Part shown: piece by piece, positions 1-64,000 of the stretch | How the letters are laid out: the number at the start of each line of letters is the position of its first letter | How positions within the stretch are numbered: position 1 is the first letter of the stretch | Assembly (NCBI GenBank): GCA_965204085.1 | Contig: CBDBEE010000003.1 | Span: 1,449,981-1,513,980 of the forward strand | Direction of reading: 5' to 3' | DNA: 64,000 nt | Source of the DNA: Candidatus Poribacteria bacterium | Lineage (GTDB): Bacteria > Poribacteria > WGA-4E > JAJDTR01 | Position numbers and translations under genes: made by a program | The notes under the pieces: model-generated | Told to the model about the DNA's origin: nothing | Seen by the model: the letters and a program-made list of their open reading frames with translations, nothing else | Databases searched by the model: none

Positions 1-1603
1 AGTTAGCGACTTGACCGGGCTTGAGAGGGCAACCAACCTGACACAGCTTCGTTTTCGTCTTTCGTCAGGCTCAATTTCGGGTCTCTCGCCCTTAGCGAAC
101 TTAACCGACCTGACACAACTTGATCTTACTGGCTCAATATCGGACCTCTCGCCCTTGGCGAACTTAACCAACCTGACATACCTTTATCTTGGTGCCCACT
201 CAATATCGGACCTCTCGCCCTTGGCAGGATTTACAAATCTAAGGGAGCTCACTCTTTTTGACCCCGCCCGATTAGACTCTTCAACCCTGCCAAGTTTAGC
301 CAACCTCCAAGTGCTGAAAATTTGGGGCTTTACCTTGTCTACGATAGACGACCCAACAAACCAGAGTGGATTTCGTGGGGTATTGGACCTAACATTCTTG
401 GCAGGCTTTCCGAACCTGACAGAGTTAACTATTGCGCCCAGTGGCATCTTGTTCTACCAATTTTCAAACATTTCGCCCGTGGCTGGCTTAAGCAGACTAA
501 AAAAAATCAGTCTCGTTAATTGCCAAATTTCAGACATTTCGCCTCTGGTAGAAAACACGGGGTTAGGACACGGCAGCATAGTCGATGTACGACACAACCC
601 TCTCAGTTATGTATCCCTCCACACCCATATTCCCGAACTCCAAAGCAGGGGCGTTACCGTACACTTTGACGATGGAGCATCCCCGACGCTGCTTAGGGTC
701 TCGGGCGATTATCAGAACGGTGCGGTCTCCACTCCACTGCCTCAACCGTTAGTCATTGAAGCGCACGACGAAAACGGTTCTGCGGTCGCAGGGGTTCAGG
801 TCGAATTCACCGTATCCCAAGGCGATGGCACGCTTGGCGCCGCAATCGCGACGACTGATGAAAACGGCAGAGCGCAGACAACCCTCACACTAGGTCCGAC
901 TCCGGGAACGAACTACATATACGCGTATGCCCCTGAATTTGAAGTTGGCACCGTTTTTCACGCTATCGCCGATCCTGAAATGCCGCCGGTTTCGTCGGAT
1001 CTCAACGACGATGGAACTACGAACATCTTGGATTTGGTTTTGGTCGCCTCCGCGTTGGGGAGCACAGGCGACAATCTTGCGGCGGATGCGAATGGAGACG
1101 GGGTTGTCAATATTCTGGATTTGGTGTTCGTTGCGGGTATGCTTGGGGGTGCGGCGGCTGCGCCTTCGGCGCGTCTACAAGCGCTTGAAACATTTACGGC
1201 GGCAGAGGTCAAGCAGTGGCTGCACGACATAAGACTCTTGCGGTTAGAGAATCCCATCGTGAAAAGAGGGATAATGATGCTTGAGCGGCTTTTGGCATCC
1301 CTAATCCCGGTCGAGACGGAACTGTTAGCGAACTATCCGAATCCGTTCAACCCGGAAACGTGGATACCGTATCGACTGGCGGAGGGCGCTTTCGTAACGT
1401 TGACTATCTATGACCTAAGTGGTCAGGTGGTACGGACTCTGGATGTTGGGCGCCAAATTGCGTCCGCTTACGAGAATCGGTCAAAAGCAATCTACTGGGA
1501 TGGCAGAAACGAGTTGGGGCAGCGGGCGGCAAGCGGCGTCTATTTCTATCACCTGTCTGCCGGGGATTATTCCGCGACGCGGAAAATGCTGATTTTGAAG
1601 TGA
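1..1603 (+). CDS. Secreted leucine-rich-repeat protein with a Big_2-like Ig domain, dockerin-like Ca-binding repeats and a T9SS C-terminal sorting domain. 5' partial, likely continues upstream of the window.
   Basis: Repeated LSPLANLTxLxxL leucine-rich units. Big_2-like segment around VSGDYQNGAVS...TLTLGPTPGT. Two DLNDDGTTNILDLV / DANGDGVVNILDLV dockerin-like repeats. C-terminus NPFNPETWIPYRL...GVYFYHLSAGDYSATRKMLILK matches the Por secretion tail pattern. Frame is open to the window start. Confidence 0.6.
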   Translation, partial: VSDLTGLERATNLTQLRFRLSSGSISGLSPLANLTDLTQLDLTGSISDLSPLANLTNLTYLYLGAHSISDLSPLAGFTNLRELTLFDPARLDSSTLPSLANLQVLKIWGFTLSTIDDPTNQSGFRGVLDLTFLAGFPNLTELTIAPSGILFYQFSNISPVAGLSRLKKISLVNCQISDISPLVENTGLGHGSIVDVRHNPLSYVSLHTHIPELQSRGVTVHFDDGASPTLLRVSGDYQNGAVSTPLPQPLVIEAHDENGSAVAGVQVEFTVSQGDGTLGAAIATTDENGRAQTTLTLGPTPGTNYIYAYAPEFEVGTVFHAIADPEMPPVSSDLNDDGTTNILDLVLVASALGSTGDNLAADANGDGVVNILDLVFVAGMLGGAAAAPSARLQALETFTAAEVKQWLHDIRLLRLENPIVKRGIMMLERLLASLIPVETELLANYPNPFNPETWIPYRLAEGAFVTLTIYDLSGQVVRTLDVGRQIASAYENRSKAIYWDGRNELGQRAASGVYFYHLSAGDYSATRKMLILK

Positions 1604-1633
1604 ACACGCGGGCGCCCTATCGGATCTCGACCG

Positions 1634-1681
1634 CCTTGGGATCTCTATCGCACTCGCTATTCGCTCGCTTGATCTATTCGC
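1634..1681. repeat. Interspersed intergenic repeat, family 2, core GGGATCTCTATCGCAYTCGCTATTCGCTCRCTTGAT.
   Basis: Near-identical copies at 23134-23180, 29827-29872 and 29783-29828. Core also at 27879 and, reversed, at 3910 and 15705. Confidence 0.5.
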
Positions 1682-1882
1682 TTAGTTGCTCATTCATTAT
1701 CCAACGCTTGATCTCTCCGGCGAGACCTTGTTTGAATAGTTATCTTTTCCCCTGATAAGGGAGGTTATGAGCTTGTTTGAAAACACGATGAAGCCCAGTC
1801 CCTTGTGGCCATTCACGACTCTCTAACCTTTTTCAAACAGGCTATTGGTATCATACTCTTTGCCCTAGATTTTGAGGAAATC

Positions 1883-3553
1883 ATGGCACTCATCAAACTA
1901 AACGAACTTGAAGTCGAAGTACCGGACGGAATCAATGTTGTCGAAGCTGCGCGTATGCACGGCATCGAGGTGCCGCACTATTGCTATCATCCGGGATTGA
2001 GCAGTCCGGCGAACTGCCGCATGTGCCTTGTAGAGCCGCACGTGTATTTCCCGCCCGCCGGAAAGGTGGTGCCAGACCGCCAGTTGGCAACGGGGTGCAC
2101 CGCAGTGATTAGAACCGCTCCACCTGATCGAAAGCTTGATGGGGTGTTTGACTACATCGTTCAGACGGACTCCCCGCGTGTCAAGAAGGCGCGTGAGGAT
2201 ATCCTCGAATTCTTGCTCGTTCATCACCCATTGGATTGCCCGGTGTGCGATCAGGCTGGCGAATGCGACCTCCAGGATTTCAGTTACAGACACGGACACG
2301 ACAAGAGCAGATACGTGGAGGTTAAGAACGTTCCGCCCAAGAAGGATTTGGGGCCCGATGTTCTCCTTTATTCCACCCGCTGTATTGTGTGTACGCGTTG
2401 TATCCGATTTTGCGATGAAGTGGCGGGCAGTGGAGAACTTGGATTGATTCAACGCGGTTCACACGATGAAATTGATATTCCGCGTGCGCATAACGGAACA
2501 CCTTTGCAACTTCTGGACAATAAACTGGCTGGCAACGTCGTGGATATTTGCCCAGTGGGTGCGCTGATTAGCAAAGATTTCCTGTTCAAATCTCGTCCAT
2601 GGTTTATGAAGAAGGTGAACAGTGTATGTCCCGGTTGCAGCGTTGGGTGTAACATCACGGTTGAATTCAAGGAGGATGGCGTTTACCGCCTGAAGCCACG
2701 TTTTCATGCGGACATCAACGAGCACTGGATGTGCGACGACGGTCGGCTCGGTTACGAATACGTCAATAGCGAAGACCGTCTCCAAATTCCGATGAGGCGA
2801 GAAGAGGACCGACTGACTCCGACCTCTTGGGAGGATGTGCTAAAACTGATCGCGGAGAAGCTGTCAGCGGCAGAAGCGGAATCTATCGTCGTTATAGGGT
2901 CAGCGCAGGGTACGAATGAGGAAAACTATCTCTTGAAGAAGCTGGCGCATGATGTACTGAAGACGAATCGGATTGGCTTATTTGGGCGCAAAGCGGGCGA
3001 GGAGCACAAGTTCCCGCAGTTCACGATTGAAGCCGACAAAAACCCGAACACACGCGGCGCTAGGGATATGCTAGGGGCATCTACGAATGGGAACGAGACT
3101 GCCGCGACCGTGGTAGAGGGGGATTTGCTCTGGGAGAGTTTGTCCGGCGCTAAGGTTGTGTACCTCGTGAACGGCGCTCCTGATCGTCCTCTCACCGAAA
3201 CGGAAAGAACCGCTTTGGAAGACGTGGAGTTCCTCATCGTGCAAGATATTTTCCTGTCCGATGCCGCACAACTCGCGGATATCGTTTTACCGAGCACCGC
3301 TTTCACGGAGAAGGATGGCAGCTTTACCAATTCAGCAGGCTGGGTACAACGCATCCACAAAGCCACCGATCCGCCCGGCGAAGCACGCATTGATTGGGAG
3401 ATTATCCAGCAGGTGGCAAAGCGGTTAGCAGGGGAATTCGAGTATCACTTCGCAGGAGAGATTGCGGCGGAGATAGCTGTCACCGTGCCCGGTTATTCTG
3501 AAGCAACACATCAACAGATGGGTGATGGCGGGGCAAAACTTCAAGAGGTGTGA
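1883..3553 (+). CDS. nuoG: NADH-quinone oxidoreductase subunit G (NuoG, 75 kDa Fe-S subunit).
   Basis: N-terminal 2Fe-2S and 4Fe-4S cysteine motifs: CYHPGLSSPANCRMC, HHPLDCPVCDQAGECDLQD and CIVCTRCIRFC, followed by a molybdopterin-like domain. ATG at 1883 gives the typical MALIKLNELEV start. ORF-track start 1805 is probably too early. Confidence 0.9.
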   Translation: MALIKLNELEVEVPDGINVVEAARMHGIEVPHYCYHPGLSSPANCRMCLVEPHVYFPPAGKVVPDRQLATGCTAVIRTAPPDRKLDGVFDYIVQTDSPRVKKAREDILEFLLVHHPLDCPVCDQAGECDLQDFSYRHGHDKSRYVEVKNVPPKKDLGPDVLLYSTRCIVCTRCIRFCDEVAGSGELGLIQRGSHDEIDIPRAHNGTPLQLLDNKLAGNVVDICPVGALISKDFLFKSRPWFMKKVNSVCPGCSVGCNITVEFKEDGVYRLKPRFHADINEHWMCDDGRLGYEYVNSEDRLQIPMRREEDRLTPTSWEDVLKLIAEKLSAAEAESIVVIGSAQGTNEENYLLKKLAHDVLKTNRIGLFGRKAGEEHKFPQFTIEADKNPNTRGARDMLGASTNGNETAATVVEGDLLWESLSGAKVVYLVNGAPDRPLTETERTALEDVEFLIVQDIFLSDAAQLADIVLPSTAFTEKDGSFTNSAGWVQRIHKATDPPGEARIDWEIIQQVAKRLAGEFEYHFAGEIAAEIAVTVPGYSEATHQQMGDGGAKLQEV

Positions 3554-3909
3554 GTTGGAGATAGGAAATCATCGGATAAATCTCGTAGACGTGGGACTTG
3601 CGCACTTTCGTTGGCGCGAAGGATATTAAGGTGCAACTGAATATTGGGGTACAAAAGCTCTATGAAATCCTAAAGCAGGTTGTTTCCGGAGTTATTAATG
3701 ATAGGCTGGAAAAGCTGAGGAATGAAATGCGCCTAGCTGCGCTTTACGATGAATTCGCTAAAGAGGACCAGCAACTCGCCGAGGAAGGGTTGTCAGATTA
3801 CAACGAAGCATTGACGAAAGAGGACGTTTCTTGATGGCAAAGCGGTTCTCTCGCTAAGCGTATATAACACTGTTTCAAAGTAAAAGGATCAAGTGGCCGA
3901 ATAGGGAAC

Positions 3910-3981
3910 GCGATAGAGATTCCCGTGTGACACACGCCGCGTTACCCCAACAAGATGTAGGAGCGATCTCCGAATCGCAAC
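3910..3981. repeat. Composite REP-like element: reversed family-2 core plus family-1 GTAGGAGCGATCTCCGAATCGC motif.
   Basis: cgcgatagagattcccg ... gtaggagcgatctccgaatcgcaac in the 500 bp nuoG-nuoH gap. Same arrangement at 15703-15759. Confidence 0.5.
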
Positions 3982-4054
3982 CTGCGCATCTTCTTTGTTG
4001 CACGTTTTTTGGGTTTTACTAATCACTAATCACTAGCCACTAAACACTGACTAT

Positions 4055-5239
4055 ATGGATTTACCACTTCATGTTCTCATTATTAGTTCGCTAATCAAAA
4101 TTCTTGTCGTCGTCCATGTGCTACTGATTGGCGTCATGGCGATGATTCTAGCGGAACGAAAGGTTAGCGGCTGGATTCAAGATCGCCATGGGCCTAACCG
4201 TGTCGGACCATGGGGGATTTTGCAGCCTATTGCAGACGGCATCAAGTTCCTGCTGAAGGAGGATTTGATTCCCGACCATGTGGATAAACCGATATATGTG
4301 CTTGCCCCCGCGATGCTCCTCGTGCCGGCGCTTATTATTTGCGCGGTTGTTCCGTTTGGGAGTTCCATCACCATCGCAGGCTACCCGATTCCGCTCCAGA
4401 TTGCAGACATCAACATCGGTATTCTATATGTTCTGGCGATTACCTCGCTGGGCGTGTACGGCGTCGTGCTTGGAGCATGGGCGTCGAATAACAAATACTC
4501 TCTACTTGGCGGCCTGCGGTCCTCGGCTCAGATGATTAGCTATGAGCTAACACTGGGACTTGCAATCATCGGAGTGCTTATGTTGTCGAGTTCGCTTAGT
4601 CTCCGAGACATCGCTATCGCGCAAGGGGCAAATATCTGGAATTGGAATTTCCTGATTCATTTTCCTGCATTTCTTGCCTTCACGACCGCCGCTTTTGCGG
4701 AAACCAATCGCTTGCCTTTCGATCTTGCCGAAGCTGAACAGGAGCTTGTCGCCGGATACCACACGGAATATAGCAGTATGAAGTTCGCCATGTATTTCAT
4801 GGCGGAATATATGAACATGATTGTGGGATCAGCGGTAGCCGTCACGCTATTTCTCGGTGGCTGGCATTTCTTCGGGTTGGAGAATCTCGGCGGCCCCTTC
4901 TGGAGCGGTATGATTTCAGTCGGAATCTTCACGGTCAAGACAGCACTCTTCCTCTTTGTTTTTATCTGGGTTCGTTGGACTTTGCCTCGATTCCGGTACG
5001 ACCAGTTGATGAATCTGGGATGGAAATTCCTGTTGCCCGTTGCGCTGACTTCAATCGTCGTTACGGCGATAGTATGGATTGGGACACAGTCGAAAGTATT
5101 GGTGGGGGTGTGCAACGTCGTAGCCGCCTTTATTGTTGTTGCAATCGTGGCAAGTGCATTAGCCATGCGCCGCGAACCGGAGCAAGTTGAACGTCAAGAA
5201 CCTAGTTTTATGGAAGGCTCCTCATCTGAAAGGACATAG
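4055..5239 (+). CDS. nuoH: NADH-quinone oxidoreductase subunit H (NuoH/ND1).
   Basis: AERKVSGWIQDRHGPNRVGPWGILQPIADGIKFLLKED is the NuoH signature. Multi-TM protein. Confidence 0.9.
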   Translation: MDLPLHVLIISSLIKILVVVHVLLIGVMAMILAERKVSGWIQDRHGPNRVGPWGILQPIADGIKFLLKEDLIPDHVDKPIYVLAPAMLLVPALIICAVVPFGSSITIAGYPIPLQIADINIGILYVLAITSLGVYGVVLGAWASNNKYSLLGGLRSSAQMISYELTLGLAIIGVLMLSSSLSLRDIAIAQGANIWNWNFLIHFPAFLAFTTAAFAETNRLPFDLAEAEQELVAGYHTEYSSMKFAMYFMAEYMNMIVGSAVAVTLFLGGWHFFGLENLGGPFWSGMISVGIFTVKTALFLFVFIWVRWTLPRFRYDQLMNLGWKFLLPVALTSIVVTAIVWIGTQSKVLVGVCNVVAAFIVVAIVASALAMRREPEQVERQEPSFMEGSSSERT

Positions 5240-5275
5240 CGAGGGGTTGCTATATTATGCACAGTCAGGAGAGAG

Positions 5276-5983
5276 ATGGACGCTGAACCTATTCTATTCA
5301 TCGTTTTCGGAGCGCTCGCCCTCATTGGCGCGGTGGCTGTAATCGGGTTCAAGAACCCAGTTTACAGCGCGATTGCCTTAATCGGCACATTCTTCGCGCA
5401 AGCGGGTCTGTTCATTCTACTTGGTGCGCATTTTGTTGCCGCCGTACAAGTCATCGTCTATGCGGGCGCGATTATGGTATTGTTCCTATTCGTGATTATG
5501 CTGCTCAATCTTGGCAGCGTTCGCGCCGATCAGCCTAAGGCAGGGATAGCCAAAGGCGCGGCGATTATTTTAGGGATAATCTTCGCACTTGAAGGCGTCT
5601 ATATTGCCGTAAATGCCTCCAAAGGCACGGTTGTCGCACGAGTCAAACAGGAAAGCACTGTCGGTGGAGGGGCAATAACCGAAGCACAACTCGAAGAAAT
5701 TGGCGAGATAGAGGCGACCTATCAGCTTACGCGCGATGAGATTAATACCGAATATGTTCCTCAGGTTGCCACGGCGGACAAAACACTGGAGAGTCTGACT
5801 GCGGTCGAGGCTCAAACGTTAATTCAAACGCTTCAAAGTGAAATGGGGATAACCGAGCGGATCGGTACCGTGTTGTTTAGCAAATTCCTTCTGCCTTTTG
5901 AGGTGACTTCTTTAATTTTGCTGGCTGCACTGATTGGGGTTATTGCACTGGTGAAACGGGAGGAACCGAAAGAGGTTTCCTAG
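5276..5983 (+). CDS. nuoJ: NADH-quinone oxidoreductase subunit J (NuoJ/ND6) with a long soluble loop or extension.
   Basis: N-terminal TM core NPVYSAIALIGTFFAQAGLFILLGAHFVAAVQVIVYAGAIMVLFLFVIMLL. Follows nuoH by 37 bp, so nuoI is absent here. Confidence 0.8.
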   Translation: MDAEPILFIVFGALALIGAVAVIGFKNPVYSAIALIGTFFAQAGLFILLGAHFVAAVQVIVYAGAIMVLFLFVIMLLNLGSVRADQPKAGIAKGAAIILGIIFALEGVYIAVNASKGTVVARVKQESTVGGGAITEAQLEEIGEIEATYQLTRDEINTEYVPQVATADKTLESLTAVEAQTLIQTLQSEMGITERIGTVLFSKFLLPFEVTSLILLAALIGVIALVKREEPKEVS

Positions 5984-6013
5984 CCCCGACTTGAGATCGT
6001 TGAGGATTGAGAT

Positions 6014-6313
6014 ATGGGTTTGGAGTGGTATCTAGGTTTAAGCGCATTACTTTTTACCGTAGGCGTAGTTGGTGTGCTGATTAGACGGAACGCCATCATT
6101 ATCTTCATGTGCATTGAACTGATGCTGAATGCGGCGAACCTCGCCTTTGTTGCCATATCGCGTGAATTGGGAGATCCATCGGGACAGGTTTTTGTTTTCT
6201 TCGTGATGACTGTCGCGGCTGCCGAGGTGGCTATCGGGCTGGCGATTATTGTAAGTGTCTTTAAGCATCGTGAGACGGTGAATGTTGATGAGGTTGATTC
6301 ACTCAAGGGATGA
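6014..6313 (+). CDS. nuoK: NADH-quinone oxidoreductase subunit K (NuoK/ND4L).
   Basis: 99 aa, 3 [22 protein letters not shown] motif. Confidence 0.9.
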
Positions 6314-6337
6314 GCAGTCTCAACCTAAGGATTTGAT

Positions 6338-8323
6338 ATGTCCGTAAACCTCATAATTCTACTACTGATTTCTCCGCTGGTTGGATTCCTCATCAATGGT
6401 CTGTTTGGCAACTGGTTGAGGAATACCGAGAAGCTGAGTGGGTGGATTGCCTGCCTCGCTGTCCTAGTATCACTTATCTGCTCGCTCATCGTATTTACTC
6501 ACGTCAAAGGCGGTGCGGAGTTAAACCAGACGCTCTACCAGTGGATTGCCGCCGAATCTCATGAGTACAGCAAAACCGAACTAGGATCTGGCGAGTCGGC
6601 TACCCCTTTATTCGAGTGGATTACCGGAAATTTTGCGTTCAACATCGGATTTCATGTGGATTCGCTAACCGCCGTCATGCTGCTGATTATCACGGGTATC
6701 GGTTTTCTCATCCACGTTTACTCAATAGGTTACATGCATGGGGATGCGGGTTATACGCGCTACTTCGCCTATCTCAACTTGTTTGTGTTTGCGATGTTAA
6801 TCCTCGTCTTGGCGGACAACTATCTGATGATGTTCGTCGGATGGGAGGGGGTTGGACTGTGTTCCTATCTGCTGATAGGCTTTTGGTACGAGAAAAAATC
6901 CGCAACCGACGCCGGTAAGAAAGCCTTCATCGTCAACCGAATCGGAGATTTCGGCTTTCTACTGGGAATGTTTACGCTTTTCGCTGCCTTCGGCACGCTG
7001 GATTTTATTCCTATCTTTGAGCAAGCCGAATTCATCGAGCGCGTCGAATCAACCGGTTCCAACCTCGTGTTTGGGGCAAGTACGCTCGCCGTTGCAACTT
7101 TGCTGCTCTTTGTCGGCGCCGTGGGAAAATCGGCACAGATTCCGCTGTATGTCTGGCTGCCCGATGCGATGGAAGGCCCAACTCCCGTTAGCGCTCTCAT
7201 TCACGCTGCGACAATGGTCACCGCGGGTGTCTATATGGTGGCGCGTTCGTCGGTGTTATTTGACCTCGCCGGTACGGGTGATGTGGTAGCGTGGATCGGC
7301 GTTCTCACAGCGGCCTTCGCCGCCATCATGGCGTTAGCTGCGAACGACATTAAGCGGGTTCTGGCGTATTCTACCGTGAGCCAACTCGGATATATGTTCG
7401 TGGGTGTGGGCATTGGCGCCTATGCGTCCGGAATTTTTCATCTCATGACACACGCCTTTTTCAAGGGCTTGATGTTCCTTACCGCCGGCAGTGTCATGCA
7501 CGCCATGTCAAACGAACTTGACATGCGGAGGATGGGGGGCTTGAGATCTAAACTTCCAATCACGCACATCACATTTCTTGTCGGGGCGCTCGCCATTTCT
7601 GGGTTCCCACTTCTGAGTGGTTTCTGGAGCAAAGATGAAATCCTGCACAGCGCTTGGGAGAAGGGGCATCCTATCATTTATGTGATAGGATTGGTGACGG
7701 CTTTCCTCACGGCGTTCTATATGTTTCGCCTCATTTTTGGGACGTTTTACGGCAAATCGCGTGTCGATTCGCTGGTTCACCCGCACGAGTCGCCGTCCGT
7801 CATGTGGGTGCCTTTGGCGATCCTTGCCATTCCGTCGGCGCTCATCGGTCTTGTCCTATTAAGTTGGAAAGGGCACGACAGCGCATTCCATCATTTTATC
7901 GGCGGCGTCTTTTCTCACCACGGCGAAAAGGCAGCCCATCACGCCGACAATGTGCTGCTCTTCATGGCAATTTCGTCAATCGTGGGTATCGCGGGGATCG
8001 CTTTGGCATGGGTGAAGTATCGGGATTGGACGCCGCTGGCGCAACCACAATCGGCGATTCATAAGTTGGCTGCGGAAAAGTTCTACGTTGATGAAATATA
8101 CAACGCTGTCTTCGTTCAGCCCATCAAGAAGGTCTCTCAATTTGTCCTGTGGCGCGGTTTGGATGTCTCAATCATTGACGGGACTGTGAACGGTGTCGCT
8201 TTTGTCGTGCGTACCGTTGGAGGCTCGCTGAGGCGGTTTCAGACGGGTGTTGTTCAATCGTATATTGTGTCGATGGTTATCGGAATCATCATTTTTTTGG
8301 CGTACTACCTTTTTATTCGATAA
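6338..8323 (+). CDS. nuoL: NADH-quinone oxidoreductase subunit L (NuoL/ND5).
   Basis: 661 aa Mrp antiporter-like subunit. WLPDAMEGPTPVSALIHAATMVTAGVY motif. Confidence 0.9.
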   Translation: MSVNLIILLLISPLVGFLINGLFGNWLRNTEKLSGWIACLAVLVSLICSLIVFTHVKGGAELNQTLYQWIAAESHEYSKTELGSGESATPLFEWITGNFAFNIGFHVDSLTAVMLLIITGIGFLIHVYSIGYMHGDAGYTRYFAYLNLFVFAMLILVLADNYLMMFVGWEGVGLCSYLLIGFWYEKKSATDAGKKAFIVNRIGDFGFLLGMFTLFAAFGTLDFIPIFEQAEFIERVESTGSNLVFGASTLAVATLLLFVGAVGKSAQIPLYVWLPDAMEGPTPVSALIHAATMVTAGVYMVARSSVLFDLAGTGDVVAWIGVLTAAFAAIMALAANDIKRVLAYSTVSQLGYMFVGVGIGAYASGIFHLMTHAFFKGLMFLTAGSVMHAMSNELDMRRMGGLRSKLPITHITFLVGALAISGFPLLSGFWSKDEILHSAWEKGHPIIYVIGLVTAFLTAFYMFRLIFGTFYGKSRVDSLVHPHESPSVMWVPLAILAIPSALIGLVLLSWKGHDSAFHHFIGGVFSHHGEKAAHHADNVLLFMAISSIVGIAGIALAWVKYRDWTPLAQPQSAIHKLAAEKFYVDEIYNAVFVQPIKKVSQFVLWRGLDVSIIDGTVNGVAFVVRTVGGSLRRFQTGVVQSYIVSMVIGIIIFLAYYLFIR

Positions 8324-8353
8324 ATTTGTTGGGTAGCTCTTCGGAGGTTAGGT

Positions 8354-9892
8354 TTGCTACTATCCGCGGTCATATTTCTACCACTTATTGGGGCGATAAT
8401 TATCGCGCTCACGAGGACGATTGTAAACGCATCGGCGATTAAAGGAATCGCGCTCGCCATTGCGTTGCTGACGTTCGTCGTCTCGCTATCGCTTTACACC
8501 GGATTCGACGAAACAACGTACTTCATGCAGTTCAAGGTACAGAACTCGTGGATTCCGGAGCTGGGCATCAGTTATCAGTTGGGCATTGACGGTATCTCGC
8601 TGTGGTTGGTGCTGTTGACGACCTTCTTGACCCCTATTTGTGTCTTGGCAGCTTGGGGATCGATTGAAAAGGGCGCCAGCGGGTTCATGATTTCCCTTCT
8701 AATGTTGGAGACAGGAATGCTCGGTGTCTTCTGTGCACTCGATCTCTTCCTGTTCTTCGTCTTCTGGGAATCAATGCTCATTCCGATGTACCTGTTGATT
8801 GGAGTTTGGGGCGGCACGCGCCGGATATACGCCACGGTCAAGTTTGTTCTGTACACCATGGCGGGCAGCGCGTTGATGCTTGTTGGAATCTTGTACCTTT
8901 ACTTTCAGAACGATAATAGTTTCGATCTCTTGACGTTGTATGACAAAGCGGGGACTTTGCCGCATCAGCGGCTGCTGTTCTTAGCTTTCTTCGTCGCATT
9001 CGCTATCAAGGTGCCACTGTTCCCGTTCCACACGTGGCTACCAGACGCTCACGTCGAAGCGCCGACGGTCGGCAGCGTGATTCTTGCGGGCGTGTTGCTC
9101 AAAATGGGAACATACGGCATTTTGCGATTCTGCATTCCGTTGTTCCCTGAAGGCACGGTCGCTTTTACGCCACTCATCTCCACGCTTGCGGTTATCGGCA
9201 TTATCTACGGTGCTCTCGTTGCCATGGTGCAGCCCGACCTCAAAAAGTTGGTGGCATATTCGAGTGTTAGTCACCTCGGGTTTGTCGTACTCGGACTGTT
9301 TGCGCTTAACAGTCAGGGGGTGCAGGGCGGAATTATTCAGATGGTCAATCATGGGTTGAGCACAGGCGCGTTATTCCTTCTCGTGGGCATGATTTATGAG
9401 CGTCGGCATACGCGAATGATTGCGGATTTCGGCGGATTGGCGAAGTGCATGCCTATCTTTGCCACGATATTCCTGATTGTTACATTGTCATCAATCGGAT
9501 TACCCGGGCTGAATGGCTTTGTTGGCGAATTCATGATTTTACTCGGTAGCTTTATTTCGGGGGCTTTTTCCAAAGTATACGCTGTATTTGCCGCAACCGG
9601 TGTCATTCTCGCGGCTGTTTATATGCTCTGGATGTTCCAACGCGTGATGTTTGGGAAGTTGGATAAACCGGAAAATCAGAGTTTGAAGGATTTGAATCTG
9701 CGCGAAATCATTGTGCTACTTCCCATACTCCTGTTTATTGTGTGGATTGGTGTATATCCCAAACCGTTCCTGAGTCGGATAGAAAAATCCGTCAATCACG
9801 TTTTGAAACAGCACACGAAGGCTATGGCGGCAATTGGCGAATCACAAAACGCTGTAGTGGTAGATGCAGGGTTAAAAGGAGAGCGTGAATAG
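8354..9892 (+). CDS. nuoM: NADH-quinone oxidoreductase subunit M (NuoM/ND4).
   Basis: TTG start after a GGAGG ribosome-binding site. WLPDAHVEAPTVGSVILAGVLLKMGTYG motif. Confidence 0.9.
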   Translation: MLLSAVIFLPLIGAIIIALTRTIVNASAIKGIALAIALLTFVVSLSLYTGFDETTYFMQFKVQNSWIPELGISYQLGIDGISLWLVLLTTFLTPICVLAAWGSIEKGASGFMISLLMLETGMLGVFCALDLFLFFVFWESMLIPMYLLIGVWGGTRRIYATVKFVLYTMAGSALMLVGILYLYFQNDNSFDLLTLYDKAGTLPHQRLLFLAFFVAFAIKVPLFPFHTWLPDAHVEAPTVGSVILAGVLLKMGTYGILRFCIPLFPEGTVAFTPLISTLAVIGIIYGALVAMVQPDLKKLVAYSSVSHLGFVVLGLFALNSQGVQGGIIQMVNHGLSTGALFLLVGMIYERRHTRMIADFGGLAKCMPIFATIFLIVTLSSIGLPGLNGFVGEFMILLGSFISGAFSKVYAVFAATGVILAAVYMLWMFQRVMFGKLDKPENQSLKDLNLREIIVLLPILLFIVWIGVYPKPFLSRIEKSVNHVLKQHTKAMAAIGESQNAVVVDAGLKGERE

Positions 9893-11368
9893 GTGAAAAA
9901 AAACATCAACAATTATGTCCTACTTTTCCTTGTTTTTAGTGTCATGTTTCTGCTGCTTCCCACGGTTGCTCTTTCAGCCGAAAAGGGACATGATACTCAT
10001 GGCGAACATCACGGAGTCGACGGTGCAAATCTTCCCTTGTGGAGCATCATCCCGTTCGCCGGCATTTTGCTGTCAATTGCGTTTTGGCAACTCATCGCAC
10101 CGCACTTTTGGCATCATAACTACGGGAAAATATCGTTCGCATGGGCGCTGATTTTCGCCATACCCTACCTCATATTTTTTCATGGGCGCGCGCTTTACGA
10201 TATTCTGCACATCTATCTGATTGATTATATTCCGTTTATTATTCTACTTTGGGGGTTGTTCACGGTGGCGGGCGGTATTGTGGTGCGCGGTACGCTGCGC
10301 GGTACGCCGGTAGTGAACCTCGTTCTGCTGCTAATTGGTACCGCCATCGCATCGTGGATTGGGACGACCGGCGCGTCGATGCTACTAATTCGCCCGCTAA
10401 TTCGAGCCAATGCTTACCGAAAAAACAAGACGCACCTGATCATCTTTTTCATCTTCTTGGTGAGCAACATCGGGGGTTCTTTGACGCCGTTGGGCGACCC
10501 GCCCCTGTTCCTTGGTTTTCTGCACGGTGTTCCGTTTTTCTGGACTACGACGGCACTGCTACCGCATATGCTATTCATCTGTGTGCTGCTGCTAGTGCTG
10601 TTCTTCATCCTGGACACCATTATGTTCAAGCGAGAGGGTGGCGTGGTGCCGGATGATGGCGAGAAAGAGCCCATTCGCGTTGCAGGTTTGTTTAATCTGA
10701 TATTCCTTGCGGGGATTGTTGCAGGTGTGTTGATGAGCGGCACGTTTAAGTGGGGCGAGATTAACGTGATCGGCGTACACGTAGCATGGCAGAATATCTT
10801 GCGCGATCTGGTTATTGTAGCGATGGGGTTGCTCTCACTGAAGTTCACGCCCTTCGCAGGTGCACTGCGGCGTGAGAATCAGTTTGAGTGGGAACCGATT
10901 GCCGAGGTTGCCAAGCTGTTCGCCGGAATTTTCATGACGATTATTCCGGCACTCGCGATACTCAAAGCCGGTGAGCAGGGGGCATTAAGTGGGTTGATTC
11001 GCGCGGTGAACGAGCCGTGGCACTATTTCTGGATAACCGGCGTGCTCTCAAGCTTCCTTGATAACGCACCGACGTACTTGACCTTCTTCAATACCGCACT
11101 CGGGAAACTCCACATGACAGAGGCGATGGCACACGAGGTACTCATCGGGGCGGCGGCGAATCCCGAATTTGTCAGACTGCTGACGGCTATCTCTGTCGGG
11201 GCAGTGTTCATGGGCGCCAACACCTACATTGGTAATGCCCCCAATTTCCTCGTCAGGGGTATCGCTGAATCAAGCGGCATTCGGATGCCGAGTTTCTTCG
11301 GATTTATGCTCTGGTCAGTCGCCATCTTGCTGCCGCTCTTCGTCGTTATAACGCTGGTGTTCTTTTAG
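9893..11368 (+). CDS. Polytopic permease inserted between nuoM and nuoN. Putative ion transporter of the ArsB/NhaD/CitMHS-like superfamily, with a His-rich N-terminus.
   Basis: GTG start directly abuts the nuoM stop. About 12 TM helices. Motifs IRPLIRAN and SLTPLGDPPLFLGFL. Signal peptide then KGHDTHGEHHGVDG. Family assignment is from memory of motif style, not a search. Confidence 0.4.
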   Translation: MKKNINNYVLLFLVFSVMFLLLPTVALSAEKGHDTHGEHHGVDGANLPLWSIIPFAGILLSIAFWQLIAPHFWHHNYGKISFAWALIFAIPYLIFFHGRALYDILHIYLIDYIPFIILLWGLFTVAGGIVVRGTLRGTPVVNLVLLLIGTAIASWIGTTGASMLLIRPLIRANAYRKNKTHLIIFFIFLVSNIGGSLTPLGDPPLFLGFLHGVPFFWTTTALLPHMLFICVLLLVLFFILDTIMFKREGGVVPDDGEKEPIRVAGLFNLIFLAGIVAGVLMSGTFKWGEINVIGVHVAWQNILRDLVIVAMGLLSLKFTPFAGALRRENQFEWEPIAEVAKLFAGIFMTIIPALAILKAGEQGALSGLIRAVNEPWHYFWITGVLSSFLDNAPTYLTFFNTALGKLHMTEAMAHEVLIGAAANPEFVRLLTAISVGAVFMGANTYIGNAPNFLVRGIAESSGIRMPSFFGFMLWSVAILLPLFVVITLVFF

Positions 11369-11387
11369 TTGAGTTCGGAGGAAGCAA

Positions 11388-12830
11388 ATGACAGTGCCCG
11401 TCATCAACTGGCACATGCTAATGCCCGAATTGGTCATTGTCCTAACGTTTGTCATCGTGATGGTTTTTGACCTATTCAAGTCAATCCGGAAGTCAGTTCT
11501 AGCTTGGGTGACCATCATCGGAAGCGCTATCGCGCTATGGGCATCAGTAGAAATGCTCCATGCAGGGGTTATCGGAAACGAATTCAACGGCATGTTGCGC
11601 GTAGATCGTTTTTCGATGTTTTTCAATATCATCTTCCTTGTCTCAACAATCTTGGTAACGCTTATTTCCATCAATTACTTGGATCGAAACGATAAACGGC
11701 AAGGTGAATATTATGTGTTAATCCTCTTGGCAACGTTGGGGATGATGTTGATGGCATCGGGCAATGAGTTGATTGTCGTATTTCTCGGTTTGGAGTTGAT
11801 GTCTTTGTCCCTGTATGTGTTGGCAGGATATTTCCGATCCATACAGGTGTCGAGTGAAGCCGGGATGAAGTACCTGTTATTGGGTGCTTTCGCCAGTGGA
11901 TTCTTCCTATACGGTATAGCGCTGATTTACGGCGGCGCGGGGACAACGAGCATTCCCGAGATTGCATCTGAATTGGAAGCCGCCGGGAAATCTCCGCTGA
12001 TGTTGGCAGGGATGTTCTTGCTGATTGTCGGGTTCGGTTTCAAAGTTGCTCTTGTGCCGTTTCACCAATGGGCGCCGGATGTATACGAAGGTGCCCCTAC
12101 GCCGATCGCCGCGTTTATATCAGCGGGGCCAAAAGCAGCGGGGTTCGCAGCATTTCTCAGGATCTTCACGGGGGCGCTGGAGAGCCTTCAACCGGAATGG
12201 ATTGTCGTGGTTGTGATTCTGGCTGCGTTGACAATGACTGTCGGCAACGTGATTGCGACGGCTCAGAGCAACATCAAACGAATGTTGGCGTACTCAAGCG
12301 TCGCGCACGCAGGTTACGTGCTGGTCGGGTTGGCGGCGGCGAACAAAGATGGCATTTCCAGCGCCATGCTTTATCTGCTTATCTACTGCGTGATGAATAT
12401 CGGCGCTTTCGCCGCTGTAATTCTCGCGAGAACCGAAGATGGCGAGAATCTCAGGATTGCCGATTATGCCGGTCTCGGGTTTCGGAAGCCGTTACTCGCG
12501 TTATTTATGACCATCATGCTACTGTCTCTGGCAGGATTTCCGCCTACAGCCGGTTTCGTCGGGAAATTCTACGTATTTCGTTCTGCCGTGGATGCGGGCC
12601 ACACGTGGTTAGTCGTGGTCGCCGCGATTAACACGGCAATTTCAGCGTTCTATTACCTTCGCGTAGTTGTTACGATGTATATGAAGGAACCCGAAGAAGA
12701 GCTTGACTTTCACGCCTACCCAAGTTTACTGGTATTTGCATTGTTGCTTGTTACAATCGGCGTTGTTCTGATTGGAGTTTTGCCCTCGTATTTCTTGGCT
12801 CCGGCTCAAATTAGCACGCAGTTCTTCTAG
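11388..12830 (+). CDS. nuoN: NADH-quinone oxidoreductase subunit N (NuoN/ND2).
   Basis: 480 aa Mrp antiporter-like subunit. FKVALVPFHQWAPDVYEGAPTPIAAFIS motif. Confidence 0.9.
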   Translation: MTVPVINWHMLMPELVIVLTFVIVMVFDLFKSIRKSVLAWVTIIGSAIALWASVEMLHAGVIGNEFNGMLRVDRFSMFFNIIFLVSTILVTLISINYLDRNDKRQGEYYVLILLATLGMMLMASGNELIVVFLGLELMSLSLYVLAGYFRSIQVSSEAGMKYLLLGAFASGFFLYGIALIYGGAGTTSIPEIASELEAAGKSPLMLAGMFLLIVGFGFKVALVPFHQWAPDVYEGAPTPIAAFISAGPKAAGFAAFLRIFTGALESLQPEWIVVVVILAALTMTVGNVIATAQSNIKRMLAYSSVAHAGYVLVGLAAANKDGISSAMLYLLIYCVMNIGAFAAVILARTEDGENLRIADYAGLGFRKPLLALFMTIMLLSLAGFPPTAGFVGKFYVFRSAVDAGHTWLVVVAAINTAISAFYYLRVVVTMYMKEPEEELDFHAYPSLLVFALLLVTIGVVLIGVLPSYFLAPAQISTQFF

Positions 12831-12878
12831 ACTTGGGCTTGCACAGGCGTAAGTCTCTATGTGCCAAATGGATCAACG

Positions 12879-13157
12879 ATGGCTAGACTTAGGCGGAGTC
12901 CGGAGGAGTGGAACAGTCTTGACCTAGCGTCAATCGGCATCACACTCGTGCTTGCCATTGGCATTGGATCGGGGTTGGGTTGGTGGATCGGCGGGAAGTT
13001 GGGCAACCAAAAGGTCGGTCTCATCATCGGCTTTGTCATGGGAACCACAGCGGGATTCATGGAGATGTTTAGAGCGGTGTCCCGCTGGAATCGGCGAATG
13101 GAAGAACAAGATCGAGCGGATCGAAAGCGCCAAGATGACACAGGGAAGGATTCGTAG
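12879..13157 (+). CDS. AtpZ/AtpI-like small membrane protein, putative ATP synthase accessory protein.
   Basis: About 90 aa with two predicted TM helices (GITLVLAIGIGSGLGWWIGG and GLIIGFVMGTTAGFM). Sits just upstream of atpI-atpB. Start chosen at MARLRR. Confidence 0.4.
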   Translation: MARLRRSPEEWNSLDLASIGITLVLAIGIGSGLGWWIGGKLGNQKVGLIIGFVMGTTAGFMEMFRAVSRWNRRMEEQDRADRKRQDDTGKDS

Positions 13158-13578
13158 GGTGAGTTCTCAATCGCCTTTTGAAGTAGACGACAAATTCTTA
13201 CAGAAAGTCTACCGCTTGACAGTTGTGTTGACAGTCATTGGTACGGTTATTCTCTGGTCAGTTTACGGTACGCCGGAGGGGTTGAGTTTCGCGATCGGCG
13301 GTTTTCTCAGTTTAAGCGCAATCTTGTCACTAGAGTTTGTTATTCGCCGGTTGGTAAAACCCGGCGGTCCATCGCGAGCCAAGCGTTGGATCGGGTTCGT
13401 TTTATTGGGAAAATACACGGTAATATTTGGCGGTTTCTATCTGTTAATGAAGGCGGATTGGCTAAACGTTTATGCCCTCGCAGTCGGGATCGGCGTAGTG
13501 CAACTCGTAATAATCCTTAAAGCCATCAAACTTATGACAGGAATTCTATTCAGCGACAAAACAACCAAAGATACTTGA
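13135..13578 (+). CDS. atpI: ATP synthase protein I (AtpI).
   Basis: About 147 aa, 4 TM, directly precedes atpB. ATG at 13135 chosen within the longer ORF 12952-13578. Confidence 0.5.
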   Translation: MTQGRIRRVSSQSPFEVDDKFLQKVYRLTVVLTVIGTVILWSVYGTPEGLSFAIGGFLSLSAILSLEFVIRRLVKPGGPSRAKRWIGFVLLGKYTVIFGGFYLLMKADWLNVYALAVGIGVVQLVIILKAIKLMTGILFSDKTTKDT

Positions 13579-13588
13579 TAATATAGCA

Positions 13589-14488
13589 ATGAAAAAAACT
13601 TGTTTCCTTTTAATCGCATCGGTTTTTATTCTGGTTGGAGTTGGTTTCGACTTTGGGTTCGCGGCTGAAGATGCTCATGAATCCTCGCAAGACACCCACG
13701 CTGAGGGCGGGCACGGCGGTGCGCATCTCCACTACTCTTGGCTGCACCCGCTGTCCAAAATTATTCCGAATGAGATAATTCCTGAGCCGATCGGCTGGCA
13801 TCAGCCGGATTTAATCCTCAACGCCTATTTCGCGGTGTTGGTTATCACCATCCTTTTCATCTTTGGGACTCGAAAGTTGAAACGACTTCCCGAAGGTAAG
13901 GGGCAGACACTGCTGGAACTGTTTGTCGGTGGATTAATAAGCTTCTTCGGCGGCATTTTGGGCGAACACGGGAAAAAATATGTCCCGTTTGTCGGATCCT
14001 ACTTTATCTTCATTCTGTTTCTGAACTATCTTGGCCTTATTCCCGGTTTTCTGTCTCCGACAGCAGATTTGAACACAACGGTCGCACTCGGGGTTACAGC
14101 CTTAATTGGTGTTCACGTCATTGCTATTAAAGAGAACGGGATCGTCGGTTATTTGAAGCACTTTGTTGGGGATCCGTGGTGGCTTGGACCTTTGATGTTT
14201 CCGTTGCACATCATCGGAGAGCTTGCACGCGCCGGGTCACTGGCAATCCGTCTGTTTGGAAATATCTTCGGCGAGGAATCAGTTATAATCAACTTGACCG
14301 TTTTAGGGCTTGCCCTTCCTCTTATTTTCGGCAAGATTCCTTGGGCGCCGATACAGGTGCCCATGCTGTTTTTCGGACTTTTTGGCGGGTTGTTGCAGGC
14401 ACTTGTTTTCTCGATGTTGACATCAATCTACATCGTTACGTTCCTTGAGCATCATGACGAAGAGCATGGTGCGGAGGCACATCATTAA
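13589..14488 (+). CDS. atpB: F0F1 ATP synthase subunit a.
   Basis: LAIRLFGNIFGEE contains the conserved stator arginine. His-rich N-terminal (QDTHAEGGHGGAHLH) and C-terminal (EHHDEEHGAEAHH) tails. Confidence 0.9.
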   Translation: MKKTCFLLIASVFILVGVGFDFGFAAEDAHESSQDTHAEGGHGGAHLHYSWLHPLSKIIPNEIIPEPIGWHQPDLILNAYFAVLVITILFIFGTRKLKRLPEGKGQTLLELFVGGLISFFGGILGEHGKKYVPFVGSYFIFILFLNYLGLIPGFLSPTADLNTTVALGVTALIGVHVIAIKENGIVGYLKHFVGDPWWLGPLMFPLHIIGELARAGSLAIRLFGNIFGEESVIINLTVLGLALPLIFGKIPWAPIQVPMLFFGLFGGLLQALVFSMLTSIYIVTFLEHHDEEHGAEAHH

Positions 14489-14574
14489 CTGTTGAGCGGC
14501 TGTTGTCGTTCGTTCACACTGTTTTTCAGTGTTTTAATCTCGATTAAAGTTTACTAATCAAAGGAGGAAATTCG

Positions 14575-14892
14575 ATGATTTATCTTGCAGTTTTAGCTTT
14601 CGGGGTAGCGCTCGGTCTGCCAATTGCGGTCATTGCGGCATCGACCGCACAAGGAAAGGCGACGAGCACCGCTCTTGAGGGCATTGCACGTCAGCCCGAG
14701 GCTGCGCCTAGGATCCAGGTAGCGATGATTATCGGTTTGGCTCTCATCGAGTCGCTGGTCATCTATTCGCTGCTGATCTTTTTCCTGCTGATGGGAAAAC
14801 TCCCGGACGTGACGCCGGCTGAGGGTGAAAAGGTCAGCCCGCTTGAAAAGATAATGCAAGCCGCGCCAACTAACGGCGATCAAGATCATTAG
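14575..14892 (+). CDS. atpE: F0F1 ATP synthase subunit c with a Na+-binding-type signature and a C-terminal extension.
   Basis: Aligns residue-for-residue around ARQPEA with the Ilyobacter c subunit. Q in AQG, and E-S-x-x-x-Y in LIESLVIYS. About 30 aa hydrophilic C-terminal tail. Confidence 0.9.
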   Translation: MIYLAVLAFGVALGLPIAVIAASTAQGKATSTALEGIARQPEAAPRIQVAMIIGLALIESLVIYSLLIFFLLMGKLPDVTPAEGEKVSPLEKIMQAAPTNGDQDH

Positions 14893-14962
14893 AAGAAAAC
14901 TAAAGCATGAAACGTACTGCGCGATCATCGTGGTCGCGCGCTATGTTTCAGCGTAGACGACA

Positions 14963-15574
14963 TTGCGAGTCATCATGAAAAGATATAGAAATTTAGTCTT
15001 ATTGGTCTGTATAAGCACATTGATAGCTATCCCGTGTGCGTTCGCCGCCAGTGATAGTACCGGAGGCGGCGGGCTGTTGGGCGCTATCGGACTCGACCCC
15101 AAAACAATCATACTTCAAGCACTGGGTTTTCTCGTTGTCCTGCTTGTGCTTTGGAAGTTCGTCTTTGGCCGCGTTGGCGGGCTGTTGGATGAACGACAGA
15201 AAGAGACAACTTCACGCATGGAGAAGCTGGAGACGGACCAGCGTGAGTTAGATCGGTTGAATGCCGAAACTCGTCAACGGCTGAGTGAGATTGAATCGGA
15301 AGGGCAAGCCAAAATTCAAGCTGCTATCAATGAAGGGAATGCCGAGAGGCAGCGCATTCTCGATCAGGCGCGTCAGGAAGCATCCGCCGAACTTGATAGG
15401 GCACGCACAGAAATTCAGCGTGAAAAGGATGAGGCAATCCTCGAATTACGGGGGACTGTCGCGGAGGTTGCGATTGAGGCGGCTAGCAAGATTATTGATC
15501 AGACACTCGACGGCGAGAAACATCAGCACATTATTGATGAGTCAATTCGGCGCTTGCCTGCCCAAGGCGCTTGA
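14963..15574 (+). CDS. atpF: F0F1 ATP synthase subunit b.
   Basis: Single N-terminal TM then a long charged coiled-coil (LDERQKETTSRMEKLETDQRELDRLNAE...). Confidence 0.8.
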   Translation: MRVIMKRYRNLVLLVCISTLIAIPCAFAASDSTGGGGLLGAIGLDPKTIILQALGFLVVLLVLWKFVFGRVGGLLDERQKETTSRMEKLETDQRELDRLNAETRQRLSEIESEGQAKIQAAINEGNAERQRILDQARQEASAELDRARTEIQREKDEAILELRGTVAEVAIEAASKIIDQTLDGEKHQHIIDESIRRLPAQGA

Positions 15575-15702
15575 TGCTTAGGATTTCCGTACACGAGTCA
15601 AAACATAATCGTAACTGTTTAGTTTATCAATCTGTTTTGGGAATGTTGGTTCGTCGTGCTGCAGTTTAATCCCGTTCCTACACCATCAAGCGAATGAATA
15701 GT

Positions 15703-15759
15703 GAGTGCGATAGAGATCCCCGAGCGTAATGTAGGAGCGATCTCCAGGTCGCGATTTCC
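15703..15759. repeat. Composite REP-like element (family 2 core reversed plus family 1 GTAGGAGCGATCTCC).
   Basis: gtgcgatagagatccccgag cgtaat gtaggagcgatctccaggtcgcgatttcc inside the unusual 336 bp atpF-atpH gap. Confidence 0.5.
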
Positions 15760-15909
15760 TGCTGGCGCCTAAGTTCTGGACTGAACTAAACAATTACACA
15801 TAATCAACAGAATAGCCGTAAGGTAGATACCGCGCGTCATCAGGTTGTAAGGACAACGGTCTTACGGCAGGATTTTGTCACAATCACTAGAGATCGGAGA
15901 GTATACCCG

Positions 15910-16449
15910 ATGAGAGATATTCGGATTGCCAAACCTTACGCGCGAGCGTTGTACGATGCGGCGGTGGAGCAGGAAGCTTTGGATCGCATCGTAGGGGAGG
16001 CCAACCAGATCATAAGCCTAGCACACAATTCAGAGGATTTTGAAGGATTCCTAACCAATCCGATTCTGTCGCCACAGTTCAAGAGCGAGATGTTTCAACA
16101 ACTTCTGTCGGAAACCATCCATCCTCTCACCTTGAACTTTCTGCTACTACTGGCATCGAAACAGCGTGAGAGATTCCTGGTGGCAATCTTGCAAGCGTTT
16201 CTCGAACTTGTGGATTTGAAAGCGGGACGTGTCGTGGCGCAGGTGACATCTGCCGTTCCGCTCAGCGATGCGCAACAAGCGAATCTTGTTCAACAACTAA
16301 GCGACTATTCCGGAGCTGAAGTAAGACTTGAGTTAAGCGAAGATAGTACAATCAAAGGCGGAATCATTGTGCGATTGGGAGACACGGTATTTGATGGAAG
16401 CGTGGCGACGCAGTTACAACGGCTGAAATCGCTGCTTGCAAGAGGTTAG
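15910..16449 (+). CDS. atpH: F0F1 ATP synthase subunit delta (OSCP).
   Basis: 179 aa, IAKPYARALYDAA start typical of delta. Position between atpF and atpA. Confidence 0.8.
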   Translation: MRDIRIAKPYARALYDAAVEQEALDRIVGEANQIISLAHNSEDFEGFLTNPILSPQFKSEMFQQLLSETIHPLTLNFLLLLASKQRERFLVAILQAFLELVDLKAGRVVAQVTSAVPLSDAQQANLVQQLSDYSGAEVRLELSEDSTIKGGIIVRLGDTVFDGSVATQLQRLKSLLARG

Positions 16450-16500
16450 AACAGGAAAGAGAAATAAAGCGCTGTTGTCGAATGAGGGGGAAAATAGATT

Positions 16501-18030
16501 ATGGCAAGAGAAGTTAGACCCGATGAAGTTTCAAATATACTAAAACAACAATTGCTGCAATTCAATCAACAGGTCGACGTTTACGATTCCGGGACAGTCT
16601 TGGATGTTGGTGACGGAATCGCACGCGTGCATGGGCTTGCCAATGTCATGGCGAGCGAGATGATTGAATTTCCGAACGATGTGTTCGGAATGGCGTTCAA
16701 CCTAGAGGAAGACAACGTCGGTTGTGTGCTTTTCGGTGAAGACAAATTGATTCACGAAGGCGACCTCGCCAAACGGACCAATCGATTGCTCGAGGTTCCC
16801 GTTGGTGAAGGGTTACTCGGGCGGGTCGTCAATGCGCTGGGGCAACCCATCGACGGAAAAGGAGAACTTGGCACTAGTGAGACACTTCCCGTCGAGCGAA
16901 AAGGATTGGGCATTGTCCAGCGTCAGCCTGTCTCCGAGCCGCTGTATACCGGTTTGAAAGCCATTGACAGCATGACAGCTATCGGGCGCGGACAGCGGGA
17001 GTTGATCATCGGTGACCGTCAAACGGGCAAAACCGCCATTCCGATTGACACAATAATCAATCAGAAAAACACCGACGTGTTCTGTATTTACGTAGCGATA
17101 GGTCAGAAGGGATCGACAGTCGCACAGGTTGTTACCACACTCGAGCAGCACGGCGCAATGGACTACACCATCGTTGTCTCGGCGCCTGCCAGTGAGCCGT
17201 CACCTCTCCAATATCTTGCGCCGTATACCGGCACGTCAATGGGAGAATACTTCCGTGACAAGGGGCAGCATGCACTGATTATTTACGATGATCTCACCAA
17301 ACACGCGTGGGCGTATCGGCAAATGTCCCTACTCTCGCGGCGACCGCCGGGGCGAGAAGCCTATCCCGGTGATGTCTTCTACCTGCACTCAAGATTGCTT
17401 GAGCGATCGGCGAAACTCAGTGACGAGTTGGGAGCCGGTTCGCTGACTTCGCTGCCTATCATCGAGATTTTCGAGGGTGATTTGACCACTTACATTCCTA
17501 CCAATGTAATCTCAATCACGGATGGGCAGATTTATCTAACTTCTGAACTGTTCAATCAAGGTGTGCGTCCGGCAATTGATGTCGGTACGTCGGTATCGCG
17601 TGTCGGCGGGGACGCGCAGACAAAAGCCATGAAAGCCGATGAGGTGGCAGGTACGCTCAAGCTGGATCTAGCCAGTTTCCGCGAAGTTGCCGCATTCGCG
17701 CAGTTCGGTTCCGATCTTGACGCATCCACACAATCCCAGCTCCGCCGTGGCGAGCGACTGGTGGAGTTGCTTAAGCAGCCGCAGTATGAACCGATGCCAG
17801 TGGAAAAACAGATAGTCTCAATCTTCTGTGGATCAACGGGATATCTTGACGATATCGAAGTGGCGGATGTGTCGAGATTTGAGACCGAATTCCTTACCTA
17901 CATGGATAGGAATCATGCGGAACTCCTCAAGGAAATCGCCGAAACTGGCGTTTTGAGCGATGAACTTATTGATGGTCTTCATGAGGCGGTGAAAAGTTTC
18001 AAGGGGCGGTTCAAGGTGAATGAGGCATAG
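16501..18030 (+). CDS. atpA: F0F1 ATP synthase subunit alpha.
   Basis: P-loop [18 protein letters not shown] and conserved alpha-subunit sequence throughout. Confidence 0.95.
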
Positions 18031-18040
18031 AGGTGACGAA

Positions 18041-18244
18041 GTGAAACTAAAAATCATTCTCCACGAAGCGGAAGAGGGTGGATATTGGGCAGAAGTGCCC
18101 TCAATTAAGGGATGTGTGAGTCAAGGTGAGACGCTTGACGACTTGATTGAGAACATCTCTGAGGCAATAGAAGGTTGTTTATCTGTGGATATCAGTGATT
18201 GCGATGTCGGCGAGAAAGACACAGTCATGGAGATAGCCGTTTGA
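18041..18244 (+). CDS. hicB: HicB-family antitoxin (UPF0150-like).
   Basis: KLKIILHEAEEGGYWAEVPSIKGCVSQGETLDDLIENISEAIEGCL matches the HicB N-domain pattern. GTG start. Stop overlaps the hicA TTG start (gtTTGAaat). Confidence 0.65.
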   Translation: MKLKIILHEAEEGGYWAEVPSIKGCVSQGETLDDLIENISEAIEGCLSVDISDCDVGEKDTVMEIAV

Positions 18245-18447
18245 AATCCCTGACGGGAAAAGAGTTTTGCCGTTTATTGAATAGGAAAGGTTGGGAATTG
18301 AAGCGAATCAAGGGCAGTCATTACATTTTCGCCAAGGATGCACCTTCTGCCCGAATCTCGGTTCCCGTTCACGGGAATAAAACTCTCAAGCAAGGCTTGC
18401 AGCGGCATCTCATGAAAATAGCGGGTATTGATGAAAGTGAATTGTAG
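18241..18447 (+). CDS. hicA: HicA-family mRNA interferase toxin.
   Basis: LKSLTGKEFCRLLNRKGWELKRIKGSHYIFAKD...VPVHGNKTLKQGLQRHLMKIAGI is the YcfA/HicA pattern. TTG start at 18241. Confidence 0.65.
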   Translation: MKSLTGKEFCRLLNRKGWELKRIKGSHYIFAKDAPSARISVPVHGNKTLKQGLQRHLMKIAGIDESEL

Positions 18448-18468
18448 CAGGGAGTTCAGGAGTTTATA

Positions 18469-19335
18469 ATGGCGACATTAAGAGAAATTAGACGCCGTAT
18501 CGCAAGTGTCGAGAATATCAAGCAAGTAACAGAAGCGATGCGGGTGGTTGCAGCCGCAAGGCTGCGCCGCGCTCAAGAAAATATCTTGGCGACACGACCG
18601 TTCGCGGAAAAGTTCAACGCAATTTTAAGCCACTTGATTGCACAGATTGAAAATCCGACCCATCCGTTGTTGGAAAATCGGGATTTAAAGAATGTGTGTC
18701 TCATTTCTATCAGCGCCGATCGGGGGTTGTGTGGAAGTTTTAACAGCAATGTGATTCGCTCAACAGTGGAAAGGGCGCAGCATTATCAGGATGGCGGCGC
18801 TGCCGTAAAAATCATCTGTGTAGGCAGACGCACTCGAGATTATTTTGTGCGGCGAGACTATGACGTCATTGCGGAATACGTCAACATATTTCGAGATCTT
18901 AAGTTTGAATCGGCGGTTGACATTGTTCATGAGTTTGAGCATCTTTATACTGAACTGCAGATTGACAAAGTAGAGGTGATTTACAACAATTTCAAGTCTG
19001 CCATCCTGCAAACAGTTCTCGTCGAACAGTTGTTGCCGCTTTCTCCTGAAGCTCCAACGGGTGACGAACTCTTTCTCGACTATCTGTATGAGCCGGGACA
19101 GGAGGAAATCTTCCAGTCCGTATTGGCGAAACACCTGAATATGCAGATGTGGAAGGTTCTACTGGATTCCAACGCGGCGGAGCAGGCAGCGCGGATGGCA
19201 GCCATGGAAAACGCGACACGTAATGCCACGGATCTCATTGACGAACTGATTTTACAGCGCAACCGCGCGCGACAAACCCAGATTACAACGGAAATCTCCG
19301 AAATTGTGAGTGGCGCAGCGGCATTGGAGGGTTAG
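18469..19335 (+). CDS. atpG: F0F1 ATP synthase subunit gamma.
   Basis: MATLREIRRRIASVENIKQVTEAMRVVAAARLRRAQE is the canonical gamma N-terminus. Confidence 0.9.
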   Translation: MATLREIRRRIASVENIKQVTEAMRVVAAARLRRAQENILATRPFAEKFNAILSHLIAQIENPTHPLLENRDLKNVCLISISADRGLCGSFNSNVIRSTVERAQHYQDGGAAVKIICVGRRTRDYFVRRDYDVIAEYVNIFRDLKFESAVDIVHEFEHLYTELQIDKVEVIYNNFKSAILQTVLVEQLLPLSPEAPTGDELFLDYLYEPGQEEIFQSVLAKHLNMQMWKVLLDSNAAEQAARMAAMENATRNATDLIDELILQRNRARQTQITTEISEIVSGAAALEG

Positions 19336-19345
19336 AATTTTAGTT

Positions 19346-20218
19346 GTGTTGAGAAATCTTATCAATTCTTCCATTGTTGTATTGTTCTTGACGGGTGGGT
19401 GTTTGTCCGCATTCGGTCATGGAGAAGCATCCACTCTGTTGGAGGATGTCAACAACGATGGTGTGGTGAATATTTTAGACTTGGTTATGGTGGCGAACGC
19501 CTTTGGGCAACCTGTCGATCGACATTCCGAGCAAAATCCGGATGTGAATCGTGACGGCACCGTTAATGTGTTGGACCTTGTTCGAATTGCCAGCCGCATG
19601 GGCGAAACCGCGGGAATCGATAACTCAACTTATCACGATATTCAGGACTATGTATTCAATAAGAGTTGTGCAACGAGTTACTGTCACGCAGCGCCGACAA
19701 ATGCCGGCAATCTGAATCTCACAAACAGGATTTCGTACCACGATTTAGTGGGGCGTGTACCGCAGAACCTCGCTGCGGCATCGGCGGGGATGAAGTTGGT
19801 TGATCCGGGCAACCCGGACAACAGTTTTCTTTTGACAAAACTCGTAGGACCAACATCTGCGGCACAGGGGGGACGCATGCCTTTGGCTGCTGGACCGCTG
19901 CACAGTGGGAAAATAGATGCAATCCGAAAGTGGATTGCCGCTGGGGCATCTCAGACTGATAAACTTCCTGGCGTCGGCGATCTCAGCGTGTTGCGCGATC
20001 CGCTCGAGACCTTTGAGCCACCTCCGGCGCCGCTGCCTGGTGAAGGTTATCAGCTCCGTTTACCACCCTTTATCATTGAACCCGGCACGGAGTTGGAAGT
20101 CTTTTACTCTAGACAGATTACCGACGCAACTGGACAACCGTTGCAGGAGGATATCTTCGTCAATACGTACGAATTGTGTATCCTACGGGCAGCTACCACT
20201 TCATACTGTATCGGATAA
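19346..20218 (+). CDS. Secreted protein with dockerin-like repeats and a PSCyt1-like domain, plus the start of a copper type II ascorbate-dependent monooxygenase (PHM/DBH-like) domain. Probably the 5' part of a frameshifted gene.
   Basis: Signal peptide. DVNNDGVVNILDLV and DVNRDGTVNVLDLV repeats. C..CH-like CATSYCHAAP...SFLLTKLVGP...MP...IRKWIAAGA resembles PSCyt1. Tail PPFIIEPGTELEVFYSRQ...EDIFVNTYEL resembles the PHM N-domain start. Reading frame ends at 20218. Confidence 0.5.
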   Translation: MLRNLINSSIVVLFLTGGCLSAFGHGEASTLLEDVNNDGVVNILDLVMVANAFGQPVDRHSEQNPDVNRDGTVNVLDLVRIASRMGETAGIDNSTYHDIQDYVFNKSCATSYCHAAPTNAGNLNLTNRISYHDLVGRVPQNLAAASAGMKLVDPGNPDNSFLLTKLVGPTSAAQGGRMPLAAGPLHSGKIDAIRKWIAAGASQTDKLPGVGDLSVLRDPLETFEPPPAPLPGEGYQLRLPPFIIEPGTELEVFYSRQITDATGQPLQEDIFVNTYELCILRAATTSYCIG

Positions 20219-20961
20219 CTGAAAAAGGGATAGAGGATGATATACTCAGCGTCGGAGTGACACCGGGGGTCGGGGTAAATCCCGAAGACTCTTTCCGAGT
20301 ATTAGATCCTGCGAATCCACAAGCACTCGGCAACTTTGGAAAGCATCGCGTCTACATCACGGGCACACAGACGAGCGGGAAGACGGTTTATCAATTTCCC
20401 GATGGTGTGGCTCTTCGGCTCGCAGGGGACACCATTTACGACCTGAACGCCCATTTCGTGAATTTGTTAGGTACCGAAGCGATAGAGGGAGAGGTCTACG
20501 TCAATTTCTACACCATTCCGCCAGAGGAGGTCAAGCACGAGGCAGTGGAGATTTTCTCCGCCAACACCGACCTGTTCGTTCCACCAGGAACGACGCGCGT
20601 GGCGATGAAAACCGAAACCGTAGAGGAGGAGATTGAGCGGCGCGGCTACGATCCGAACACCGTGTTGAATCTCCTTATGATTACGTCTCATATGCACCGG
20701 CACGGCGAGTTGTTTGAGATTTTTCAGATGTCGACAGGGAGTTTGCTGCATCGAAGCGTGGCTTACGACGATGCGCCAATCACGGTGTTCAATCCGCCGC
20801 TGGTGCTTGGTACAGACGATGGGATGACCTATGAATGCACGCATAATAATTACGATCGGGATGTTCCACTTACTTTCGGATTCACGTCCGAGGATGAGAT
20901 GGCTATAATCATGGGGTATTACTATCCCACAACTGAAAGTGTTGATGTCGCAAGTGAGTGA
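20176..20961 (+). CDS. PHM/DBH-like copper monooxygenase catalytic region. Probably the 3' part of the same frameshifted gene.
   Basis: H8, H93, H172-x-H174 (TSHMHRHG) and M242/246 have spacing like the PHM CuH/CuM ligands. GTG-initiated ORF with no signal peptide, in the -1 frame relative to the upstream ORF, overlapping it by 43 nt. Confidence 0.5.
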   Translation: MYPTGSYHFILYRITEKGIEDDILSVGVTPGVGVNPEDSFRVLDPANPQALGNFGKHRVYITGTQTSGKTVYQFPDGVALRLAGDTIYDLNAHFVNLLGTEAIEGEVYVNFYTIPPEEVKHEAVEIFSANTDLFVPPGTTRVAMKTETVEEEIERRGYDPNTVLNLLMITSHMHRHGELFEIFQMSTGSLLHRSVAYDDAPITVFNPPLVLGTDDGMTYECTHNNYDRDVPLTFGFTSEDEMAIIMGYYYPTTESVDVASE

Positions 20962-21040
20962 GAGGATGAATTTGAGAATTGCGATCTCAAAGCGTCCCAT
21001 GGGCAAGTTACCCAAACCACGAATTAGAGGAGGATTACCA

Positions 21041-21862
21041 ATGGTATTTGGACTAAGAGGAACACTTATCGTTACTTTGATAGCAATGATTGCTTTATGC
21101 GGCTGTGAGGAGGCCACAAATTTATTGGCAGGCGCGTTGTCGCCCGAGAATCAGGTGGTAGATCCGATTCCGGTTGAAGTAATGACTATGGAGGATACGC
21201 CAACAGAACCTATAATGGATCCCGTAGAAGTGGCAGCGATACCGGTCAAAATGGTGTGGCTAATCAACTATCCGCTGGGCGGAAAGGAGGATTATGTCGC
21301 ATATATCGCGTCCGTAGCGCCTGTGTTGCTTGCTCCGGAAGAGCTTAATCGGGCTGCATCCTACGACAATGTTGACGGTTCCAATCCGCACCGCCTTGTT
21401 GAGTACGAATTTGACAGTTTTGCCGATTTGGCGCACTATCTGAACCGTCCTGAGATCGCGGCAGTCGCTGCCGATTTGCCAAACTACACCAGTAGCGCGA
21501 GTACGCATATATTTATTCAGCGCGGCGATTATTCAAAGAACGAGAGCACCAGCCGGCAGGTTAAAACCGTCTACTTGGTTGACTATCCGCTTGGAGGAAA
21601 AACTGAGTATCTGGAATGGATTGCTTCTATAGCGCCGATGCTACAAGCCCCCGAAGAGGTAAAGCGGATAGCATCCTATGACAACTATTATGGAGTGTCC
21701 CCGCATCGGTATGTAGAATTCGAGTTTGATAGCTACGAAGAGGCGAATACGTACCAAGAACTCCCGTACGTACAGCAGCATGTTAATGCGGAGCTACCTA
21801 ATCGAACCAGCCGCACGTCTGTCCTAACCTTTGAGTTGCGATCTGATTACATCAACGAATAG
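21041..21862 (+). CDS. Lipoprotein of unknown function built from two tandem paralogous domains of about 100 aa.
   Basis: ATG at 21041 after AGAGGAGG. Signal with LIAMIALCGC. Repeat 1 VWLINYPLGGKEDYVAYIASVAPVLLAPEELNRAASYDN...EYEFDSF and repeat 2 VYLVDYPLGGKTEYLEWIASIAPMLQAPEEVKRIASYDN...EFEFDSY. Confidence 0.5.
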   Translation: MVFGLRGTLIVTLIAMIALCGCEEATNLLAGALSPENQVVDPIPVEVMTMEDTPTEPIMDPVEVAAIPVKMVWLINYPLGGKEDYVAYIASVAPVLLAPEELNRAASYDNVDGSNPHRLVEYEFDSFADLAHYLNRPEIAAVAADLPNYTSSASTHIFIQRGDYSKNESTSRQVKTVYLVDYPLGGKTEYLEWIASIAPMLQAPEEVKRIASYDNYYGVSPHRYVEFEFDSYEEANTYQELPYVQQHVNAELPNRTSRTSVLTFELRSDYINE

Positions 21863-21935
21863 TCGGGTATATACTCTACGCTGTTGGACGTTGCGTTTTT
21901 AAGAGTCAAGAAATGGAGCATGAGTTTTGCCGGCG

Positions 21936-21985
21936 GTAGGAGGGAATTCCGATTCCCGACCGTCGCGATTCGGAGATCGCTCCTA
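21936..21985. repeat. REP-like palindromic element, family 1 doublet.
   Basis: GTAGGAGGGAATTCCGATTCCCGAC CGTCGCGATTCGGAGATCGCTCCTAC. 5' GTAG and terminal CTAC, hairpin-forming. Nearly identical copy at 36139-36193. Confidence 0.55.
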
Positions 21986-22170
21986 CAAACCTTCGGTGCA
22001 CAATTGCGCAGAATTAACCGGTGCTAAGTATAGGTGTCTTGATGACAGTTTCGCCCTTCTCTCTAATGATGCGAGTTGGGTTAAGAATGGACGGAAATTG
22101 CAGATTTGGAAGCTAGTCTCCGCTGAAAAGGAATGCATGCGGATCTGGATGAAACGATTGGATTCTGAGC

Positions 22171-22563
22171 ATGACAAAGCCCATCATCATAGATCAGGAA
22201 GTGCTATCGTGGGAGGGGTGGGAAGATGCGGAAGTCGCTGCCAAGAGCGCGATACGTTGGAAGATTCTAATTTCCAGCGAGCGAGGTCCAAGCGCAGGGC
22301 TAGTTACCGGTTTGGCGGAGTTTCCAGTCGGCACTCGACTGCCACTTCATCACCACGAACCTCCGGAGACCTATTACATCGTCAGTGGGCGGGGCAACAT
22401 GGTAATTGACGGTCATGAATCAGACATCGGACCGGGGTCTACAGTCTACATCCCGTCTAATGCCAAACACGCTGTATGGTGCACCGGAAATGAGCCGTTG
22501 GTTTTCGTGTTTTCCTTTGCGTGCGATCGATTCGACGAGATTGTCTACCACTTCGACGAGTAG
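22171..22563 (+). CDS. Cupin-domain protein.
   Basis: LPLHHHEPPETYYIVSGRGNMVIDGHE...GSTVYIPSNAKHAVWCTG has the two cupin motifs G(X)5HXH and G(X)5PXG...H. Confidence 0.65.
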   Translation: MTKPIIIDQEVLSWEGWEDAEVAAKSAIRWKILISSERGPSAGLVTGLAEFPVGTRLPLHHHEPPETYYIVSGRGNMVIDGHESDIGPGSTVYIPSNAKHAVWCTGNEPLVFVFSFACDRFDEIVYHFDE

Positions 22564-22597
22564 TCGGATTGTGAAGGGGGCTATTTAAAGAAACATA

Positions 22598-23071
22598 ATG
22601 CCCTACGATGTCGAAAAACAGATTCAGGAGGCGATGGAACGGGGCGACTTCGAGAAGTTGCCCGGCAAGGGGAAACGGCAGGAGTTGAAAGTAAACCCGT
22701 TTGTTCCGAGTGAAACCCGCATAGTCAACCAGATGCTCAAAGACAACGGATTTGCACCGAATTGGATTGAGGTAGACAAAGAAATTCGTGCCGAGTGCGA
22801 ACAATCCAGAAAGATGCTGGGGAACATCAAACGGCGCCGCCGACAGCTAGAAGCAGCGATTCGTGCCCAACCACTCAAAAGCGACAGGGTACGTCGGGGT
22901 TTTGAACTTGAGCGAAAACGGGCGCTAGAGACATACATAAGCCAACTGAAAGGGCTTAATCAAAAGATTCTCAGATATAATCTTACAGCGCCAGGGCGCA
23001 GTAGACAGAAGTCTATGTACAACCTTGATGACACGATAGCTCAATTTCAGAAGGAGTACCCGAGCCTTTAG
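22598..23071 (+). CDS. DUF1992 (DnaJC28-like) domain protein.
   Basis: IQEAMERGDFEKLPGKGKRQELKVNPFVP...MLKDNGFAPNWIE matches the conserved DUF1992 N-terminal pattern. Confidence 0.55.
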   Translation: MPYDVEKQIQEAMERGDFEKLPGKGKRQELKVNPFVPSETRIVNQMLKDNGFAPNWIEVDKEIRAECEQSRKMLGNIKRRRRQLEAAIRAQPLKSDRVRRGFELERKRALETYISQLKGLNQKILRYNLTAPGRSRQKSMYNLDDTIAQFQKEYPSL

Positions 23072-23133
23072 AGTTTGTTCGAGTGATAGATGAAAAAGCC
23101 GTTTTTGGACATTTGAGGCTATTACTTGTGGGA

Positions 23134-23180
23134 TCTCTATCGCATTCGCTATTGGTGGTTTGATGGTCACTAGCGCTTTG
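23134..23180. repeat. Family 2 interspersed repeat.
   Basis: cttgtgggatctctatcgcattcgctattggtggtttgatggtcac, at the right edge of the accessory island before atpD. Confidence 0.5.
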
Positions 23181-23294
23181 AAAGGCTGGTGTGCAATGCG
23201 CACCCTACGAGTCTAGCGTCCATTTCCGCAAGAAGTACCCTAGTAGTAAAAGGATAGATAAGTCAGAACTAGAAATGATATGTACGATTTTTAG

Positions 23295-24719
<1,425 letters not shown>

Positions 24720-24795
24720 GCCAGACAAGAGCCATAGGAGGCGGCGCTTAACATCAACAGCCGAAAACGCAATATTTTTTATCTAGTGAATAGCC

Positions 24796-25203
24796 ATGCT
24801 TGAAAGAAGATTCCACCTCGAAATCCGAACACCGCAACAACTTATCTATGAAGGCGACGTGAGCAGTGTCAGGGCACCCGGCGAACTCGGATCATTTGAA
24901 ATCTTTCCGGGCCACATTCCTTTTTTAACGGTTCTGGAAACGGGTGAGGTTCGTATCCGGGAAACCGATACACCTCAGTCATTGGCAATCAGCGGCGGGG
25001 TTTTTGAAGTGTTGCGGACAGGGGTCACCGTGTTGTCCGACACGGCGGAATGGGCGCACGAGATAGATGTAGAACGTGCCGAGACGGCTCGTCAACGCGC
25101 TCAGGAACATCTGGCATCGGGAGATTCCGAGATTAACCGAGAACGCGCAGAAGCCGCATTAGTCCGCGCCACGAATCGGATAAAAGTCGCAACTTCCTTG
25201 TAG
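24796..25203 (+). CDS. atpC: F0F1 ATP synthase subunit epsilon.
   Basis: 135 aa. LEIRTPQQLIYEGDVSSVRAPGELGSFEIFPGHIPFLTVLETGEVRI is an epsilon beta-sandwich. Confidence 0.85.
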   Translation: MLERRFHLEIRTPQQLIYEGDVSSVRAPGELGSFEIFPGHIPFLTVLETGEVRIRETDTPQSLAISGGVFEVLRTGVTVLSDTAEWAHEIDVERAETARQRAQEHLASGDSEINRERAEAALVRATNRIKVATSL

Positions 25204-25224
25204 GGCTCGCACCATTGCCACCGG

Positions 25225-25265
25225 CGTGTCATGTCCTAGGATGACCGCCAGTTTTTGTAGGGTGG
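25225..25265 (+). terminator. Putative rho-independent terminator of the atp operon.
   Basis: Imperfect GC-rich hairpin ccggcgtgtcatgtcctaggatgaccgcc followed by agtttttg, 25 nt after the atpC stop. Confidence 0.35.
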
Positions 25266-25326
25266 CATATACCTCTATCGCCACTTCATCCTCCTACGCA
25301 TCACGCTTTACGACTTACGCATTGTC

Positions 25327-26085
25327 TCACACCATCCGCCGGTAGTGCTTCGTTAATTCCTCCAAATTATCCTCATCATCTGTACTATTCCTGTCAGAGG
25401 ATACATCCATCTGGTGTTCAAAGAATTCTTTGGTAGTGCGGTAGATGTCATCCGCATCTGATCGTCTTGGACGGCCGCCGGAGAGGTGGATCATATCGCA
25501 CGTTCGAAGAATTTCCCCAACATGATCCGCCACCGAGTTCGTCAGATCGTCCGGCAGCAATCCCAAGATCTCTCCGGTCGTGGCGTCAAGCGTCTTAATA
25601 CCGTATTTCTGCTCAACATACCGCTTCACAATGGAGGAGATTTTGTTGTAATATTCATGGGAATCTTTATGAGAATGATAAGAGGAGATTTGTTTCAACT
25701 CACGAAGTGACAAGGCTTCAGGCGAATCCCACTGGGGGTCTGAGGATATAAATCGCTCCTGCTGTGCTGCCGGCGGGGAATCCATCAAATGCGATGGCGT
25801 TGTCGAGGTTCGCGGATTAGTAGGTACTCCGCTTGGGATTTTGGATTGGACGACGCGACGAACACTGTGCGTGAACCCGCTGCGCCTTTTCCCAATCCAT
25901 GAGTAGATTCCTACGCCAACCGCAGCGAAAACCACTATCCACACAACAACCCATACAATTGCGGAGAGCAACCCGGATGAATGCGCGTCGGGATCTGTCT
26001 CTTGTGCAAATAACTCAGCGTTTCCGGATGTCAGAAGTATGAGGGATGACAAGCCGCAAAGGGCAAACCTCGTTAATCGTTGCAC
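25327..26085 (-). CDS. Hypothetical exported or membrane protein.
   Basis: Signal peptide plus one TM (IVWVVVWIVVFAAVGVGIY), then a low-complexity hydrophilic region. No family recognised. Confidence 0.4.
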   Translation of the reverse strand: MQRLTRFALCGLSSLILLTSGNAELFAQETDPDAHSSGLLSAIVWVVVWIVVFAAVGVGIYSWIGKRRSGFTHSVRRVVQSKIPSGVPTNPRTSTTPSHLMDSPPAAQQERFISSDPQWDSPEALSLRELKQISSYHSHKDSHEYYNKISSIVKRYVEQKYGIKTLDATTGEILGLLPDDLTNSVADHVGEILRTCDMIHLSGGRPRRSDADDIYRTTKEFFEHQMDVSSDRNSTDDEDNLEELTKHYRRMV

Positions 26086-27509
26086 AAGTCGTATTCCTTG
26101 ATTTTTCTGAAAATTGTTCTCTTGTTGACGCCCAAGATTTTCGCAGCCTTGGCTCGGTTATTTCCGACGTAATCGAGGGTTGCTCGGATGGCTTCCTCTT
26201 TGATTTCGTTCATCGACATACCGACCTCTACATTCAAACGGCGGTCGGAATCCACAGCCGGATCTGCATTCACAGCGGTCGGTGCGGAAAAGACAACAGG
26301 GGCGCCGATTCCGGTAAACTTGAGAACACGCTCCGGGAGATCCACCAAATCCAACTCACGACTGTTCGACATCACGACCATCCCTTCGATACAGTTTCTG
26401 AGATCGCGCACGTTCCCGGGCCAGTCGAATTTCATGAGCGCCTTCAACGCATCCGGAGAAATGTCTTTTGACGCTTTGCGGTTTTCTTGGCAAAATTCCT
26501 CAATAAAGGATTTGACCAAGAGCGGAATGTCTCCTTTTCGTTCGCGGAGAGGCGGCAGATATATCGAAATTACGTCAAGGCGATCGTATAGATCCGCCAT
26601 AAATTTTCCTTCCTCGACCGCCCTCTCCAAGTCACGATTTGTTGCACAGACGACGCGGACATCCACTTTTACGACTTCAACCCCGCCAACGCGATGAAAT
26701 TCCCTTTCCGCCAGCACCCGCAACAGCCTAGCTTGATTCGATAAACTCAACTCGCCAATCTCGTCAAGCAAAAGCGTGCCGCCGTTGGATGACTCAAATT
26801 TCCCTTTTCGTTGCTGATCGGCGCCCGTGAACGCTCCACGTTCATATCCGAAGAGTTCCGATTCTGCTAGACTCTCGCTCAGTGCGGCGCAGTTAAAGAC
26901 GACCAGCGGTCCTCGCCGCAAACTTCGGTGATGGATAGCACGGGCAACAAGTTCCTTTCCGGTGCCGCGTTCGCCGCGTATCATGACCGTCGATTTCGTC
27001 GGTGCGACCTGAGCGATGATTTCCCGAACCTCCTGAATATGTTGGGAGTGGCCGGTGAGTCGGAGCAAGCCTTCTCTTTCATCAATCTGGGACTGTAATT
27101 GTCGGTTTTCCGCGGTAAGTCGCTGGTTTTCAAGAATCTTGTGCAGGAGCGCTTTCAAATGGATGGGATTCGGAGGCTTCGGCAAGAAGTAGCTAGCTTC
27201 GTGATGGAGCATCGCTTTTATCCCTACGTCTGTCTCCAGGACATCGTGAGTCGTCATGAAGATCACGCCCACGTCGGGATGCTTCTGTCGAGCGGCTTCC
27301 ATGAGCTGCAAGCCGTCAAGTCGGTCTGCCTTTAACGGTGCGACGAGTATGTCAATCCTGAGACGGTCAATCCGATCCAGCGCTTCATACATGTTCCGGG
27401 TGATGACAAGATGGAGTCCTTCACCCTCAAGCGCGCGGCATACGGTTTCACGCTCTCTTTGGTCGGGATTAACGACTAGGACGGTTTTCTGTTGGCTCAT
27501 TGGTTTCAA
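26073..27509 (-). CDS. Sigma-54-dependent Fis-family transcriptional activator (NtrC-like) with a degenerate receiver domain.
   Basis: AAA+ domain with GERGTGKELVARAIH and GAFTGA. C-terminal Fis HTH AKAAKILGVNKRTIFRKIKEY. The receiver lacks the acidic DD pair (VLVVNPDQ) and the phospho-acceptor Asp (DILVAPLKADRLDG). Confidence 0.85.
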   Translation of the reverse strand: MKPMSQQKTVLVVNPDQRERETVCRALEGEGLHLVITRNMYEALDRIDRLRIDILVAPLKADRLDGLQLMEAARQKHPDVGVIFMTTHDVLETDVGIKAMLHHEASYFLPKPPNPIHLKALLHKILENQRLTAENRQLQSQIDEREGLLRLTGHSQHIQEVREIIAQVAPTKSTVMIRGERGTGKELVARAIHHRSLRRGPLVVFNCAALSESLAESELFGYERGAFTGADQQRKGKFESSNGGTLLLDEIGELSLSNQARLLRVLAEREFHRVGGVEVVKVDVRVVCATNRDLERAVEEGKFMADLYDRLDVISIYLPPLRERKGDIPLLVKSFIEEFCQENRKASKDISPDALKALMKFDWPGNVRDLRNCIEGMVVMSNSRELDLVDLPERVLKFTGIGAPVVFSAPTAVNADPAVDSDRRLNVEVGMSMNEIKEEAIRATLDYVGNNRAKAAKILGVNKRTIFRKIKEYDLCND

Positions 27510-27639
27510 CCAATACGTTGGGAAATTCGGATATGGGACAGAATTTGACCGGAAATGATACCTTATTCACGTAATTTCGTCAAGCGGAATGCAAAGTGTC
27601 TTCTACGTCAATTTTGGTCGAAGGCGCAATGATTAGGAC

Positions 27640-27927
27640 GTGGAGGAAAGGGGAGGTATTCGAGGTTGGGGCTGGAAGGGTGGAAGTTTGGAAGGATGGA
27701 AGGGGCATGAAGGCAGAGAGTTTTCGATTTAAGGGATTGCGTAGTCTGAATCACGGATGACACGGATTAAAGGATTTCACGGATTAAGACTCCTATTCAG
27801 TGCTATCTCGCGGCTCGAGAATCCTAGCTAAGAAAAGCGGGTAACCAGTGATTTGATATTCAACCGACGAATCGCTAAGGGAACTCTATCGCACTAGGAC
27901 TTCTGTCGCGATGGATTTGCTATCGCC
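27640..27927. repeat. Composite repeat: GGA-rich purine tract, a CACGGAT x3 motif, then a family 2 unit. Left flank of the PhyH-like gene.
   Basis: ggaggaaaggggagg...tggaagggtggaagtttggaaggatggaagg... gtctgaatcacggatgacacggattaaaggatttcacggattaag, then gggaactctatcgcactaggac at 27879. Directly repeated at 29400-29872. Confidence 0.5.
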
Positions 27928-28175
27928 TTCCTTATCCAGTCAGTTGATCCCATCCTACAATGACTATGGGACGGCATAGGGGCTGACCCCTACAAGGCGA
28001 AACGATAGTTTCGGATCCCCTCTATTATTCCGTATACGCTCGTTGTTTATATCTGTTATAATCTCAATGGAGTGCGTCTCGTTCTGATCCAATGGCAGAT
28101 AGGCAGGTTCATGCTATGCTAATCTATCACTTCTATTCCCAGCTAACGCTAAGGGGCTGAAAGCGATCAAAAGGA

Positions 28176-29354
28176 ATGAAAATGGACATTTATCACTCAC
28201 CTTCGACTATGGACTCTGAACCAGTCCAGAAAAGTTACCGCGCCACGGCGTTTGCGGATGCGAAGCCGGAACTTGCGGCGCCGGGGGCTACGCCTGAGCG
28301 TTTGGAACACTTGAAAGAGCACGGTTTCGTGATTATCACCGACTTTGTCCGCAGTCCTTGGATTCCGATTCTGCGTGAAGCCGGCAGCCGTGTCACCGAG
28401 GCATGCGCTCCCGAGAACGGCTACAGCAAGATTGACTGCTCCAAAGGCTACGTGCACCGGGCAGCTGAGGATGAGCCGTGGGCAATCAGAGGAATAATCC
28501 ATCCGGCTTTCGGCGAGTCCAGTTTTGCCGAATTCTACGGTTCGGAAGAGTTTCTCCGTTTTATCCACGATTGGTGCCACGGGTTACAACCGGAAGATCT
28601 CGTCATGAGTCCGATGCTCCTGTGGTGCAATCCCCGGCGGAACGAGAATGGGCCAAGTTGGCATCGAGACACGACATGGTGGGGTACGGGCAAGAGCTAT
28701 TTCGCGCAGCGACCGGAACAGGAGGGGCCTGAAGCTTATTCGGAGGAGGTTGAAAGGCGCCGCTGGAAAGAGATCCAAGAAGAAAATCTGAAATCAGTCG
28801 CCGAGCGAAAGGGCGTAAGTATGTTTCTTGCGCTTGCCGACGATGAATGCCATGAGCTGATTCCCGGAAGCCACCACCGGTGGCGGACGCCGTTTGAACA
28901 CGATGTGCTATTGCCGAAAGCCATGAAGGATCAGGGCGTGCCGTACACGCCGAGTTGGAACGGCACCGATCCGCTGCCGAATCAGGTTGCGATTCGGCTT
29001 AAGCCGGGGGAAGCGCTCATCCGGAACGGCGCCACCATCCACACGGGGCACACTGTTCCCGACCGCGAGCGCAACACATTGGCAATCGGTTGGAGTAAAT
29101 GGTCGGGGCCATTCACGGAAGAGCCAGCCGTGTCGGATGTGCGTAACGCATGGCAACTCGATCCCGCGGTGCGCGAGGCGCTGCCGTATGAGTGGATGAA
29201 GACGACGTGGGATCGCTGGGCTGAGACGGTGAAACTAGGGGATACGCTTGAGGACCGCTACACCGGGTTTGACATCAATAACATCAAGGCAGGGCAACTA
29301 TTGGGTTGGCGTGGCGAGTTGGAGTGTCAAGCGGCGGCGGCTGGAGAGGCGTAA
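28176..29354 (+). CDS. Phytanoyl-CoA dioxygenase (PhyH)-like Fe(II)/2-oxoglutarate oxygenase family protein.
   Basis: GFVIITDFV near the N-terminus. WHRDT and LIPGSHH (H-x-D...H facial triad candidates). Distal GATIHTGHT. Confidence 0.5.
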   Translation: MKMDIYHSPSTMDSEPVQKSYRATAFADAKPELAAPGATPERLEHLKEHGFVIITDFVRSPWIPILREAGSRVTEACAPENGYSKIDCSKGYVHRAAEDEPWAIRGIIHPAFGESSFAEFYGSEEFLRFIHDWCHGLQPEDLVMSPMLLWCNPRRNENGPSWHRDTTWWGTGKSYFAQRPEQEGPEAYSEEVERRRWKEIQEENLKSVAERKGVSMFLALADDECHELIPGSHHRWRTPFEHDVLLPKAMKDQGVPYTPSWNGTDPLPNQVAIRLKPGEALIRNGATIHTGHTVPDRERNTLAIGWSKWSGPFTEEPAVSDVRNAWQLDPAVREALPYEWMKTTWDRWAETVKLGDTLEDRYTGFDINNIKAGQLLGWRGELECQAAAAGEA

Positions 29355-29399
29355 GAAACATTTCAGAGATTGGAATAAGCGCGGAGTGTCTAAGGTTGG

Positions 29400-29872
29400 G
29401 ATGGACGCAGATGTAAAGGGAGAAGGAAGGTTGGAGAAGTATATGGGAAGGATGGAAGATTGGAAGGGTGGAAGAAACCATTGTCTGAATCACGGATTAA
29501 GCGGATTAAAGGATTTCACGGATTAAAGCCGCTCAATTGGTAGGGTAATGCGATTTGAAACCTTAGCTACCAGAGGATAAAATCAGTGTATTGATGGTCA
29601 AGATTCTATCGATGTGGACTGAGGTCCCCACGTTTTAAAGAAAAAACTCAGTTTCATCACGAACTTGCTTTTACAGATTGGATGTAAAATGAATGGCACT
29701 ATTTCAGGCCGACAAGACGCGTAACGGAGAGGATTCCATCAAAGATTGGAAACTGAGATTAGGCGTTTGGAGATGGTGAGAGGGGAATCTCTATCGCACA
29801 GGATTTTCTATCAGGACTATCTATAGCCTTGGGATCTCTATCGCATTCGTTATTCGCTCACTTGATTGTTCC
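29400..29872. repeat. Composite repeat: GGA-rich tract, CACGGAT x3, then two family 2 units. Right flank of the PhyH-like gene.
   Basis: gggagaaggaaggttggagaag...gggaaggatggaagattggaagggtggaag... gtctgaatcacggattaagcggattaaaggatttcacggattaaag. Then gggaatctctatcgcacagg (29783) and cttgggatctctatcgcattcgttattcgctcacttgat (29827). Confidence 0.5.
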
Positions 29873-29877
29873 GAGTT

Positions 29878-30054
29878 TCGCTGTTTCTTCCAAATGAATT
29901 TCAATGACCTCCAGGAGATTTTTCCTTGCCTCTTCGATATCCTTTCCACAACTCACAACGTCTAGCTCCGGACAGTGGGCGACGTACATGTTGCCCTCTT
30001 TCCATATTTCTTCCGTTATAACAAGGTTTTTCACTGTAGCCTCCTCGATCTATT
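29878..30054 (-). CDS. Small HicB-like (UPF0150) antitoxin-fold protein. Under 60 aa, so not in the ORF track.
   Basis: Manual translation of the minus strand: VKNLVITEEIWKEGNMYVAHCPELDVVSCGKDIEEARKNLLEVIEIHLEETAKLGTIK. GTG start 7 nt after GGAGG. No adjacent HicA. Confidence 0.45.
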
Positions 30055-30069
30055 TGAGTCGGGTCAAAA

Positions 30070-31296
30070 CTATGGCATCCCGGCGATGATGTTCTGAACG
30101 TCGGTTTCCAATTCCAAGGTGATTTTCTGGGGCGTCTGCCTCTTTTCTTTCTTGTAGGTCTCATAGGAATCCAAGAGATTCTTGGGCGTCCCGATACGCA
30201 GGAAGGCATCCAAAGGACCTTTGACTTTCGATCTGCCGTACACCTCAACTTCGAGCCGCGTGATAACTTCCAGAAAGCGTTCTTGGGAGGGATCTTCGCC
30301 GATGTAGCCTTCGTAGATTGCGATTGAGTTCACGATACGGCGCAGGTCGATGTAAAACTGTCGAAACTTGTCAATGCGCTGTGCGTGAACCCCTCTCTCG
30401 TATTCGGTCATCTCATCCACGTCGCGGTAAATCTCCTCGTCGATTCGGTTCTGGATTGCCCGTACTCGCCGGAGTGGATTCCGGTCTGCTTGAGGTGCGA
30501 GTTCCAAGAAATTCTCCATCTGCGACAGAATGTGTTCGCGCATCTGCTGGATGCGTTCGTTGAGTGAACTCTCGTTGCCAAAGCGCAGGTGGTATTCTCT
30601 CGCAAGTATCGACAGCAGGCTGCCTCCGAGGTTCTTCACGCGGTCGTACAGGTCTTTGGGGTGGTCGGCAGGGTCGGGAAGGACGCTCTGCTCCAGATTG
30701 GTAATCGACTCCTCGATTTGACCCCACATGTCGCTTCTGTAGACATATTTTATTCCCACGGGCACGAGATAGAGGGGTTTTAGATCTTCCGCCTTTTCCA
30801 TGTCGTTGAGCGCCCACAAGCCGAACTGCACAATCCCGCTCTCGAACGGCATGATGGTCTCGTTCTGATGCGAGATTTCGCCTTCGCCGAAGATGACCAG
30901 CTTCCGCGCCCCTTTGGCGAGCGTTTGGCGCGTCATCCGAAACGAGTCCCGGTCCACGGCGCCGCGTATGACGGAGTAAACGCCGAGCCGCGTCATGAAG
31001 AACCCTCTCAATTTCAGCCCTGCTATTTTGCGGTCAAAGGTCTCTCGTGCGCACATGTACCGGAATCGTTCGCCGTAACGAGTTGACAGGGCGAACAACA
31101 CGTGCGGGTCGGCGCGGGAGGGGTGGTTCGGCACCAGAATGGTCGGATAGCCGTCAGTCGATTTCAGCTTGTCGAGAGATTCGGAGTCGATATCGACATG
31201 CGAGACCTTGGTTGTGAGGCGCATGAGAATCGGGAGCAGCGACTTCACGCTTCCGATCACGAGCCTGTTTTCCTTTGGCGGTTTGAAATCTAGCAT
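30070..31296 (-). CDS. Lysophospholipid / glycerol-3-phosphate acyltransferase family protein (PlsC-like).
   Basis: HX4D acyltransferase motif VPNHPSRADPHVLF and downstream FGEGEISH block. 408 aa. Confidence 0.6.
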   Translation of the reverse strand: MLDFKPPKENRLVIGSVKSLLPILMRLTTKVSHVDIDSESLDKLKSTDGYPTILVPNHPSRADPHVLFALSTRYGERFRYMCARETFDRKIAGLKLRGFFMTRLGVYSVIRGAVDRDSFRMTRQTLAKGARKLVIFGEGEISHQNETIMPFESGIVQFGLWALNDMEKAEDLKPLYLVPVGIKYVYRSDMWGQIEESITNLEQSVLPDPADHPKDLYDRVKNLGGSLLSILAREYHLRFGNESSLNERIQQMREHILSQMENFLELAPQADRNPLRRVRAIQNRIDEEIYRDVDEMTEYERGVHAQRIDKFRQFYIDLRRIVNSIAIYEGYIGEDPSQERFLEVITRLEVEVYGRSKVKGPLDAFLRIGTPKNLLDSYETYKKEKRQTPQKITLELETDVQNIIAGMP

Positions 31297-31494
31297 TGGT
31301 TTATTCCGAGGTCAGCTACGGCACAATTCCGAGATGTCACGTGATGAGAGGAGATCGACGATGTGGTAATTGGGCAAGAAAGAAACCGAGTTTTCAAGCA
31401 AAAACTCGGTTTCAAGGCGAATGTTGCTACTAATACCATTTCGCTTGGATAATTGTGGGTATTATGTTTGGGTTACATCATTTACTTTCCACGT

Positions 31495-31810
31495 AGGCGG
31501 GGCATCTTGCCCCGTCCACTTTGCGCGGAGACAAGGCTTCTTACGATGCTCCACGCAATCAAAGCACTTGAAATTTTGAGAAATGGTTTAAGTACAGATT
31601 TTCAAACAGGCTCTAAGCTCGACTTTGCACGTTTTAGAGACATAATGGAAAGCAAAAATCAAGTGTTGCCCAAAAGCCAAGGAGGTTTTAATTTTCTCGG
31701 TTTTTTGGCAGATCATTGAAAAAGTCGGTAGCGGTTTCTAGTGCCATGCAAATGATATGTTGGGTTTCACTCGAATTTCGGTGTTGCACAGCGGGGCAAG
31801 ATGCCCCGCC
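31495..31810. repeat. MITE-like element: two inverted copies of GTAGGCGGGGCATCTTGCCCCG flanking about 270 bp of non-coding DNA.
   Basis: 31495-31516 gtaggcggggcatcttgccccg, and 31789-31810 is its reverse complement. Each copy is itself a hairpin cggggca-tct-tgccccg. Internal sub-inverted-repeat ctaagctcgactttg / caaagtcgagctaag. Confidence 0.4.
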
Positions 31811-31845
31811 TACAGGTTGGTGTTGTACTTTTGTACAAAGTCGAG

Positions 31846-32094
31846 CTAAGACAATGCGTGCAAATCCCGCTGGCGTTCCTCCCAATCTGGCAGATAGGCG
31901 TGCATGAAACTCCGAAACAGCCTACCGTGATTCGGGGCGAGGAGATGCACCAACTCATGCACAATCACAAACTCCCCCAACGCCATCGGCAGGTCGAGCA
32001 ACTCCGTGCTCAGGGTCAACCGTCCGTTTGTGGATATGGATGCCCACTTTCGACGCATGTCCCGCAGGTGAACTTCGCGCACCGTTACGTCCAT
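31846..32094 (-). pseudogene. C-terminal fragment of a YgjP/DUF45-family zinc metallopeptidase (type I RM-associated).
   Basis: RKWASISTNGRLTLSTELLDLPMALGEFVIVHELVHLLAPNHGRLF...LPDWEERQRDL contains the HExxH motif and the SprT/YgjP-like tail. The N-terminal two thirds of the family are missing. Confidence 0.55.
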
Positions 32095-32551
32095 GCGCTC
32101 CGCCCAGTCGGACGCCGCGCAAGGGCGGATTCATGCGAGCAACCTCACGCATGGCTTCCGTGACGAACTCACCCAAACCGCCGTTTGCCGGATGGTTGCG
32201 GAGTTGCTTCCAACTGTACTTTTGCGGGATATAGAAACGCACAATCGAGCCGCGTTCAGACTTGTGCGCGTCTTCGTGGTCGGCTTCGATAATGTCTCGC
32301 GCCGTTTCTTCATCACCAAATTCGGCAACGCGTTCGGCAAATTCATCATCGAACACATCGGAGAGGCGTTTGTAGAAGATTAACGGCAGGATGAAATCCT
32401 TGAATTTTGGGGCGTCGGTCGCTCCGCGAATCACGCAGACGGCATCCCACAGCCAAGTCTCCAGCGTTGAGATGTCCAATTCTTCTTGTTCTGGCGTTGG
32501 AAATTCAATGTCTGTCTGGGGTGGGGCGGAGGTGGGTTGAGGTTTTGACAA
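31955..32551 (-). pseudogene. hsdM: N-terminal fragment of type I restriction-modification methyltransferase HsdM.
   Basis: LETWLWDAVCVIRGATDAPKFKDFILPLIFYKRLSDVFDDEF...VRFYIPQKYSWKQLRN...GLGEFVTEAMREVARMNPPLRGV matches the HsdM N-terminal domain. Homology ends about 145 aa in. No methyltransferase catalytic domain follows. Confidence 0.6.
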
Positions 32552-32572
32552 AGGTTATTTCTCCTAACGAAG

Positions 32573-32893
32573 TTAAATCAACGCGACATTGATGCTTTCC
32601 TGCGTGTCGTGGTTTGACTTTGGACTCACGCGAATCTCAATGTGATAATCCAGTTTCCCCAATAGAGAAAAAAGATGGTCAATCGTAAAGTTCCTCAATC
32701 GGCCATTTCTCAAATCCGTCATTTTTGACCGACTCAGTCCGAGGAAATCCGACGCTGCCTTTTGGGTCATTCCCTCATCGGTAATTAGGCGGTTGATTTT
32801 GTATGCCAATTTCGCTTTTGCCAATCTTTCATCAGGGTTTGGTAGTTCCAAATCCTTGAACACGTTTCCTGAACTAGGGGTGTAGTCTGTCAT
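32573..32893 (-). CDS. XRE-family HTH antitoxin (COG5606-like), partner of the upstream COG4679 toxin.
   Basis: 106 aa. HTH MTQKAASDFLGLSRSKMTDL. Starts 4 nt after the upstream toxin stop. Confidence 0.55.
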   Translation of the reverse strand: MTDYTPSSGNVFKDLELPNPDERLAKAKLAYKINRLITDEGMTQKAASDFLGLSRSKMTDLRNGRLRNFTIDHLFSLLGKLDYHIEIRVSPKSNHDTQESINVALI

Positions 32894-32896
32894 AGC

Positions 32897-33262
32897 TTAT
32901 CTTCCTTTCGCTAATTCTTGAGCCATTTTCAACCGGCGCTTGATAAGATTAATTTCATTCTTGGGCGTCCCGGTACCCCATTTCGATTTCTTTTGAAAGG
33001 TGTGCAGTACGTAAATCGCATCACCGATTTTGGTGGTATACACCGCTCGATAGGTATCGCTTGCATAGTCACTTCGAATCTCCATGACTCCTGAAAACCC
33101 CTTTAGCGGTTTGGCTTTCGGATGTTTGTCTAAAATCTGTGCGATATAAAGCGCGTAGCCCATTTCATCTTGAACATCCGAGGGAAATTGCTTTAAATCT
33201 CTGTATGAAGAACCAACCCAAACTATAGGTTTCATCTTATCTATGTATTTGGTGTCTCTCAT
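32897..33262 (-). CDS. RelE/ParE-superfamily toxin of the phage Gp49-like (COG4679 / HigB-like) type.
   Basis: IVWVGSSYRDLKQFPSDVQDEMGYALYIAQ...GFSGVMEIRSD...YRAVYTTKIGDAIYVLHTFQKKS is the family pattern. Toxin-first order with an XRE partner. Confidence 0.55.
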   Translation of the reverse strand: MRDTKYIDKMKPIVWVGSSYRDLKQFPSDVQDEMGYALYIAQILDKHPKAKPLKGFSGVMEIRSDYASDTYRAVYTTKIGDAIYVLHTFQKKSKWGTGTPKNEINLIKRRLKMAQELAKGR

Positions 33263-33320
33263 AAAGGATTCTTCGCAAAAAACTTAACTTCGTATCTAGA
33301 TATCGCTACGCTCAGCGCAA

Positions 33321-33680
33321 TTATGAGATTGAGGTCAAATCAACATCAAGCGCCGCGGCGATTGCTTTCAACGTTTTGACGGAGCCGGACTTGCGCCCGG
33401 TTTCAATCTCCGCCAAGTAGGCGCGCTGAATGCCGCACTTGTCCGCCAGTTGCTGCTGGGTTAGACCTCGATGGTCGCGGTACACGCGAATCGGACTTTC
33501 CTCGTTAAGAATCAGGCGATTGACGACCTCACCGGGGTAGGTCTCCTCGTTGATGGTTTTGGCTTCGCGGAACTCGCGAATGTCTCTTAGCATCTCCGCA
33601 TCTTCCACAAATTGATTGTACTGTTCTCTCGGTACAAGGACGTATTCCTTGCCCTGTCTTTCGACGGTTTCAATATTCAT
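33321..33680 (-). CDS. XRE-family HTH antitoxin (HigA-like).
   Basis: C-terminal HTH LTQQQLADKCGIQRAYLAEIETG. Its ATG overlaps the end of the upstream RelE-like gene. Confidence 0.6.
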   Translation of the reverse strand: MNIETVERQGKEYVLVPREQYNQFVEDAEMLRDIREFREAKTINEETYPGEVVNRLILNEESPIRVYRDHRGLTQQQLADKCGIQRAYLAEIETGRKSGSVKTLKAIAAALDVDLTSIS

Positions 33681-33933
33681 CGGTATACACCTCCTCTGGA
33701 TCCAATTTTGATGATTTCGATGACGAGGACATCGTCATGAATCTCGTATAACACGCGCCAATCCCCCATCTGAGCCGGTATCCCTCCTCGCCCTCTAAAC
33801 GCGTTACATTGTTGTTCGGCGCGTAGGGGGACACGGCGAGTTGGTCAATCTTTCGCACAACGGTCTTCGCTACATTGCGCGGCATTCGCCGGAGTATCTT
33901 CGCCACGCTCGCTCGGTATTGAACCTTATACAT
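33670..33933 (-). pseudogene. RelE/ParE-family toxin with a -1 frameshift in a G5 tract near the 3' end.
   Basis: Reads YKVQYRASVAKIL...LEGEEGYRLRWGIG, then leaves the family. Adding one G to the run (plus-strand C5 at 33763-33767) restores GDWRVLYEIHDDVLVIEIIKIGSRGGVYR, with stop overlapping the antitoxin ATG as ATGA. Confidence 0.6.
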
Positions 33934-34193
33934 TTTACCCTACATAGTAGCTTAAAGCAACATAAATGTCAAGTGTTTTTTTACCCTTGTGTCAACAATG
34001 GGAAAAACGGCCGCTATAACGAGTGGCGGGACTATTTTGGCGGGGGATTGACGGAAGGCTTGGTCAAGAACCGGCAAGCCCAATCCAATCTGAAAGAAAA
34101 TATCTGGAGCGAAAGGAGCGCGACTTGCAGGCCGTCACTGCAGGACTAGCCAGAAAGCGACTCAATCCGGCATTACGCTTTACGAATTACGCA

Positions 34194-35219
34194 TTATTTC
34201 TTTTCCCACTTATCTTCTTGAACCGCCTCCGACTCGCCCTGTTCAAGAATCTCCGTCCACCACTCTCGATTCTGAGCGTACCACTGCGTGGTTTCCTTGA
34301 GACCGGATTGAAAATCGATTTGCGGTTCCCAATCGAGTTCTCGCCGGATTTTCGAGGAATCCAAGAGGTATCGGCGATCGTGACCCGGGCGGTCGGGGAC
34401 ATAAGTTTTGAGGGATTGCGGTTTTCCCAACGCCGCCAAGACGCCATCGGCGATCTCTTCGACGCTCTGCTCCACGCCGCTTCCGATATTGTAGGTCTCG
34501 CCAATCTTCCCGTTCCGAATGATCAGATCGATAGCTCGGCAGTGGTCGGAGACCGCGAGCCATTCCCGGCGGTTAAGGCTGTTCCTATAGAGCGGAAGCG
34601 GTTTATCGTCAAGGGCATGCGTGGTGAAGAGGGGGATCACCTTCTCGGGGTGTTGATAGGCGCCGTAGTTGTTCGAGCAGTTGGAGATGGTGACGGGAAG
34701 CCCATAGGTTTCAAAATAGGCGCGCACCGCGTGATCCGCCGCCGCTTTGGAGGCGTTGTACGGTGTGCGCGGAGAATACGGGTGGTTTTCCGTGAACTTT
34801 ACCGGTGAATCCAGCGCGAGATCGCCGTAGACCTCGCACGTGGAGATGTGGTGAAATCGTGAGACTTTGTGTTTGCGGGCAAGTTCGAGCAGCATCAGTG
34901 TGCCCATGACATTCGTCTCAAAGAAAAGGCGAGGGTTGAGCACCGCGCGGCTGTTGTGGGATTCAGCGGCGAAATTCACAATCACCTCCGGACGATGTTC
35001 TTCAATGAGGTTATCGACGCAGTCGGAATCCCCAATATCGCCATGAACAAAGGAGTACCGATCCGGGTATGTATCGCCGACATCGGCGAGGTTATTCAGA
35101 TTGCCCGCGTAGGTCAGGAGATCGATGTTAATAATTGCGTCGCTGGGATAGTGTTGGAGCCAGTAGCGGATGAAGTTACACCCGATAAATCCTGCGCCGC
35201 CTGTGACCAATAGTTTCAT
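34194..35219 (-). CDS. rfbB: dTDP-glucose 4,6-dehydratase.
   Basis: MKLLVTGGAGFIGCNF Rossmann start. YxxxK region (YNASKAAADHAV). Full-length conservation. Confidence 0.9.
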   Translation of the reverse strand: MKLLVTGGAGFIGCNFIRYWLQHYPSDAIINIDLLTYAGNLNNLADVGDTYPDRYSFVHGDIGDSDCVDNLIEEHRPEVIVNFAAESHNSRAVLNPRLFFETNVMGTLMLLELARKHKVSRFHHISTCEVYGDLALDSPVKFTENHPYSPRTPYNASKAAADHAVRAYFETYGLPVTISNCSNNYGAYQHPEKVIPLFTTHALDDKPLPLYRNSLNRREWLAVSDHCRAIDLIIRNGKIGETYNIGSGVEQSVEEIADGVLAALGKPQSLKTYVPDRPGHDRRYLLDSSKIRRELDWEPQIDFQSGLKETTQWYAQNREWWTEILEQGESEAVQEDKWEKK

Positions 35220-35283
35220 AGGAGTTCATGAAGAAATAGGATGAAAAAGGCTTTTCAAAGAATAGATTTTGTCAGGAAGATGA

Positions 35284-36059
35284 GTGTTCATTGCCGATTT
35301 GGCGACAAAGGCAGAAAGTGGTCAAATCATTGAGATTTCAGAGATTCATCGCGCCTACGAAGAAAAAGTAGGGAAACCGGTAGGAAAATCGACGGTTTAC
35401 GCGCTTTTACGCCGACACCAGTGGCGAAAAGTGGTTCCGAGACCCCAACCCCCGAAACATGATGAACAAGCTGTCGATGCTTTAAAAAATTCCCCAAGCT
35501 CATTGAACAAGCCCAAACAGAAGCAAAGGAAAGAGGGCTAAGTTTGCGAGTCATGCTCCAAGACGAGGCGCGGTTTGGTCGAATCAATGAACCGAAAAAG
35601 TATTGGGCGCCTAAAGGGATTCGTCCCGTGGTCTTGAAACAGACGGTTAGGGAATACACCTATGCGTATGGCGCGGTCAGTCCAGTTGATGGCGCATGTG
35701 ATTTTCTAATTCTGCCTCATATGAACAGTTATTCGATGAATCTTTTCCTGGCTGAAATATCCCAAAGACACCCCAATGAGTTCATTTTAATGATATATGA
35801 CCAAGCGCCAAGTCATAGTAAATCCGCTTTGGAAATCCCGGAGCGGATGATGGTCGAAACATTACCTCCGTATTGTCCGCAACTCAATCCGGTGGAACAT
35901 GTCTGGGACGAATTACGGGGGAAATTCTTCCCTAACCTCATCTTCAACGATATGGCTCAGCTAGAGGAGACGTTGATTGAAGGTCTCCTCTACTTCGAGG
36001 CTCAGTCGCACATCGTTCAATCCATTACTGGATTCGACTGGTTTGTGAGTAACATTTAG
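35284..36059 (+). mobile_element. IS630-family (Tc1/mariner-like, DDE_3) transposase remnant. 5' truncated and split by a -1 frameshift at an A6 run.
   Basis: ORF1 carries only the second HTH (STVYALLRRHQWRKVVPRP). ORF2 has VMLQDEARFG...WAPKGIRP and LPPYCPQLNPVEHVWDELRGK (DDE_3). Reading through needs A7 at 35484-35489. The first roughly 60 aa HTH is missing. Gene abuts the rfbB start. Confidence 0.65.
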
Positions 36060-36138
36060 ATGTGAAAATAGTACAAGTTTGTAATAGCACTATTCACTGT
36101 GCGTCTTCTGCGAGAGATTGCTCCAACATGTGTCACTT

Positions 36139-36193
36139 GTAGGAGGGAATTCCGACTCCCGAAAATTAGTCGCGATTCGGAGATCGCTCCTAC
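36139..36193. repeat. REP-like palindromic element, family 1 doublet.
   Basis: GTAGGAGGGAATTCCGACTCCCGA aaattagtc GCGATTCGGAGATCGCTCCTAC. Flanked by an imperfect direct repeat attcactgtgcgtcttctgcgagagattgct / attcattgtgcgtgactcattgcttgct. Confidence 0.55.
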
Positions 36194-36352
36194 AGTAAGT
36201 TTATAGTAGTGCGATTCATTGTGCGTGACTCATTGCTTGCTGCCATTATATATCGTCTTTCAGAATCACGCAAATCCTTTCTTGTTTGTTCACCAGGGAC
36301 TGGCAAAACTTGACCAAGCAGGCATATCTAGTTTTCTTGATGTAATGATTTG

Positions 36353-37126
36353 TTACTTGGGAGTGGCCAGAAGCGGTGTGATTAGTGTTCGTCCGCTTGA
36401 GGTGTGTAGCGTTTCAAAGGCTAGGTCGTAGACGGATTCTAACTGCCGGGGGGTAAAAACTGTCGCCGGTGTTCCAACGGCGACCGCGTTTCCGTCGCGT
36501 AGCATGAGAACCTTATCAGCGTACATTGCCGCCAGATTCAGGTCGTGAATTGCGGCGATGACCGATTTTCCGGACTGTACAATTGAACAACAGAGGTCAA
36601 GTATCTGTACCTGATGGCGTGGGTCGAGATGGTTTGTCGGCTCGTCCAACAGGAATAGCCGGGGTTCTTGCGCAAGGATGCGGGCGAGGTCGACACGAGA
36701 GGCTTCACCGCCCGATAGCGTTGGATAAAGCCGTTCAGCGAACACATCGGCTTCTACCTGCTTCATAGACTTTCGTGCGATTGCCCAATCTTCCGATGTC
36801 TCTTTCGCTCCGTTTAGGTGCGGATGGCGTCCAAGCAGCACAATCTCCAGGGCGCGAAACGGGAAATTGACATCGCGTTTCTGTTGGAGGTAGGCTCGGC
36901 TTCGCGCCAGTTGTTGCGGCGAGTAGGCGTGAATGTCGTGACCGAATAGTCGGATTATTCCTTTTTGCGGCGATAGTTCGCCGGAGATGAGGCGCAAGAG
37001 TGTGGATTTGCCTGCACCGTTTGGCCCGGCAAACACCCAAAACTCGCCGGTTTCGATTTTTAGATTGATGTCGCTGACAATCCACTTCTGAGCGATGCGA
37101 TAACCCACCTGTTCAAGTTCAACCAT
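36353..37126 (-). CDS. ABC transporter ATP-binding protein, iron-siderophore/haem/cobalamin type (FecE/HmuV-like).
   Basis: Walker A GPNGAGKST, signature LSGGE, Walker B LFLLDEP. Overlaps the permease gene by 8 nt. Confidence 0.85.
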   Translation of the reverse strand: MVELEQVGYRIAQKWIVSDINLKIETGEFWVFAGPNGAGKSTLLRLISGELSPQKGIIRLFGHDIHAYSPQQLARSRAYLQQKRDVNFPFRALEIVLLGRHPHLNGAKETSEDWAIARKSMKQVEADVFAERLYPTLSGGEASRVDLARILAQEPRLFLLDEPTNHLDPRHQVQILDLCCSIVQSGKSVIAAIHDLNLAAMYADKVLMLRDGNAVAVGTPATVFTPRQLESVYDLAFETLHTSSGRTLITPLLATPK

Positions 37127-38117
37127 ACACGACCTCTCTCTTGAACCTCAGAAGTAACCAGAGGAAGAACGGTCCACCGAGCAACGCAGTGACGACGCCG
37201 ACGGGTAGTTCGGCTGGGATGGCAACCGTTCGTGCGAAGAGGTCCGCCAACACGAGCAGAATCGCGCCGCCGATCGCCGAACCGGGCAAGACATAGCGAT
37301 GGTCGGCACCCCCCAAGAGACGTAGCAGATGCGGCACAATGAGTCCCACGAAACCGATTCCGCCCGCAGCCGATACGGCGGCGCCAACGCTCAAGGCTAC
37401 CCCGAAAACCGCCCACCGCTTCAAGGATTCAGTCGAAACCCCGAGGTGATACGCCTCAGACTCGCCCAACGTCATGGCGTTGAGGGCGCGTGCAAGTCGA
37501 AACAATACGGCCGCTCCCATGACAGCAACGGGAAACATCACAGCGATTGCACGCCACGTTGCCCCGCCGAATCCGCCGAGCAACCAAAACGTTAGGCTTC
37601 GAAGTTGCTCTTCGTCGGCGAGGAAGGTCATCAAGCCGATGCCTGCGCCCGCGAAACTGTTGAGCGCGATTCCCGCCAGCAGCAGCGTCACCGTGGGGAC
37701 ACTTTCTTGGGTTTGGGCGATCTTCCACACACCGATTGTTACGAGGATGCCACCGGTGAATGCCGCGATTGGGACACCCCAGATTCCCAAGAAGCCGCTC
37801 CCGACGAGGACAATCCAGAGCGCGGCTCCGAGTCCGGCGCCCGCCGTCACGCCGATTAACCCCGGATCCGCCAGCGGATTGCGGAAGATGCCTTGCAATG
37901 TCGCACCGGAGATGGCTAGGACTGCGCCGACGATGGCTGATAATATCACACGGGGAAATCGGACGTAGATTAGCACTTCAAAGCCATCTTCGTGGAAAAG
38001 CAGAATGCGGGGGATACGCCACGGAAGGATTTGATATGCCCCGACTCCGGCTGCTATACACAGCGAAACGGGGAGAATACAGCTAAGGGCAAGAAGGATA
38101 TGTGCTCTGCTTTGCAT
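37119..38117 (-). CDS. FecCD-family ABC permease (iron chelate / haem uptake).
   Basis: 332 aa, about 9-10 TM, typical FecCD glycine-rich TM pattern. Confidence 0.85.
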   Translation of the reverse strand: MQSRAHILLALSCILPVSLCIAAGVGAYQILPWRIPRILLFHEDGFEVLIYVRFPRVILSAIVGAVLAISGATLQGIFRNPLADPGLIGVTAGAGLGAALWIVLVGSGFLGIWGVPIAAFTGGILVTIGVWKIAQTQESVPTVTLLLAGIALNSFAGAGIGLMTFLADEEQLRSLTFWLLGGFGGATWRAIAVMFPVAVMGAAVLFRLARALNAMTLGESEAYHLGVSTESLKRWAVFGVALSVGAAVSAAGGIGFVGLIVPHLLRLLGGADHRYVLPGSAIGGAILLVLADLFARTVAIPAELPVGVVTALLGGPFFLWLLLRFKREVVYG

Positions 38118-38225
38118 GGTTTGTATGCAGTTGATTACTGTTAGATGATATGTTACACTTATAACCCTAGAAAGGGGATAGTCATCTCAGGAACTATTCC
38201 GAATCGTGTTAATGGAGGTGAGATC

Positions 38226-38825
38226 ATGTCGTCTGTCGCTGTACAGTCCCACCTTACGCCAGCCGAGTATTTGGCTTTGGAGCGTAAGGCGACTACGAAA
38301 AGTGAGTATTTCGACGGTCAAATCTATGCGATGTCAGGGGCAAGTCGCGCGCATAATCTTATCGTGGTGAACCTACTAAGTGCGTTGCACACTCAATTAA
38401 GCAAACGGGATTGTGAGGTTTACGCCAACGATATGCGTGTGAAAGTTGACGTGACAGGGCTATACACCTACCCGGATGTCCTCGTTGTCTGTGATGAGCC
38501 ACGCTTTGAGGACGCCAGTCTTGACACACTTCTCAATCCGAACGTGCTTGTGGAAGTCCTCTCTCCCTCAACTGAAGCATACGATCGTGGCGAAAAATTC
38601 TCGCACTATCGCCATCTAAAATCGCTGCAAGAATATGTGCTGGTGGCACAAAACTGCATTCGTGTCGAGCACTATCTGCGTCAAGAGGAACAGTGGCTTC
38701 TAACTGAATTCGATGAATCTGTTGATCTATTCCGTTTGCCTTCAATCAATTGCGAACTTTCCACTCGTGCGATCTATGCAAAGGTGAAACTTTCTACCGA
38801 TGCGCTGCGGCAGCAGGAACTCTGA
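38226..38825 (+). CDS. Uma2-family (DUF820) putative endonuclease.
   Basis: LTPAEYLALERKATTKSEYFDGQIYAMSGASRAHNLIV...CEVYANDMRVKV...YPDVLVVCDE...EVLSPST matches the Uma2 / restriction-endonuclease-like fold family. ATG at 38226 preferred over 38145. Confidence 0.65.
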   Translation: MSSVAVQSHLTPAEYLALERKATTKSEYFDGQIYAMSGASRAHNLIVVNLLSALHTQLSKRDCEVYANDMRVKVDVTGLYTYPDVLVVCDEPRFEDASLDTLLNPNVLVEVLSPSTEAYDRGEKFSHYRHLKSLQEYVLVAQNCIRVEHYLRQEEQWLLTEFDESVDLFRLPSINCELSTRAIYAKVKLSTDALRQQEL

Positions 38826-38904
38826 GTAGTTCATTTTACCCGTTTGCGATGAAAAGCTCGTCCGCTCTATAGATGCCGTAGTATCCAATAGGAGTTCCGG
38901 TAAA

Positions 38905-39282
38905 ATGGTTGACCCAAAAGACATTAAAGCAACCTGCGACGACATCGTCCGAGAGTTTGCCCCCCTGAAGGTTATCCTCTTCGGTTCCTATGCTTACGGA
39001 ACGCCTACCGAGGATTCGGATGTTGACCTGTTGGTGGTGATGCCCGTTCCGGAATCGCAAACCCGCAGCCTAGCGGTAGAGATTCGGCGACGTATCCCGC
39101 GCCGCTTTCACATGGATCTGGTTGTCCGGTCGCCGGAAGAGATTGCCTACCGCGTTTCGCATAACGACTGGTTTCTCCGAGAGGTGATGCAGGAGGGTCA
39201 GGTGCTTTATGAATCCGTTGACACTGGAGTGGTGACTGACAGTCACTCCCCCTTTGCAACGAAATGTCCTTCCGCTTCATAG
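38905..39282 (+). CDS. Nucleotidyltransferase-domain protein (minimal MNT, Pol-beta superfamily). No HEPN partner seen.
   Basis: GS...D.D motif: LFGSYAYGTPTEDSDVDLLVV. Confidence 0.6.
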   Translation: MVDPKDIKATCDDIVREFAPLKVILFGSYAYGTPTEDSDVDLLVVMPVPESQTRSLAVEIRRRIPRRFHMDLVVRSPEEIAYRVSHNDWFLREVMQEGQVLYESVDTGVVTDSHSPFATKCPSAS

Positions 39283-40160
39283 ATTCCCTTAAACAGGTCA
39301 AGCGCGGCGCGGCCGCAGCGGGGACCGAATCCCGACAAGTACAACCCATCCATCGCGACTACCCGCTTATTCCGTCCGGCGGGTGTCTGTGCCAAACCGG
39401 GGACCTTAAGCAACCCTTCAACTCCGCCGATTGATTTCAAGCCCGATTCAAACAGTACGTACACATCCGGTTGCGCGGCGATAACCGCTTCCGCGGTCAT
39501 CGGCTTCGTGCCTTCGATTTTTTCCGCGGCGTTTGCCGCACCGACGATTTCAATCATCGCCCCGGCTGCGGAATTTTTGCCAAGCACAAAGGCGGTTTGC
39601 GGTCCCCGCAGATAGAGGAACAAAGCCTTCCGTTTTGGCTGACCTTCGCGTATAGCGAGTTTCGATTCCAGCGTTTCAATGTGCTTCTCTAAAGCCGAAA
39701 TCAACGCCTCAGCCTTTTCTTGGCGATTGACCGCCGTTCCAATGGTACGGAGACGTTGTTTGGCTTCCTCGAAGGTTCTCGGCTCCGCGAGTAGCAGCAC
39801 CGTCACGCCAGCGCTGCGCAACTGCTCGACAACCTGGGGCGGTTTCACATTCTCGCGACCGATGACCAACGTCGGTTTTAATGAGAGAATCCCTTCGGCG
39901 TTGAGCCGATACTGGTAACCGACAGATGGAAGTTTTTTGTTTATATCCTTGGGATAAGTGGACGATGCGTCGCAACCAACGATGTTCGCATCGAGTCCGA
40001 GCGCAAATAGAATCTCGGTGGTGCTGCCGTTCAGTCCGATGATTCGCTCGGTTGAGTTGATGACAACGGTTTCGCCGCTGGCGTCGGTTACTTCGACAGG
40101 CTGCGCAGCGGCGGTTAATGAAATCAGAAGCAACAACACCGCGACGTATCGTATTTTCAT
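39243..40160 (-). CDS. ABC transporter periplasmic substrate-binding protein, haem/iron-siderophore type (HmuT/ChuT-like).
   Basis: Signal peptide. ERIIGLNGSTTEILFALGLDANIVGCD and later blocks typical of class III (TroA/BtuF-like) binding proteins. Confidence 0.8.
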   Translation of the reverse strand: MKIRYVAVLLLLISLTAAAQPVEVTDASGETVVINSTERIIGLNGSTTEILFALGLDANIVGCDASSTYPKDINKKLPSVGYQYRLNAEGILSLKPTLVIGRENVKPPQVVEQLRSAGVTVLLLAEPRTFEEAKQRLRTIGTAVNRQEKAEALISALEKHIETLESKLAIREGQPKRKALFLYLRGPQTAFVLGKNSAAGAMIEIVGAANAAEKIEGTKPMTAEAVIAAQPDVYVLFESGLKSIGGVEGLLKVPGLAQTPAGRNKRVVAMDGLYLSGFGPRCGRAALDLFKGIYEAEGHFVAKGE

Positions 40161-40193
40161 TGTTGGCTCCTCAGGCTGAAGATGATGTAATTG

Positions 40194-40799
40194 TCAAAAT
40201 TGCCGGCTCCCATCGGGTTGATGGAGGTACTCAAACGTGATGAAACCGCCGTCTGTTTTGTTCGCGTTGTCCTTGTAGAAGCCTACAAAGCGGAGTTTGG
40301 CATACGTTCCATCCGCCGCTTGAACCACAAAGACACGATTCTCCAGAGGGAGAATCCAGTGATTTGGGGGACCGGTGTAGATGTACCATCCTTTCTCGCT
40401 TTGTGCGACGATAGCGAGGTTCCCGTCCGAATCGGCGGCGTACCCGCCCCCGGGCGCTTCGTTCACCTCGCTAAATGCTATATCCGTGAGCATGACTGCG
40501 CGCCCCTTTCCCGCACCACTGATACCCCCGTTGAGCTTGACCTTCGTGCGTTGAAAACCGAGATCCCAATTCATTGAATTACCCGGGTCCGCGACTTCGA
40601 CGACACCACCCTTAGCGAACGAGAAATATGTCCACGCCTCTCGGCTTGTCGCGTCAACCGTGAACGTGGCAGCCTCTTGAATGGTCGGGGCGACACCAAC
40701 TTCCTCATCGCCTCCACAACTGAAATAGAAAAATACGCTGATATAAAGAACCGACCACACGATCAGTCTCCACGTGGCGAGAGTTTTAAAGCGTTTCAT
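40194..40799 (-). CDS. HmuY-like haem-binding lipoprotein (tentative).
   Basis: Lipobox FSCGG. About 200 aa all-beta profile with WTYFSF...WDLGFQR. Sits next to the TonB receptor and haem ABC genes as in hmuY-hmuR loci. Assignment is by context and sequence style only. Confidence 0.4.
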   Translation of the reverse strand: MKRFKTLATWRLIVWSVLYISVFFYFSCGGDEEVGVAPTIQEAATFTVDATSREAWTYFSFAKGGVVEVADPGNSMNWDLGFQRTKVKLNGGISGAGKGRAVMLTDIAFSEVNEAPGGGYAADSDGNLAIVAQSEKGWYIYTGPPNHWILPLENRVFVVQAADGTYAKLRFVGFYKDNANKTDGGFITFEYLHQPDGSRQF

Positions 40800-40832
40800 T
40801 GTTCCCTCCTATTTTCTGTTCCGATTGACAGA

Positions 40833-41048
40833 CTAGACAGATATCGGGATATCCATGTCAGCTAGGGTTTTGGTGTTATCATCGTTCAATACCAACATGG
40901 CTTGCGCAATGGTACCGGCAACTTGGTAAAATTCTTCCGGAGGCATGGCGATATCAATACCTCGGTATTTGAGGTGAATATGCCCTCCAAGACATTGATA
41001 GACAGCACATACATTACAATTGGATAACGACTCTCTCGTGTGTTTCAT
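40833..41048 (-). CDS. Hypothetical small protein.
   Basis: 71 aa ORF with Cys/His cluster CNVCAVYQCLGGHIH. No family recognised. Confidence 0.2.
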   Translation of the reverse strand: MKHTRESLSNCNVCAVYQCLGGHIHLKYRGIDIAMPPEEFYQVAGTIAQAMLVLNDDNTKTLADMDIPISV

Positions 41049-41099
41049 TTTCTTGGTTTCCTTTCTTAATGTTATCGGTGATGCAGAATTGGTTATGCT

Positions 41100-41606
41100 T
41101 CACCACCGAGTAGATGCGTATAGAGCTAGTAGGATTGAGAAACAGGTAATTGATAAATAAGCCGATTTTCTTCCGCGTCGGCATAGTACGAAGCGCATGA
41201 ACAGTTGGAGCAGATAAAGTATCCACACAACGCATGCGCATGACAGTTGACGAGACCAATCGCTGCGATCATTATCGAGCGATAGCACAACGGTAAGTAG
41301 CGCGAGAGTTGATAGTAACAGCCCGGCAATCACACTGAGGTAGCAAATCCTATCCAATTTCTCAAGTGGTGGTAGGTGACCGAATACCGTTAGAAATCGT
41401 TTGCGTTTGAGTTGAATCTCTTGAATAAGGTACGTCACCGAAGCGACACATGCGAATGCGAAAGCGCCATTCGCAAGTAGAAGAGTCCTTGAAGATAATC
41501 TCCAGCTAATCGGCTGCAAGAAGGTCGTGAAAAGAATCAGGGCGACAATAAAGAATAATGAGGTGAAGCCGGAATACGCCAAGAACTGAGTTTTCTTGAG
41601 TGCCAT
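41100..41606 (-). CDS. Hypothetical integral membrane protein (about 5 TM).
   Basis: Strongly hydrophobic 168 aa ORF in the haem locus. No family recognised. Confidence 0.3.
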   Translation of the reverse strand: MALKKTQFLAYSGFTSLFFIVALILFTTFLQPISWRLSSRTLLLANGAFAFACVASVTYLIQEIQLKRKRFLTVFGHLPPLEKLDRICYLSVIAGLLLSTLALLTVVLSLDNDRSDWSRQLSCACVVWILYLLQLFMRFVLCRRGRKSAYLSITCFSILLALYASTRW

Positions 41607-41703
41607 CTTTTCCTCACATGATTAAATTGATTACTGTAAAATCTGTCATGAGTAAATCTCAATTTGAAGATTTGTCTTCCGAGCGATTACGATGAAAAAG
41701 ATC

Positions 41704-41748
41704 GGAAGGATGGAAGGTCGGAAGCTTGGAAGATTCCCTTCCACCCCA
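41704..41748. repeat. GGAAG-rich purine repeat, partial copy of the family 3 tract.
   Basis: ggaaggatggaaggtcggaagcttggaagattcccttccacccc, includes hairpin ggaag-attcc-cttcc. Confidence 0.35.
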
Positions 41749-41784
41749 CACTCAAACTTGTAACTCGTCCATCTTCGAATCAGT

Positions 41785-43707
41785 TCAATAGGTCAAAGAG
41801 AGACCGCCATAAAACGAACGCCCTGCGAACGTGTAAAAACTTGGTATCTTGAAATCGAAAATGTTATTGATGCCGACCGAGGCTCTGAGCCATGTGAGGA
41901 TTTGCTTGGATCCCCTCAGGTTCCAAATCCAGTTGCTCGGCGCGTACTCCTCATCTTCAAGCACCTTGTCGCCATCGTCATAGAAGCCCCACTTGCTCCC
42001 GTAACGCCCGCGGAGATTCAGGTTGAAGCCAATTTCCTCGTTTACGTAGGATAGTTTGAGGTTGCCGCTGTGTTTCGAACGATTCAATAGTGTTAAACCG
42101 GTTTCCTCGTCCTGGCCGTTGAGATAGGCATAGCCGACTGCCGCGGCGAGACCTCTGATAGAACGCGTCGCCAACTCGACCTCGACTCCTTCAGTGAACG
42201 CCTCGCTAACGTTGAAATACTGGAATTTGCTCCCGCCGAGCACGCTTTTCCCCACGCGCTCCGCTTCGATAAGGTTTTTCAGATTGTTCCGATAAACCTG
42301 CAACCGTCCGAGTAACGCAGATCTGAACTGGTATTCAAGCCCAAGATTCCAACTGTTCGATGACTCCGGTTGAAGCGCCGGGTTTCCGAGCACTTGATAG
42401 CCGGAGGTCGGATTGCTGAAATCGAGATAAAGGTCTTTGAAATCGGGAGCACGGAAGCCTTGACCGAACGAGGTGCGTACGGTGAAATCGCTGGTTACGC
42501 GGTATAATCCGCTCAACTTTGGACTGAAGTGCGCCCCAAATTCAGAGTGGTGATCGAGTCTCCCACCGACGACGAGCGCGAGATTCCGGGATGGTCGAAA
42601 TTCGTTCTGGAAGAAGAGTGAGTTGGTCGCAACATCCTTTTCGCCGCCGGTAATGCGCTGAGATTCGAGGTTTTCGAAAATCAATTCTGCGCCGGCAGTC
42701 AGTTGATTTCTGGCTCCAAGCGAAGTATCAAATTGCACCTCGCCCTTTACTAGGTCTTGTACTGTGATGTTCGAGGAAGCGGTGAGGGAGGTGCCACGGT
42801 CAATAACGGTTGATTCGTCGCGGTAGCGGGTGGCGTAGATTTTGCCTACCAGTTTTGAATCCAAACCGGGGCGGTATGCCGTTCCGACAGTTGCGCTAAA
42901 AACCCCAATATCACCGAGACGGTCGAAGGCCACGCCGCTGTTTTCGCTGACACCTTCCTGCGCTTGAGCGAAATACTGTCCCGAAAATAGGAGTTTCGCG
43001 CGCTGAGTAAGTTGATATTCGGTCCGCACCGATTGGGTAAAATTCTGATACCCGTCGATCGTGGTTGAAGGATTTGTTTCGTCCAAGTCGATAGGGTCTC
43101 GGTGATTTGCGGCAAGCGTCATCAGCGAATTGAGTTTGCCGTGTTTTATCTCAACCGTTCCGCGGCTATCGATTGTGTTGTGTTCCTCAACGTTATTCGT
43201 AAACTGGAGCGCAAATGGAGATGAGGCACCGCGCGTGATGACGTTGATGACGCCTCCCATGGCGGCACTGCCGAAGAGCGCGGACGATGCGCCTTTGACG
43301 ATCTCAATCCGCTGGACGTTTTCGATTGGAATACGCGCCAGGTCAAGTTTTCCCGCGATTCGACCGACCTGCGGTTCCCCATCAAGCAAGATTAAAACGT
43401 AATCGGAGGCGAGACCTTGGAGTTGAACGCCATCGCCGTGTGCGTCGCGGTGAACGACGATTCCCACGTGATGCTCAAGCGCTTCGCCAATGTTCTCCGC
43501 ACCCGTGGATTCAATCTCGTTTCGTGTGATGACCTCGGTGATGACCGGGGTGTCTTTCAACAAGCGCTCGGTTTTGGTGCCGGTGATGACAATTCCGTCC
43601 ATTTCGAAGACGTTAGACATGGATATAATTTCGGGGAAACTCACCCCCACTCCGCTGAGGAGCACAAACATGAATAACGCACTCAAACTTCGGTCCCGTA
43701 GCCGCAT
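41785..43707 (-). CDS. TonB-dependent outer-membrane receptor (putative haem receptor, HmuR-like by context).
   Basis: Signal peptide. Plug domain DTPVITEVITRNEIESTGAENIGEAL...VVHRD...LLDGEP. 22-strand barrel-length C-terminal region. Confidence 0.85.
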   Translation of the reverse strand: MRLRDRSLSALFMFVLLSGVGVSFPEIISMSNVFEMDGIVITGTKTERLLKDTPVITEVITRNEIESTGAENIGEALEHHVGIVVHRDAHGDGVQLQGLASDYVLILLDGEPQVGRIAGKLDLARIPIENVQRIEIVKGASSALFGSAAMGGVINVITRGASSPFALQFTNNVEEHNTIDSRGTVEIKHGKLNSLMTLAANHRDPIDLDETNPSTTIDGYQNFTQSVRTEYQLTQRAKLLFSGQYFAQAQEGVSENSGVAFDRLGDIGVFSATVGTAYRPGLDSKLVGKIYATRYRDESTVIDRGTSLTASSNITVQDLVKGEVQFDTSLGARNQLTAGAELIFENLESQRITGGEKDVATNSLFFQNEFRPSRNLALVVGGRLDHHSEFGAHFSPKLSGLYRVTSDFTVRTSFGQGFRAPDFKDLYLDFSNPTSGYQVLGNPALQPESSNSWNLGLEYQFRSALLGRLQVYRNNLKNLIEAERVGKSVLGGSKFQYFNVSEAFTEGVEVELATRSIRGLAAAVGYAYLNGQDEETGLTLLNRSKHSGNLKLSYVNEEIGFNLNLRGRYGSKWGFYDDGDKVLEDEEYAPSNWIWNLRGSKQILTWLRASVGINNIFDFKIPSFYTFAGRSFYGGLSLTY

Positions 43708-43893
43708 CGATTCACTCCTTTCCGCGTGATTGCCTTGACAATCACGGTGCGATTAACTTATCTTAATAGGAACAGAAAAGGCGATGGGCGCACAAAAGCC
43801 CCAGTGGATTGGTAGATAGAGAATAGGGAAATAGCTAACAATTGGCCGTTGGGAGCTGTCCCTTTTCTATCGTTCGTCTTTTCTGTTAATGGC

Positions 43894-43927
43894 TAATTAT
43901 GATTATGAGTCTCAGTCTCAATAGCAA
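43894..43927. promoter_or_regulatory. Fur-box-like AT-rich motif between the ABM gene and the TonB receptor gene.
   Basis: aattatgattatgagtctcagtctcaatagcaac. ATTATGATTATGAG resembles the GATAATGATAATCATTATC consensus. Inverted copy at 44319-44355. Confidence 0.35.
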
Positions 43928-43952
43928 CACACAGCGTTATGTTCCCGCTGCG

Positions 43953-44309
43953 TTAGTGAACATTGAACGGCCCGCCGCTCGGTTCCTCCTTCAGGTCGGG
44001 GCGAGTTGAATCCGAAAATACTTCGTGAAGTTCGAGTTTGTTTGATCCGGTAAAGGCTTCCGGAGGAAGCGTGCCGGATTGCGCGTGTCCCTTTCGGAAT
44101 TCGTCCGATTCCACCCAGTTCTCGAAATCTTTCCGAGATTCCCACAGCGTGAATACGATGTAGGGATCGTCTTCATTCACTGGGCGCAGGACTTGGTTTG
44201 AGACGAAGCCGGGCATTCCATCAACGAGCCGAGCACGGTTGCGGAACCGCTCTTCAAAGGCTTCGGCGTACTCTGGAGCGACATAAATTCGGTTTGCAAC
44301 GGTAATCAT
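43953..44309 (-). CDS. ABM-domain monooxygenase, putative IsdG/HmoB-type haem-degrading enzyme.
   Basis: 118 aa antibiotic-biosynthesis-monooxygenase fold pattern (ITVANRIYV...FVSNQVLRP...YIVFTLWESRKDFENWVESDEF). First gene of the haem uptake cluster. Confidence 0.55.
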   Translation of the reverse strand: MITVANRIYVAPEYAEAFEERFRNRARLVDGMPGFVSNQVLRPVNEDDPYIVFTLWESRKDFENWVESDEFRKGHAQSGTLPPEAFTGSNKLELHEVFSDSTRPDLKEEPSGGPFNVH

Positions 44310-44318
44310 CGAAACCCT

Positions 44319-44355
44319 CGTTATTGATATTGAGTCTCATTATCATAATAAGAAC
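44319..44355. promoter_or_regulatory. Fur-box-like motif in the promoter region of the ABM-TonB receptor haem uptake operon.
   Basis: cgttattgatattgagtctcattatcataataagaac. Reverse complement gives TTATTATGATAATGAGACTCAATATCAATAA, an 11/15 match to the Fur consensus core. Lies 10-45 nt upstream of the ABM start. Confidence 0.4.
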
Positions 44356-44758
44356 AACGATTAAAGATCAGGCTAACATAATAACGTTGATTCCCCACCG
44401 GTGGATACAGAAAAACCCCACTCACATACAGTTAAGTATATAATATCACAATTTGTAGGACTTATGCAAGAAAAACACACAATGAGGATAACCTGTGGAC
44501 TGAATGTGGATGCTATTAGTCATTGCGAGGTGGACCGATGATAAATGAGCCGCACACTTTGAATTGAGTATCTGAACGCAATTGTCTGATAAGATTGTAT
44601 TTGATACCAAGTTTCGGATCGAATGGCAATTTGCTAGTTGCCTGAAAGGTCGCGCAAAGTTCTTCTAGTCGCTCTAGTAGGCGTACAAATCAATCTTAAA
44701 TTTGTTCTCGATTTCAATAAGGCGTGATTCCCAGTCACCCGTAAGCGTAAAATAATCC

Positions 44759-45151
44759 TTAATCGCCGTGTCTAGCAGACGGCGACGATCGTCTGTCAGA
44801 CTTTTCCATTGATACATGACTTCCCTCCTCTGACATGATTTGTTCTACTATCCGTTTTTCATGCTGTCCATCTTTCACGAATTCTTGCAATTCCTCTTGA
44901 TGTAGTGCATCTTGTGCTTTATTTGCTTCGCGTATATGGTGAATGATGTACCAGATAGTTCCTGCCATCAGGATACATATGAAGATTCTTGAAAATGGGT
45001 CAGGGTTAATTAAGAAGTAAACAAGTAATGGTAATATGCCATACAAAGGAATTGCAATTTTGTTTCCTTCACGATCGCAAATTTTAGAGAAGCGCTTGTT
45101 TCGCTCACTATCCAACGGATCGTAGTCTTGTGAGGAATCATGGTTTGGCAA
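44759..45151 (-). CDS. Hypothetical small membrane protein.
   Basis: 130 aa with one or two TM (IPLYGILPLLVYFLI..., RIFICILMAGTIWYIIHHI). No family recognised. Confidence 0.25.
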   Translation of the reverse strand: MPNHDSSQDYDPLDSERNKRFSKICDREGNKIAIPLYGILPLLVYFLINPDPFSRIFICILMAGTIWYIIHHIREANKAQDALHQEELQEFVKDGQHEKRIVEQIMSEEGSHVSMEKSDRRSSPSARHGD

Positions 45152-45312
45152 AATGATAAATCTCCTTTTTTAGACGTTTTCAAATCCCCGATGGTTGCGT
45201 CCATCTATCAGAAGCATTGGAATCCAAGCCTTCCGCCCATAAGGGCGTTAGAAGTGCCACCTCTTCCACCGTAACACAAGCGGCTAAATCCCGAAGTTAA
45301 ACAAATCACCCT

Positions 45313-45753
45313 CTAACAAATACATCGAAGATATTTTTTGTTCTTCGGTGGTTGTACTTCCAGACGGGCTTCGGCGACGTACAACGGCATAAACTTCACT
45401 TTGTACTTGTGGTGTTGTCCGTACCACGCGCGTTTAAGCAACGACCAGAACCCTTCGAGTGTGTTGGTATGGATTTCGCCATCCACAAATCTTTCTGAAT
45501 GATTGACACTCTTGCGTTTTATGAACCTTTCCAGGCTCTTGTAAACGTTATTTTCGTCCGCCATGAGCGTTGACCCGCCCGTGTCCACTCTGGAAAGTAT
45601 AAAACTCAATGCCTCTCCCACCGTCACGCTACTTACCGCCTTGCCAACAACCTTCCCGCCACGCTCTACTGCTCCGATCGCCGGGGTTTTCTTGGACCGA
45701 TTCTTCTCCGGATTGTGCGTGTCATCATCATCTGGAGTGTTCGGCAACAGCAA
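45313..45753 (-). mobile_element. IS1595-family (ISXO2-like) transposase C-terminal fragment.
   Basis: MADENNVYKSLERFIKRKSVNHSERFVDGEIHTNTLEGFWSLLKRAWYGQHHKYKVKFMPLYVAEARL matches the C-terminal DDE_Tnp_IS1595 region. N-terminal zinc-ribbon and DDE core are absent. Confidence 0.6.
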
Positions 45754-45787
45754 GAATTAAAGTGGAAAAGTCAGGTACAGCAACACA

Positions 45788-46870
45788 TTAAAATCTCAAT
45801 CCCAAGCTAACGCGGTGTGCTTGTTGCAGATGCCCAAAGTCCGCGAAGGCGTAATCAAGAGATAGGGCGGTTGACGAAAGAACCGTATTGATTCCGAATC
45901 CGAGTGTAATCCCTTCTTCGTCCTTTGCCGATTCGGGCCCCAAACGCAACTTGTATCCGCCTCGAACGGACGCGGTTTTCTTGTACCAATACTCTAGACC
46001 GAAGTGCAGGCGTTCGCTATTGTCGGTGGGATGGTTGCCGTCTATGGCAACGGTGAGGAGATTGTTCGCGTCATCAACCAGGTCATACGCGATTCCGAGG
46101 CGAAAGTTGGATGGCAGTGGGAATTCGACGGTATCCAACTCTACCTTACGAGTAGGATTCGTCGTGTCCGGGAATGGGCGGTAGTCGGCGGTTCGCTGAT
46201 CTCCCGCCTCTTCAGCACCCGCCTGAAGATCCGGTCCGCCGAAACTCATCTCCGGCCCGAAATTCGAGTAGCACATTCCAATCCGCAAACTTTTCCAACC
46301 GGTGTGATATAGGGTGCCGACATCAACCGCCATCCCCTTGGCGCTTTCCCGATGTATCTGCTGCTGAATGAACTTGGCATTGACCCCAAAGGAGAGTTTC
46401 ACGCCGGACTCTTTCTCGTAGAGTTGTCTGGAATACGCCAATGAGACAGCCGCATCCCACGCGGAGAACCAGAGACCGGTGCCATCCGGTTTAGCCAGCG
46501 TCGTAATTTCCATATCGGGGACCGAGAGGAAGGTCACGCTTGCTCCGAGTGTTCCGATTTTTTCGACCGGGGTGGCGAAGGCAAGGAAGTTGTACCGCGT
46601 ATCTGCGAGCCAGACGGTATGCGTACCGGAGAGGCTGGTTGCGGCGAGTTGGCTCAGCCCTGCGGGATTCCAGTAGATGGCGGTAACGTCGTCGGCGATA
46701 GCCCCAAACGCGCCTCCCAAACTGTCCACACGGGCGCCTGGCCCGATTTTCAGAAACTGGGCGCCGCTCGTTCCCACGTTGGTTACGGCATAAGTGGGCG
46801 GTGAACATAGGATCACGGCGGTGAATAGGACTACGCAAAATGTCTCTAGGTGTTTAGAGCAAACATGCAT
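45788..46870 (-). CDS. PorV/PorQ-like outer-membrane beta-barrel protein (T9SS-associated).
   Basis: Signal peptide. SGAQFLKIGPGARVDSLGGAFGAIADDVTAIYWNPAGL resembles the PorV N-terminal signature. C-terminal F. Barrel-like alternating pattern. Confidence 0.5.
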   Translation of the reverse strand: MHVCSKHLETFCVVLFTAVILCSPPTYAVTNVGTSGAQFLKIGPGARVDSLGGAFGAIADDVTAIYWNPAGLSQLAATSLSGTHTVWLADTRYNFLAFATPVEKIGTLGASVTFLSVPDMEITTLAKPDGTGLWFSAWDAAVSLAYSRQLYEKESGVKLSFGVNAKFIQQQIHRESAKGMAVDVGTLYHTGWKSLRIGMCYSNFGPEMSFGGPDLQAGAEEAGDQRTADYRPFPDTTNPTRKVELDTVEFPLPSNFRLGIAYDLVDDANNLLTVAIDGNHPTDNSERLHFGLEYWYKKTASVRGGYKLRLGPESAKDEEGITLGFGINTVLSSTALSLDYAFADFGHLQQAHRVSLGLRF

Positions 46871-47053
46871 GAGTAATGTGCCAATCTGTTATTTCGCATT
46901 TAAATCGTGTGGAGGCCATTTCCTACGAGTTTCCACCTTGATGAGGTGATTCCAAATGAATCTGTATCATACACCCTATTCCTCACATATCCTCGTCCTT
47001 AGGCTTTTGGAGGCTGGTGCGCGGTGCGCACCCTCAAGTAGAAAAAGTGAGGT

Positions 47054-50000
47054 TCATCGAATAATGGCAAACCTGCTTATTTTGTTCCCGATGACCGCAT
47101 TCGATTCATCACGCGCCTCTACGTGGTAGATGTAGACGCCGCTGGCAAGTGCCTGATTGTTGTAACTGAGTAGGTCGAAAGATTCGGTGCCGCCCTTGTC
47201 GCCCTGTGCCAACCGCTCCTCCGCATCGTAGGGTGAGGTGTGTTCGTGTTCAATTTCTCGCACCAACTCGCCAGCCATGGTATAGATTCGCACCGTGCAT
47301 TTCGGCGGAAGGTGGGTAAAGAAGATTTTATCCGTTCCCTCGGAAATCACTGCTCTGTTCGTCACGAAGTAGGGATTCGGCACGATGCGGATTCGATCCA
47401 GATCGGCGCGAATGTCGTCTGCGATGAGCGTCTCGCCGCCGGTGTTGAGCACCAGCTCGTCGCCGTCCTGAGGGGCGCCAATCCCTCCCATTTTGACAGT
47501 GAATACATCCCCGGCAGAGATTTCAGCATTTGGATCTCTGATGAAAACGTACCCACCCCGTATGAAGATCCGAAAGAAGCCGGGGGTATTGGCCGGGTTA
47601 TATTCATCGCTCCAACCTGTGCCTGTGAAAATCGCATAGCCATCCGCACGCTCGCCTTTGAATTGAATTTCCTCACCGGTATCTTCATCCACCACTTTGA
47701 CATGTGTATCGTCAACAAAGGTTATCGAGTAGGTATGTGGACGGTAGTAGGTTGACCACCAGATGTTGGTCCAGGTGTTCTCCCCAACCCCGGGAGACTG
47801 AATGTCCACATTCCAATCTGTGACCGTGCCCTTGGTCAACGTTACACCTTCGATTGGGTTTTCGTTTGGATGCCCGTAGGTCACGTCAACCCCCTTTATC
47901 TTCAGGGTGATTCCATCAAACATCGGGGAAAGCGCTTCAACAGCCGCAATTTGCGTTGGGTCGTACCAACCGAAGGACTGTTTTTCCACAACCGTCTGAT
48001 TCGTGGTCATGTCAATGATTTCATAGGCGGGCGGCTGATAACCGGGGCCAGTGATATATGCATCAGCATCTATCGGTTTAGCACCATACCAAACCATTTT
48101 GTATTGATGTCCGGTGACATTCTTGGGGGCGATAATCATTGGCTCGACGGTGACGCTTCCAGTGCGCACAAAGGCGTTGTCCGCTAGCTCAGCAGTGGCA
48201 TCACGGTGCCCTGCGGGGCTCGCACGCGGCGTCACGTGAACCATCGTCTCGATCTGGCTGCTCTCCATCGCGATAAGCCCGGTCTTGGGATTGCCGGTGT
48301 CGTACGATGTGACGGCGTAGGTGTATTGAATCCCGTTCGTCAATCCTTCATCGGTATAGAAGGTCTTTATGCCCGCGTCCTCGCCGAGCGCTTGTGAAGG
48401 CGTGGAAACGATGCGGAAGATGTCGCCAGCCACAGGGGGACCCGAGGGACCATCCGAAATCTGCACATACAATCCGCCGAAGTAGATAAGCGATCCGGAA
48501 CGATACTCCCCATCGGGATAAACTTCGCCAGTATTGGGATTCATAACGACGTATCCACCGCCATCTGCCGGGAACTGAGGGTTAAGCGCCATCACTTCCC
48601 ACAGCGTTGTATTGATTATCTCATAGGTGGTGCTAGAATCGAACTTGATGACGTAGACGGCATTTTTGAAGAAATCGGCAAAGAATGGTTCGTCGCCTAT
48701 GGCGGCAATGGTGGCGTCCGACTGTTTACCGACGTGTGACACCGTGAGAAAGTTGCCGGTTGCGCTGGGTTTGTCAAACTCCGTCAGCATGACCCAATCC
48801 TGCACCGGGTCGCCGGTAGATTCGTCGTACGAAGTATCCCGTCTGTAGACTCTATAACCTTCGAAAACCTTCTCCGGGTCGGTAATGTCAACATATTCCT
48901 CAATGCTTTTCTTGACTCCTTCGTGAACCCATCCTTCGGCACTTTCCCATACGAGCGTCACCTGTCCATCGGCGGGATACGCCGCAACTTTCGGCGACGG
49001 CGGCGGTGCGGGTGCGACGTAGTCATCGTCATACAGTTTCTGCGCCCAGTCCGATGATGCTTGCAGCCCTTCAAGCCCTTCACCGATCGCCACTGCCGTG
49101 ATGACATTGAATACCTGCCCCGGCGCAAGCGACTCTATGGGGCCATAGGACTGAATGAAACGTTGGTCGTCGTAGTTTGCGGGAAGCGGATCGACACCGG
49201 GGACACTAATCAAGGCGTACATCTCGGCGGCGGTCGATGGATCGGTGGAAATTGTAATCCGTTTGTGCGCTGCGAACGGAATCTTGGCGTTAGCGTCCTG
49301 GGGGTTATCGCCAACGTAGGCATCCAAGACACGTAAGCCGACGAAGCCGGTAGACGAGGCGTTGGAATACCCGTAAGAGAGGTAGCGGTTCGGGTGGGCG
49401 TCGGGATTGAGGGCGTCGGGAGTTTCATCCAACGCAACGAAATCATCAGCGGAGTAATTCGCCGTTCCGGTTTCACTGCTGGAGACATCCACGTCGTATC
49501 GGAACGCCATGAATACATCTTCCAAGGTATCTCTGCCGACGTTGGTGACTTTGTACTCCAAGATGAAGAAATCGTAGAGCGGCGCGTAACTCCATTGGAA
49601 ACCGTTGACCTCGATTTCCAATCCAAGAATCAACTCGCGATTCGCCTCCGGGTTGGTGTCGGTGCATTTGAACCAGATTGATTGGCCGGTTGGTGTTCCC
49701 TTTGTCGTCATCCCCGGTTTGTTTGAAATGACCTCCGGCGAATCGTCGGTGGGCCAAATCTCGGACTGCCGTCCATCGGAGAAGGAGACGCCGACCTCTC
49801 CGCCCTTCTTGGCGCCGATCCAGATATCTCCTTCGTAGATATAGGAGTCGTTCGTCCCGGCGGGCCACCATCCGGATGGGTTTTGGGTCGGGCTGGTCGG
49901 GTAACCGACGACCGCGGTGTTGTAGACGGCGGAGGTTAGATTGCCGACATCAAGCGCCTTCCAATCTACGCCCCCCATTGCAGGCAGACTGGCTATGAGA

Positions 50001-50068
50001 AGAAGTGAGGACATTAGCAGCGACAGCGGGCGGAGGTTCGGATATCTATCCGGATTCTCAGGATTCAT
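47054..50068 (-). CDS. Large secreted protein (about 1000 aa) with a T9SS C-terminal sorting domain. Function unknown.
   Basis: Signal peptide from MNPENPDRYPNLRPLSLLMSSLLLIASLPA. C-terminus ...LASGVYIYHVEARDESNAVIGNKISRFAIIR has the T9SS CTD pattern. ORF-track start 50212 is probably too early. Confidence 0.55.
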   Translation of the reverse strand: MNPENPDRYPNLRPLSLLMSSLLLIASLPAMGGVDWKALDVGNLTSAVYNTAVVGYPTSPTQNPSGWWPAGTNDSYIYEGDIWIGAKKGGEVGVSFSDGRQSEIWPTDDSPEVISNKPGMTTKGTPTGQSIWFKCTDTNPEANRELILGLEIEVNGFQWSYAPLYDFFILEYKVTNVGRDTLEDVFMAFRYDVDVSSSETGTANYSADDFVALDETPDALNPDAHPNRYLSYGYSNASSTGFVGLRVLDAYVGDNPQDANAKIPFAAHKRITISTDPSTAAEMYALISVPGVDPLPANYDDQRFIQSYGPIESLAPGQVFNVITAVAIGEGLEGLQASSDWAQKLYDDDYVAPAPPPSPKVAAYPADGQVTLVWESAEGWVHEGVKKSIEEYVDITDPEKVFEGYRVYRRDTSYDESTGDPVQDWVMLTEFDKPSATGNFLTVSHVGKQSDATIAAIGDEPFFADFFKNAVYVIKFDSSTTYEIINTTLWEVMALNPQFPADGGGYVVMNPNTGEVYPDGEYRSGSLIYFGGLYVQISDGPSGPPVAGDIFRIVSTPSQALGEDAGIKTFYTDEGLTNGIQYTYAVTSYDTGNPKTGLIAMESSQIETMVHVTPRASPAGHRDATAELADNAFVRTGSVTVEPMIIAPKNVTGHQYKMVWYGAKPIDADAYITGPGYQPPAYEIIDMTTNQTVVEKQSFGWYDPTQIAAVEALSPMFDGITLKIKGVDVTYGHPNENPIEGVTLTKGTVTDWNVDIQSPGVGENTWTNIWWSTYYRPHTYSITFVDDTHVKVVDEDTGEEIQFKGERADGYAIFTGTGWSDEYNPANTPGFFRIFIRGGYVFIRDPNAEISAGDVFTVKMGGIGAPQDGDELVLNTGGETLIADDIRADLDRIRIVPNPYFVTNRAVISEGTDKIFFTHLPPKCTVRIYTMAGELVREIEHEHTSPYDAEERLAQGDKGGTESFDLLSYNNQALASGVYIYHVEARDESNAVIGNKISRFAIIR

Positions 50069-50159
50069 AATGCGTCCATATAGGCTCAAGTTTTTCCTCA
50101 AAACTCGGTTTCTCAAAGTCACTTTGCACCTTCTTTTGACATGAGCCTGATGTTGTTTG

Positions 50160-50531
50160 TCATGCGGTTTGCAACTGGTATGGTTGAACCAAGATATCTG
50201 CGGAGATGCCAAGTCCTTCGTGCAAATTCCGAATCATGTCGAGAGTCAAAGCGCGTTGCCGATTCAAGACTTCTGACACATAGGATTGGGAGCCCAAGTA
50301 GGGTTCAAGATCGTGACGAGACAACCCTTGACTCTCCATGTGGTGAAGGATAGTCTCAACCGGATCTGGCGGCGGTACGGGGTAATGCTCCTGTTCGTAT
50401 GCCTCAACCAAGGTGACCAGTACATCGAGTTTATCCCCCTCTGGCGAACCGTGAGGTGCTTCCCAGAAGCGTTGAATCTCTCGCAACGCGGCTTCATAGT
50501 CTGATTCGGTTTTTATCGGTTTAATATCCAT
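50160..50531 (-). CDS. HigA-family (COG5499-like) HTH antitoxin. No HigB partner seen.
   Basis: MDIKPIKTESDYEAALREIQRFWEAPHGSPEGDKLDVLVTLVEAYEQEHYP...LSRHDLEPYLGSQSYVSEVLNRQRALTLDMIRNLHEGLGI is the HigA pattern. ATG at 50531. Confidence 0.55.
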   Translation of the reverse strand: MDIKPIKTESDYEAALREIQRFWEAPHGSPEGDKLDVLVTLVEAYEQEHYPVPPPDPVETILHHMESQGLSRHDLEPYLGSQSYVSEVLNRQRALTLDMIRNLHEGLGISADILVQPYQLQTA

Positions 50532-50580
50532 GGTTATCACATTAAAATCACGCCGCATAGATTTTATCATGTACTTGGCG

Positions 50581-50802
50581 CTAAGACGACTGTTCCTGTT
50601 GTAGGTACGACCATGCGGTATCCTCTTCCGGACGATTCCAGTCTTCAGCGAGCGCGGCTTCGCTGAGCCATGCAGTTTCAGAAAAATCTCGCTCATCGGT
50701 GAGAATCGTCACAACGGCTCGTCGTGGTTCTGACAATTGGATTGGCTCTAGCAATCGCACGTTACCTTGTTCATCAATTGTAGCTTCAATGGTTTGTTGC
50801 AT
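50581..50802 (-). CDS. DUF104-like (AF2212-type) putative antitoxin with a C-terminal acidic EDW tail.
   Basis: MQQTIEATIDEQGNVRLLEPIQLSEPRRAVVTIL matches the DUF104 style. Tail LAEDWNRPEEDTAW resembles the tail of the 53481-53750 protein. Confidence 0.4.
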   Translation of the reverse strand: MQQTIEATIDEQGNVRLLEPIQLSEPRRAVVTILTDERDFSETAWLSEAALAEDWNRPEEDTAWSYLQQEQSS

Positions 50803-50848
50803 TGTTTACCCCCTAATCATAAAGCCAAGAATTGCCGCCATCAACCGT

Positions 50849-51463
50849 TTAGAAGATGCTTATGAAGAAGACGTCCTTTAGTGCGAAAATCGCCATAACC
50901 ACGCCTACAACTACCAAGAAGACACAGGAGACAAAATTAGTAGACACAGCAGACGTACGGTAATACTCGTTCATGACAGGGACAATCTGTTTGAGCACGG
51001 AGCTTTGCGCGCGCTGTTTTACCTTGATGGTGCCCGTTCCCATCCAGGATTGAACAGCGACTTGCAGGTCGGCATTGACCGACGTGAGGCGTATCACGGA
51101 AAGACTCTCTTCGTAGGGCATCTGCAGTTTTTGGAGCGCCGCGACCAGCGCCTCACGAAACGACGTATCCGTAACGGCGTATGCGACATAGCCTTTGAGT
51201 TGATACCACATCATCACCAAGATAACTCCATAGAGAAGAGTGGTTGTCCACCCCATGATCTCGCCAGAAAAGGACTTCAGGGACAGAACAATACCCGGCA
51301 CCAAAGCAACAAAAATCAATGAAAGCATCCATCTGTTGGAGACTAAGAAGGGACGCTTCGTCAAAATAGCCCTAATCCCAATCCCAAAGAAAAAGATTGC
51401 CATCATTCCAGCCGTTATTGGAAAGAGAACCGAATATATTATGTCGAAATAGTCGCGTTCCAT
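50849..51463 (-). CDS. Hypothetical 4-TM membrane protein.
   Basis: 204 aa with three N-terminal TM helices, a soluble region of about 70 aa, and a C-terminal TM. Tightly linked to the 2H phosphoesterase gene. Confidence 0.3.
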   Translation of the reverse strand: MERDYFDIIYSVLFPITAGMMAIFFFGIGIRAILTKRPFLVSNRWMLSLIFVALVPGIVLSLKSFSGEIMGWTTTLLYGVILVMMWYQLKGYVAYAVTDTSFREALVAALQKLQMPYEESLSVIRLTSVNADLQVAVQSWMGTGTIKVKQRAQSSVLKQIVPVMNEYYRTSAVSTNFVSCVFLVVVGVVMAIFALKDVFFISIF

Positions 51464-51491
51464 GTTCTATAGCTCCTGAAACTCGGAACTA

Positions 51492-52028
51492 TCAATCTAG
51501 CTCGTACATACACAGTGTATGACAACTGGTCGGTGAAACCTCCATCAGTCCTATCTCTTTGACTTCTGCCGAGATGGGTAAAGGAATACCTCGACAGATT
51601 GGCACCGCTTCGGCAATTTGACGCTCGGACAAACCGAAGGCGAGCGTGCAGTGCGGAACCCACTTCCCGACGGCGTAGTGTTCGGATTGTTCCTGTGCGT
51701 GCGTTTTGAAAATCTTATGAAATGCCGCATGTACGTCCAGCAAGTGCTCGGTGACTGTTACGCCCAAGAATATGACACCTTCCACGCCGGGAAAGGTGCC
51801 TACACTGGAGAGCGACAGCCGAAATGGTGCGAGGCTCGCCGCAAAGGTGGAAAGCGCCTCCGCAAACGCATTAGGCTCAAGACGGTTACAAACTCCCAGT
51901 GAGATGTGTGGACGGTAGCCGGCATCCAGCAAAGACGAGCCAATCCCGGCTTCGTGAATCGCACTCCACGCATCGCATATTTGCTCCTCGGCTAGGGTGT
52001 CAAAGCGCAACTCAACAGCAAACGGCAT
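51492..52028 (-). CDS. 2H phosphoesterase superfamily protein (LigT / 2'-5' RNA ligase-like).
   Basis: Two H-x-T/S-x motifs, PHISLGV and PHCTLAF, at LigT-like spacing. 178 aa. Confidence 0.6.
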   Translation of the reverse strand: MPFAVELRFDTLAEEQICDAWSAIHEAGIGSSLLDAGYRPHISLGVCNRLEPNAFAEALSTFAASLAPFRLSLSSVGTFPGVEGVIFLGVTVTEHLLDVHAAFHKIFKTHAQEQSEHYAVGKWVPHCTLAFGLSERQIAEAVPICRGIPLPISAEVKEIGLMEVSPTSCHTLCMYELD

Positions 52029-52073
52029 AAATGAACTTCAAAAACGGTAATGTCCATCAGTCGGTGAAGTGGT

Positions 52074-52283
52074 TTAAGCAGCACGGATTTCCGCCTTGAA
52101 TTTCCGGATTACCGGTTTCAAACTAGGCTGAGGAAACTCAAAATGGAGTTCCAACGCTTCTCTTAGATTAACCAATGCTTCTTCTTCGCTTTCACCCTGA
52201 CTCGCAACATCAACCTCTAAACATTGGGCAATAAACCAGTCGCCTACTCTCGAAATACTTGCCGTAAATGTTTGGGTTTTCAT
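52074..52283 (-). CDS. HicB-family antitoxin-like protein. No HicA adjacent.
   Basis: MKTQTFTASISRVGDWFIAQCLEVDVASQGESEEEALVNLREALELHFE is the HicB N-domain pattern. ATG at 52283. Confidence 0.5.
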   Translation of the reverse strand: MKTQTFTASISRVGDWFIAQCLEVDVASQGESEEEALVNLREALELHFEFPQPSLKPVIRKFKAEIRAA

Positions 52284-52314
52284 TTTGGTTCGGTTTCTCC
52301 GCTCCCCAGCAACG

Positions 52315-53139
52315 CTAAATGTCAGATTCGTCAATTCGATTGTAGATGTCAGTGCCCATACTGACCAACTTCTCACGGATTTCGGGCCAGTCGTCCTGAT
52401 TCTTCTTTCCCCTATCAAGAACACGGAACACTATTGATGTGGACTTCACAGCCTCCGTACATTCGTAATTGTATCCTGATTCTTGGAATAACTTCACAAC
52501 TTCATCCCTGCGTTCTAATCTGGTTTCTCCCTCGAATTGGAGCGCGATAGCGCAATAATTATTGCGAAGTCGAAGAATCAATGACACGCCGCGGACACTC
52601 TTACTAATCCAACCGTCATCGCTGATAGGTACGGGCTTTCCGGAAAACAGTCCGTCTCTACGAATCGGCTCCCAGAATTCGCTATATTCAACGCCTGCTT
52701 TCTTTTCGGTTTGGATATCTATCGCGGGCCGAACGACATGGTGAAAAGACAACTCATTGTGTGCATTGGCTTGAGCACGAATAAGATACCAGTCAATTTC
52801 GCTGTCTTCATTTCGGAGACTACACGTGACAATCATGAGCTCCTCGAAACTTTCGGCGACCAACACGGCGACTGTGGCTTCTTTCAATCGCGCGTAAGCT
52901 TCAAGTCTGCCCCAGTGGTCCCAATCTGCTTCGCCAAACTGGTTTTCGACCACAAGAATACTATTTCCATCTGTTCCAACAGCGACTATATCCGCCTTTC
53001 GCGTACCTACATTAGACTCCGTCTCCGCGTCTTCAAAGTTACCAATTTCAAGCGCATTAAGCGTATTAGCAAGATCTTCCGAAAAATCTTCTTCTCGTTG
53101 GTAGATGTCTGAGAGTGGTATTGATTGTTGAAGTCTCAT
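52315..53139 (-). CDS. PD-(D/E)xK nuclease-like N-domain fused to a DUF4268-like C-domain. Candidate toxin or effector.
   Basis: RKADIVAVGTDGNSILVVENQFGEADWDHWGRLEAYA resembles a restriction-endonuclease-like D...E-x-Q/K core. Domain assignment is from memory of family style, not searched. Confidence 0.35.
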   Translation of the reverse strand: MRLQQSIPLSDIYQREEDFSEDLANTLNALEIGNFEDAETESNVGTRKADIVAVGTDGNSILVVENQFGEADWDHWGRLEAYARLKEATVAVLVAESFEELMIVTCSLRNEDSEIDWYLIRAQANAHNELSFHHVVRPAIDIQTEKKAGVEYSEFWEPIRRDGLFSGKPVPISDDGWISKSVRGVSLILRLRNNYCAIALQFEGETRLERRDEVVKLFQESGYNYECTEAVKSTSIVFRVLDRGKKNQDDWPEIREKLVSMGTDIYNRIDESDI

Positions 53140-53155
53140 TTGGCTATTTTCTCGG

Positions 53156-53524
53156 TCATAGATTCAACGTATATCGTAAAGCGACGTCAATTTCGGCCAT
53201 GGGAACCGAACCAATAACGCGATCAATTGCCGACTCGCCGACCGTGGCAAGATTGTCAGTTAGCACTACCGAGTCCATGAGTAGCCCCGATTGTCGTCCT
53301 TCGGGAGTAGAAAGTAAAACGGCGACACGGCTGCGATGATTGGCACGGAACATCCTGCTGGAGATCATCGCCACAATTACTTGCTGGAAGCCGGTTTGAA
53401 GATTGTCAGCTTGAATAACCAATCCCGGACGCGATTTAGCAGTCAGTAAGTTGGAGTGTGGAAAGAGCAGCAAGATTACATCACCGCGTTTGTAGGCTGG
53501 ATTTGACCTCGTCATAGTTGTCAT
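53156..53524 (-). CDS. MazF/PemK-family endoribonuclease toxin.
   Basis: KRGDVILLLFPHSNLLTAKSRPGLVIQAD...QQVIVAMISSRMFRANH...VAVLLSTPEGRQSGLLMDSVVLTDNLATV is the PemK pattern. Overlaps the upstream antitoxin gene. Confidence 0.7.
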   Translation of the reverse strand: MTTMTRSNPAYKRGDVILLLFPHSNLLTAKSRPGLVIQADNLQTGFQQVIVAMISSRMFRANHRSRVAVLLSTPEGRQSGLLMDSVVLTDNLATVGESAIDRVIGSVPMAEIDVALRYTLNL

Positions 53525-53750
53525 AGGCGTCCATCTCAGGATTTTCCCAGTCTTCGGCAAAGAATTCCAAGCGCCCACGCAAAACTGCCGCTTGTGTTTC
53601 GTCAATACCGCGTTCCCGTAAATTTATGGAGTTGGATGCAAGAAAGGTAACAATTACGGGGGTGTCTTCAGATACATCATGAGGCGTTTTCGAAAGTTCA
53701 ATCTTGCCATCCCGATACACACCTTGAATAGTTGTTGACATAATCGTCAC
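53481..53750 (-). CDS. Putative antitoxin for the MazF-like toxin (DUF104-like N-terminus with acidic EDW tail).
   Basis: MSTTIQGVYRDGKIELSKTPHDVSEDTPVIVTFL and tail FFAEDWENPEMDAYDNYDE. Translationally coupled to the MazF-like gene. Confidence 0.45.
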   Translation of the reverse strand: MTIMSTTIQGVYRDGKIELSKTPHDVSEDTPVIVTFLASNSINLRERGIDETQAAVLRGRLEFFAEDWENPEMDAYDNYDEVKSSLQTR

Positions 53751-53753
53751 CCT

Positions 53754-54080
53754 TTACGACTCTTGTCTACCTTCGTAGACCGGCTGCAACTTGCACTGGA
53801 CGAATGCCTCCAACAGATTGAGTCCCCACTTTCTCTTGGGGATGTCAGCAGCAAGTAGGAAATTTACTCGATCTGTACATTTCATAATCCAGTCGCCCAC
53901 GTTATCCTTGTCAAGGCGATGTTCCCTCACTACGTTTTCATCTCTCAACAGTGACGCAGCCAAAGTGCTCGGTGCTCGACACGGGTCGTAATGATGACTC
54001 TTATACCGGGCACCAGACTTCGGTCCTGCTCTAACCACCTTCAGAACACGCTCTGAATTGGAAAAGACGTAAACCGCCAT
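53754..54080 (-). CDS. Hypothetical protein, first gene of the TA-rich cluster.
   Basis: ATG at 54080. Stop 4 nt before the next gene. No family recognised. Confidence 0.3.
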   Translation of the reverse strand: MAVYVFSNSERVLKVVRAGPKSGARYKSHHYDPCRAPSTLAASLLRDENVVREHRLDKDNVGDWIMKCTDRVNFLLAADIPKRKWGLNLLEAFVQCKLQPVYEGRQES

Positions 54081-54227
54081 TTTTCCGCGCGGCAAACTTG
54101 GCGGTGTGTGTGGCATCTGCTGAGGTTTGACGCAAAAATCGTCCGGCTAAATGTCAATTTCAGCCAACTCGGCAACTTTCAAGAAACCCTCCCTAAGCTC
54201 TTCGGGGGTCCAGTTCATACTCTTCTC

Positions 54228-57200
54228 CTAAAAATCCAAACTCACGCCCATCATCATCAAACGTGGGCTATTCCAAGAGAGCGGGCTCGAGTGCTTTCTG
54301 GAGTTGAGCGGGATGCCGTAGCGGTCATATGTCACTGCATCAACGATGTCGTCCAGATTCTTCGTATTGAAGACATTCCGCACATCGGCAAAGATGGTGT
54401 ATGTCAACTCGCCTACCCGGATTCGTTTGCTCAGAAGCATATCAACATTGTGAGTCGGCGGGTAGCGTTTTGAATTTATATCGGGTTTGACCGGCGATCT
54501 CGGATTTGGCGTGTAGGGCAAGCCGCTGCCGTACCTACCAATCAAGTTGATGCCGACGTCAAATGGCAATTGAATGTCCAACGACCCGGAAACGACGTGT
54601 CGTTGGTCCCAGGCTAAAGGGTGGCTTTCCGTGACTTCGGGCTGTTGCCGATAGTAGGTCAGATAACCCAAGGCTCGGCTGGAGCCCTTCCCCTTCGCTA
54701 CGGAATAGGTGTAGTTAATCATGCCGGAAATCGGGCTGCGTCCTATACGCCACTTGCGAGCAGTGAGTTCAAATCCTTGCACCCGGCCGTAGATGTCGTT
54801 AATGAAGTAGCTGTAATCGTTGGTGATGTCAACGTGGACGCTGCTCACCAGATTGTCGATATCCTTGGTGAAACCGGTGACATTGACCGTCAGGTCGCGA
54901 GTCAATTGCTGGGCTATCCCGACCTCGTAGGCAACGGTTCTCTCCGGTTCCAGATTGGGATTCCCTCGTCTGCGGATAGCGCCCCGCATATCAAAACTGA
55001 GATTTTCGTAGAGATCGTCGCCGGGCGGAATCTGGTAGTAGTGCCCGTAGGTAAAGTGCAGTTTTGCGCGATCGGTAACCGGGAATGAGATACCGAGGCG
55101 CGGAGCAAGCATGTGTTTAACGGAAGGCTCGACCGGATCTTTGATGATGGGCAACCCGACTTTGTAGGTGTCTTTATCCAACTTGATAGTGCCATCGTCG
55201 TTGAGTTCAAGCGGATCCAACGGGTCGGCGGGGGAGATGCCGTCCGGACTATAGAGTTCGTACCGCAGTCCGGCGTTGACAATCATCCCCTCATACTCCA
55301 TTTTGTCTTGCACGTACAGGCTCATGGAGCCGGGTTTTACGTCGTAAAACTCCATGTAGAGGTTCGAACTCCCGTAATTTGTCGCGCCGAGATTATAAAT
55401 CGCGTTCCTTGAGAGCTCAACCCCTGTACGGACTTGGTGATTCTCCGTTACTTGGCTGGAGAAATCAGCTTTCAAGATGTTTGCAGTCGTTTCTCGGGTC
55501 GTCCACGCGTTGTCATCTCCGGCAATGAAATAGTTTGTATCGTTGTAAGCCTGCTGGGTCGGGTTTCTGATTCTTCCCTCCTCCTGATTCTGTTCAAAGG
55601 ATTTTTCCGGATCCCATGCGTTTTCTTCAAACGTCTTATTCAAGGGATCCCACAGTTTATCCGGTTGATGGCTTTCATAGGTACGGTGGAATTGTCCGAG
55701 AGTCAACGTGTAGAATGTACCCGAGTTGAGATTGTGCGAGAACTGTAGGGACATGCTGCGGGCATCTCTGTTCGCCACCGGAATGGCGCTGGGCAAAAAG
55801 CGCAGTGTGCCTCCGTATGAATCGGCTTCGCGTTGATCAAACAATCCGCTTGCGGTGAGTTTGATGTCAGGCGTCACTTCAAATTTGAGTTTGCCCTGAA
55901 CCGTGTGTCCCGTTCCATTGCCGTTGGGGAGGTAACCTTCATCTCGCCGCAACTGACTTGCGGCGGAGAACGTCAACCGATTGCCCCACAGCGGCCCGCT
56001 GAGCGCAAATTCGCCGATATGGCTTGGACGCAGATCGTAATTCTTGGTATCGTTGAAAAGCCCGCTGTACTGGTTCAAATCCACGATGTATCCGTCCAAT
56101 AGGGTTACCTGTTTCTTTTCGTAATCGATGACGGTGCCGTCGGTGTCGCGGTAGGGTTGGGGGGCGGTAATGACATCGCCCGTATCGGGATTCAGCTTGG
56201 GTTCGCCGGTCTCCGGATCAATGACAGGTAGAAGGGGGTTTTCTGCCCTGTCGGCGAAGACGCCCGGGACAATCTCCGTGAAGACGACTTGTTCATCGCC
56301 TTCTCGTGCTGCCAACTCCTCCACCGTGACACTCTGCCCGCGGTACGGCGTTTGATAATCGTAGGGTCTACCGAGGAAGATTCCCCTGAAGGGCTCCAAT
56401 GCCACCGGGCGGAAGCCGTTGTCGGGGTCCAACCAGGGCCCGTAAACAGGGTCGCCGTGGTGCGTGCCCCATTGTCCGACGCGGTACCTGAATCTGCCGG
56501 TGAAGTTTTGTGCTCCGGCTTTCGTTATAAGATTTATCACTCCGGACTGCGCATCGCCGTGTTCCGCGTTGAATCCGCCGGTGATGACTTCCATTTGTTC
56601 GAGCGAATTTGTGCTAATATTCACCCCCAGACCTCTGCCGATGGGATCGTTCACCGGGATGCCGTCCATGAGGTACTTGACCTCCATGGATCGTCCGCCT
56701 CGTACGTGGAGCGTACCGGTGGCATTGAGTTGCGTGACCCCCGCTTGCAGTTGAAGGATTCCATTCACGGTATCGCGGGGCATGGCGGCAATCTCCTCCG
56801 CTTCAATAATCCTTGTGGTTTGCGTGACATCCATTTTAATCAGCGGTTTGGCGGCGGTTACGGTAATTTCTTCGAGCGTGATAACCTCGGCAGCCCCCAA
56901 ATCGAAGTCGAGAGTTGTGGTCAGTCCGGCAAGCACCTTGGCGCCCATGACGGTCTGGGAACTGTAACCCGCTCTTTCAACCCTTAAATCATAGGTTCCC
57001 GGCGCAATATTGGCGATAACATAATAACCGGTCTGGCTGGTGGTTGTGGTGTCACTTGTCCCAACCACGGTAATTTTGGCGTTCGCGAGGGGTGTCTGAG
57101 TTGCTTCGGACGTGACTATGCCTGAAATCTTTCCGGTGATGGCGGCGGAGGCAGTGCGGTAACTTGAGGGGCCTGCAAACAGAAGTACGGTTAGGCAAAG

Positions 57201-57236
57201 GGTAGGTATCCAGGAGAAGAGGGTTGTTTTTTTCAT
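54228..57236 (-). CDS. TonB-dependent receptor with an N-terminal carboxypeptidase-regulatory-like domain (SusC/RagA-like architecture).
   Basis: Signal peptide. CarbopepD_reg-like GKISGIVTSEATQTPLANAKITVVG...GYYVIANIAPGTYDLRVERAGY. Plug LEEITVTAAKP...DTVNGILQ. About 1000 aa barrel. Confidence 0.85.
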   Translation of the reverse strand: MKKTTLFSWIPTLCLTVLLFAGPSSYRTASAAITGKISGIVTSEATQTPLANAKITVVGTSDTTTTSQTGYYVIANIAPGTYDLRVERAGYSSQTVMGAKVLAGLTTTLDFDLGAAEVITLEEITVTAAKPLIKMDVTQTTRIIEAEEIAAMPRDTVNGILQLQAGVTQLNATGTLHVRGGRSMEVKYLMDGIPVNDPIGRGLGVNISTNSLEQMEVITGGFNAEHGDAQSGVINLITKAGAQNFTGRFRYRVGQWGTHHGDPVYGPWLDPDNGFRPVALEPFRGIFLGRPYDYQTPYRGQSVTVEELAAREGDEQVVFTEIVPGVFADRAENPLLPVIDPETGEPKLNPDTGDVITAPQPYRDTDGTVIDYEKKQVTLLDGYIVDLNQYSGLFNDTKNYDLRPSHIGEFALSGPLWGNRLTFSAASQLRRDEGYLPNGNGTGHTVQGKLKFEVTPDIKLTASGLFDQREADSYGGTLRFLPSAIPVANRDARSMSLQFSHNLNSGTFYTLTLGQFHRTYESHQPDKLWDPLNKTFEENAWDPEKSFEQNQEEGRIRNPTQQAYNDTNYFIAGDDNAWTTRETTANILKADFSSQVTENHQVRTGVELSRNAIYNLGATNYGSSNLYMEFYDVKPGSMSLYVQDKMEYEGMIVNAGLRYELYSPDGISPADPLDPLELNDDGTIKLDKDTYKVGLPIIKDPVEPSVKHMLAPRLGISFPVTDRAKLHFTYGHYYQIPPGDDLYENLSFDMRGAIRRRGNPNLEPERTVAYEVGIAQQLTRDLTVNVTGFTKDIDNLVSSVHVDITNDYSYFINDIYGRVQGFELTARKWRIGRSPISGMINYTYSVAKGKGSSRALGYLTYYRQQPEVTESHPLAWDQRHVVSGSLDIQLPFDVGINLIGRYGSGLPYTPNPRSPVKPDINSKRYPPTHNVDMLLSKRIRVGELTYTIFADVRNVFNTKNLDDIVDAVTYDRYGIPLNSRKHSSPLSWNSPRLMMMGVSLDF

Positions 57237-57622
57237 GTGATTCTCCCCTGAAAATCGAGAGTTTGGAGAAAAAAAGTTTTGAGATGTTCGAAATGTACGG
57301 AGGATTAAGCCTCCAAGAGCTGATGGAGCGTTAGACTGTTGAAGACTAGCGGAATTACTGCGGATTCGTTACTTATACCGACTAAAGAGAAGTCCACGAT
57401 GATTTGTAACCTACAAGATTATAGCAGAATTTTTATCATAGGTAAATACTCTTGTTGAATTTTATGAGGGAAGAACTTCTGAAACTAGTGTAAAATTAAG
57501 GTCAGGGAGCGGAATAGATGGGATTTTTTGGGTTGGTAATCCGATTCGTCTTTGGAGTCAACGGATGAGCCGCGCAAACTTGAGTCCAACCGCCGTCTGT
57601 CGCGGAACGTCCCAATGTCTGG

Positions 57623-58969
57623 CTAGCTTGCAGGGGCAATTTGCTCCACTAGCGCTTGTCCGTCGCTGAACAGGTCGTGCAGATGTAGGTAACGGTGGAG
57701 TGCGCTTCTTCCCGTGAGATGCATATTTCCAAAGGTAGCCAAGTAGTCGATTAAGGATGATACGTTCTCCTCAAATCCGACCTTCAGCACCGGATAAGCG
57801 AATGGCAATCTGTACGTCAGAAAATGGATTACATCTTCCCTTCTTATCGGTTTTACTCGGCATAATGCGTCCCACACTTCCGATCGAAGCGCTTCATCGG
57901 ACATATTCCAGATAGCGTCCTCGGTATAGCACGGCAGTTCGAGTACAATTGCCGTTTGTCCTTCGGGCGCCATGTAGGGGCTGCGGTTTTTTGGCTCGTA
58001 AAGCCGTGTAAAGGGAAATTCCTCGCTCGGAAAATAGAGTGAGGCGTTGGATGAAAAGGAGGCGTGGTCCAGACAAAACACGCAGAGAACCAAATGTCTG
58101 TACTTGATAGCGTCGGCTGCGGCGGTTAATTCCGGTGGTGGTGGCGGGTCTAGCATTTTCAGCGTCAACGGCAGTGGCAGTGTGTTAATAACGGTGCGAG
58201 CGCGAATCTCGGTCTCCCCGTCATTTAGCATAACGCGCTCGATTTTTCCGGATTTGTGAACCAGTCGGCTAACCCTGCTTTTGGTGCGAATACGTTCATA
58301 GCCTATGGATTCGCTCAACTTATCGGCGATCATTCCGATGCCGTATTTGGGATAAAGGAACGAACCATCGAGGTGGTTCTGCGCGGCTGAATCGCCCAAC
58401 AGCGCGCTCCGAATTAGGTTTTTGAGGTTTAGTCCTCTTAACCGTCCCCCCGACACGGCTACAGACAGCTGGCTCGGCGGTTCGCCCCAGAGTTTTTCGG
58501 AGTAGTTGAGAAGAAAGTTTTCTGCCAACGTTCTTCCGTACCGGTTGGTTGCGAATGTCGCAAAGTCGTCCGCCGGTCTTCCGCGCTCTACATGCAACTT
58601 ATCCCAAGCTACCCTGAACAGCGTTTTGGCGTCCAGTTTCTCTGCCAAATCGCTCAGTGACAGTGGAAACTGATAGAATTGTCCTTCGAAAAAGATTTCG
58701 CTCGGTGCGTCGACGTGGAACAGATCGCTCCCCAAAAGTTTCCTCACCTCACCCGTAACGCTTGGGTCTTTGTCGTGGAAGCGGTGTGCGCCGGTATCGA
58801 ATCGGAAGTTCCCGAGCCGGAGGGTACGGCAGTTTCCACCTGCCTCTGAACCGGCTTCAAAAAGAACGAAATCTAGCCCGCGTTTTTTTGCATAGAAACC
58901 CGCCGCCAAACCTGCGGGACCGCCGCCCAGAATCTGGATATCGGTTTCCATTGAGTTCATTGAAGCCAC
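57623..58969 (-). CDS. FAD-dependent oxidoreductase (amine oxidase / protoporphyrinogen oxidase-like family).
   Basis: N-terminal dinucleotide-binding ILGGGPAGLAAGFYAKKRGLDFVLFEAGSEAGGN. Confidence 0.6.
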   Translation of the reverse strand: MASMNSMETDIQILGGGPAGLAAGFYAKKRGLDFVLFEAGSEAGGNCRTLRLGNFRFDTGAHRFHDKDPSVTGEVRKLLGSDLFHVDAPSEIFFEGQFYQFPLSLSDLAEKLDAKTLFRVAWDKLHVERGRPADDFATFATNRYGRTLAENFLLNYSEKLWGEPPSQLSVAVSGGRLRGLNLKNLIRSALLGDSAAQNHLDGSFLYPKYGIGMIADKLSESIGYERIRTKSRVSRLVHKSGKIERVMLNDGETEIRARTVINTLPLPLTLKMLDPPPPPELTAAADAIKYRHLVLCVFCLDHASFSSNASLYFPSEEFPFTRLYEPKNRSPYMAPEGQTAIVLELPCYTEDAIWNMSDEALRSEVWDALCRVKPIRREDVIHFLTYRLPFAYPVLKVGFEENVSSLIDYLATFGNMHLTGRSALHRYLHLHDLFSDGQALVEQIAPAS

Positions 58970-59056
58970 CTAAAGGCGGTGAAATCAGGAATTTCGTCAG
59001 TTTATAAATTGGGTGGTTAATACGACCTACCGCGGTGAATAGCGAGTCGGGTTAAG

Positions 59057-60493
59057 TTAATACTCGTACAGGGACAGGGTGGGCCACATGCGGTTCACAT
59101 ACGGGTTATGGTAAAAGGCTTTCTCCGCCTTTGGTGTGCGACCTTCAAGCGGGCTACCGATGACGACCAGATTCGACGCGTCGTCCGGGTTTTCGTGCAG
59201 GGCTGCGAGGTCGGCAGAATCCCGTATCGGGATATAAACCGCCTGCAATCCTTGAGAAGCGAGGTAATATGTGATCAGCGGAACTGACGCCACGCGGAGT
59301 CTATCGTTTTGTTTGGTACTTAGATGTTGGTGTACCTGAGCGATAGCCGTAGGTGATTTGTGTTGAATCACCAAATGAAGTGTAACATAACCGTAGCAGA
59401 GAACAAAGAGGATTAGCACTGCTTTGAGGATCCGATTCCGATGCTCAATGATTCTGGCGCCAGCGAAAGCGAGGCATAGGGCAAGAAAAGGCACCAAAGG
59501 CAAAACATGACGACTCTTGTGCACGACGTTTTGAAAGCAGAATATCCAGATGAGATATACGATGCATCCGATAAAACAAGCATTCAGAACATCCGATCGT
59601 TTTATCTTACGTATCTCGCCCCAGTTTGCCGCGAGAATTGCGGCTAAAGCAACGCTCGTGCATGCGGTCATAATGTTTCGACCGTTCCAATATAGCCCGA
59701 ACCCGTCCGCCCAGGCGCTTTCAAAGAGTCTTGTTGCGCGTACCAATAGATTCGTTTCGCTGGCAATGGTGCCGCCGAATTCCCAAAAATGTCCTCGACT
59801 CTGAGTCTTAGCGGCATCGACCAGTGTTTCCCAACCCGTTAGCATAACCAAGGGCAGCAACCAAACCGTGAGCCCGGCAAGCCCCGCCGCAATGTGACGC
59901 AACGTCCGCCGTGACAGTGACACAATTAGAGCGGGAATAAGCATCGGCAGGTAGGACAGACGTATACCCCCCAAGATTCCGGCGAGGAAAAACCCCAACC
60001 CGACTATTCGTGATTTCTTATGAGGCGCGGTAGTAAAATAGAGACTGGCAGACAGACATGCGGCGCCCATAGCGTCGGGCATATAGCGGTTGCTCATCAG
60101 CCAGAGTAACGGGTTCAGCATTAGAAGGATAATCGCGATAAGCCCAGCCGGTGACGTATTTTTGAGTCCTGCCAGTTTGCACAGAAAATAGATCGTGAGG
60201 AATGTGGATACGCCGCCTATGAGGGAGAAAGCGATGGCATAGCTGCCTGTGGCGGCGTAGATGAGTTTTGCAATGAAACAGAAGACCGGGTAAGCCGGAA
60301 AATGGGGTTGGAACTTGGCGACATCATAGTCGACCATACTCAGCGCGAAGCGGAGACTGTCCAAATCTTCGATGTAATAGATTGTGGTGAGCAGCCGCGA
60401 CCCCACGCAGAGGATGAACACGACACCCCACACTTCATAATGTTGGGACTTACGCAATTGAGGGGTTTGAAGTGTCAAGTGATGATGATTCAT
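59057..60493 (-). CDS. GT39/GT83-like membrane glycosyltransferase (ArnT/PMT-like).
   Basis: About 12 TM helices with the conserved-style loop pattern of ArnT-like proteins. ATG at 60493 (MNHHHLTLQ) preferred because the ORF-track start overlaps an upstream hairpin. Confidence 0.5.
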   Translation of the reverse strand: MNHHHLTLQTPQLRKSQHYEVWGVVFILCVGSRLLTTIYYIEDLDSLRFALSMVDYDVAKFQPHFPAYPVFCFIAKLIYAATGSYAIAFSLIGGVSTFLTIYFLCKLAGLKNTSPAGLIAIILLMLNPLLWLMSNRYMPDAMGAACLSASLYFTTAPHKKSRIVGLGFFLAGILGGIRLSYLPMLIPALIVSLSRRTLRHIAAGLAGLTVWLLPLVMLTGWETLVDAAKTQSRGHFWEFGGTIASETNLLVRATRLFESAWADGFGLYWNGRNIMTACTSVALAAILAANWGEIRKIKRSDVLNACFIGCIVYLIWIFCFQNVVHKSRHVLPLVPFLALCLAFAGARIIEHRNRILKAVLILFVLCYGYVTLHLVIQHKSPTAIAQVHQHLSTKQNDRLRVASVPLITYYLASQGLQAVYIPIRDSADLAALHENPDDASNLVVIGSPLEGRTPKAEKAFYHNPYVNRMWPTLSLYEY

Positions 60494-60496
60494 TGA

Positions 60497-60565
60497 TCGT
60501 GATGCGTAATGCGTAATACATAAAGATAGCGTTTTTTCATTACGCATTACGCACTACGCATTATT
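60497..60565. repeat. Perfect 14 bp inverted repeat of ATGCGTAATGCGTAAT heptamer-type units.
   Basis: gatgcgtaatgcgtaat acataaagatagcgttttttc attacgcattacgcactacgcatt, then attatttt. Confidence 0.4.
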
Positions 60566-60622
60566 TTACTCCCTTATCGCGTTCGATGAATCAGGTCAAG
60601 TTGCGCAAGCCCCAACAGGATT

Positions 60623-61933
60623 TTACCAGTTTGCCATGTTGGTTGCGGAAAAACCGTAGGCTGCTTGAAGCACCGCCTTCGCGCGGTTATAGTTGGCAAC
60701 GGTGGTGTTATAAGCATTGCTGCCCGGTGCATCGTAGGAGGGCGCGCTCCGCATGATGCCGTGCAATTCCCGGAGTTGCCCTTCGGTAATTAACCTGAAG
60801 GGGTTGTATTGGAGAGCGACGGTAAACCCTTTCATCTCCGCCCAGTGTTTGTTTAAATTTACACGGTTTTCGTCCGCCGTGCCCAATTTGGACATATCGC
60901 TCAACGTGTCGTTGATGTAGTGCACAATCGTCGCGGCGATAACCTTCTCCATTCCGTTGGAGGCAAGCTGACGCTGTTCCGTGATGTCGGTTACGGTACC
61001 TTGGTTGGCAATCATGGCTCGTCCGGTGAGAAATGCGTTGAAAATCTCCTGCGTGAAATCAACGCCCGAACCGCCTTTGTCCCGCTTGCCGGCGTTTCGG
61101 GAGAGACCGAAATTATACTCCGACTTGAAGTCTATCCTGCCGTCGCTATTGGAATCGAACGTGAAATCATCAACGCTACCGGCGAGCTGGTCGTCGGTGT
61201 AACGAGCATAATCGCGTGCGGCGCCGAAGTAGCCGAAGGCTTCGTCCCAGCCGTGTTCCATGGACGTATAAGCGTCCGTGCCGTTGCGCGCCTCGCTGTT
61301 GTCGCGCTCCAGTAAGCCGTTGAGATAAACTCCCGTAGCTTGGTAGTAGGGAACGGCGCCAATGAGCACCTTGTTAATCATCTGCGTCAAGTCCACGCCG
61401 TTATCGTCTGTATAAACCGCCGGCGTCCCGAGCTTGTCAGGGTTATTGGAATTGTCCGCGATGATTTGAAACCACCCGCGAACTAGGTCGTCGGCGGTAC
61501 GATTATAACCGATGACGACATCTTTTGAGATTTTACCGACCAAATTTTTGCCCGTCGAAATCGAGGAGTAGCGATTCTCCACGACCGAGAGTGTACCTGC
61601 GGTACTCAATGATGTCAAGTTGAGGGCGTCGTCATATGCGTAGAAATTTAGCATATCCTGCACCGTGGCAGGTCGAGCGCCAGATTTGCCGAGGCTGTCG
61701 ATAAAGACCTTCAAATCTTGCAGCAACAGGTTTCGCACGGTCTGCCCCGAATAGGAAACGCTGCTTTTACCGTCAAAGAAACGGCTGTCAAAGACATATG
61801 CGGACGGAACGATGATATCGCTATCGCCGTCGCCATCTTCATCGCCGCCGCAACTGACAAGAACTAGGCTCGTCATCAGTAACAGTCCCGTCAACCAGAA
61901 AATTCTGCTGTTGTAGGTAATACAAGTGTTCAT
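60623..61933 (-). CDS. Lipoprotein of unknown function (possibly DUF4856/imelysin-like, receptor-associated).
   Basis: Lipobox LVSCGG then a DGDGD linker. 436 aa. Located between two TonB receptor genes. Family guess is low confidence. Confidence 0.35.
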   Translation of the reverse strand: MNTCITYNSRIFWLTGLLLMTSLVLVSCGGDEDGDGDSDIIVPSAYVFDSRFFDGKSSVSYSGQTVRNLLLQDLKVFIDSLGKSGARPATVQDMLNFYAYDDALNLTSLSTAGTLSVVENRYSSISTGKNLVGKISKDVVIGYNRTADDLVRGWFQIIADNSNNPDKLGTPAVYTDDNGVDLTQMINKVLIGAVPYYQATGVYLNGLLERDNSEARNGTDAYTSMEHGWDEAFGYFGAARDYARYTDDQLAGSVDDFTFDSNSDGRIDFKSEYNFGLSRNAGKRDKGGSGVDFTQEIFNAFLTGRAMIANQGTVTDITEQRQLASNGMEKVIAATIVHYINDTLSDMSKLGTADENRVNLNKHWAEMKGFTVALQYNPFRLITEGQLRELHGIMRSAPSYDAPGSNAYNTTVANYNRAKAVLQAAYGFSATNMANW

Positions 61934-62009
61934 TTTTTCTCCTTTGTGGAATTGATGATTGGTTGATTCAACAGAGTGAACCTCTCTCTAAGAAAGGTAT
62001 TGGATGTGG

Positions 62010-64000
62010 CTAAAACCCATGCTTGATACCGAGGAGTATCTGTCGCCGAGGTCCAATGAGAATACCCGAGCTTAATCTAGCTTCGGGTTGGCCAGCGTTA
62101 GAGTGTAGTCTCGATCCGATGTAGACTTTATCCAGAAGGTTCTTGCCCGAAATGAAAGCCTGCCAACGGTCGGAGAGTTTATAATCGATGCTTGCATTGA
62201 CAATCGCGTAATTCTGGATGAGACCGGTGTCTCCGCGGTTGAAAGTCCGCTTGATATTCTCGAAATCGGTAAATACCGTGTCCACAAAACGCGCGTCCGC
62301 TCTCATGCGCAGGGCATCGCCAATCCGCTTCGCCAATCCTACGGTTAAGGTGTGGCGAGGCGCATAGGGCAATTCGTTCCCGGCAATGTCTACATCTACA
62401 TTTCCGGCGATGGTGGCGGACTTGACAATACCGCTCTTGATTTCGGTTTGGAGATAGGTGTACGATAAGTTGAGGTCGGGGAGCAACGGCACAATTCGCG
62501 AAGATTCAGCGTATAGTCCTGTCTCGATACCGTAATTGTCAACTTTGCCCAGGTTTTTGAACGCAGTACCGCGTCCTGCGGCGACCATGTCGGCGATCTT
62601 CAGTAGAAAACCGGTAACTTCCAAAGTTAAGCCGGGGCTCCACGAACGGATACCCACTTCCATGTTCCAACTCTTTTCGGCTTTGAGGTCGAGTCCCCCG
62701 ACATCAGCGTTCTGACCAAAGTTCGTGACTTTTAAGGCTCCGCTAGACGGTGCCGTGTACCCGCGGTGTACTCCGCCGAAGAGATTGAAATGGTTAAACT
62801 GATAGTTTGCGCCGATGCCGGGCAACAGAACCGACGACACCTTGTCGGCTAAAATAGAGCCGCGCAGCCGGTCGACTCGATCCTGTTTGAACACCTCGAA
62901 TCGGATACCCGGCGTTAGGGTAAGCCTTTCCCATTCGATTTGTTCTTTGGCGTAGAGCGCTAAGGCGATGGTTTCGTAGTGGTGACTTTGTCCGACAATT
63001 TGGACCGGGTCGTCCGTGGAGCCCGGAGTTCCGGTGTAGTACACGCCGTCTCTAGCATCCGGTGCATCGCCAATCTTTCTGTCGTCGATAAATCGCTCCC
63101 AGTGGACGCGCCCGCCAGTTTCAGTTCGGGCAGGGATTCCCATGACGTGACTGTTGAAGGTGTAATTCTGTTCGACACCTCCAGCGTAAAAAGTGCGCAG
63201 GATGCCAAAATTACTTTGACCACCGCCGATTCGTACCAGATCCCCAGTCTGGAAGTACGGCACCGGGACGAGGTTTCCAGACTCAAGCGCCAAAGGGCGC
63301 ACGAAGACATCGTCTTCTCGCCACCACCGCCGATCAAAGGCGCTCGTGTATACCGAGGTATTGCTTACGAGGTCAGGCGTGATTTTGTTGGTATAGATGA
63401 GATCTAGCGAGGTGCGTAGAATCTTGAAATTGTCGTGCTCTTTTGGATTGAAGTTTGGATCGGTGCGGAAGGAGTATTCGGTAAGACCGGTATAGGTTGC
63501 GTTAGAGTTTTCAAAGTTGCCGTTCACTTTGAGGTAGAGCGTCTTATCCCGGCTAATGCGGAACAGCGACTTTACGGTTGCGTTCGCTTGGTCGAAGGTG
63601 TTGTTGTCGCGAAATCCGCTCCCGTGTTTGTAAAGTAACTGCAAATCGGATGTGGCAACCTCGTTGCCGAGACCCCGCCACTCCGAGAAGGCGCTGTAAT
63701 ACCCGTTGTTGCCCAAGGTTATTTGATTTGCCAACCCGCGTGTGCCATCGGGTTTTCGGGTGGTGTAGTTGATAACGCCGCCCATTGTCTGGGGACCGTA
63801 ACGGAGTGCGGCGCTCCCTTTAATCACCTCTACCGCGTCAATCCTGTCCGAAGGTGGATTATAGTAGGCGTTCGGATAGATATAGACTGCGGGCTGAATT
63901 GGCACGCCATCTTCCAAGATTAGCACCCGCGCACTCCGGCGTGGATTCAGACCGCGAATGCCGATGCTCAAGCGTGAATTGCCGAATCCGTCATCTGCGT
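62010..64000 (-). CDS. TonB-dependent receptor, 3' part. The N-terminus lies beyond the window end.
   Basis: Plug-domain segment IRGLNPRRSARVLILEDGVPIQPA...GGVINYTTRKP followed by barrel repeats. ORF open to the window edge. Confidence 0.75.
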   Translation of the reverse strand, partial: ADDGFGNSRLSIGIRGLNPRRSARVLILEDGVPIQPAVYIYPNAYYNPPSDRIDAVEVIKGSAALRYGPQTMGGVINYTTRKPDGTRGLANQITLGNNGYYSAFSEWRGLGNEVATSDLQLLYKHGSGFRDNNTFDQANATVKSLFRISRDKTLYLKVNGNFENSNATYTGLTEYSFRTDPNFNPKEHDNFKILRTSLDLIYTNKITPDLVSNTSVYTSAFDRRWWREDDVFVRPLALESGNLVPVPYFQTGDLVRIGGGQSNFGILRTFYAGGVEQNYTFNSHVMGIPARTETGGRVHWERFIDDRKIGDAPDARDGVYYTGTPGSTDDPVQIVGQSHHYETIALALYAKEQIEWERLTLTPGIRFEVFKQDRVDRLRGSILADKVSSVLLPGIGANYQFNHFNLFGGVHRGYTAPSSGALKVTNFGQNADVGGLDLKAEKSWNMEVGIRSWSPGLTLEVTGFLLKIADMVAAGRGTAFKNLGKVDNYGIETGLYAESSRIVPLLPDLNLSYTYLQTEIKSGIVKSATIAGNVDVDIAGNELPYAPRHTLTVGLAKRIGDALRMRADARFVDTVFTDFENIKRTFNRGDTGLIQNYAIVNASIDYKLSDRWQAFISGKNLLDKVYIGSRLHSNAGQPEARLSSGILIGPRRQILLGIKHGF

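Follow-up and report, generated by a model that had tools for sequence, protein, structure and literature searches.

A frameshifted RelE-family toxin gene beside a constrained antitoxin gene in a Candidatus Poribacteria chromosome: a probable early step in toxin-first erosion of a type II toxin–antitoxin module

The 64-kb stretch of DNA analysed here, referred to as the window, is part of a Candidatus Poribacteria chromosome and carries a head-to-tail row of four small minus-strand genes, with open reading frames (ORFs) of 87, 119, 121 and 106 aa (Table 1). A preliminary description of this DNA had listed the four ORFs and interpreted them as two adjacent toxin-first type II toxin–antitoxin (TA) modules with XRE-type antitoxins. 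All four are present in the sequence, and the gene order together with the Pfam matches bears this interpretation out: the region consists of two independent, adjacent type II TA operons, both ordinary representatives of known families and newly recorded from an uncultured phylum. We refer to the two pairs as module A and module B. The promoter-like site of module A, which is close to the consensus and conserved in the orthologues, is located about 10 nt upstream of the toxin A ATG, and a GAGGAGG Shine-Dalgarno sequence is found 6 nt upstream of the ATG of antitoxin A.

Table 1. Genes and other features of the locus (positions refer to the window)
Feature	Position	Strand	Description
rfbB-type dTDP-glucose 4,6-dehydratase gene	34194..35219	-	left-hand neighbour of module A, conserved across related genomes
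promoter-like site, module A	33944..33972	-	TTGACA, 17 nt, TACTAT; scan score 10/12; function predicted
RelE-family toxin A, probable pseudogene	33677..33933	-	ancestral frame from ATG at 33933 to TGA at 33679-33677
toxin A ORF as it stands	33933-33670	-	87 aa, reads through to 33670
antitoxin A, XRE/HTH_3	33321..33680	-	119 aa; PF01381 6.2e-15
toxin B, Gp49/DUF891 (COG4679), intact	32897..33262	-	121 aa; PF05973 1.6e-21
antitoxin B, HTH_37	32573..32893	-	106 aa; PF13744 8.6e-20; PDB 2o38 2.9e-16
type I R-M operon remnant	31846..32551	-	HsdM N-terminal fragment joined to YgjP-like C-terminal fragment

All relatives identified among reference genomes are Candidatus Poribacteria MAGs. On one side of module A the rfbB-type gene is syntenic in the loci designated here L001–L003, L006–L011 and L014–L016, and its product is 89–98% identical to that of the window at the amino acid level. 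In the closest clade the gene order is rfbB, module A, a variable segment, (HTH_37) hsdM-hsdS, a ygjP-like gene and an acyltransferase gene. The type I R-M system beside module A has itself been deleted repeatedly. In the window an N-terminal HsdM fragment extending from 32551 to about 32110 abuts a YgjP-like C-terminal fragment at 32094–31846, and a profile search of this remnant returned HsdM_N only and, for the YgjP-like part, positions 127–205 of 207. The similarity of the L001 and L003 hsdM genes to the window ends at window position 32110, and L001 has intact HsdM (546 aa) and HsdS (420 aa) proteins. Past rfbB, the window carries an IS630-type transposase in two ORFs in place of the genes found in L001–L003. 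The segment is a variable turnover hot spot that is losing genes in this genome, and the deletion of the type I R-M operon indicates that the locus is decaying in this lineage.

Module B is intact and presumably active. Toxin B matches PF05973 at 76.6 bits (cutoff 23.9) over profile positions 2–90 of 90, and its length agrees with that of its 1658 homologues, most of which are 120–121 aa long. The antitoxin B gene, of the HTH_37 type, lies directly downstream of the Gp49 gene and begins 3 nt past the toxin B stop. A search with NCBIfam yielded no match in module B, and comparison of toxin B with PDB sequences, alone and as a profile, gave no significant match (6af3, E=0.49). The AlphaFold model of toxin B (pLDDT 88) has Mycobacterium tuberculosis HigB1 as its best PDB fold (7nbu_Y, 7awk), with a TM score of 0.66–0.67 and 17% sequence identity, followed by RelE, ParE2 and HigB2 structures. 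The model thus predicts a RelE/HigB-type fold for toxin B, and the earlier assignment of this protein as an intact COG4679/Gp49-like toxin holds (PF05973, 1.6e-21).

The toxin gene of module A is different in that its 87-aa ORF, as it stands, has no family match in Pfam. When one base is restored, the resulting 85-aa product matches PF05016 at 37.1 bits (cutoff 23), with a weak score of 24.0 on TIGR02385 (RelE_StbE), below the cutoff of 27.9. The intact orthologues of toxin A all carry PF05016. The gene is thus a member of this family by descent, whereas its present product is not. The repaired protein also matches RelE relatives in the PDB by sequence, among them 1wmi (E=4e-6), 2khe, M. tuberculosis RelE1 (9g12) and Escherichia coli RelE, so that archaeal, Thermus, mycobacterial and E. 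coli structures are represented, and on this evidence toxin A is assigned to the group of RelE proper. The preliminary description had regarded this toxin as a frameshifted member of the RelE/ParE superfamily and had proposed profile searches as a check; the 37.1-bit PF05016 match of the repaired product, together with the COG4679-type match of toxin B, agrees with what it anticipated. It had also noted that a restored frame ends in an ATGA stop/start overlap with the antitoxin gene. The −1 frame ORF at 33769–33677, which encodes GDWRVLYEIHDDVLVIEIIKIGSRGGVYR, does end in this way, its stop overlapping the antitoxin A ATG as ATGA.

Comparison with orthologues, another check that had been proposed, confirmed the frameshift relative to related genes and placed the lesion outside the homopolymer in which it had been assumed to lie. 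The run at 33763–33767 consists of five bases, as first described, and it has the same length in the window and in more than 20 intact orthologues. These orthologues, including the near-identical scaffold L039, read AGAGTGGGGGAT (RLRVGDW). At the DNA level the intact genes (L001, L002, L003, L039 and others) read CTCAGAGTGGGGGATTGG, whereas the window has CTCAGA-TGGGGGATTGG. The lost base is the leading G of codon 56 (GTG, Val), located between 33769 and 33768 and flanked by A and T. A slip within the homopolymer was rejected as the lesion, since the run length is unchanged relative to the intact orthologues and the neighbouring G is lost. The alternative alignment produced by MAFFT, with a gap inside the run and two mismatches, was rejected as less parsimonious than a single deletion. 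The deletion allele corresponds to AGATGGGGG and the intact allele to AGAGTGGGGG.

The exact position of the lesion affects the reconstruction of the ancestral protein. Because the G of the GTG valine codon is absent from the window, the ancestral residue 56 is V and not W. A search with the repaired toxin A returned many 85-aa relatives, every one with YRLRVGDWRV, and the family motif YRLRWG given in the preliminary description (YRLRWGDWRV in the repaired frame) occurs in none of the orthologues. Adding a base to the run, as had been suggested, does restore the reading frame and fails to recover the ancestral state, yielding W56 instead of V56.

The product encoded in the window retains residues 1–55 and continues in a 32-residue out-of-frame tail. 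In an alignment with E. coli RelE, the ancestral toxin has R60, R80 and Y84 opposite R61, R81 and Y87 of RelE, and all three lie after the shift, so their equivalents are absent from the encoded product. In E. coli RelE, R61, R81 and Y87 are catalytic and ribosome-contact residues. With the beta-sheet core lost along with the equivalents of the catalytic Arg, Arg and Tyr, toxin A would be dead, and the frameshifted product should be non-toxic.

Antitoxin A has its XRE/HTH_3 DNA-binding domain at the C-terminus (residues 64–116), and the N-terminal part of about 60 aa is presumed to bind the toxin. HigA2 has the same layout, an N-terminal extension followed by a C-terminal HTH. In comparisons with PDB sequences the HTH domain alone of antitoxin A found matches, with no solved antitoxin matching outside the HTH, and the N-terminal 67 aa gave only an insignificant PhdYefM match (E=0.09). 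The antitoxin A protein is identical on three other metagenomic contigs (L001–L003), each with an intact toxin gene upstream; the window gene differs from these three by 0 nonsynonymous and 14–21 synonymous substitutions. Private changes in the window antitoxin A number 0 nonsynonymous to 5 synonymous. Across genomes with an intact toxin the median dN/dS of antitoxin A is 0.07, indicating strong purifying selection, and in the toxin-less loci L009 and L012 it is 0.06 and 0.12, respectively, when measured against their nearest neighbours. With a Shine-Dalgarno sequence of its own and the operon promoter further upstream, antitoxin A need not be expressed any less because of the lesion. The toxin A frame is disrupted relative to syntenic intact orthologues, while antitoxin A is intact and constrained.

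We propose that the deletion in toxin A is a real mutation, and that the gene is a young pseudogene representing an early step of toxin-first erosion. We assign this interpretation a probability of about 0.6. The distribution of sequence changes unique to the window is informative in this respect. An alignment of 1180 nt with six close relatives shows 8 changes private to the window, all of them within 33975–33769, a cluster of 207 nt that comprises the promoter and the first two thirds of toxin A. The probability of such clustering by chance is about 4e-5 as estimated by hand arithmetic. Three are substitutions in the promoter region (T>C at 33975; A>T at 33946, within the −10 box; A>G at 33943), and the others are the replacements A10V, M13I and K47E, one synonymous substitution, and the deletion. 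The four coding substitutions are at 33905, 33895, 33799 and 33795. The −10 box reads TACTAT in the window compared with TACAAT in all other orthologues. K47E is a charge reversal at a position occupied by K or T in all orthologues. The private coding substitutions in the window toxin are 3 nonsynonymous to 1 synonymous, compared with 0 nonsynonymous to 8 synonymous in the intact toxins of L002, L003, L006 and L007 taken together; the difference yields p ~0.02 by Fisher's exact test, calculated by hand from small counts. Downstream of the deletion, toxin A contains zero window-private changes, which indicates either that the pseudogene is young or that the indel is an error.

The second of these possibilities, that the base was dropped in assembly or consensus calling and the genome encodes an intact 85-aa toxin (RLRVGDW...) and thus a functional TA pair in module A, is in our estimate somewhat unlikely, and several observations speak for it. 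The frameshifted toxin A ORF is known from this single contig. Neither allele (TACCGGCTCAGA[N]TGGGGGATTGGCG) was detected among JGI metagenome contigs (0 matches), so these contigs supplied no second occurrence of the deletion. The closest relative, L039, a 2,191-bp scaffold from an independent sample with the same four-gene arrangement, has an intact toxin A and is identical to the window over 34507–34149 and 33600–32318, and all 23 mismatches and the one gap between the two sequences are confined to 34148–33601. A patch that differs between otherwise identical sequences suggests recombination or a mixture of strains, and a strain-variable segment of this kind is more prone to consensus errors. 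The lesion lies inside this patch and adjoins the G5 run, and the absence of private changes downstream of it would also be expected if the base were simply missing from the assembly. In addition, locus L004 shows a true run-length loss, from G5 to G4, only 1–5 nt from the window lesion. The L004 contig is labelled 4x and its AhpC gene is called in three pieces, so the loss there is probably an error, which shows that almost the same place can be miscalled in a low-coverage assembly of the same kind.

The remaining evidence runs against an error. The usual consensus error in long-read data is a change in run length, whereas here the run is unaltered and the lost base lies between an A and a T. 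The intact toxin of L039, between flanks identical to those of the window, counts on this side as well. Nor would an indel error account for the seven substitutions private to the window in this promoter and toxin, three of the four coding ones being nonsynonymous. A generally indel-ridden assembly was also considered and rejected after ORFs had been tiled and checked against Pfam: the approximately 57 kb of coding sequence in the window shows no further single-base frameshift, and the rest of the window tiles into long intact ORFs, with broken genes limited to IS fragments and the R-M deletion remnant. Moreover, real inactivation of the toxin is common in this clade (see below). The comparative evidence leans towards a real inactivation of toxin A. 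A third explanation, that the shift is functional and that low-rate −1 slippage of tRNA-Gly on the G5 run (U GGG GGA) produces a full-length RLRWGDW... toxin at a throttled dose, is very improbable: the sequence would permit re-pairing from GGG to GGG after a backward step of one base, and translation in the −1 frame recovers the whole conserved C-terminus and the ATGA overlap, but the arrangement is unique to this contig while all other orthologues encode the toxin in one frame, a G5 without a stimulator is a poor slip site, and the product would carry V56W at an invariant valine.

If the deletion is a real mutation, it is one of several toxin defects among related genomes. Toxin A is intact in about twenty Poribacteria loci, which were fetched via the antitoxin. 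In L009 the gene is interrupted by a nonsense mutation (CGA to TGA) at codon 16. L005, which is the same as L024 (on a contig labelled 74x), has an IS605/TnpB insertion after codon 62, and L026 has a 27-nt in-frame deletion. The toxin gene of L029 has collapsed in frame to 12 codons, with the antitoxin also shifted. L012 has undergone a near-total deletion that kept the promoter, the last codons and the antitoxin, and in L025 and L028 only a tail reading GGVYR and a stop is left before the antitoxin. The promoter of module A is kept despite the toxin deletion in both L012 and L029. Loss of the toxin alone has recurred independently in related Poribacteria genomes, through a nonsense mutation, the IS605 insertion and deletions, and each time the antitoxin was retained. 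Because the loci were found with the antitoxin as query, losses of both genes or of the antitoxin alone are invisible in this collection, and the opposite kind of loss would be missed. Module B shows the same tendency, with an antitoxin gene present without its toxin gene in relatives: L001, L003 and L007 encode an antitoxin B about 93–95% identical to that of the window, its gene immediately preceding hsdM and the Gp49 gene being absent, and the Gp49 and HTH_37 genes occur together in the window, L039 and L012.

The two modules combine features of several known systems. Repaired toxin A resembles the RelE/RelB-type ribosome-dependent mRNA interferases (E. coli RelE; Pyrococcus horikoshii aRelE, 1wmi; PF05016) in its length of 85 aa. 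Module A differs from these systems in having the toxin gene first and in having an XRE-HTH antitoxin rather than the RelB ribbon-helix-helix type, as well as in that its toxin is frameshifted in this genome and has no profile match as it stands. Toxin-first order and XRE-type antitoxins are shared by modules A and B with HigBA (M. tuberculosis HigB1, Rv1955; Vibrio cholerae HigB2/HigA2). Coupling of the two genes is by the ATGA overlap in module A, in its ancestral frame, and by a 3-nt spacer in module B. The folds of HigB1 and HigB2 (5ja8) resemble the toxin B model, whereas neither toxin A nor toxin B matches the HigB Pfam family PF05015. The label HigB/HigA-like, which had initially been applied to both modules, is therefore fair for the second module by fold (HigB1, TM 0.66) and finds no counterpart in family assignment for either toxin. 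The toxin of module A is RelE-like, and its gene order and class of antitoxin are HigA-like.

Decay of type II TA modules has been documented in other bacteria. In a 2026 survey of Photorhabdus, pseudogenisation affected the toxin alone in 185 copies, both genes in 186 and the antitoxin alone in 8 (PMC13617665), so that toxin-only cases far outnumber antitoxin-only ones. TA decay via nonsense mutations and deletions has been described, and orphan antitoxins have been considered as possible anti-addiction factors (PMC7167474, PMC7354431); a parE pseudogene of Caulobacter and a frameshifted yacB of Shigella are cited in PMC7354431. Module A resembles the eroding systems, such as ccdO157 of E. 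coli and those of Photorhabdus, in having a small mutation in the toxin with the antitoxin and promoter intact, in the several independent toxin losses in sister genomes, and in its location in a region of high gene turnover. It differs from them in belonging to another phylum (Poribacteria MAGs), in being known here from sequence alone, and in that the same neighbour, rfbB, is kept across genomes (RfbB 89–98% identical). The locus fits the well-described pattern in which chromosomal type II TA systems erode from the toxin first.

These results lead us to propose the following scenario. Module A would ancestrally have encoded an 85-aa RelE-family toxin, a ribosome-dependent mRNA endonuclease, with the stop of its gene overlapping the antitoxin start, and an antitoxin with a neutralising segment at its N-terminus and an XRE DNA-binding domain at its C-terminus. 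Deletion of a single G in codon 56 (GTG) would have shifted the frame, leaving 55 residues in place and removing the catalytic core. Antitoxin A would still be made from its own Shine-Dalgarno sequence and the operon promoter, and it could act as an autorepressor, serve as an orphan or anti-addiction antitoxin, or have no role and simply not yet be lost. The one-base deletion could then be viewed as an early step in the usual toxin-first erosion of chromosomal TA modules.

For annotation, the segment 33933–33677 should be labelled as a RelE-family pseudogene or as a possible frameshift, and the correct repair of toxin A is V56, with the G of GTG restored, rather than a longer homopolymer. Taken together with its relatives, the locus provides a natural series of toxin-first erosion in an uncultured phylum, ranging from missense changes and a one-base deletion, via a nonsense mutation and an IS insertion, to deletions that are in frame or almost complete and spare the promoter and antitoxin. 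This series supports existing models of TA decay and opens no new question. A single point has wider interest: in this clade the antitoxin and promoter have repeatedly survived the loss of the toxin, and this survival could, with low probability, reflect a retained function. One can speculate that the module A antitoxin and its promoter have been maintained by strong purifying selection across numerous independent toxin losses, with the protein now acting as a domesticated regulator or protecting against incoming RelE-type toxins as an anti-addiction or immunity factor, although we regard this as unlikely. If it were true, the antitoxin would no longer be only an antidote, and would be anchored at the edge of a defence hot spot.

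The module A region of the window was compared with L039, a 2,191-bp scaffold that carries the same four-gene layout with the module A toxin intact. The two share approximately 1.6 kb of flanking sequence without any difference, and the differences that exist (23 positions and one gap) fall within approximately 550 bp, at 34148–33601 of the window. This divergent patch takes in intergenic sequence, the toxin and codons 1–25 of the antitoxin. It is either a mosaic that arose by recombination or the mark of a chimeric short-read scaffold. In the related locus L005 (6001–8665; the same locus as L024), from a genome of 6.76 Mb with a contig labeled 74x, the orthologous toxin is broken after codon 62 by an IS605-family TnpB (OrfB_IS605) element, with an intact antitoxin 2 kb downstream.

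Features of the window and of related loci L001, L003 and L007 (positions within the window unless a locus is named)
Feature	Position	Strand	Remarks
HicB-like antitoxin and HicA toxin	18020–18447	+	
Hairpin, 14-bp stem	31382–31413		built on GAAACCGAGTTTT
Inverted repeat pair, 22 nt, perfect	31493–31514 and 31792–31813		encloses 277 nt, just downstream of R-M scar
HsdM N-terminal fragment fused to YgjP-like C-terminal fragment	31846–32551	-	
Palindrome TATCTAGATA, 10 nt, perfect	33293–33302		in 58-nt inter-module spacer, upstream of Gp49 toxin gene
IS630-type transposase, two adjacent ORFs	35284–36059	+	HTH_33 (85 aa) and DDE_3 (171 aa)
Uma2-family putative endonuclease	38145–38825	+	
Nucleotidyltransferase, MNT-type (NTP_transf_2)	38905–39282	+	after Uma2-family gene
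146-aa ORF	45313–45753	-	sole match: positions 26–148 of IS1595 (ISXO2-like) transposase domain
Orphan HTH_37 antitoxin genes	L001 7102–7422; L003 5806–6126; L007 5902–6219		directly upstream of hsdM

The junction between the HsdM and YgjP-like fragments is a deletion scar, most of the type I R-M operon being gone. The operon is intact in L001, and the deletions in L004 and L015 have end-points other than those of the window. The motif GAAACCGAGTTTT occurs in four copies in the window compared to 0.12 expected by chance, is also present upstream of L012 and L029, two loci from which the module A toxin has been deleted, and may represent a family of terminators or a small repeat element.

Synteny with the relatives stops at the IS630-type transposase, at a site occupied in L001–L003 by PTPS and other genes. 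The 146-aa ORF is probably an IS fragment. The MNT-type gene has no obvious HEPN partner, unlike in L003, where a HEPN and MNT pair is located nearby. Separate from modules A and B, the HicB-like/HicA pair is a third TA module of the window.

The HTH_37 antitoxin of module B has a candidate operator in the palindrome TATCTAGATA. The orphan HTH_37 genes of L001, L003 and L007 are approximately 93–95% identical to the antitoxin gene of the window, and a Gp49 toxin gene is absent beside HTH_37-hsdM in all three loci. Either the module B toxin has been lost there too, or the HTH_37 protein is functionally connected with the R-M operon.

Follow-up and report, generated by a model that had tools for sequence, protein, structure and literature searches.

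We found that the nine co-directional minus-strand ORFs at 50160-54116 of the window (the whole stretch of 64,000 nucleotides that was analysed, taken from a Candidatus Poribacteria genome) very probably constitute a mosaic toxin-antitoxin (TA)/defence island of independent modules, which occupies the variable slot of a locus with conserved synteny across Candidatus Poribacteria. The modules would be a MazEF pair (g2-g3), three orphan antitoxins (g5, g8 and g9), the nuclease g4, the phosphoesterase g6, the backbone gene g7 and the nonsense-interrupted gene g1. Read in this way, the block is no new multi-part machine but an addiction/defence island of the ordinary kind. The genes are as follows:

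53754..54218, minus strand: g1, hypothetical; residual ORF 53754-54116, in-frame TAG at 54149-54147
53481..53741, minus strand: g2, antitoxin in the MazE position, 86 aa; 44-nt overlap with g3
53156..53524, minus strand: g3, predicted MazF/PemK endoribonuclease toxin, 122 aa; PF02452, 1.6e-12
52315..53139, minus strand: g4, NucS-like PD-(D/E)xK protein with a DUF4268-like C-terminal domain; PDC-S11 homologue
52074..52283, minus strand: g5, orphan HicB-like antitoxin, 69 aa; DUF7387, 7.5e-7, and PHROG HicB-like
51492..52028, minus strand: g6, predicted 2H phosphoesterase, 178 aa; PF13563, 1.7e-19, 70.8 bits
50849..51463, minus strand: g7, membrane protein with four predicted TM helices and a conserved alpha/beta loop domain
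50581..50802, minus strand: g8, orphan MazE-like antitoxin, 73 aa; RelN antitoxin at 1e-4, below cut-off
50160..50531, minus strand: g9, orphan HigA-type HTH antitoxin, 123 aa; HTH_3

Layout of the block and its flanks

The original prediction of nine minus-strand genes with gaps of no more than 50 nt was confirmed: the spacings from g1 to g9 are 12, -44 (an overlap), 16, 31, 45, 28, 46 and 49 nt, the last being the largest gap. Since eight of the nine have conserved homologues in many genomes, g1-g9 are genuine genes and not chance ORFs. Most of the family labels proposed earlier also held, and profile, PDB and TM searches agreed with MazF for g3, HicB for g5, 2H phosphoesterase for g6, a four-TM protein for g7 and a HigA-type HTH for g9. 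The label DUF104-like proved weak for both g2, which had no family match, and g8, for which the AF2212-like score was just 0.08 and the RelN match fell below the cut-off. The start previously assigned to g1 is an internal ATG at 54080, and the ORF extends to 54116. Orthologues of g1 are about 152-157 aa long, begin with MNWDPEQIRDDF... and lie directly after the TonB receptor; in the window the gene reads MNWTPEELREGFLKVAELAEIDI*, and the frame then goes on past the stop. Judged from these reading frames, g1 is a conserved hypothetical gene interrupted by a nonsense codon. It is present in 8 of the 45 complete loci compared below, some 115-122 nt after the receptor, and had no match in Pfam, PDB, PADLOC or PHROG, also in a profile-based search.

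The receptor upstream of the block is TonB-dependent, and the more specific SusC-like assignment had to be dropped because SusC/RagA membership requires 368 bits and it scored 33.7. The downstream protein of about 1000 aa, which had been described as a T9SS cargo, was matched only weakly, to the C-terminus of PorZ, a T9SS protein; it is a probable T9SS substrate, and the next gene belongs to the PorV/PorQ family (218 bits). The GC content was 0.45-0.50 in the block versus 0.52-0.58 in the flanks, which, together with gene content that differs between genomes, bore out the island character suggested at the outset.

Variable gene content among orthologous loci

The comparison set consisted of 63 loci from about 60 species, 45 of them complete orthologous loci (individual loci are given L numbers). 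Presence counts and pairwise tests refer to these 45, with the kinship of the loci ignored in the statistics and with ORFs called by a crude custom procedure; intactness was scored per gene, the fragment-only loci of g4 being counted apart from the intact ones. All 45 kept a constant backbone of TonB receptor, g7, the ~1000-aa protein and PorV, and g1-g6, g8 and g9 occurred in subsets and orders that changed between loci. Intact copies were counted in 45 loci for g7, 24 for g4 (with 9 more fragment-only), 23 for g9, 21 for g2, 11 each for g3 and g6, 9 each for g5 and HigB, 8 each for g1 and g8, and 4 for HicA. Only two loci, the window and its close relative L010, had all nine genes intact.

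The canonical pairs were associated (g2-g3, p=0.013; g5-HicA, p=0.0008; g9-HigB, p=0.022), and no significant association was found among the 45 loci for g4-g6 (p=0.18), g4-g5 (p=0.14), g5-g6 (p=0.67), g4-g2 (p=0.37) or g4-g3 (p=0.18). Tight arrangements did recur, namely g2-(g3)-g4-(g5), g4 followed by g6 after 17 nt, and g6-g2-g3, and some of g2, g3, g4, g5 and g6 may be functionally linked, as they recur together, often close, in many Poribacteria. A co-occurrence check had been proposed with the original prediction; when it was run, the homologues did co-occur elsewhere, but they did so in a single phylum only, at this one syntenic locus and in variable subsets and orders, a pattern that fits shared ancestry with differential loss. 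The best-matching genome changed from gene to gene. A segment of 1.7 kb carrying g2-g5 (window positions 53720-52020) was about 99.8% identical to L010 and the adjoining segments were 63-90% identical; such near-identity amid flanks diverged by 10-37% marks a recent cassette exchange.

One intact TA pair, three orphan antitoxins and scars of toxin loss

The prediction that the MazF pair is the only canonical TA module of the block agreed with our results, and g2-g3 is, as judged from its gene families, the sole intact TA pair, of MazEF type. Besides its Pfam match, g3 matched the PHROG MazF-like family at 3.9e-11 and MazF6/PemK in the PDB at about 8e-3. By analogy with characterised MazEF systems, the pair would presumably act as a type II addiction/abortive module in which the labile antitoxin neutralises the endoribonuclease. 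As in MazEF (PemIK), a gene with a PemK/MazF domain is preceded by a small gene that overlaps it by 44 nt, an overlap that recurs (-40 nt) in 11-12 other loci. The difference lies in the antitoxin: g2 resembles g8 (32% identical) and, weakly, the AF2212/RelN-type N-terminal region, and none of the curated families, MazE/PemI and AbrB included, matched it in family profile searches. About half of the loci with g2 have it as an orphan, g3 having been lost or degraded there.

That antitoxin-like genes are in excess and toxin-less in the window, as had been noted before, was borne out for HicB, g8 and HigA. At these three genes the window also contains short stretches related to toxin genes:

52067..52096, minus strand: possible hicA 5' remnant, about 10 codons; tblastn 90% over HicA residues 2-11, E 0.14, junction aligned
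50582..50614, minus strand: second mazF remnant, first 11 codons MVVPTTGTVVL; overlaps the 3' end of g8
50548..50577, minus strand: higB 3' remnant QVHDKIYAA*; 16 nt upstream of g9

The HicB N-terminal domain of g5 (DUF7387, 29.9 bits versus a cut-off of 27.9) and the canonical pairing of its orthologues with HicA, whose intact genes (PF07927, 2.3e-18) they overlap in L025, L037, L041 and L058, correspond to HicAB systems; the window differs in that hicA appears deleted and g5 is a short HicB of 69 aa without the DNA-binding domain. The possible hicA remnant is weak when taken alone, the stretch overlapping conserved hicB coding sequence at the end of g5. A frameshifted PemK/MazF gene comes after g8 in L026 and L014 (PF02452 at 5.5e-7 and 2.6e-8 once frame-corrected), and the second mazF remnant of the window matches the N-terminus MVVPTTGVVVLVPFPF... 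of this decayed MazF in both loci. Upstream of the g9 orthologues in nine loci we found intact HigB (PF09907, 7.8e-27) at a distance of 13-24 nt, mostly 14, and in the alignment with L007 about 326 nt are cleanly deleted from the window, so that of higB just the last ~30 nt are left. The HigA-type HTH of g9 (PDB HigA 5ycl/5ifg at about 3e-4; E. coli HigA 5ifg at 3.8e-4) and the canonical pairing of its orthologues with HigB are those of E. coli-type HigBA, from which the window differs by the deletion of the toxin gene.

The canonical toxins in orthologous loci and the deletion scars of higB and the second mazF in the window thus point to toxin losses behind the orphan antitoxins, and the cognate genes hicA, second mazF and higB appear to have been deleted in the lineage of the window. 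Degrading TA pairs commonly leave orphan antitoxins (PMC7192599), and those of the window may be harmless leftovers, or may have been retained as anti-addiction factors or regulators. The protein g9 also matched PD-lambda-2B (2e-43; Vassallo et al. 2022, PMC9519451), though only in the HigA-like domain at the N-terminus, positions 1-121 of 402 of PD-Lambda-2_B; the PD-lambda-2 system was rejected, as g9 has no C-terminal peptidase domain and there is neither a HigB-like A nor a P4-antitoxin-like C component.

The backbone gene g7

The membrane protein gene g7 was present in 45/45 loci whatever TA genes were around it, and its homologues that bear organism names are Poribacteria, which suggests a Poribacteria-specific backbone gene and not cargo. 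One could extend this to g4 and g6 and regard all three as ordinary members of an operon (receptor - T9SS-substrate - PorV) that serves the cell envelope and into which only the small TA genes were inserted. The PMT_2 glycosyltransferase and Gfo/Idh/MocA genes that adjoin the never-missing g7 in most species are consistent with such an operon, as are the gaps of just 17-36 nt between receptor, g4, g6 and g7 in several species (L055, L036) and identities of g4 and g6 that roughly follow backbone divergence. However, g4 has a restriction-endonuclease-like fold and matches a defence-candidate profile, is fragmentary in nine loci and missing in others, and is found in TA/defence islands of other bacteria, and g6 occurs in only about a quarter of the loci. 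An envelope operon containing all three genes is therefore unlikely; for g7 taken singly an envelope role is likely, and for g4 unlikely.

The nuclease g4

The N-terminal domain of g4 has a PD-(D/E)xK fold for which NucS is closest; the C-terminal domain is of DUF4268 type through transitive homology, a Pfam search giving no direct DUF4268 hit. The protein matched the PADLOC profile PDC-S11 over its full length. It is shorter (~274 aa versus the ~310-aa profile), has the catalytic triad D-E-x-Q and not D-E-x-K, and in Poribacteria is a long-term resident adjoining the TonB receptor; like PDC-S11, it is a single gene in defence/TA neighbourhoods. Outside Poribacteria, homologues of 68-69% identity stand solitary among HEPN/MNT, ParE/Phd, PIN and HicAB genes. 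The match itself gave just the name PDC-S11, which is filed in the PADLOC 'PDC-S' series, a series that we take to hold single-gene candidates; PDC-S11 is itself a candidate only, and a literature search for it found correlative mentions and no direct experimental test or mechanism. We consider g4 a predicted stand-alone nuclease, homologous to this single-gene defence candidate, and it could well serve as an anti-phage nuclease.

It is quite improbable that MazE-MazF and g4, with or without HicB, form one smaller defence/addiction unit, in which g4 would be, for example, a second effector that shares the antitoxin or the promoter. The order g2-(g3)-g4-(g5), which about 18 loci share and in which 20-60 nt separate g4 from the preceding g3 or g2, would suit such a unit, as would a g2-like gene that overlaps the start of g4 by 4 nt in L073 and the near-identity of the g2-g5 block to L010 despite differing backbones. 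A recombination tract, however, carries contiguous DNA regardless of joint gene function, and the tests of g4 against g2 and g3 were not significant. Moreover, g4 lies directly behind the receptor without g2 or g3 in L029, L036, L044, L055, L020, L022, L026, L042 and L052 (in several Poribacteria without g2, g5 or g6), a different order, g4-g6-g2-g3, is found in L029, L063 and L075, and both the solitary homologues beyond the phylum and the PADLOC series speak for a gene on its own.

The phosphoesterase g6

Both motifs of g6, H41xS43 and H126xT128, were intact when read off the sequence, and with the Pfam 2_5_RNA_ligase2 match they relate it to the LigT/ThpR group of PF13563; it differs from that group in scoring 26.9 against the ThpR/LigT equivalog cut-off of 65.7 and in having no relative in a PDB sequence search. 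The best 120 of its 297 homologues were all at least 62% identical, and the few that are named or were traced to a contig were Poribacteria at the same locus, so g6 is probably a lineage-restricted 2H phosphoesterase. Upstream of g7 it alternates with the Gfo/Idh/MocA gene, which occurred in 0/11 loci with g6 versus 16/34 without (p=0.004).

Cleavage by MazF leaves 2',3'-cyclic phosphate ends, and g6 might be coupled functionally to the island's endoribonuclease toxins by processing the RNA ends of this kind that MazF/HicA/HigB-type cleavage would leave, healing them or blocking repair. Intact MazF was present in 6/11 loci with g6 versus 5/34 without it (OR ~7, p=0.014 uncorrected), g6 is directly upstream of g2-g3 in L029, L035, L063 and L075, and its catalytic motifs are preserved. 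The association nevertheless stems from about two clades or arrangements, hence few independent events, and is lost after correction for 14 tests; L016, L036 and L073 have g6 without any intact toxin, and the alternation with Gfo/Idh/MocA suggests positional history and not toxin coupling. We regard the link as very improbable.

Comparison with other TA islands

The original prediction itself, one undescribed multi-component system in which HicB, HigA and the second DUF104-like protein would control g4, g6 and g7 as stand-in effectors or toxins, is disfavoured and extremely unlikely: the genes are co-directional and closely spaced, a close relative (L001/L010) keeps the same order and other Poribacteria have these families at their orthologous loci too, but in orthologous loci the partner positions are taken by the canonical toxins HicA and HigB and by a second MazF, while the window keeps deletion scars, g7 is present regardless of antitoxins, g4 is found without g5, g6 or g8 and beyond the phylum, and the full set is rare, with g4, g5 and g6 not significantly associated.

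A mosaic island of independent modules resembles the type II TA islands with orphan antitoxins described in a Klebsiella pneumoniae population survey (PMC7192599) and in sponge symbionts, which are enriched in TA systems, HigAB included (PMC5649159): small TA genes are clustered in a variable chromosomal slot, antitoxins outlast toxins, toxin remnants or pseudogenes are left behind, and GC is below that of the flanks. It differs in that a single candidate phylum keeps the same slot and module families in about 45 of its species, with a receptor identity of 70-95%, so that successive stages of decay are visible at one locus.

Gene layout of the cluster

Nine co-directional ORFs of the minus strand, g1 to g9 in the direction of transcription, lie between a TonB-dependent receptor gene and a gene for a protein of about 1000 aa. 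The spacers from g1 to g9 measured 12, -44, 16, 31, 45, 28, 46 and 49 nt, in agreement with the earlier claim that gaps are at most 50 nt.

Genes of the cluster and its neighbours (window coordinates; strand; description)
54228-57236; TonB-dependent receptor gene
53754-54116; minus; g1, residual ORF of a hypothetical gene, no family
53481-53741; minus; g2, small antitoxin gene of a MazEF-type pair
53156-53524; minus; g3, PemK/MazF toxin
52315-53139; minus; g4, PDC-S11/NucS-like, DUF4268-type nuclease candidate
52074-52283; minus; g5, HicB-like antitoxin
51492-52028; minus; g6, predicted 2H phosphoesterase
50849-51463; minus; g7, membrane protein, backbone gene
50581-50802; minus; g8, MazE-like antitoxin
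50160-50531; minus; g9, HigA-type HTH protein
47054-50068; gene of the ~1000-aa protein

The GC content was 0.45-0.50 within the block versus 0.52-0.58 in the flanks, with the exception of the g6 region (0.55). Scanning of both strands for promoters returned 10 promoter-like sites, weak matches, versus 4.6 expected, and 6 terminator-like sites were found versus 4.3 expected; neither scan defined a sub-operon. No Rfam family was found in 44-64 kb and no tRNA across the whole window, and a tRNA-linked integrative element was therefore ruled out.

A conserved Poribacteria locus with variable slots

The named g7 homologues came from Candidatus Poribacteria. Species-representative genomes scanned by alignment yielded 63 loci, almost all from Poribacteria MAGs. 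The nine proteins and the flanking genes were compared with these loci by tblastn, our own ORF calls were clustered and recurrent families were annotated with Pfam. The comparison revealed a backbone running phoH - ybeY - corC - recO - TonB receptor - slot A - (Gfo/Idh/MocA) - g7 (one to four copies) - (PMT_2 glycosyltransferase) - slot B - ~1000-aa protein - PorV/PorQ-family gene - slot C - sulfatase, in which the slots are variable gene positions. Genes g1-g6 occupy slot A and g8-g9 slot B, and g7 is a backbone gene. PorV/PorQ is a firm assignment (NF033709, 218 bits), and the ~1000-aa protein has only a weak match to the C-terminus of PorZ, a T9SS protein. The receptor, though TonB-dependent, is not a SusC/RagA member, and its description as SusC-like was rejected. 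A reverse-strand ORF family of about 73 aa (F17, with 'GFEPPT') recurs between corC and recO in loci L024-L064; it looks like a spurious ORF, a tRNA gene read as protein.

Cluster genes and cognate toxins in 45 complete loci (intact; fragment only)
g7; 45/45; 0
g4; 24/45; 9
g9; 23/45; 4
g2; 21/45; 4
g3; 11/45; 3
g6; 11/45; 0
g5; 9/45; 0
HigB; 9/45; 2
g1; 8/45; 0
g8; 8/45; 1
HicA; 4/45; 0

We consider the block most likely a mosaic toxin-antitoxin (TA)/defence island of separate modules. All modules are of known families and together they form a typical island of the TA/defence kind; what is unusual here is that the same slot persists phylum-wide, with stages of decay visible.

The MazEF-type pair and the orphan antitoxins

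The g3 product matched the PemK/MazF domain (PF02452, 48 bits versus a cut-off of 23.1, 1.6e-12) as well as a MazF-like PHROG and MazF6/PemK in the PDB. The small gene g2 lies directly upstream and overlaps g3 by 44 nt, an arrangement repeated in 11-12 other loci. Direct family searches of Pfam, NCBIfam, PADLOC and PHROGs returned no match for g2, which is 32% identical to g8. The toxin domain and the overlapping upstream antitoxin gene are those of a MazEF module and, as had been predicted, this pair is the sole intact TA module of the cluster, g2-g3 alone keeping both partners. By analogy with the family it would act as a type II module in which the labile antitoxin g2 restrains the endoribonuclease g3.

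The original prediction described an antitoxin-rich cluster with a nuclease, a phosphoesterase and a membrane protein at toxin positions. Its gene layout and single MazF pair held, but not the replacement of toxins by odd enzymes, as the canonical toxins were found elsewhere. The g5 product is a HicB-type antitoxin (DUF7387, 29.9 bits versus a cut-off of 27.9; HicB-like PHROG, 2.3e-4), its direct match to HicB in the PDB being not significant (E=1). Orthologues of g5 (71-77% identity) overlap HicA genes, and in L025, L037, L041 and L058 an intact HicA (PF07927, 2.3e-18) does so by 10-22 nt. HicA was absent from the 45-nt gap after g5 and from the whole window. A possible hicA remnant, the first codons only, overlaps g5 (E 0.14) and is weak by itself because it overlaps the hicB coding sequence; HicA loss is argued from the orthologous loci and not from this remnant.

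The g9 product is of the HigA type (HTH_3, 26.3 bits versus 23; E. coli HigA structures in the PDB, about 3e-4; TIGR02607, under the cut-off). Nine loci and L007 carry an intact HigB gene (PF09907, 7.8e-27) 13-24 nt, mostly 14 nt, upstream of the g9 orthologue. Aligned with L007, the window shows a clean deletion of about 326 nt, so that a HigB gene directly upstream of g9 is reduced to its last ~30 nt at 50577-50548, 16 nt before g9, reading QVHDKIYAA* in the window versus QVYDKINVATI* in L007. Assignment of g9 to PD-lambda-2 was rejected. PD-lambda-2B joins a HigA-like domain to a C-terminal peptidase, in a system that adds a HigB-like A and a P4-antitoxin-like C component (PMC9519451), whereas the strong PADLOC match of g9 (123 aa) was domain-only, limited to the HigA-like N-terminal third (profile positions 1-121 of 402), so g9 is a plain HigA. 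No match to the A or C component was obtained in the cluster with PADLOC.

For g8, only sub-threshold antitoxin matches were detected (RelN, 1e-4; AF2212-like, 0.08). In L014 and L026 it is followed by a frameshifted gene which, when frame-corrected, encodes PemK/MazF (PF02452, 2.6e-8 and 5.5e-7). The first 11 codons of this second mazF remain in the window (MVVPTTGTVVL, 50614-50582), overlapping the end of g8. With the toxins intact or frameshifted at orthologous loci and scars in the window, g5, g8 and g9 are thus all remnants of canonical TA pairs whose toxins were lost. Retention of the antitoxin after toxin loss is a known pattern (PMC7192599), and sponge symbionts are enriched in TA systems, HigAB included (PMC5649159). 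A false lead is thereby removed: toxin-less antitoxins beside odd enzymes here reflect toxin loss, not a new system. From what is known of their families, the orphan HicB, MazE-like and HigA proteins would be harmless leftovers; they may retain the ability to counteract cognate toxins that enter the cell, or work as repressors.

Further HicB-like genes were observed. One ORF of the window (29858-30034, minus strand, 58 aa, 41% identical to g5) lies ~35 nt downstream of a 408-aa ORF (30070-31296), with no HicA evident beside it. Another copy directly follows PorV in about a dozen species (L029, L036, L037, L040, L043, L049-L053) and marks the third variable slot; HicA beside it is intact in two of these (L029 and L040), with fragments in two others (L049 and L052).

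The nuclease gene g4 and the phosphoesterase gene g6

The g4 product matched the PADLOC profile PDC-S11 over its full length (4.2e-20, residues 5-262 to profile positions 9-297 of 314) and has a PD-(D/E)xK nuclease fold with the conserved acidic residues. It had no Pfam match, PF14088 (DUF4268) not being found directly at E<0.1; full-length homologues of 28-31% identity carry PF14088 in the C-terminal half (1e-22 to 1e-27). Homologues of 68-69% identity are solitary on contigs of a 'Deltaproteobacteria' MAG and another organism (L076-L080), where no homologue of the other cluster genes was found within 6 kb and the neighbours are HEPN/MNT, ParE/Phd, PIN/Phd and HicAB genes. In Poribacteria, g4 often directly follows the receptor, without g2, g5 or g6. 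These placements and the match to PDC-S11, whose PDC-S label we take to denote single-gene candidates, fit g4 being a self-contained gene. By analogy with its family it is a candidate DNA-targeting defence nuclease. PDC-S11 is itself a defence candidate, of which a homologue now stands within a well-defined comparative context. Outside the phylum, g4 is as similar as it is among distant Poribacteria, suggesting transfer between phyla. Elsewhere the DUF4268-like C-terminal domain is fused to TPR arrays, coiled coils or a 5'-3' exonuclease N-domain (proteins P0379, P0381, P0385, P0394 and P0397) and behaves as a mobile domain.

The g6 product belongs to the 2H family (PF13563, 70.8 bits versus a cut-off of 27; motifs H41-I-S43 and H126-C-T128) and by analogy is a putative phosphoesterase; it stayed below the ThpR/LigT equivalog level (TIGR02258, 26.9 bits versus 65.7). 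The best 120 of its 297 homologues were all at least 62% identical, and the two traced ones lie at the same Poribacteria locus. Mutual exclusion was observed between g6 and the Gfo/Idh/MocA gene just upstream of g7 (0/11 versus 16/34, p=0.004; L012, L016, L029, L036, L044, L049, L055 and L063 versus L034-L068).

Gene associations and history of the block

Canonical TA pairs were associated among the loci and the proposed non-canonical pairs were not.

Pair associations (Fisher tests, uncorrected p values, kinship among loci ignored)
g2-g3; p 0.013
g5-HicA; p 0.0008
g9-HigB; p 0.022
g4-g6; p 0.18
g4-g5; p 0.14
g5-g6; p 0.67
g4-g2; p 0.37
g6-MazF; p 0.014, OR about 7

Identity to L010 (the close relative L010/L001) is uneven along the block. 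From ~53720 to 52020 (about 7720-9440 in L010), a stretch with g2, g3, g4, g5 and the first codons of g6, nucleotide identity is ~99.8%, versus 63-90% in the adjoining segments (g1, g6 and backbone). The g1 protein has 53% identity to L010 and 81% to L014; for g6 the protein identity to L010 is 79%. These values indicate parts with different histories and a 1.7-kb cassette exchanged recently by recombination or transfer.

It is unlikely that some of the long-resident non-TA genes are functionally coupled to the RNase toxins. One form of this reading, a two-effector cassette of MazEF and the g4 nuclease moving between strains as the 1.7-kb block, has that shared stretch in its favour and is similarly doubtful; g4 and g2 were not associated. 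The other form, in which the Poribacteria-restricted g6 would be an accessory acting on the 2',3'-cyclic-phosphate ends made by the island's MazF-type toxins, either 'healing' these RNA ends or blocking their repair, is a little less probable again: the g6-MazF association comes from roughly two clades or arrangements, and multiple-test correction would remove it. A single multi-component system, its genes co-occurring as one set in fixed order, is highly improbable, since all nine are intact in 2/45 loci (the window and L010/L001), subsets and orders vary (g2-g3-g4-g5-g6; g4-g6-g2-g3; g2-g4-g5-HicA; g7-g2-g4-g6-g7) and the non-canonical pairs lack significant association.

For the mosaic island, about 45 Poribacteria species have the same slot and the same TA families in various states of decay, which makes the locus a clear natural series in which to follow TA degradation (toxin first, antitoxin kept) and cassette exchange between strains.

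The backbone gene g7 and the residual gene g1

Judged by its relatives, g7 is a Poribacteria-specific family of predicted membrane proteins. Its conservation is high (mean column identity 71%), and 2-4 tandem paralogues are often present (noted in L011-L028, L049, L051 and L059). The gene usually lies between the Gfo/Idh/MocA and PMT_2 glycosyltransferase genes, with PorV and a probable T9SS substrate close by. Direct searches of Pfam, NCBIfam, PADLOC and PHROGs returned nothing for g7, the fold search was a dead end and an exact-sequence look-up gave no record; L001 differs by a 2-codon indel in g7. From family knowledge it would belong to an envelope-related backbone, and is an unstudied gene of that backbone between the TonB receptor and the probable T9SS substrate/PorV pair. 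Homologues of 37-50% identity occur without the Poribacteria backbone on Terriglobia, Pyrinomonadaceae and Anaerolineales contigs (L065, L069 and L072), which are either out-of-phylum relatives or mis-binned.

No family was found for g1 in Pfam, NCBIfam, PADLOC or PHROGs, and a profile of its orthologues against PDB sequences and Pfam was also empty; a GIY-YIG-like motif noted by eye was dropped, unsupported by these searches. The orthologues are ~152-157 aa long and start right after the receptor. Compared with them, g1 in the window is interrupted at codon 24 by an in-frame TAG (54149-54147), so g1 as read here is truncated or a pseudogene. The L011 copy has an internal stop of its own, at another place close to the 3' end.
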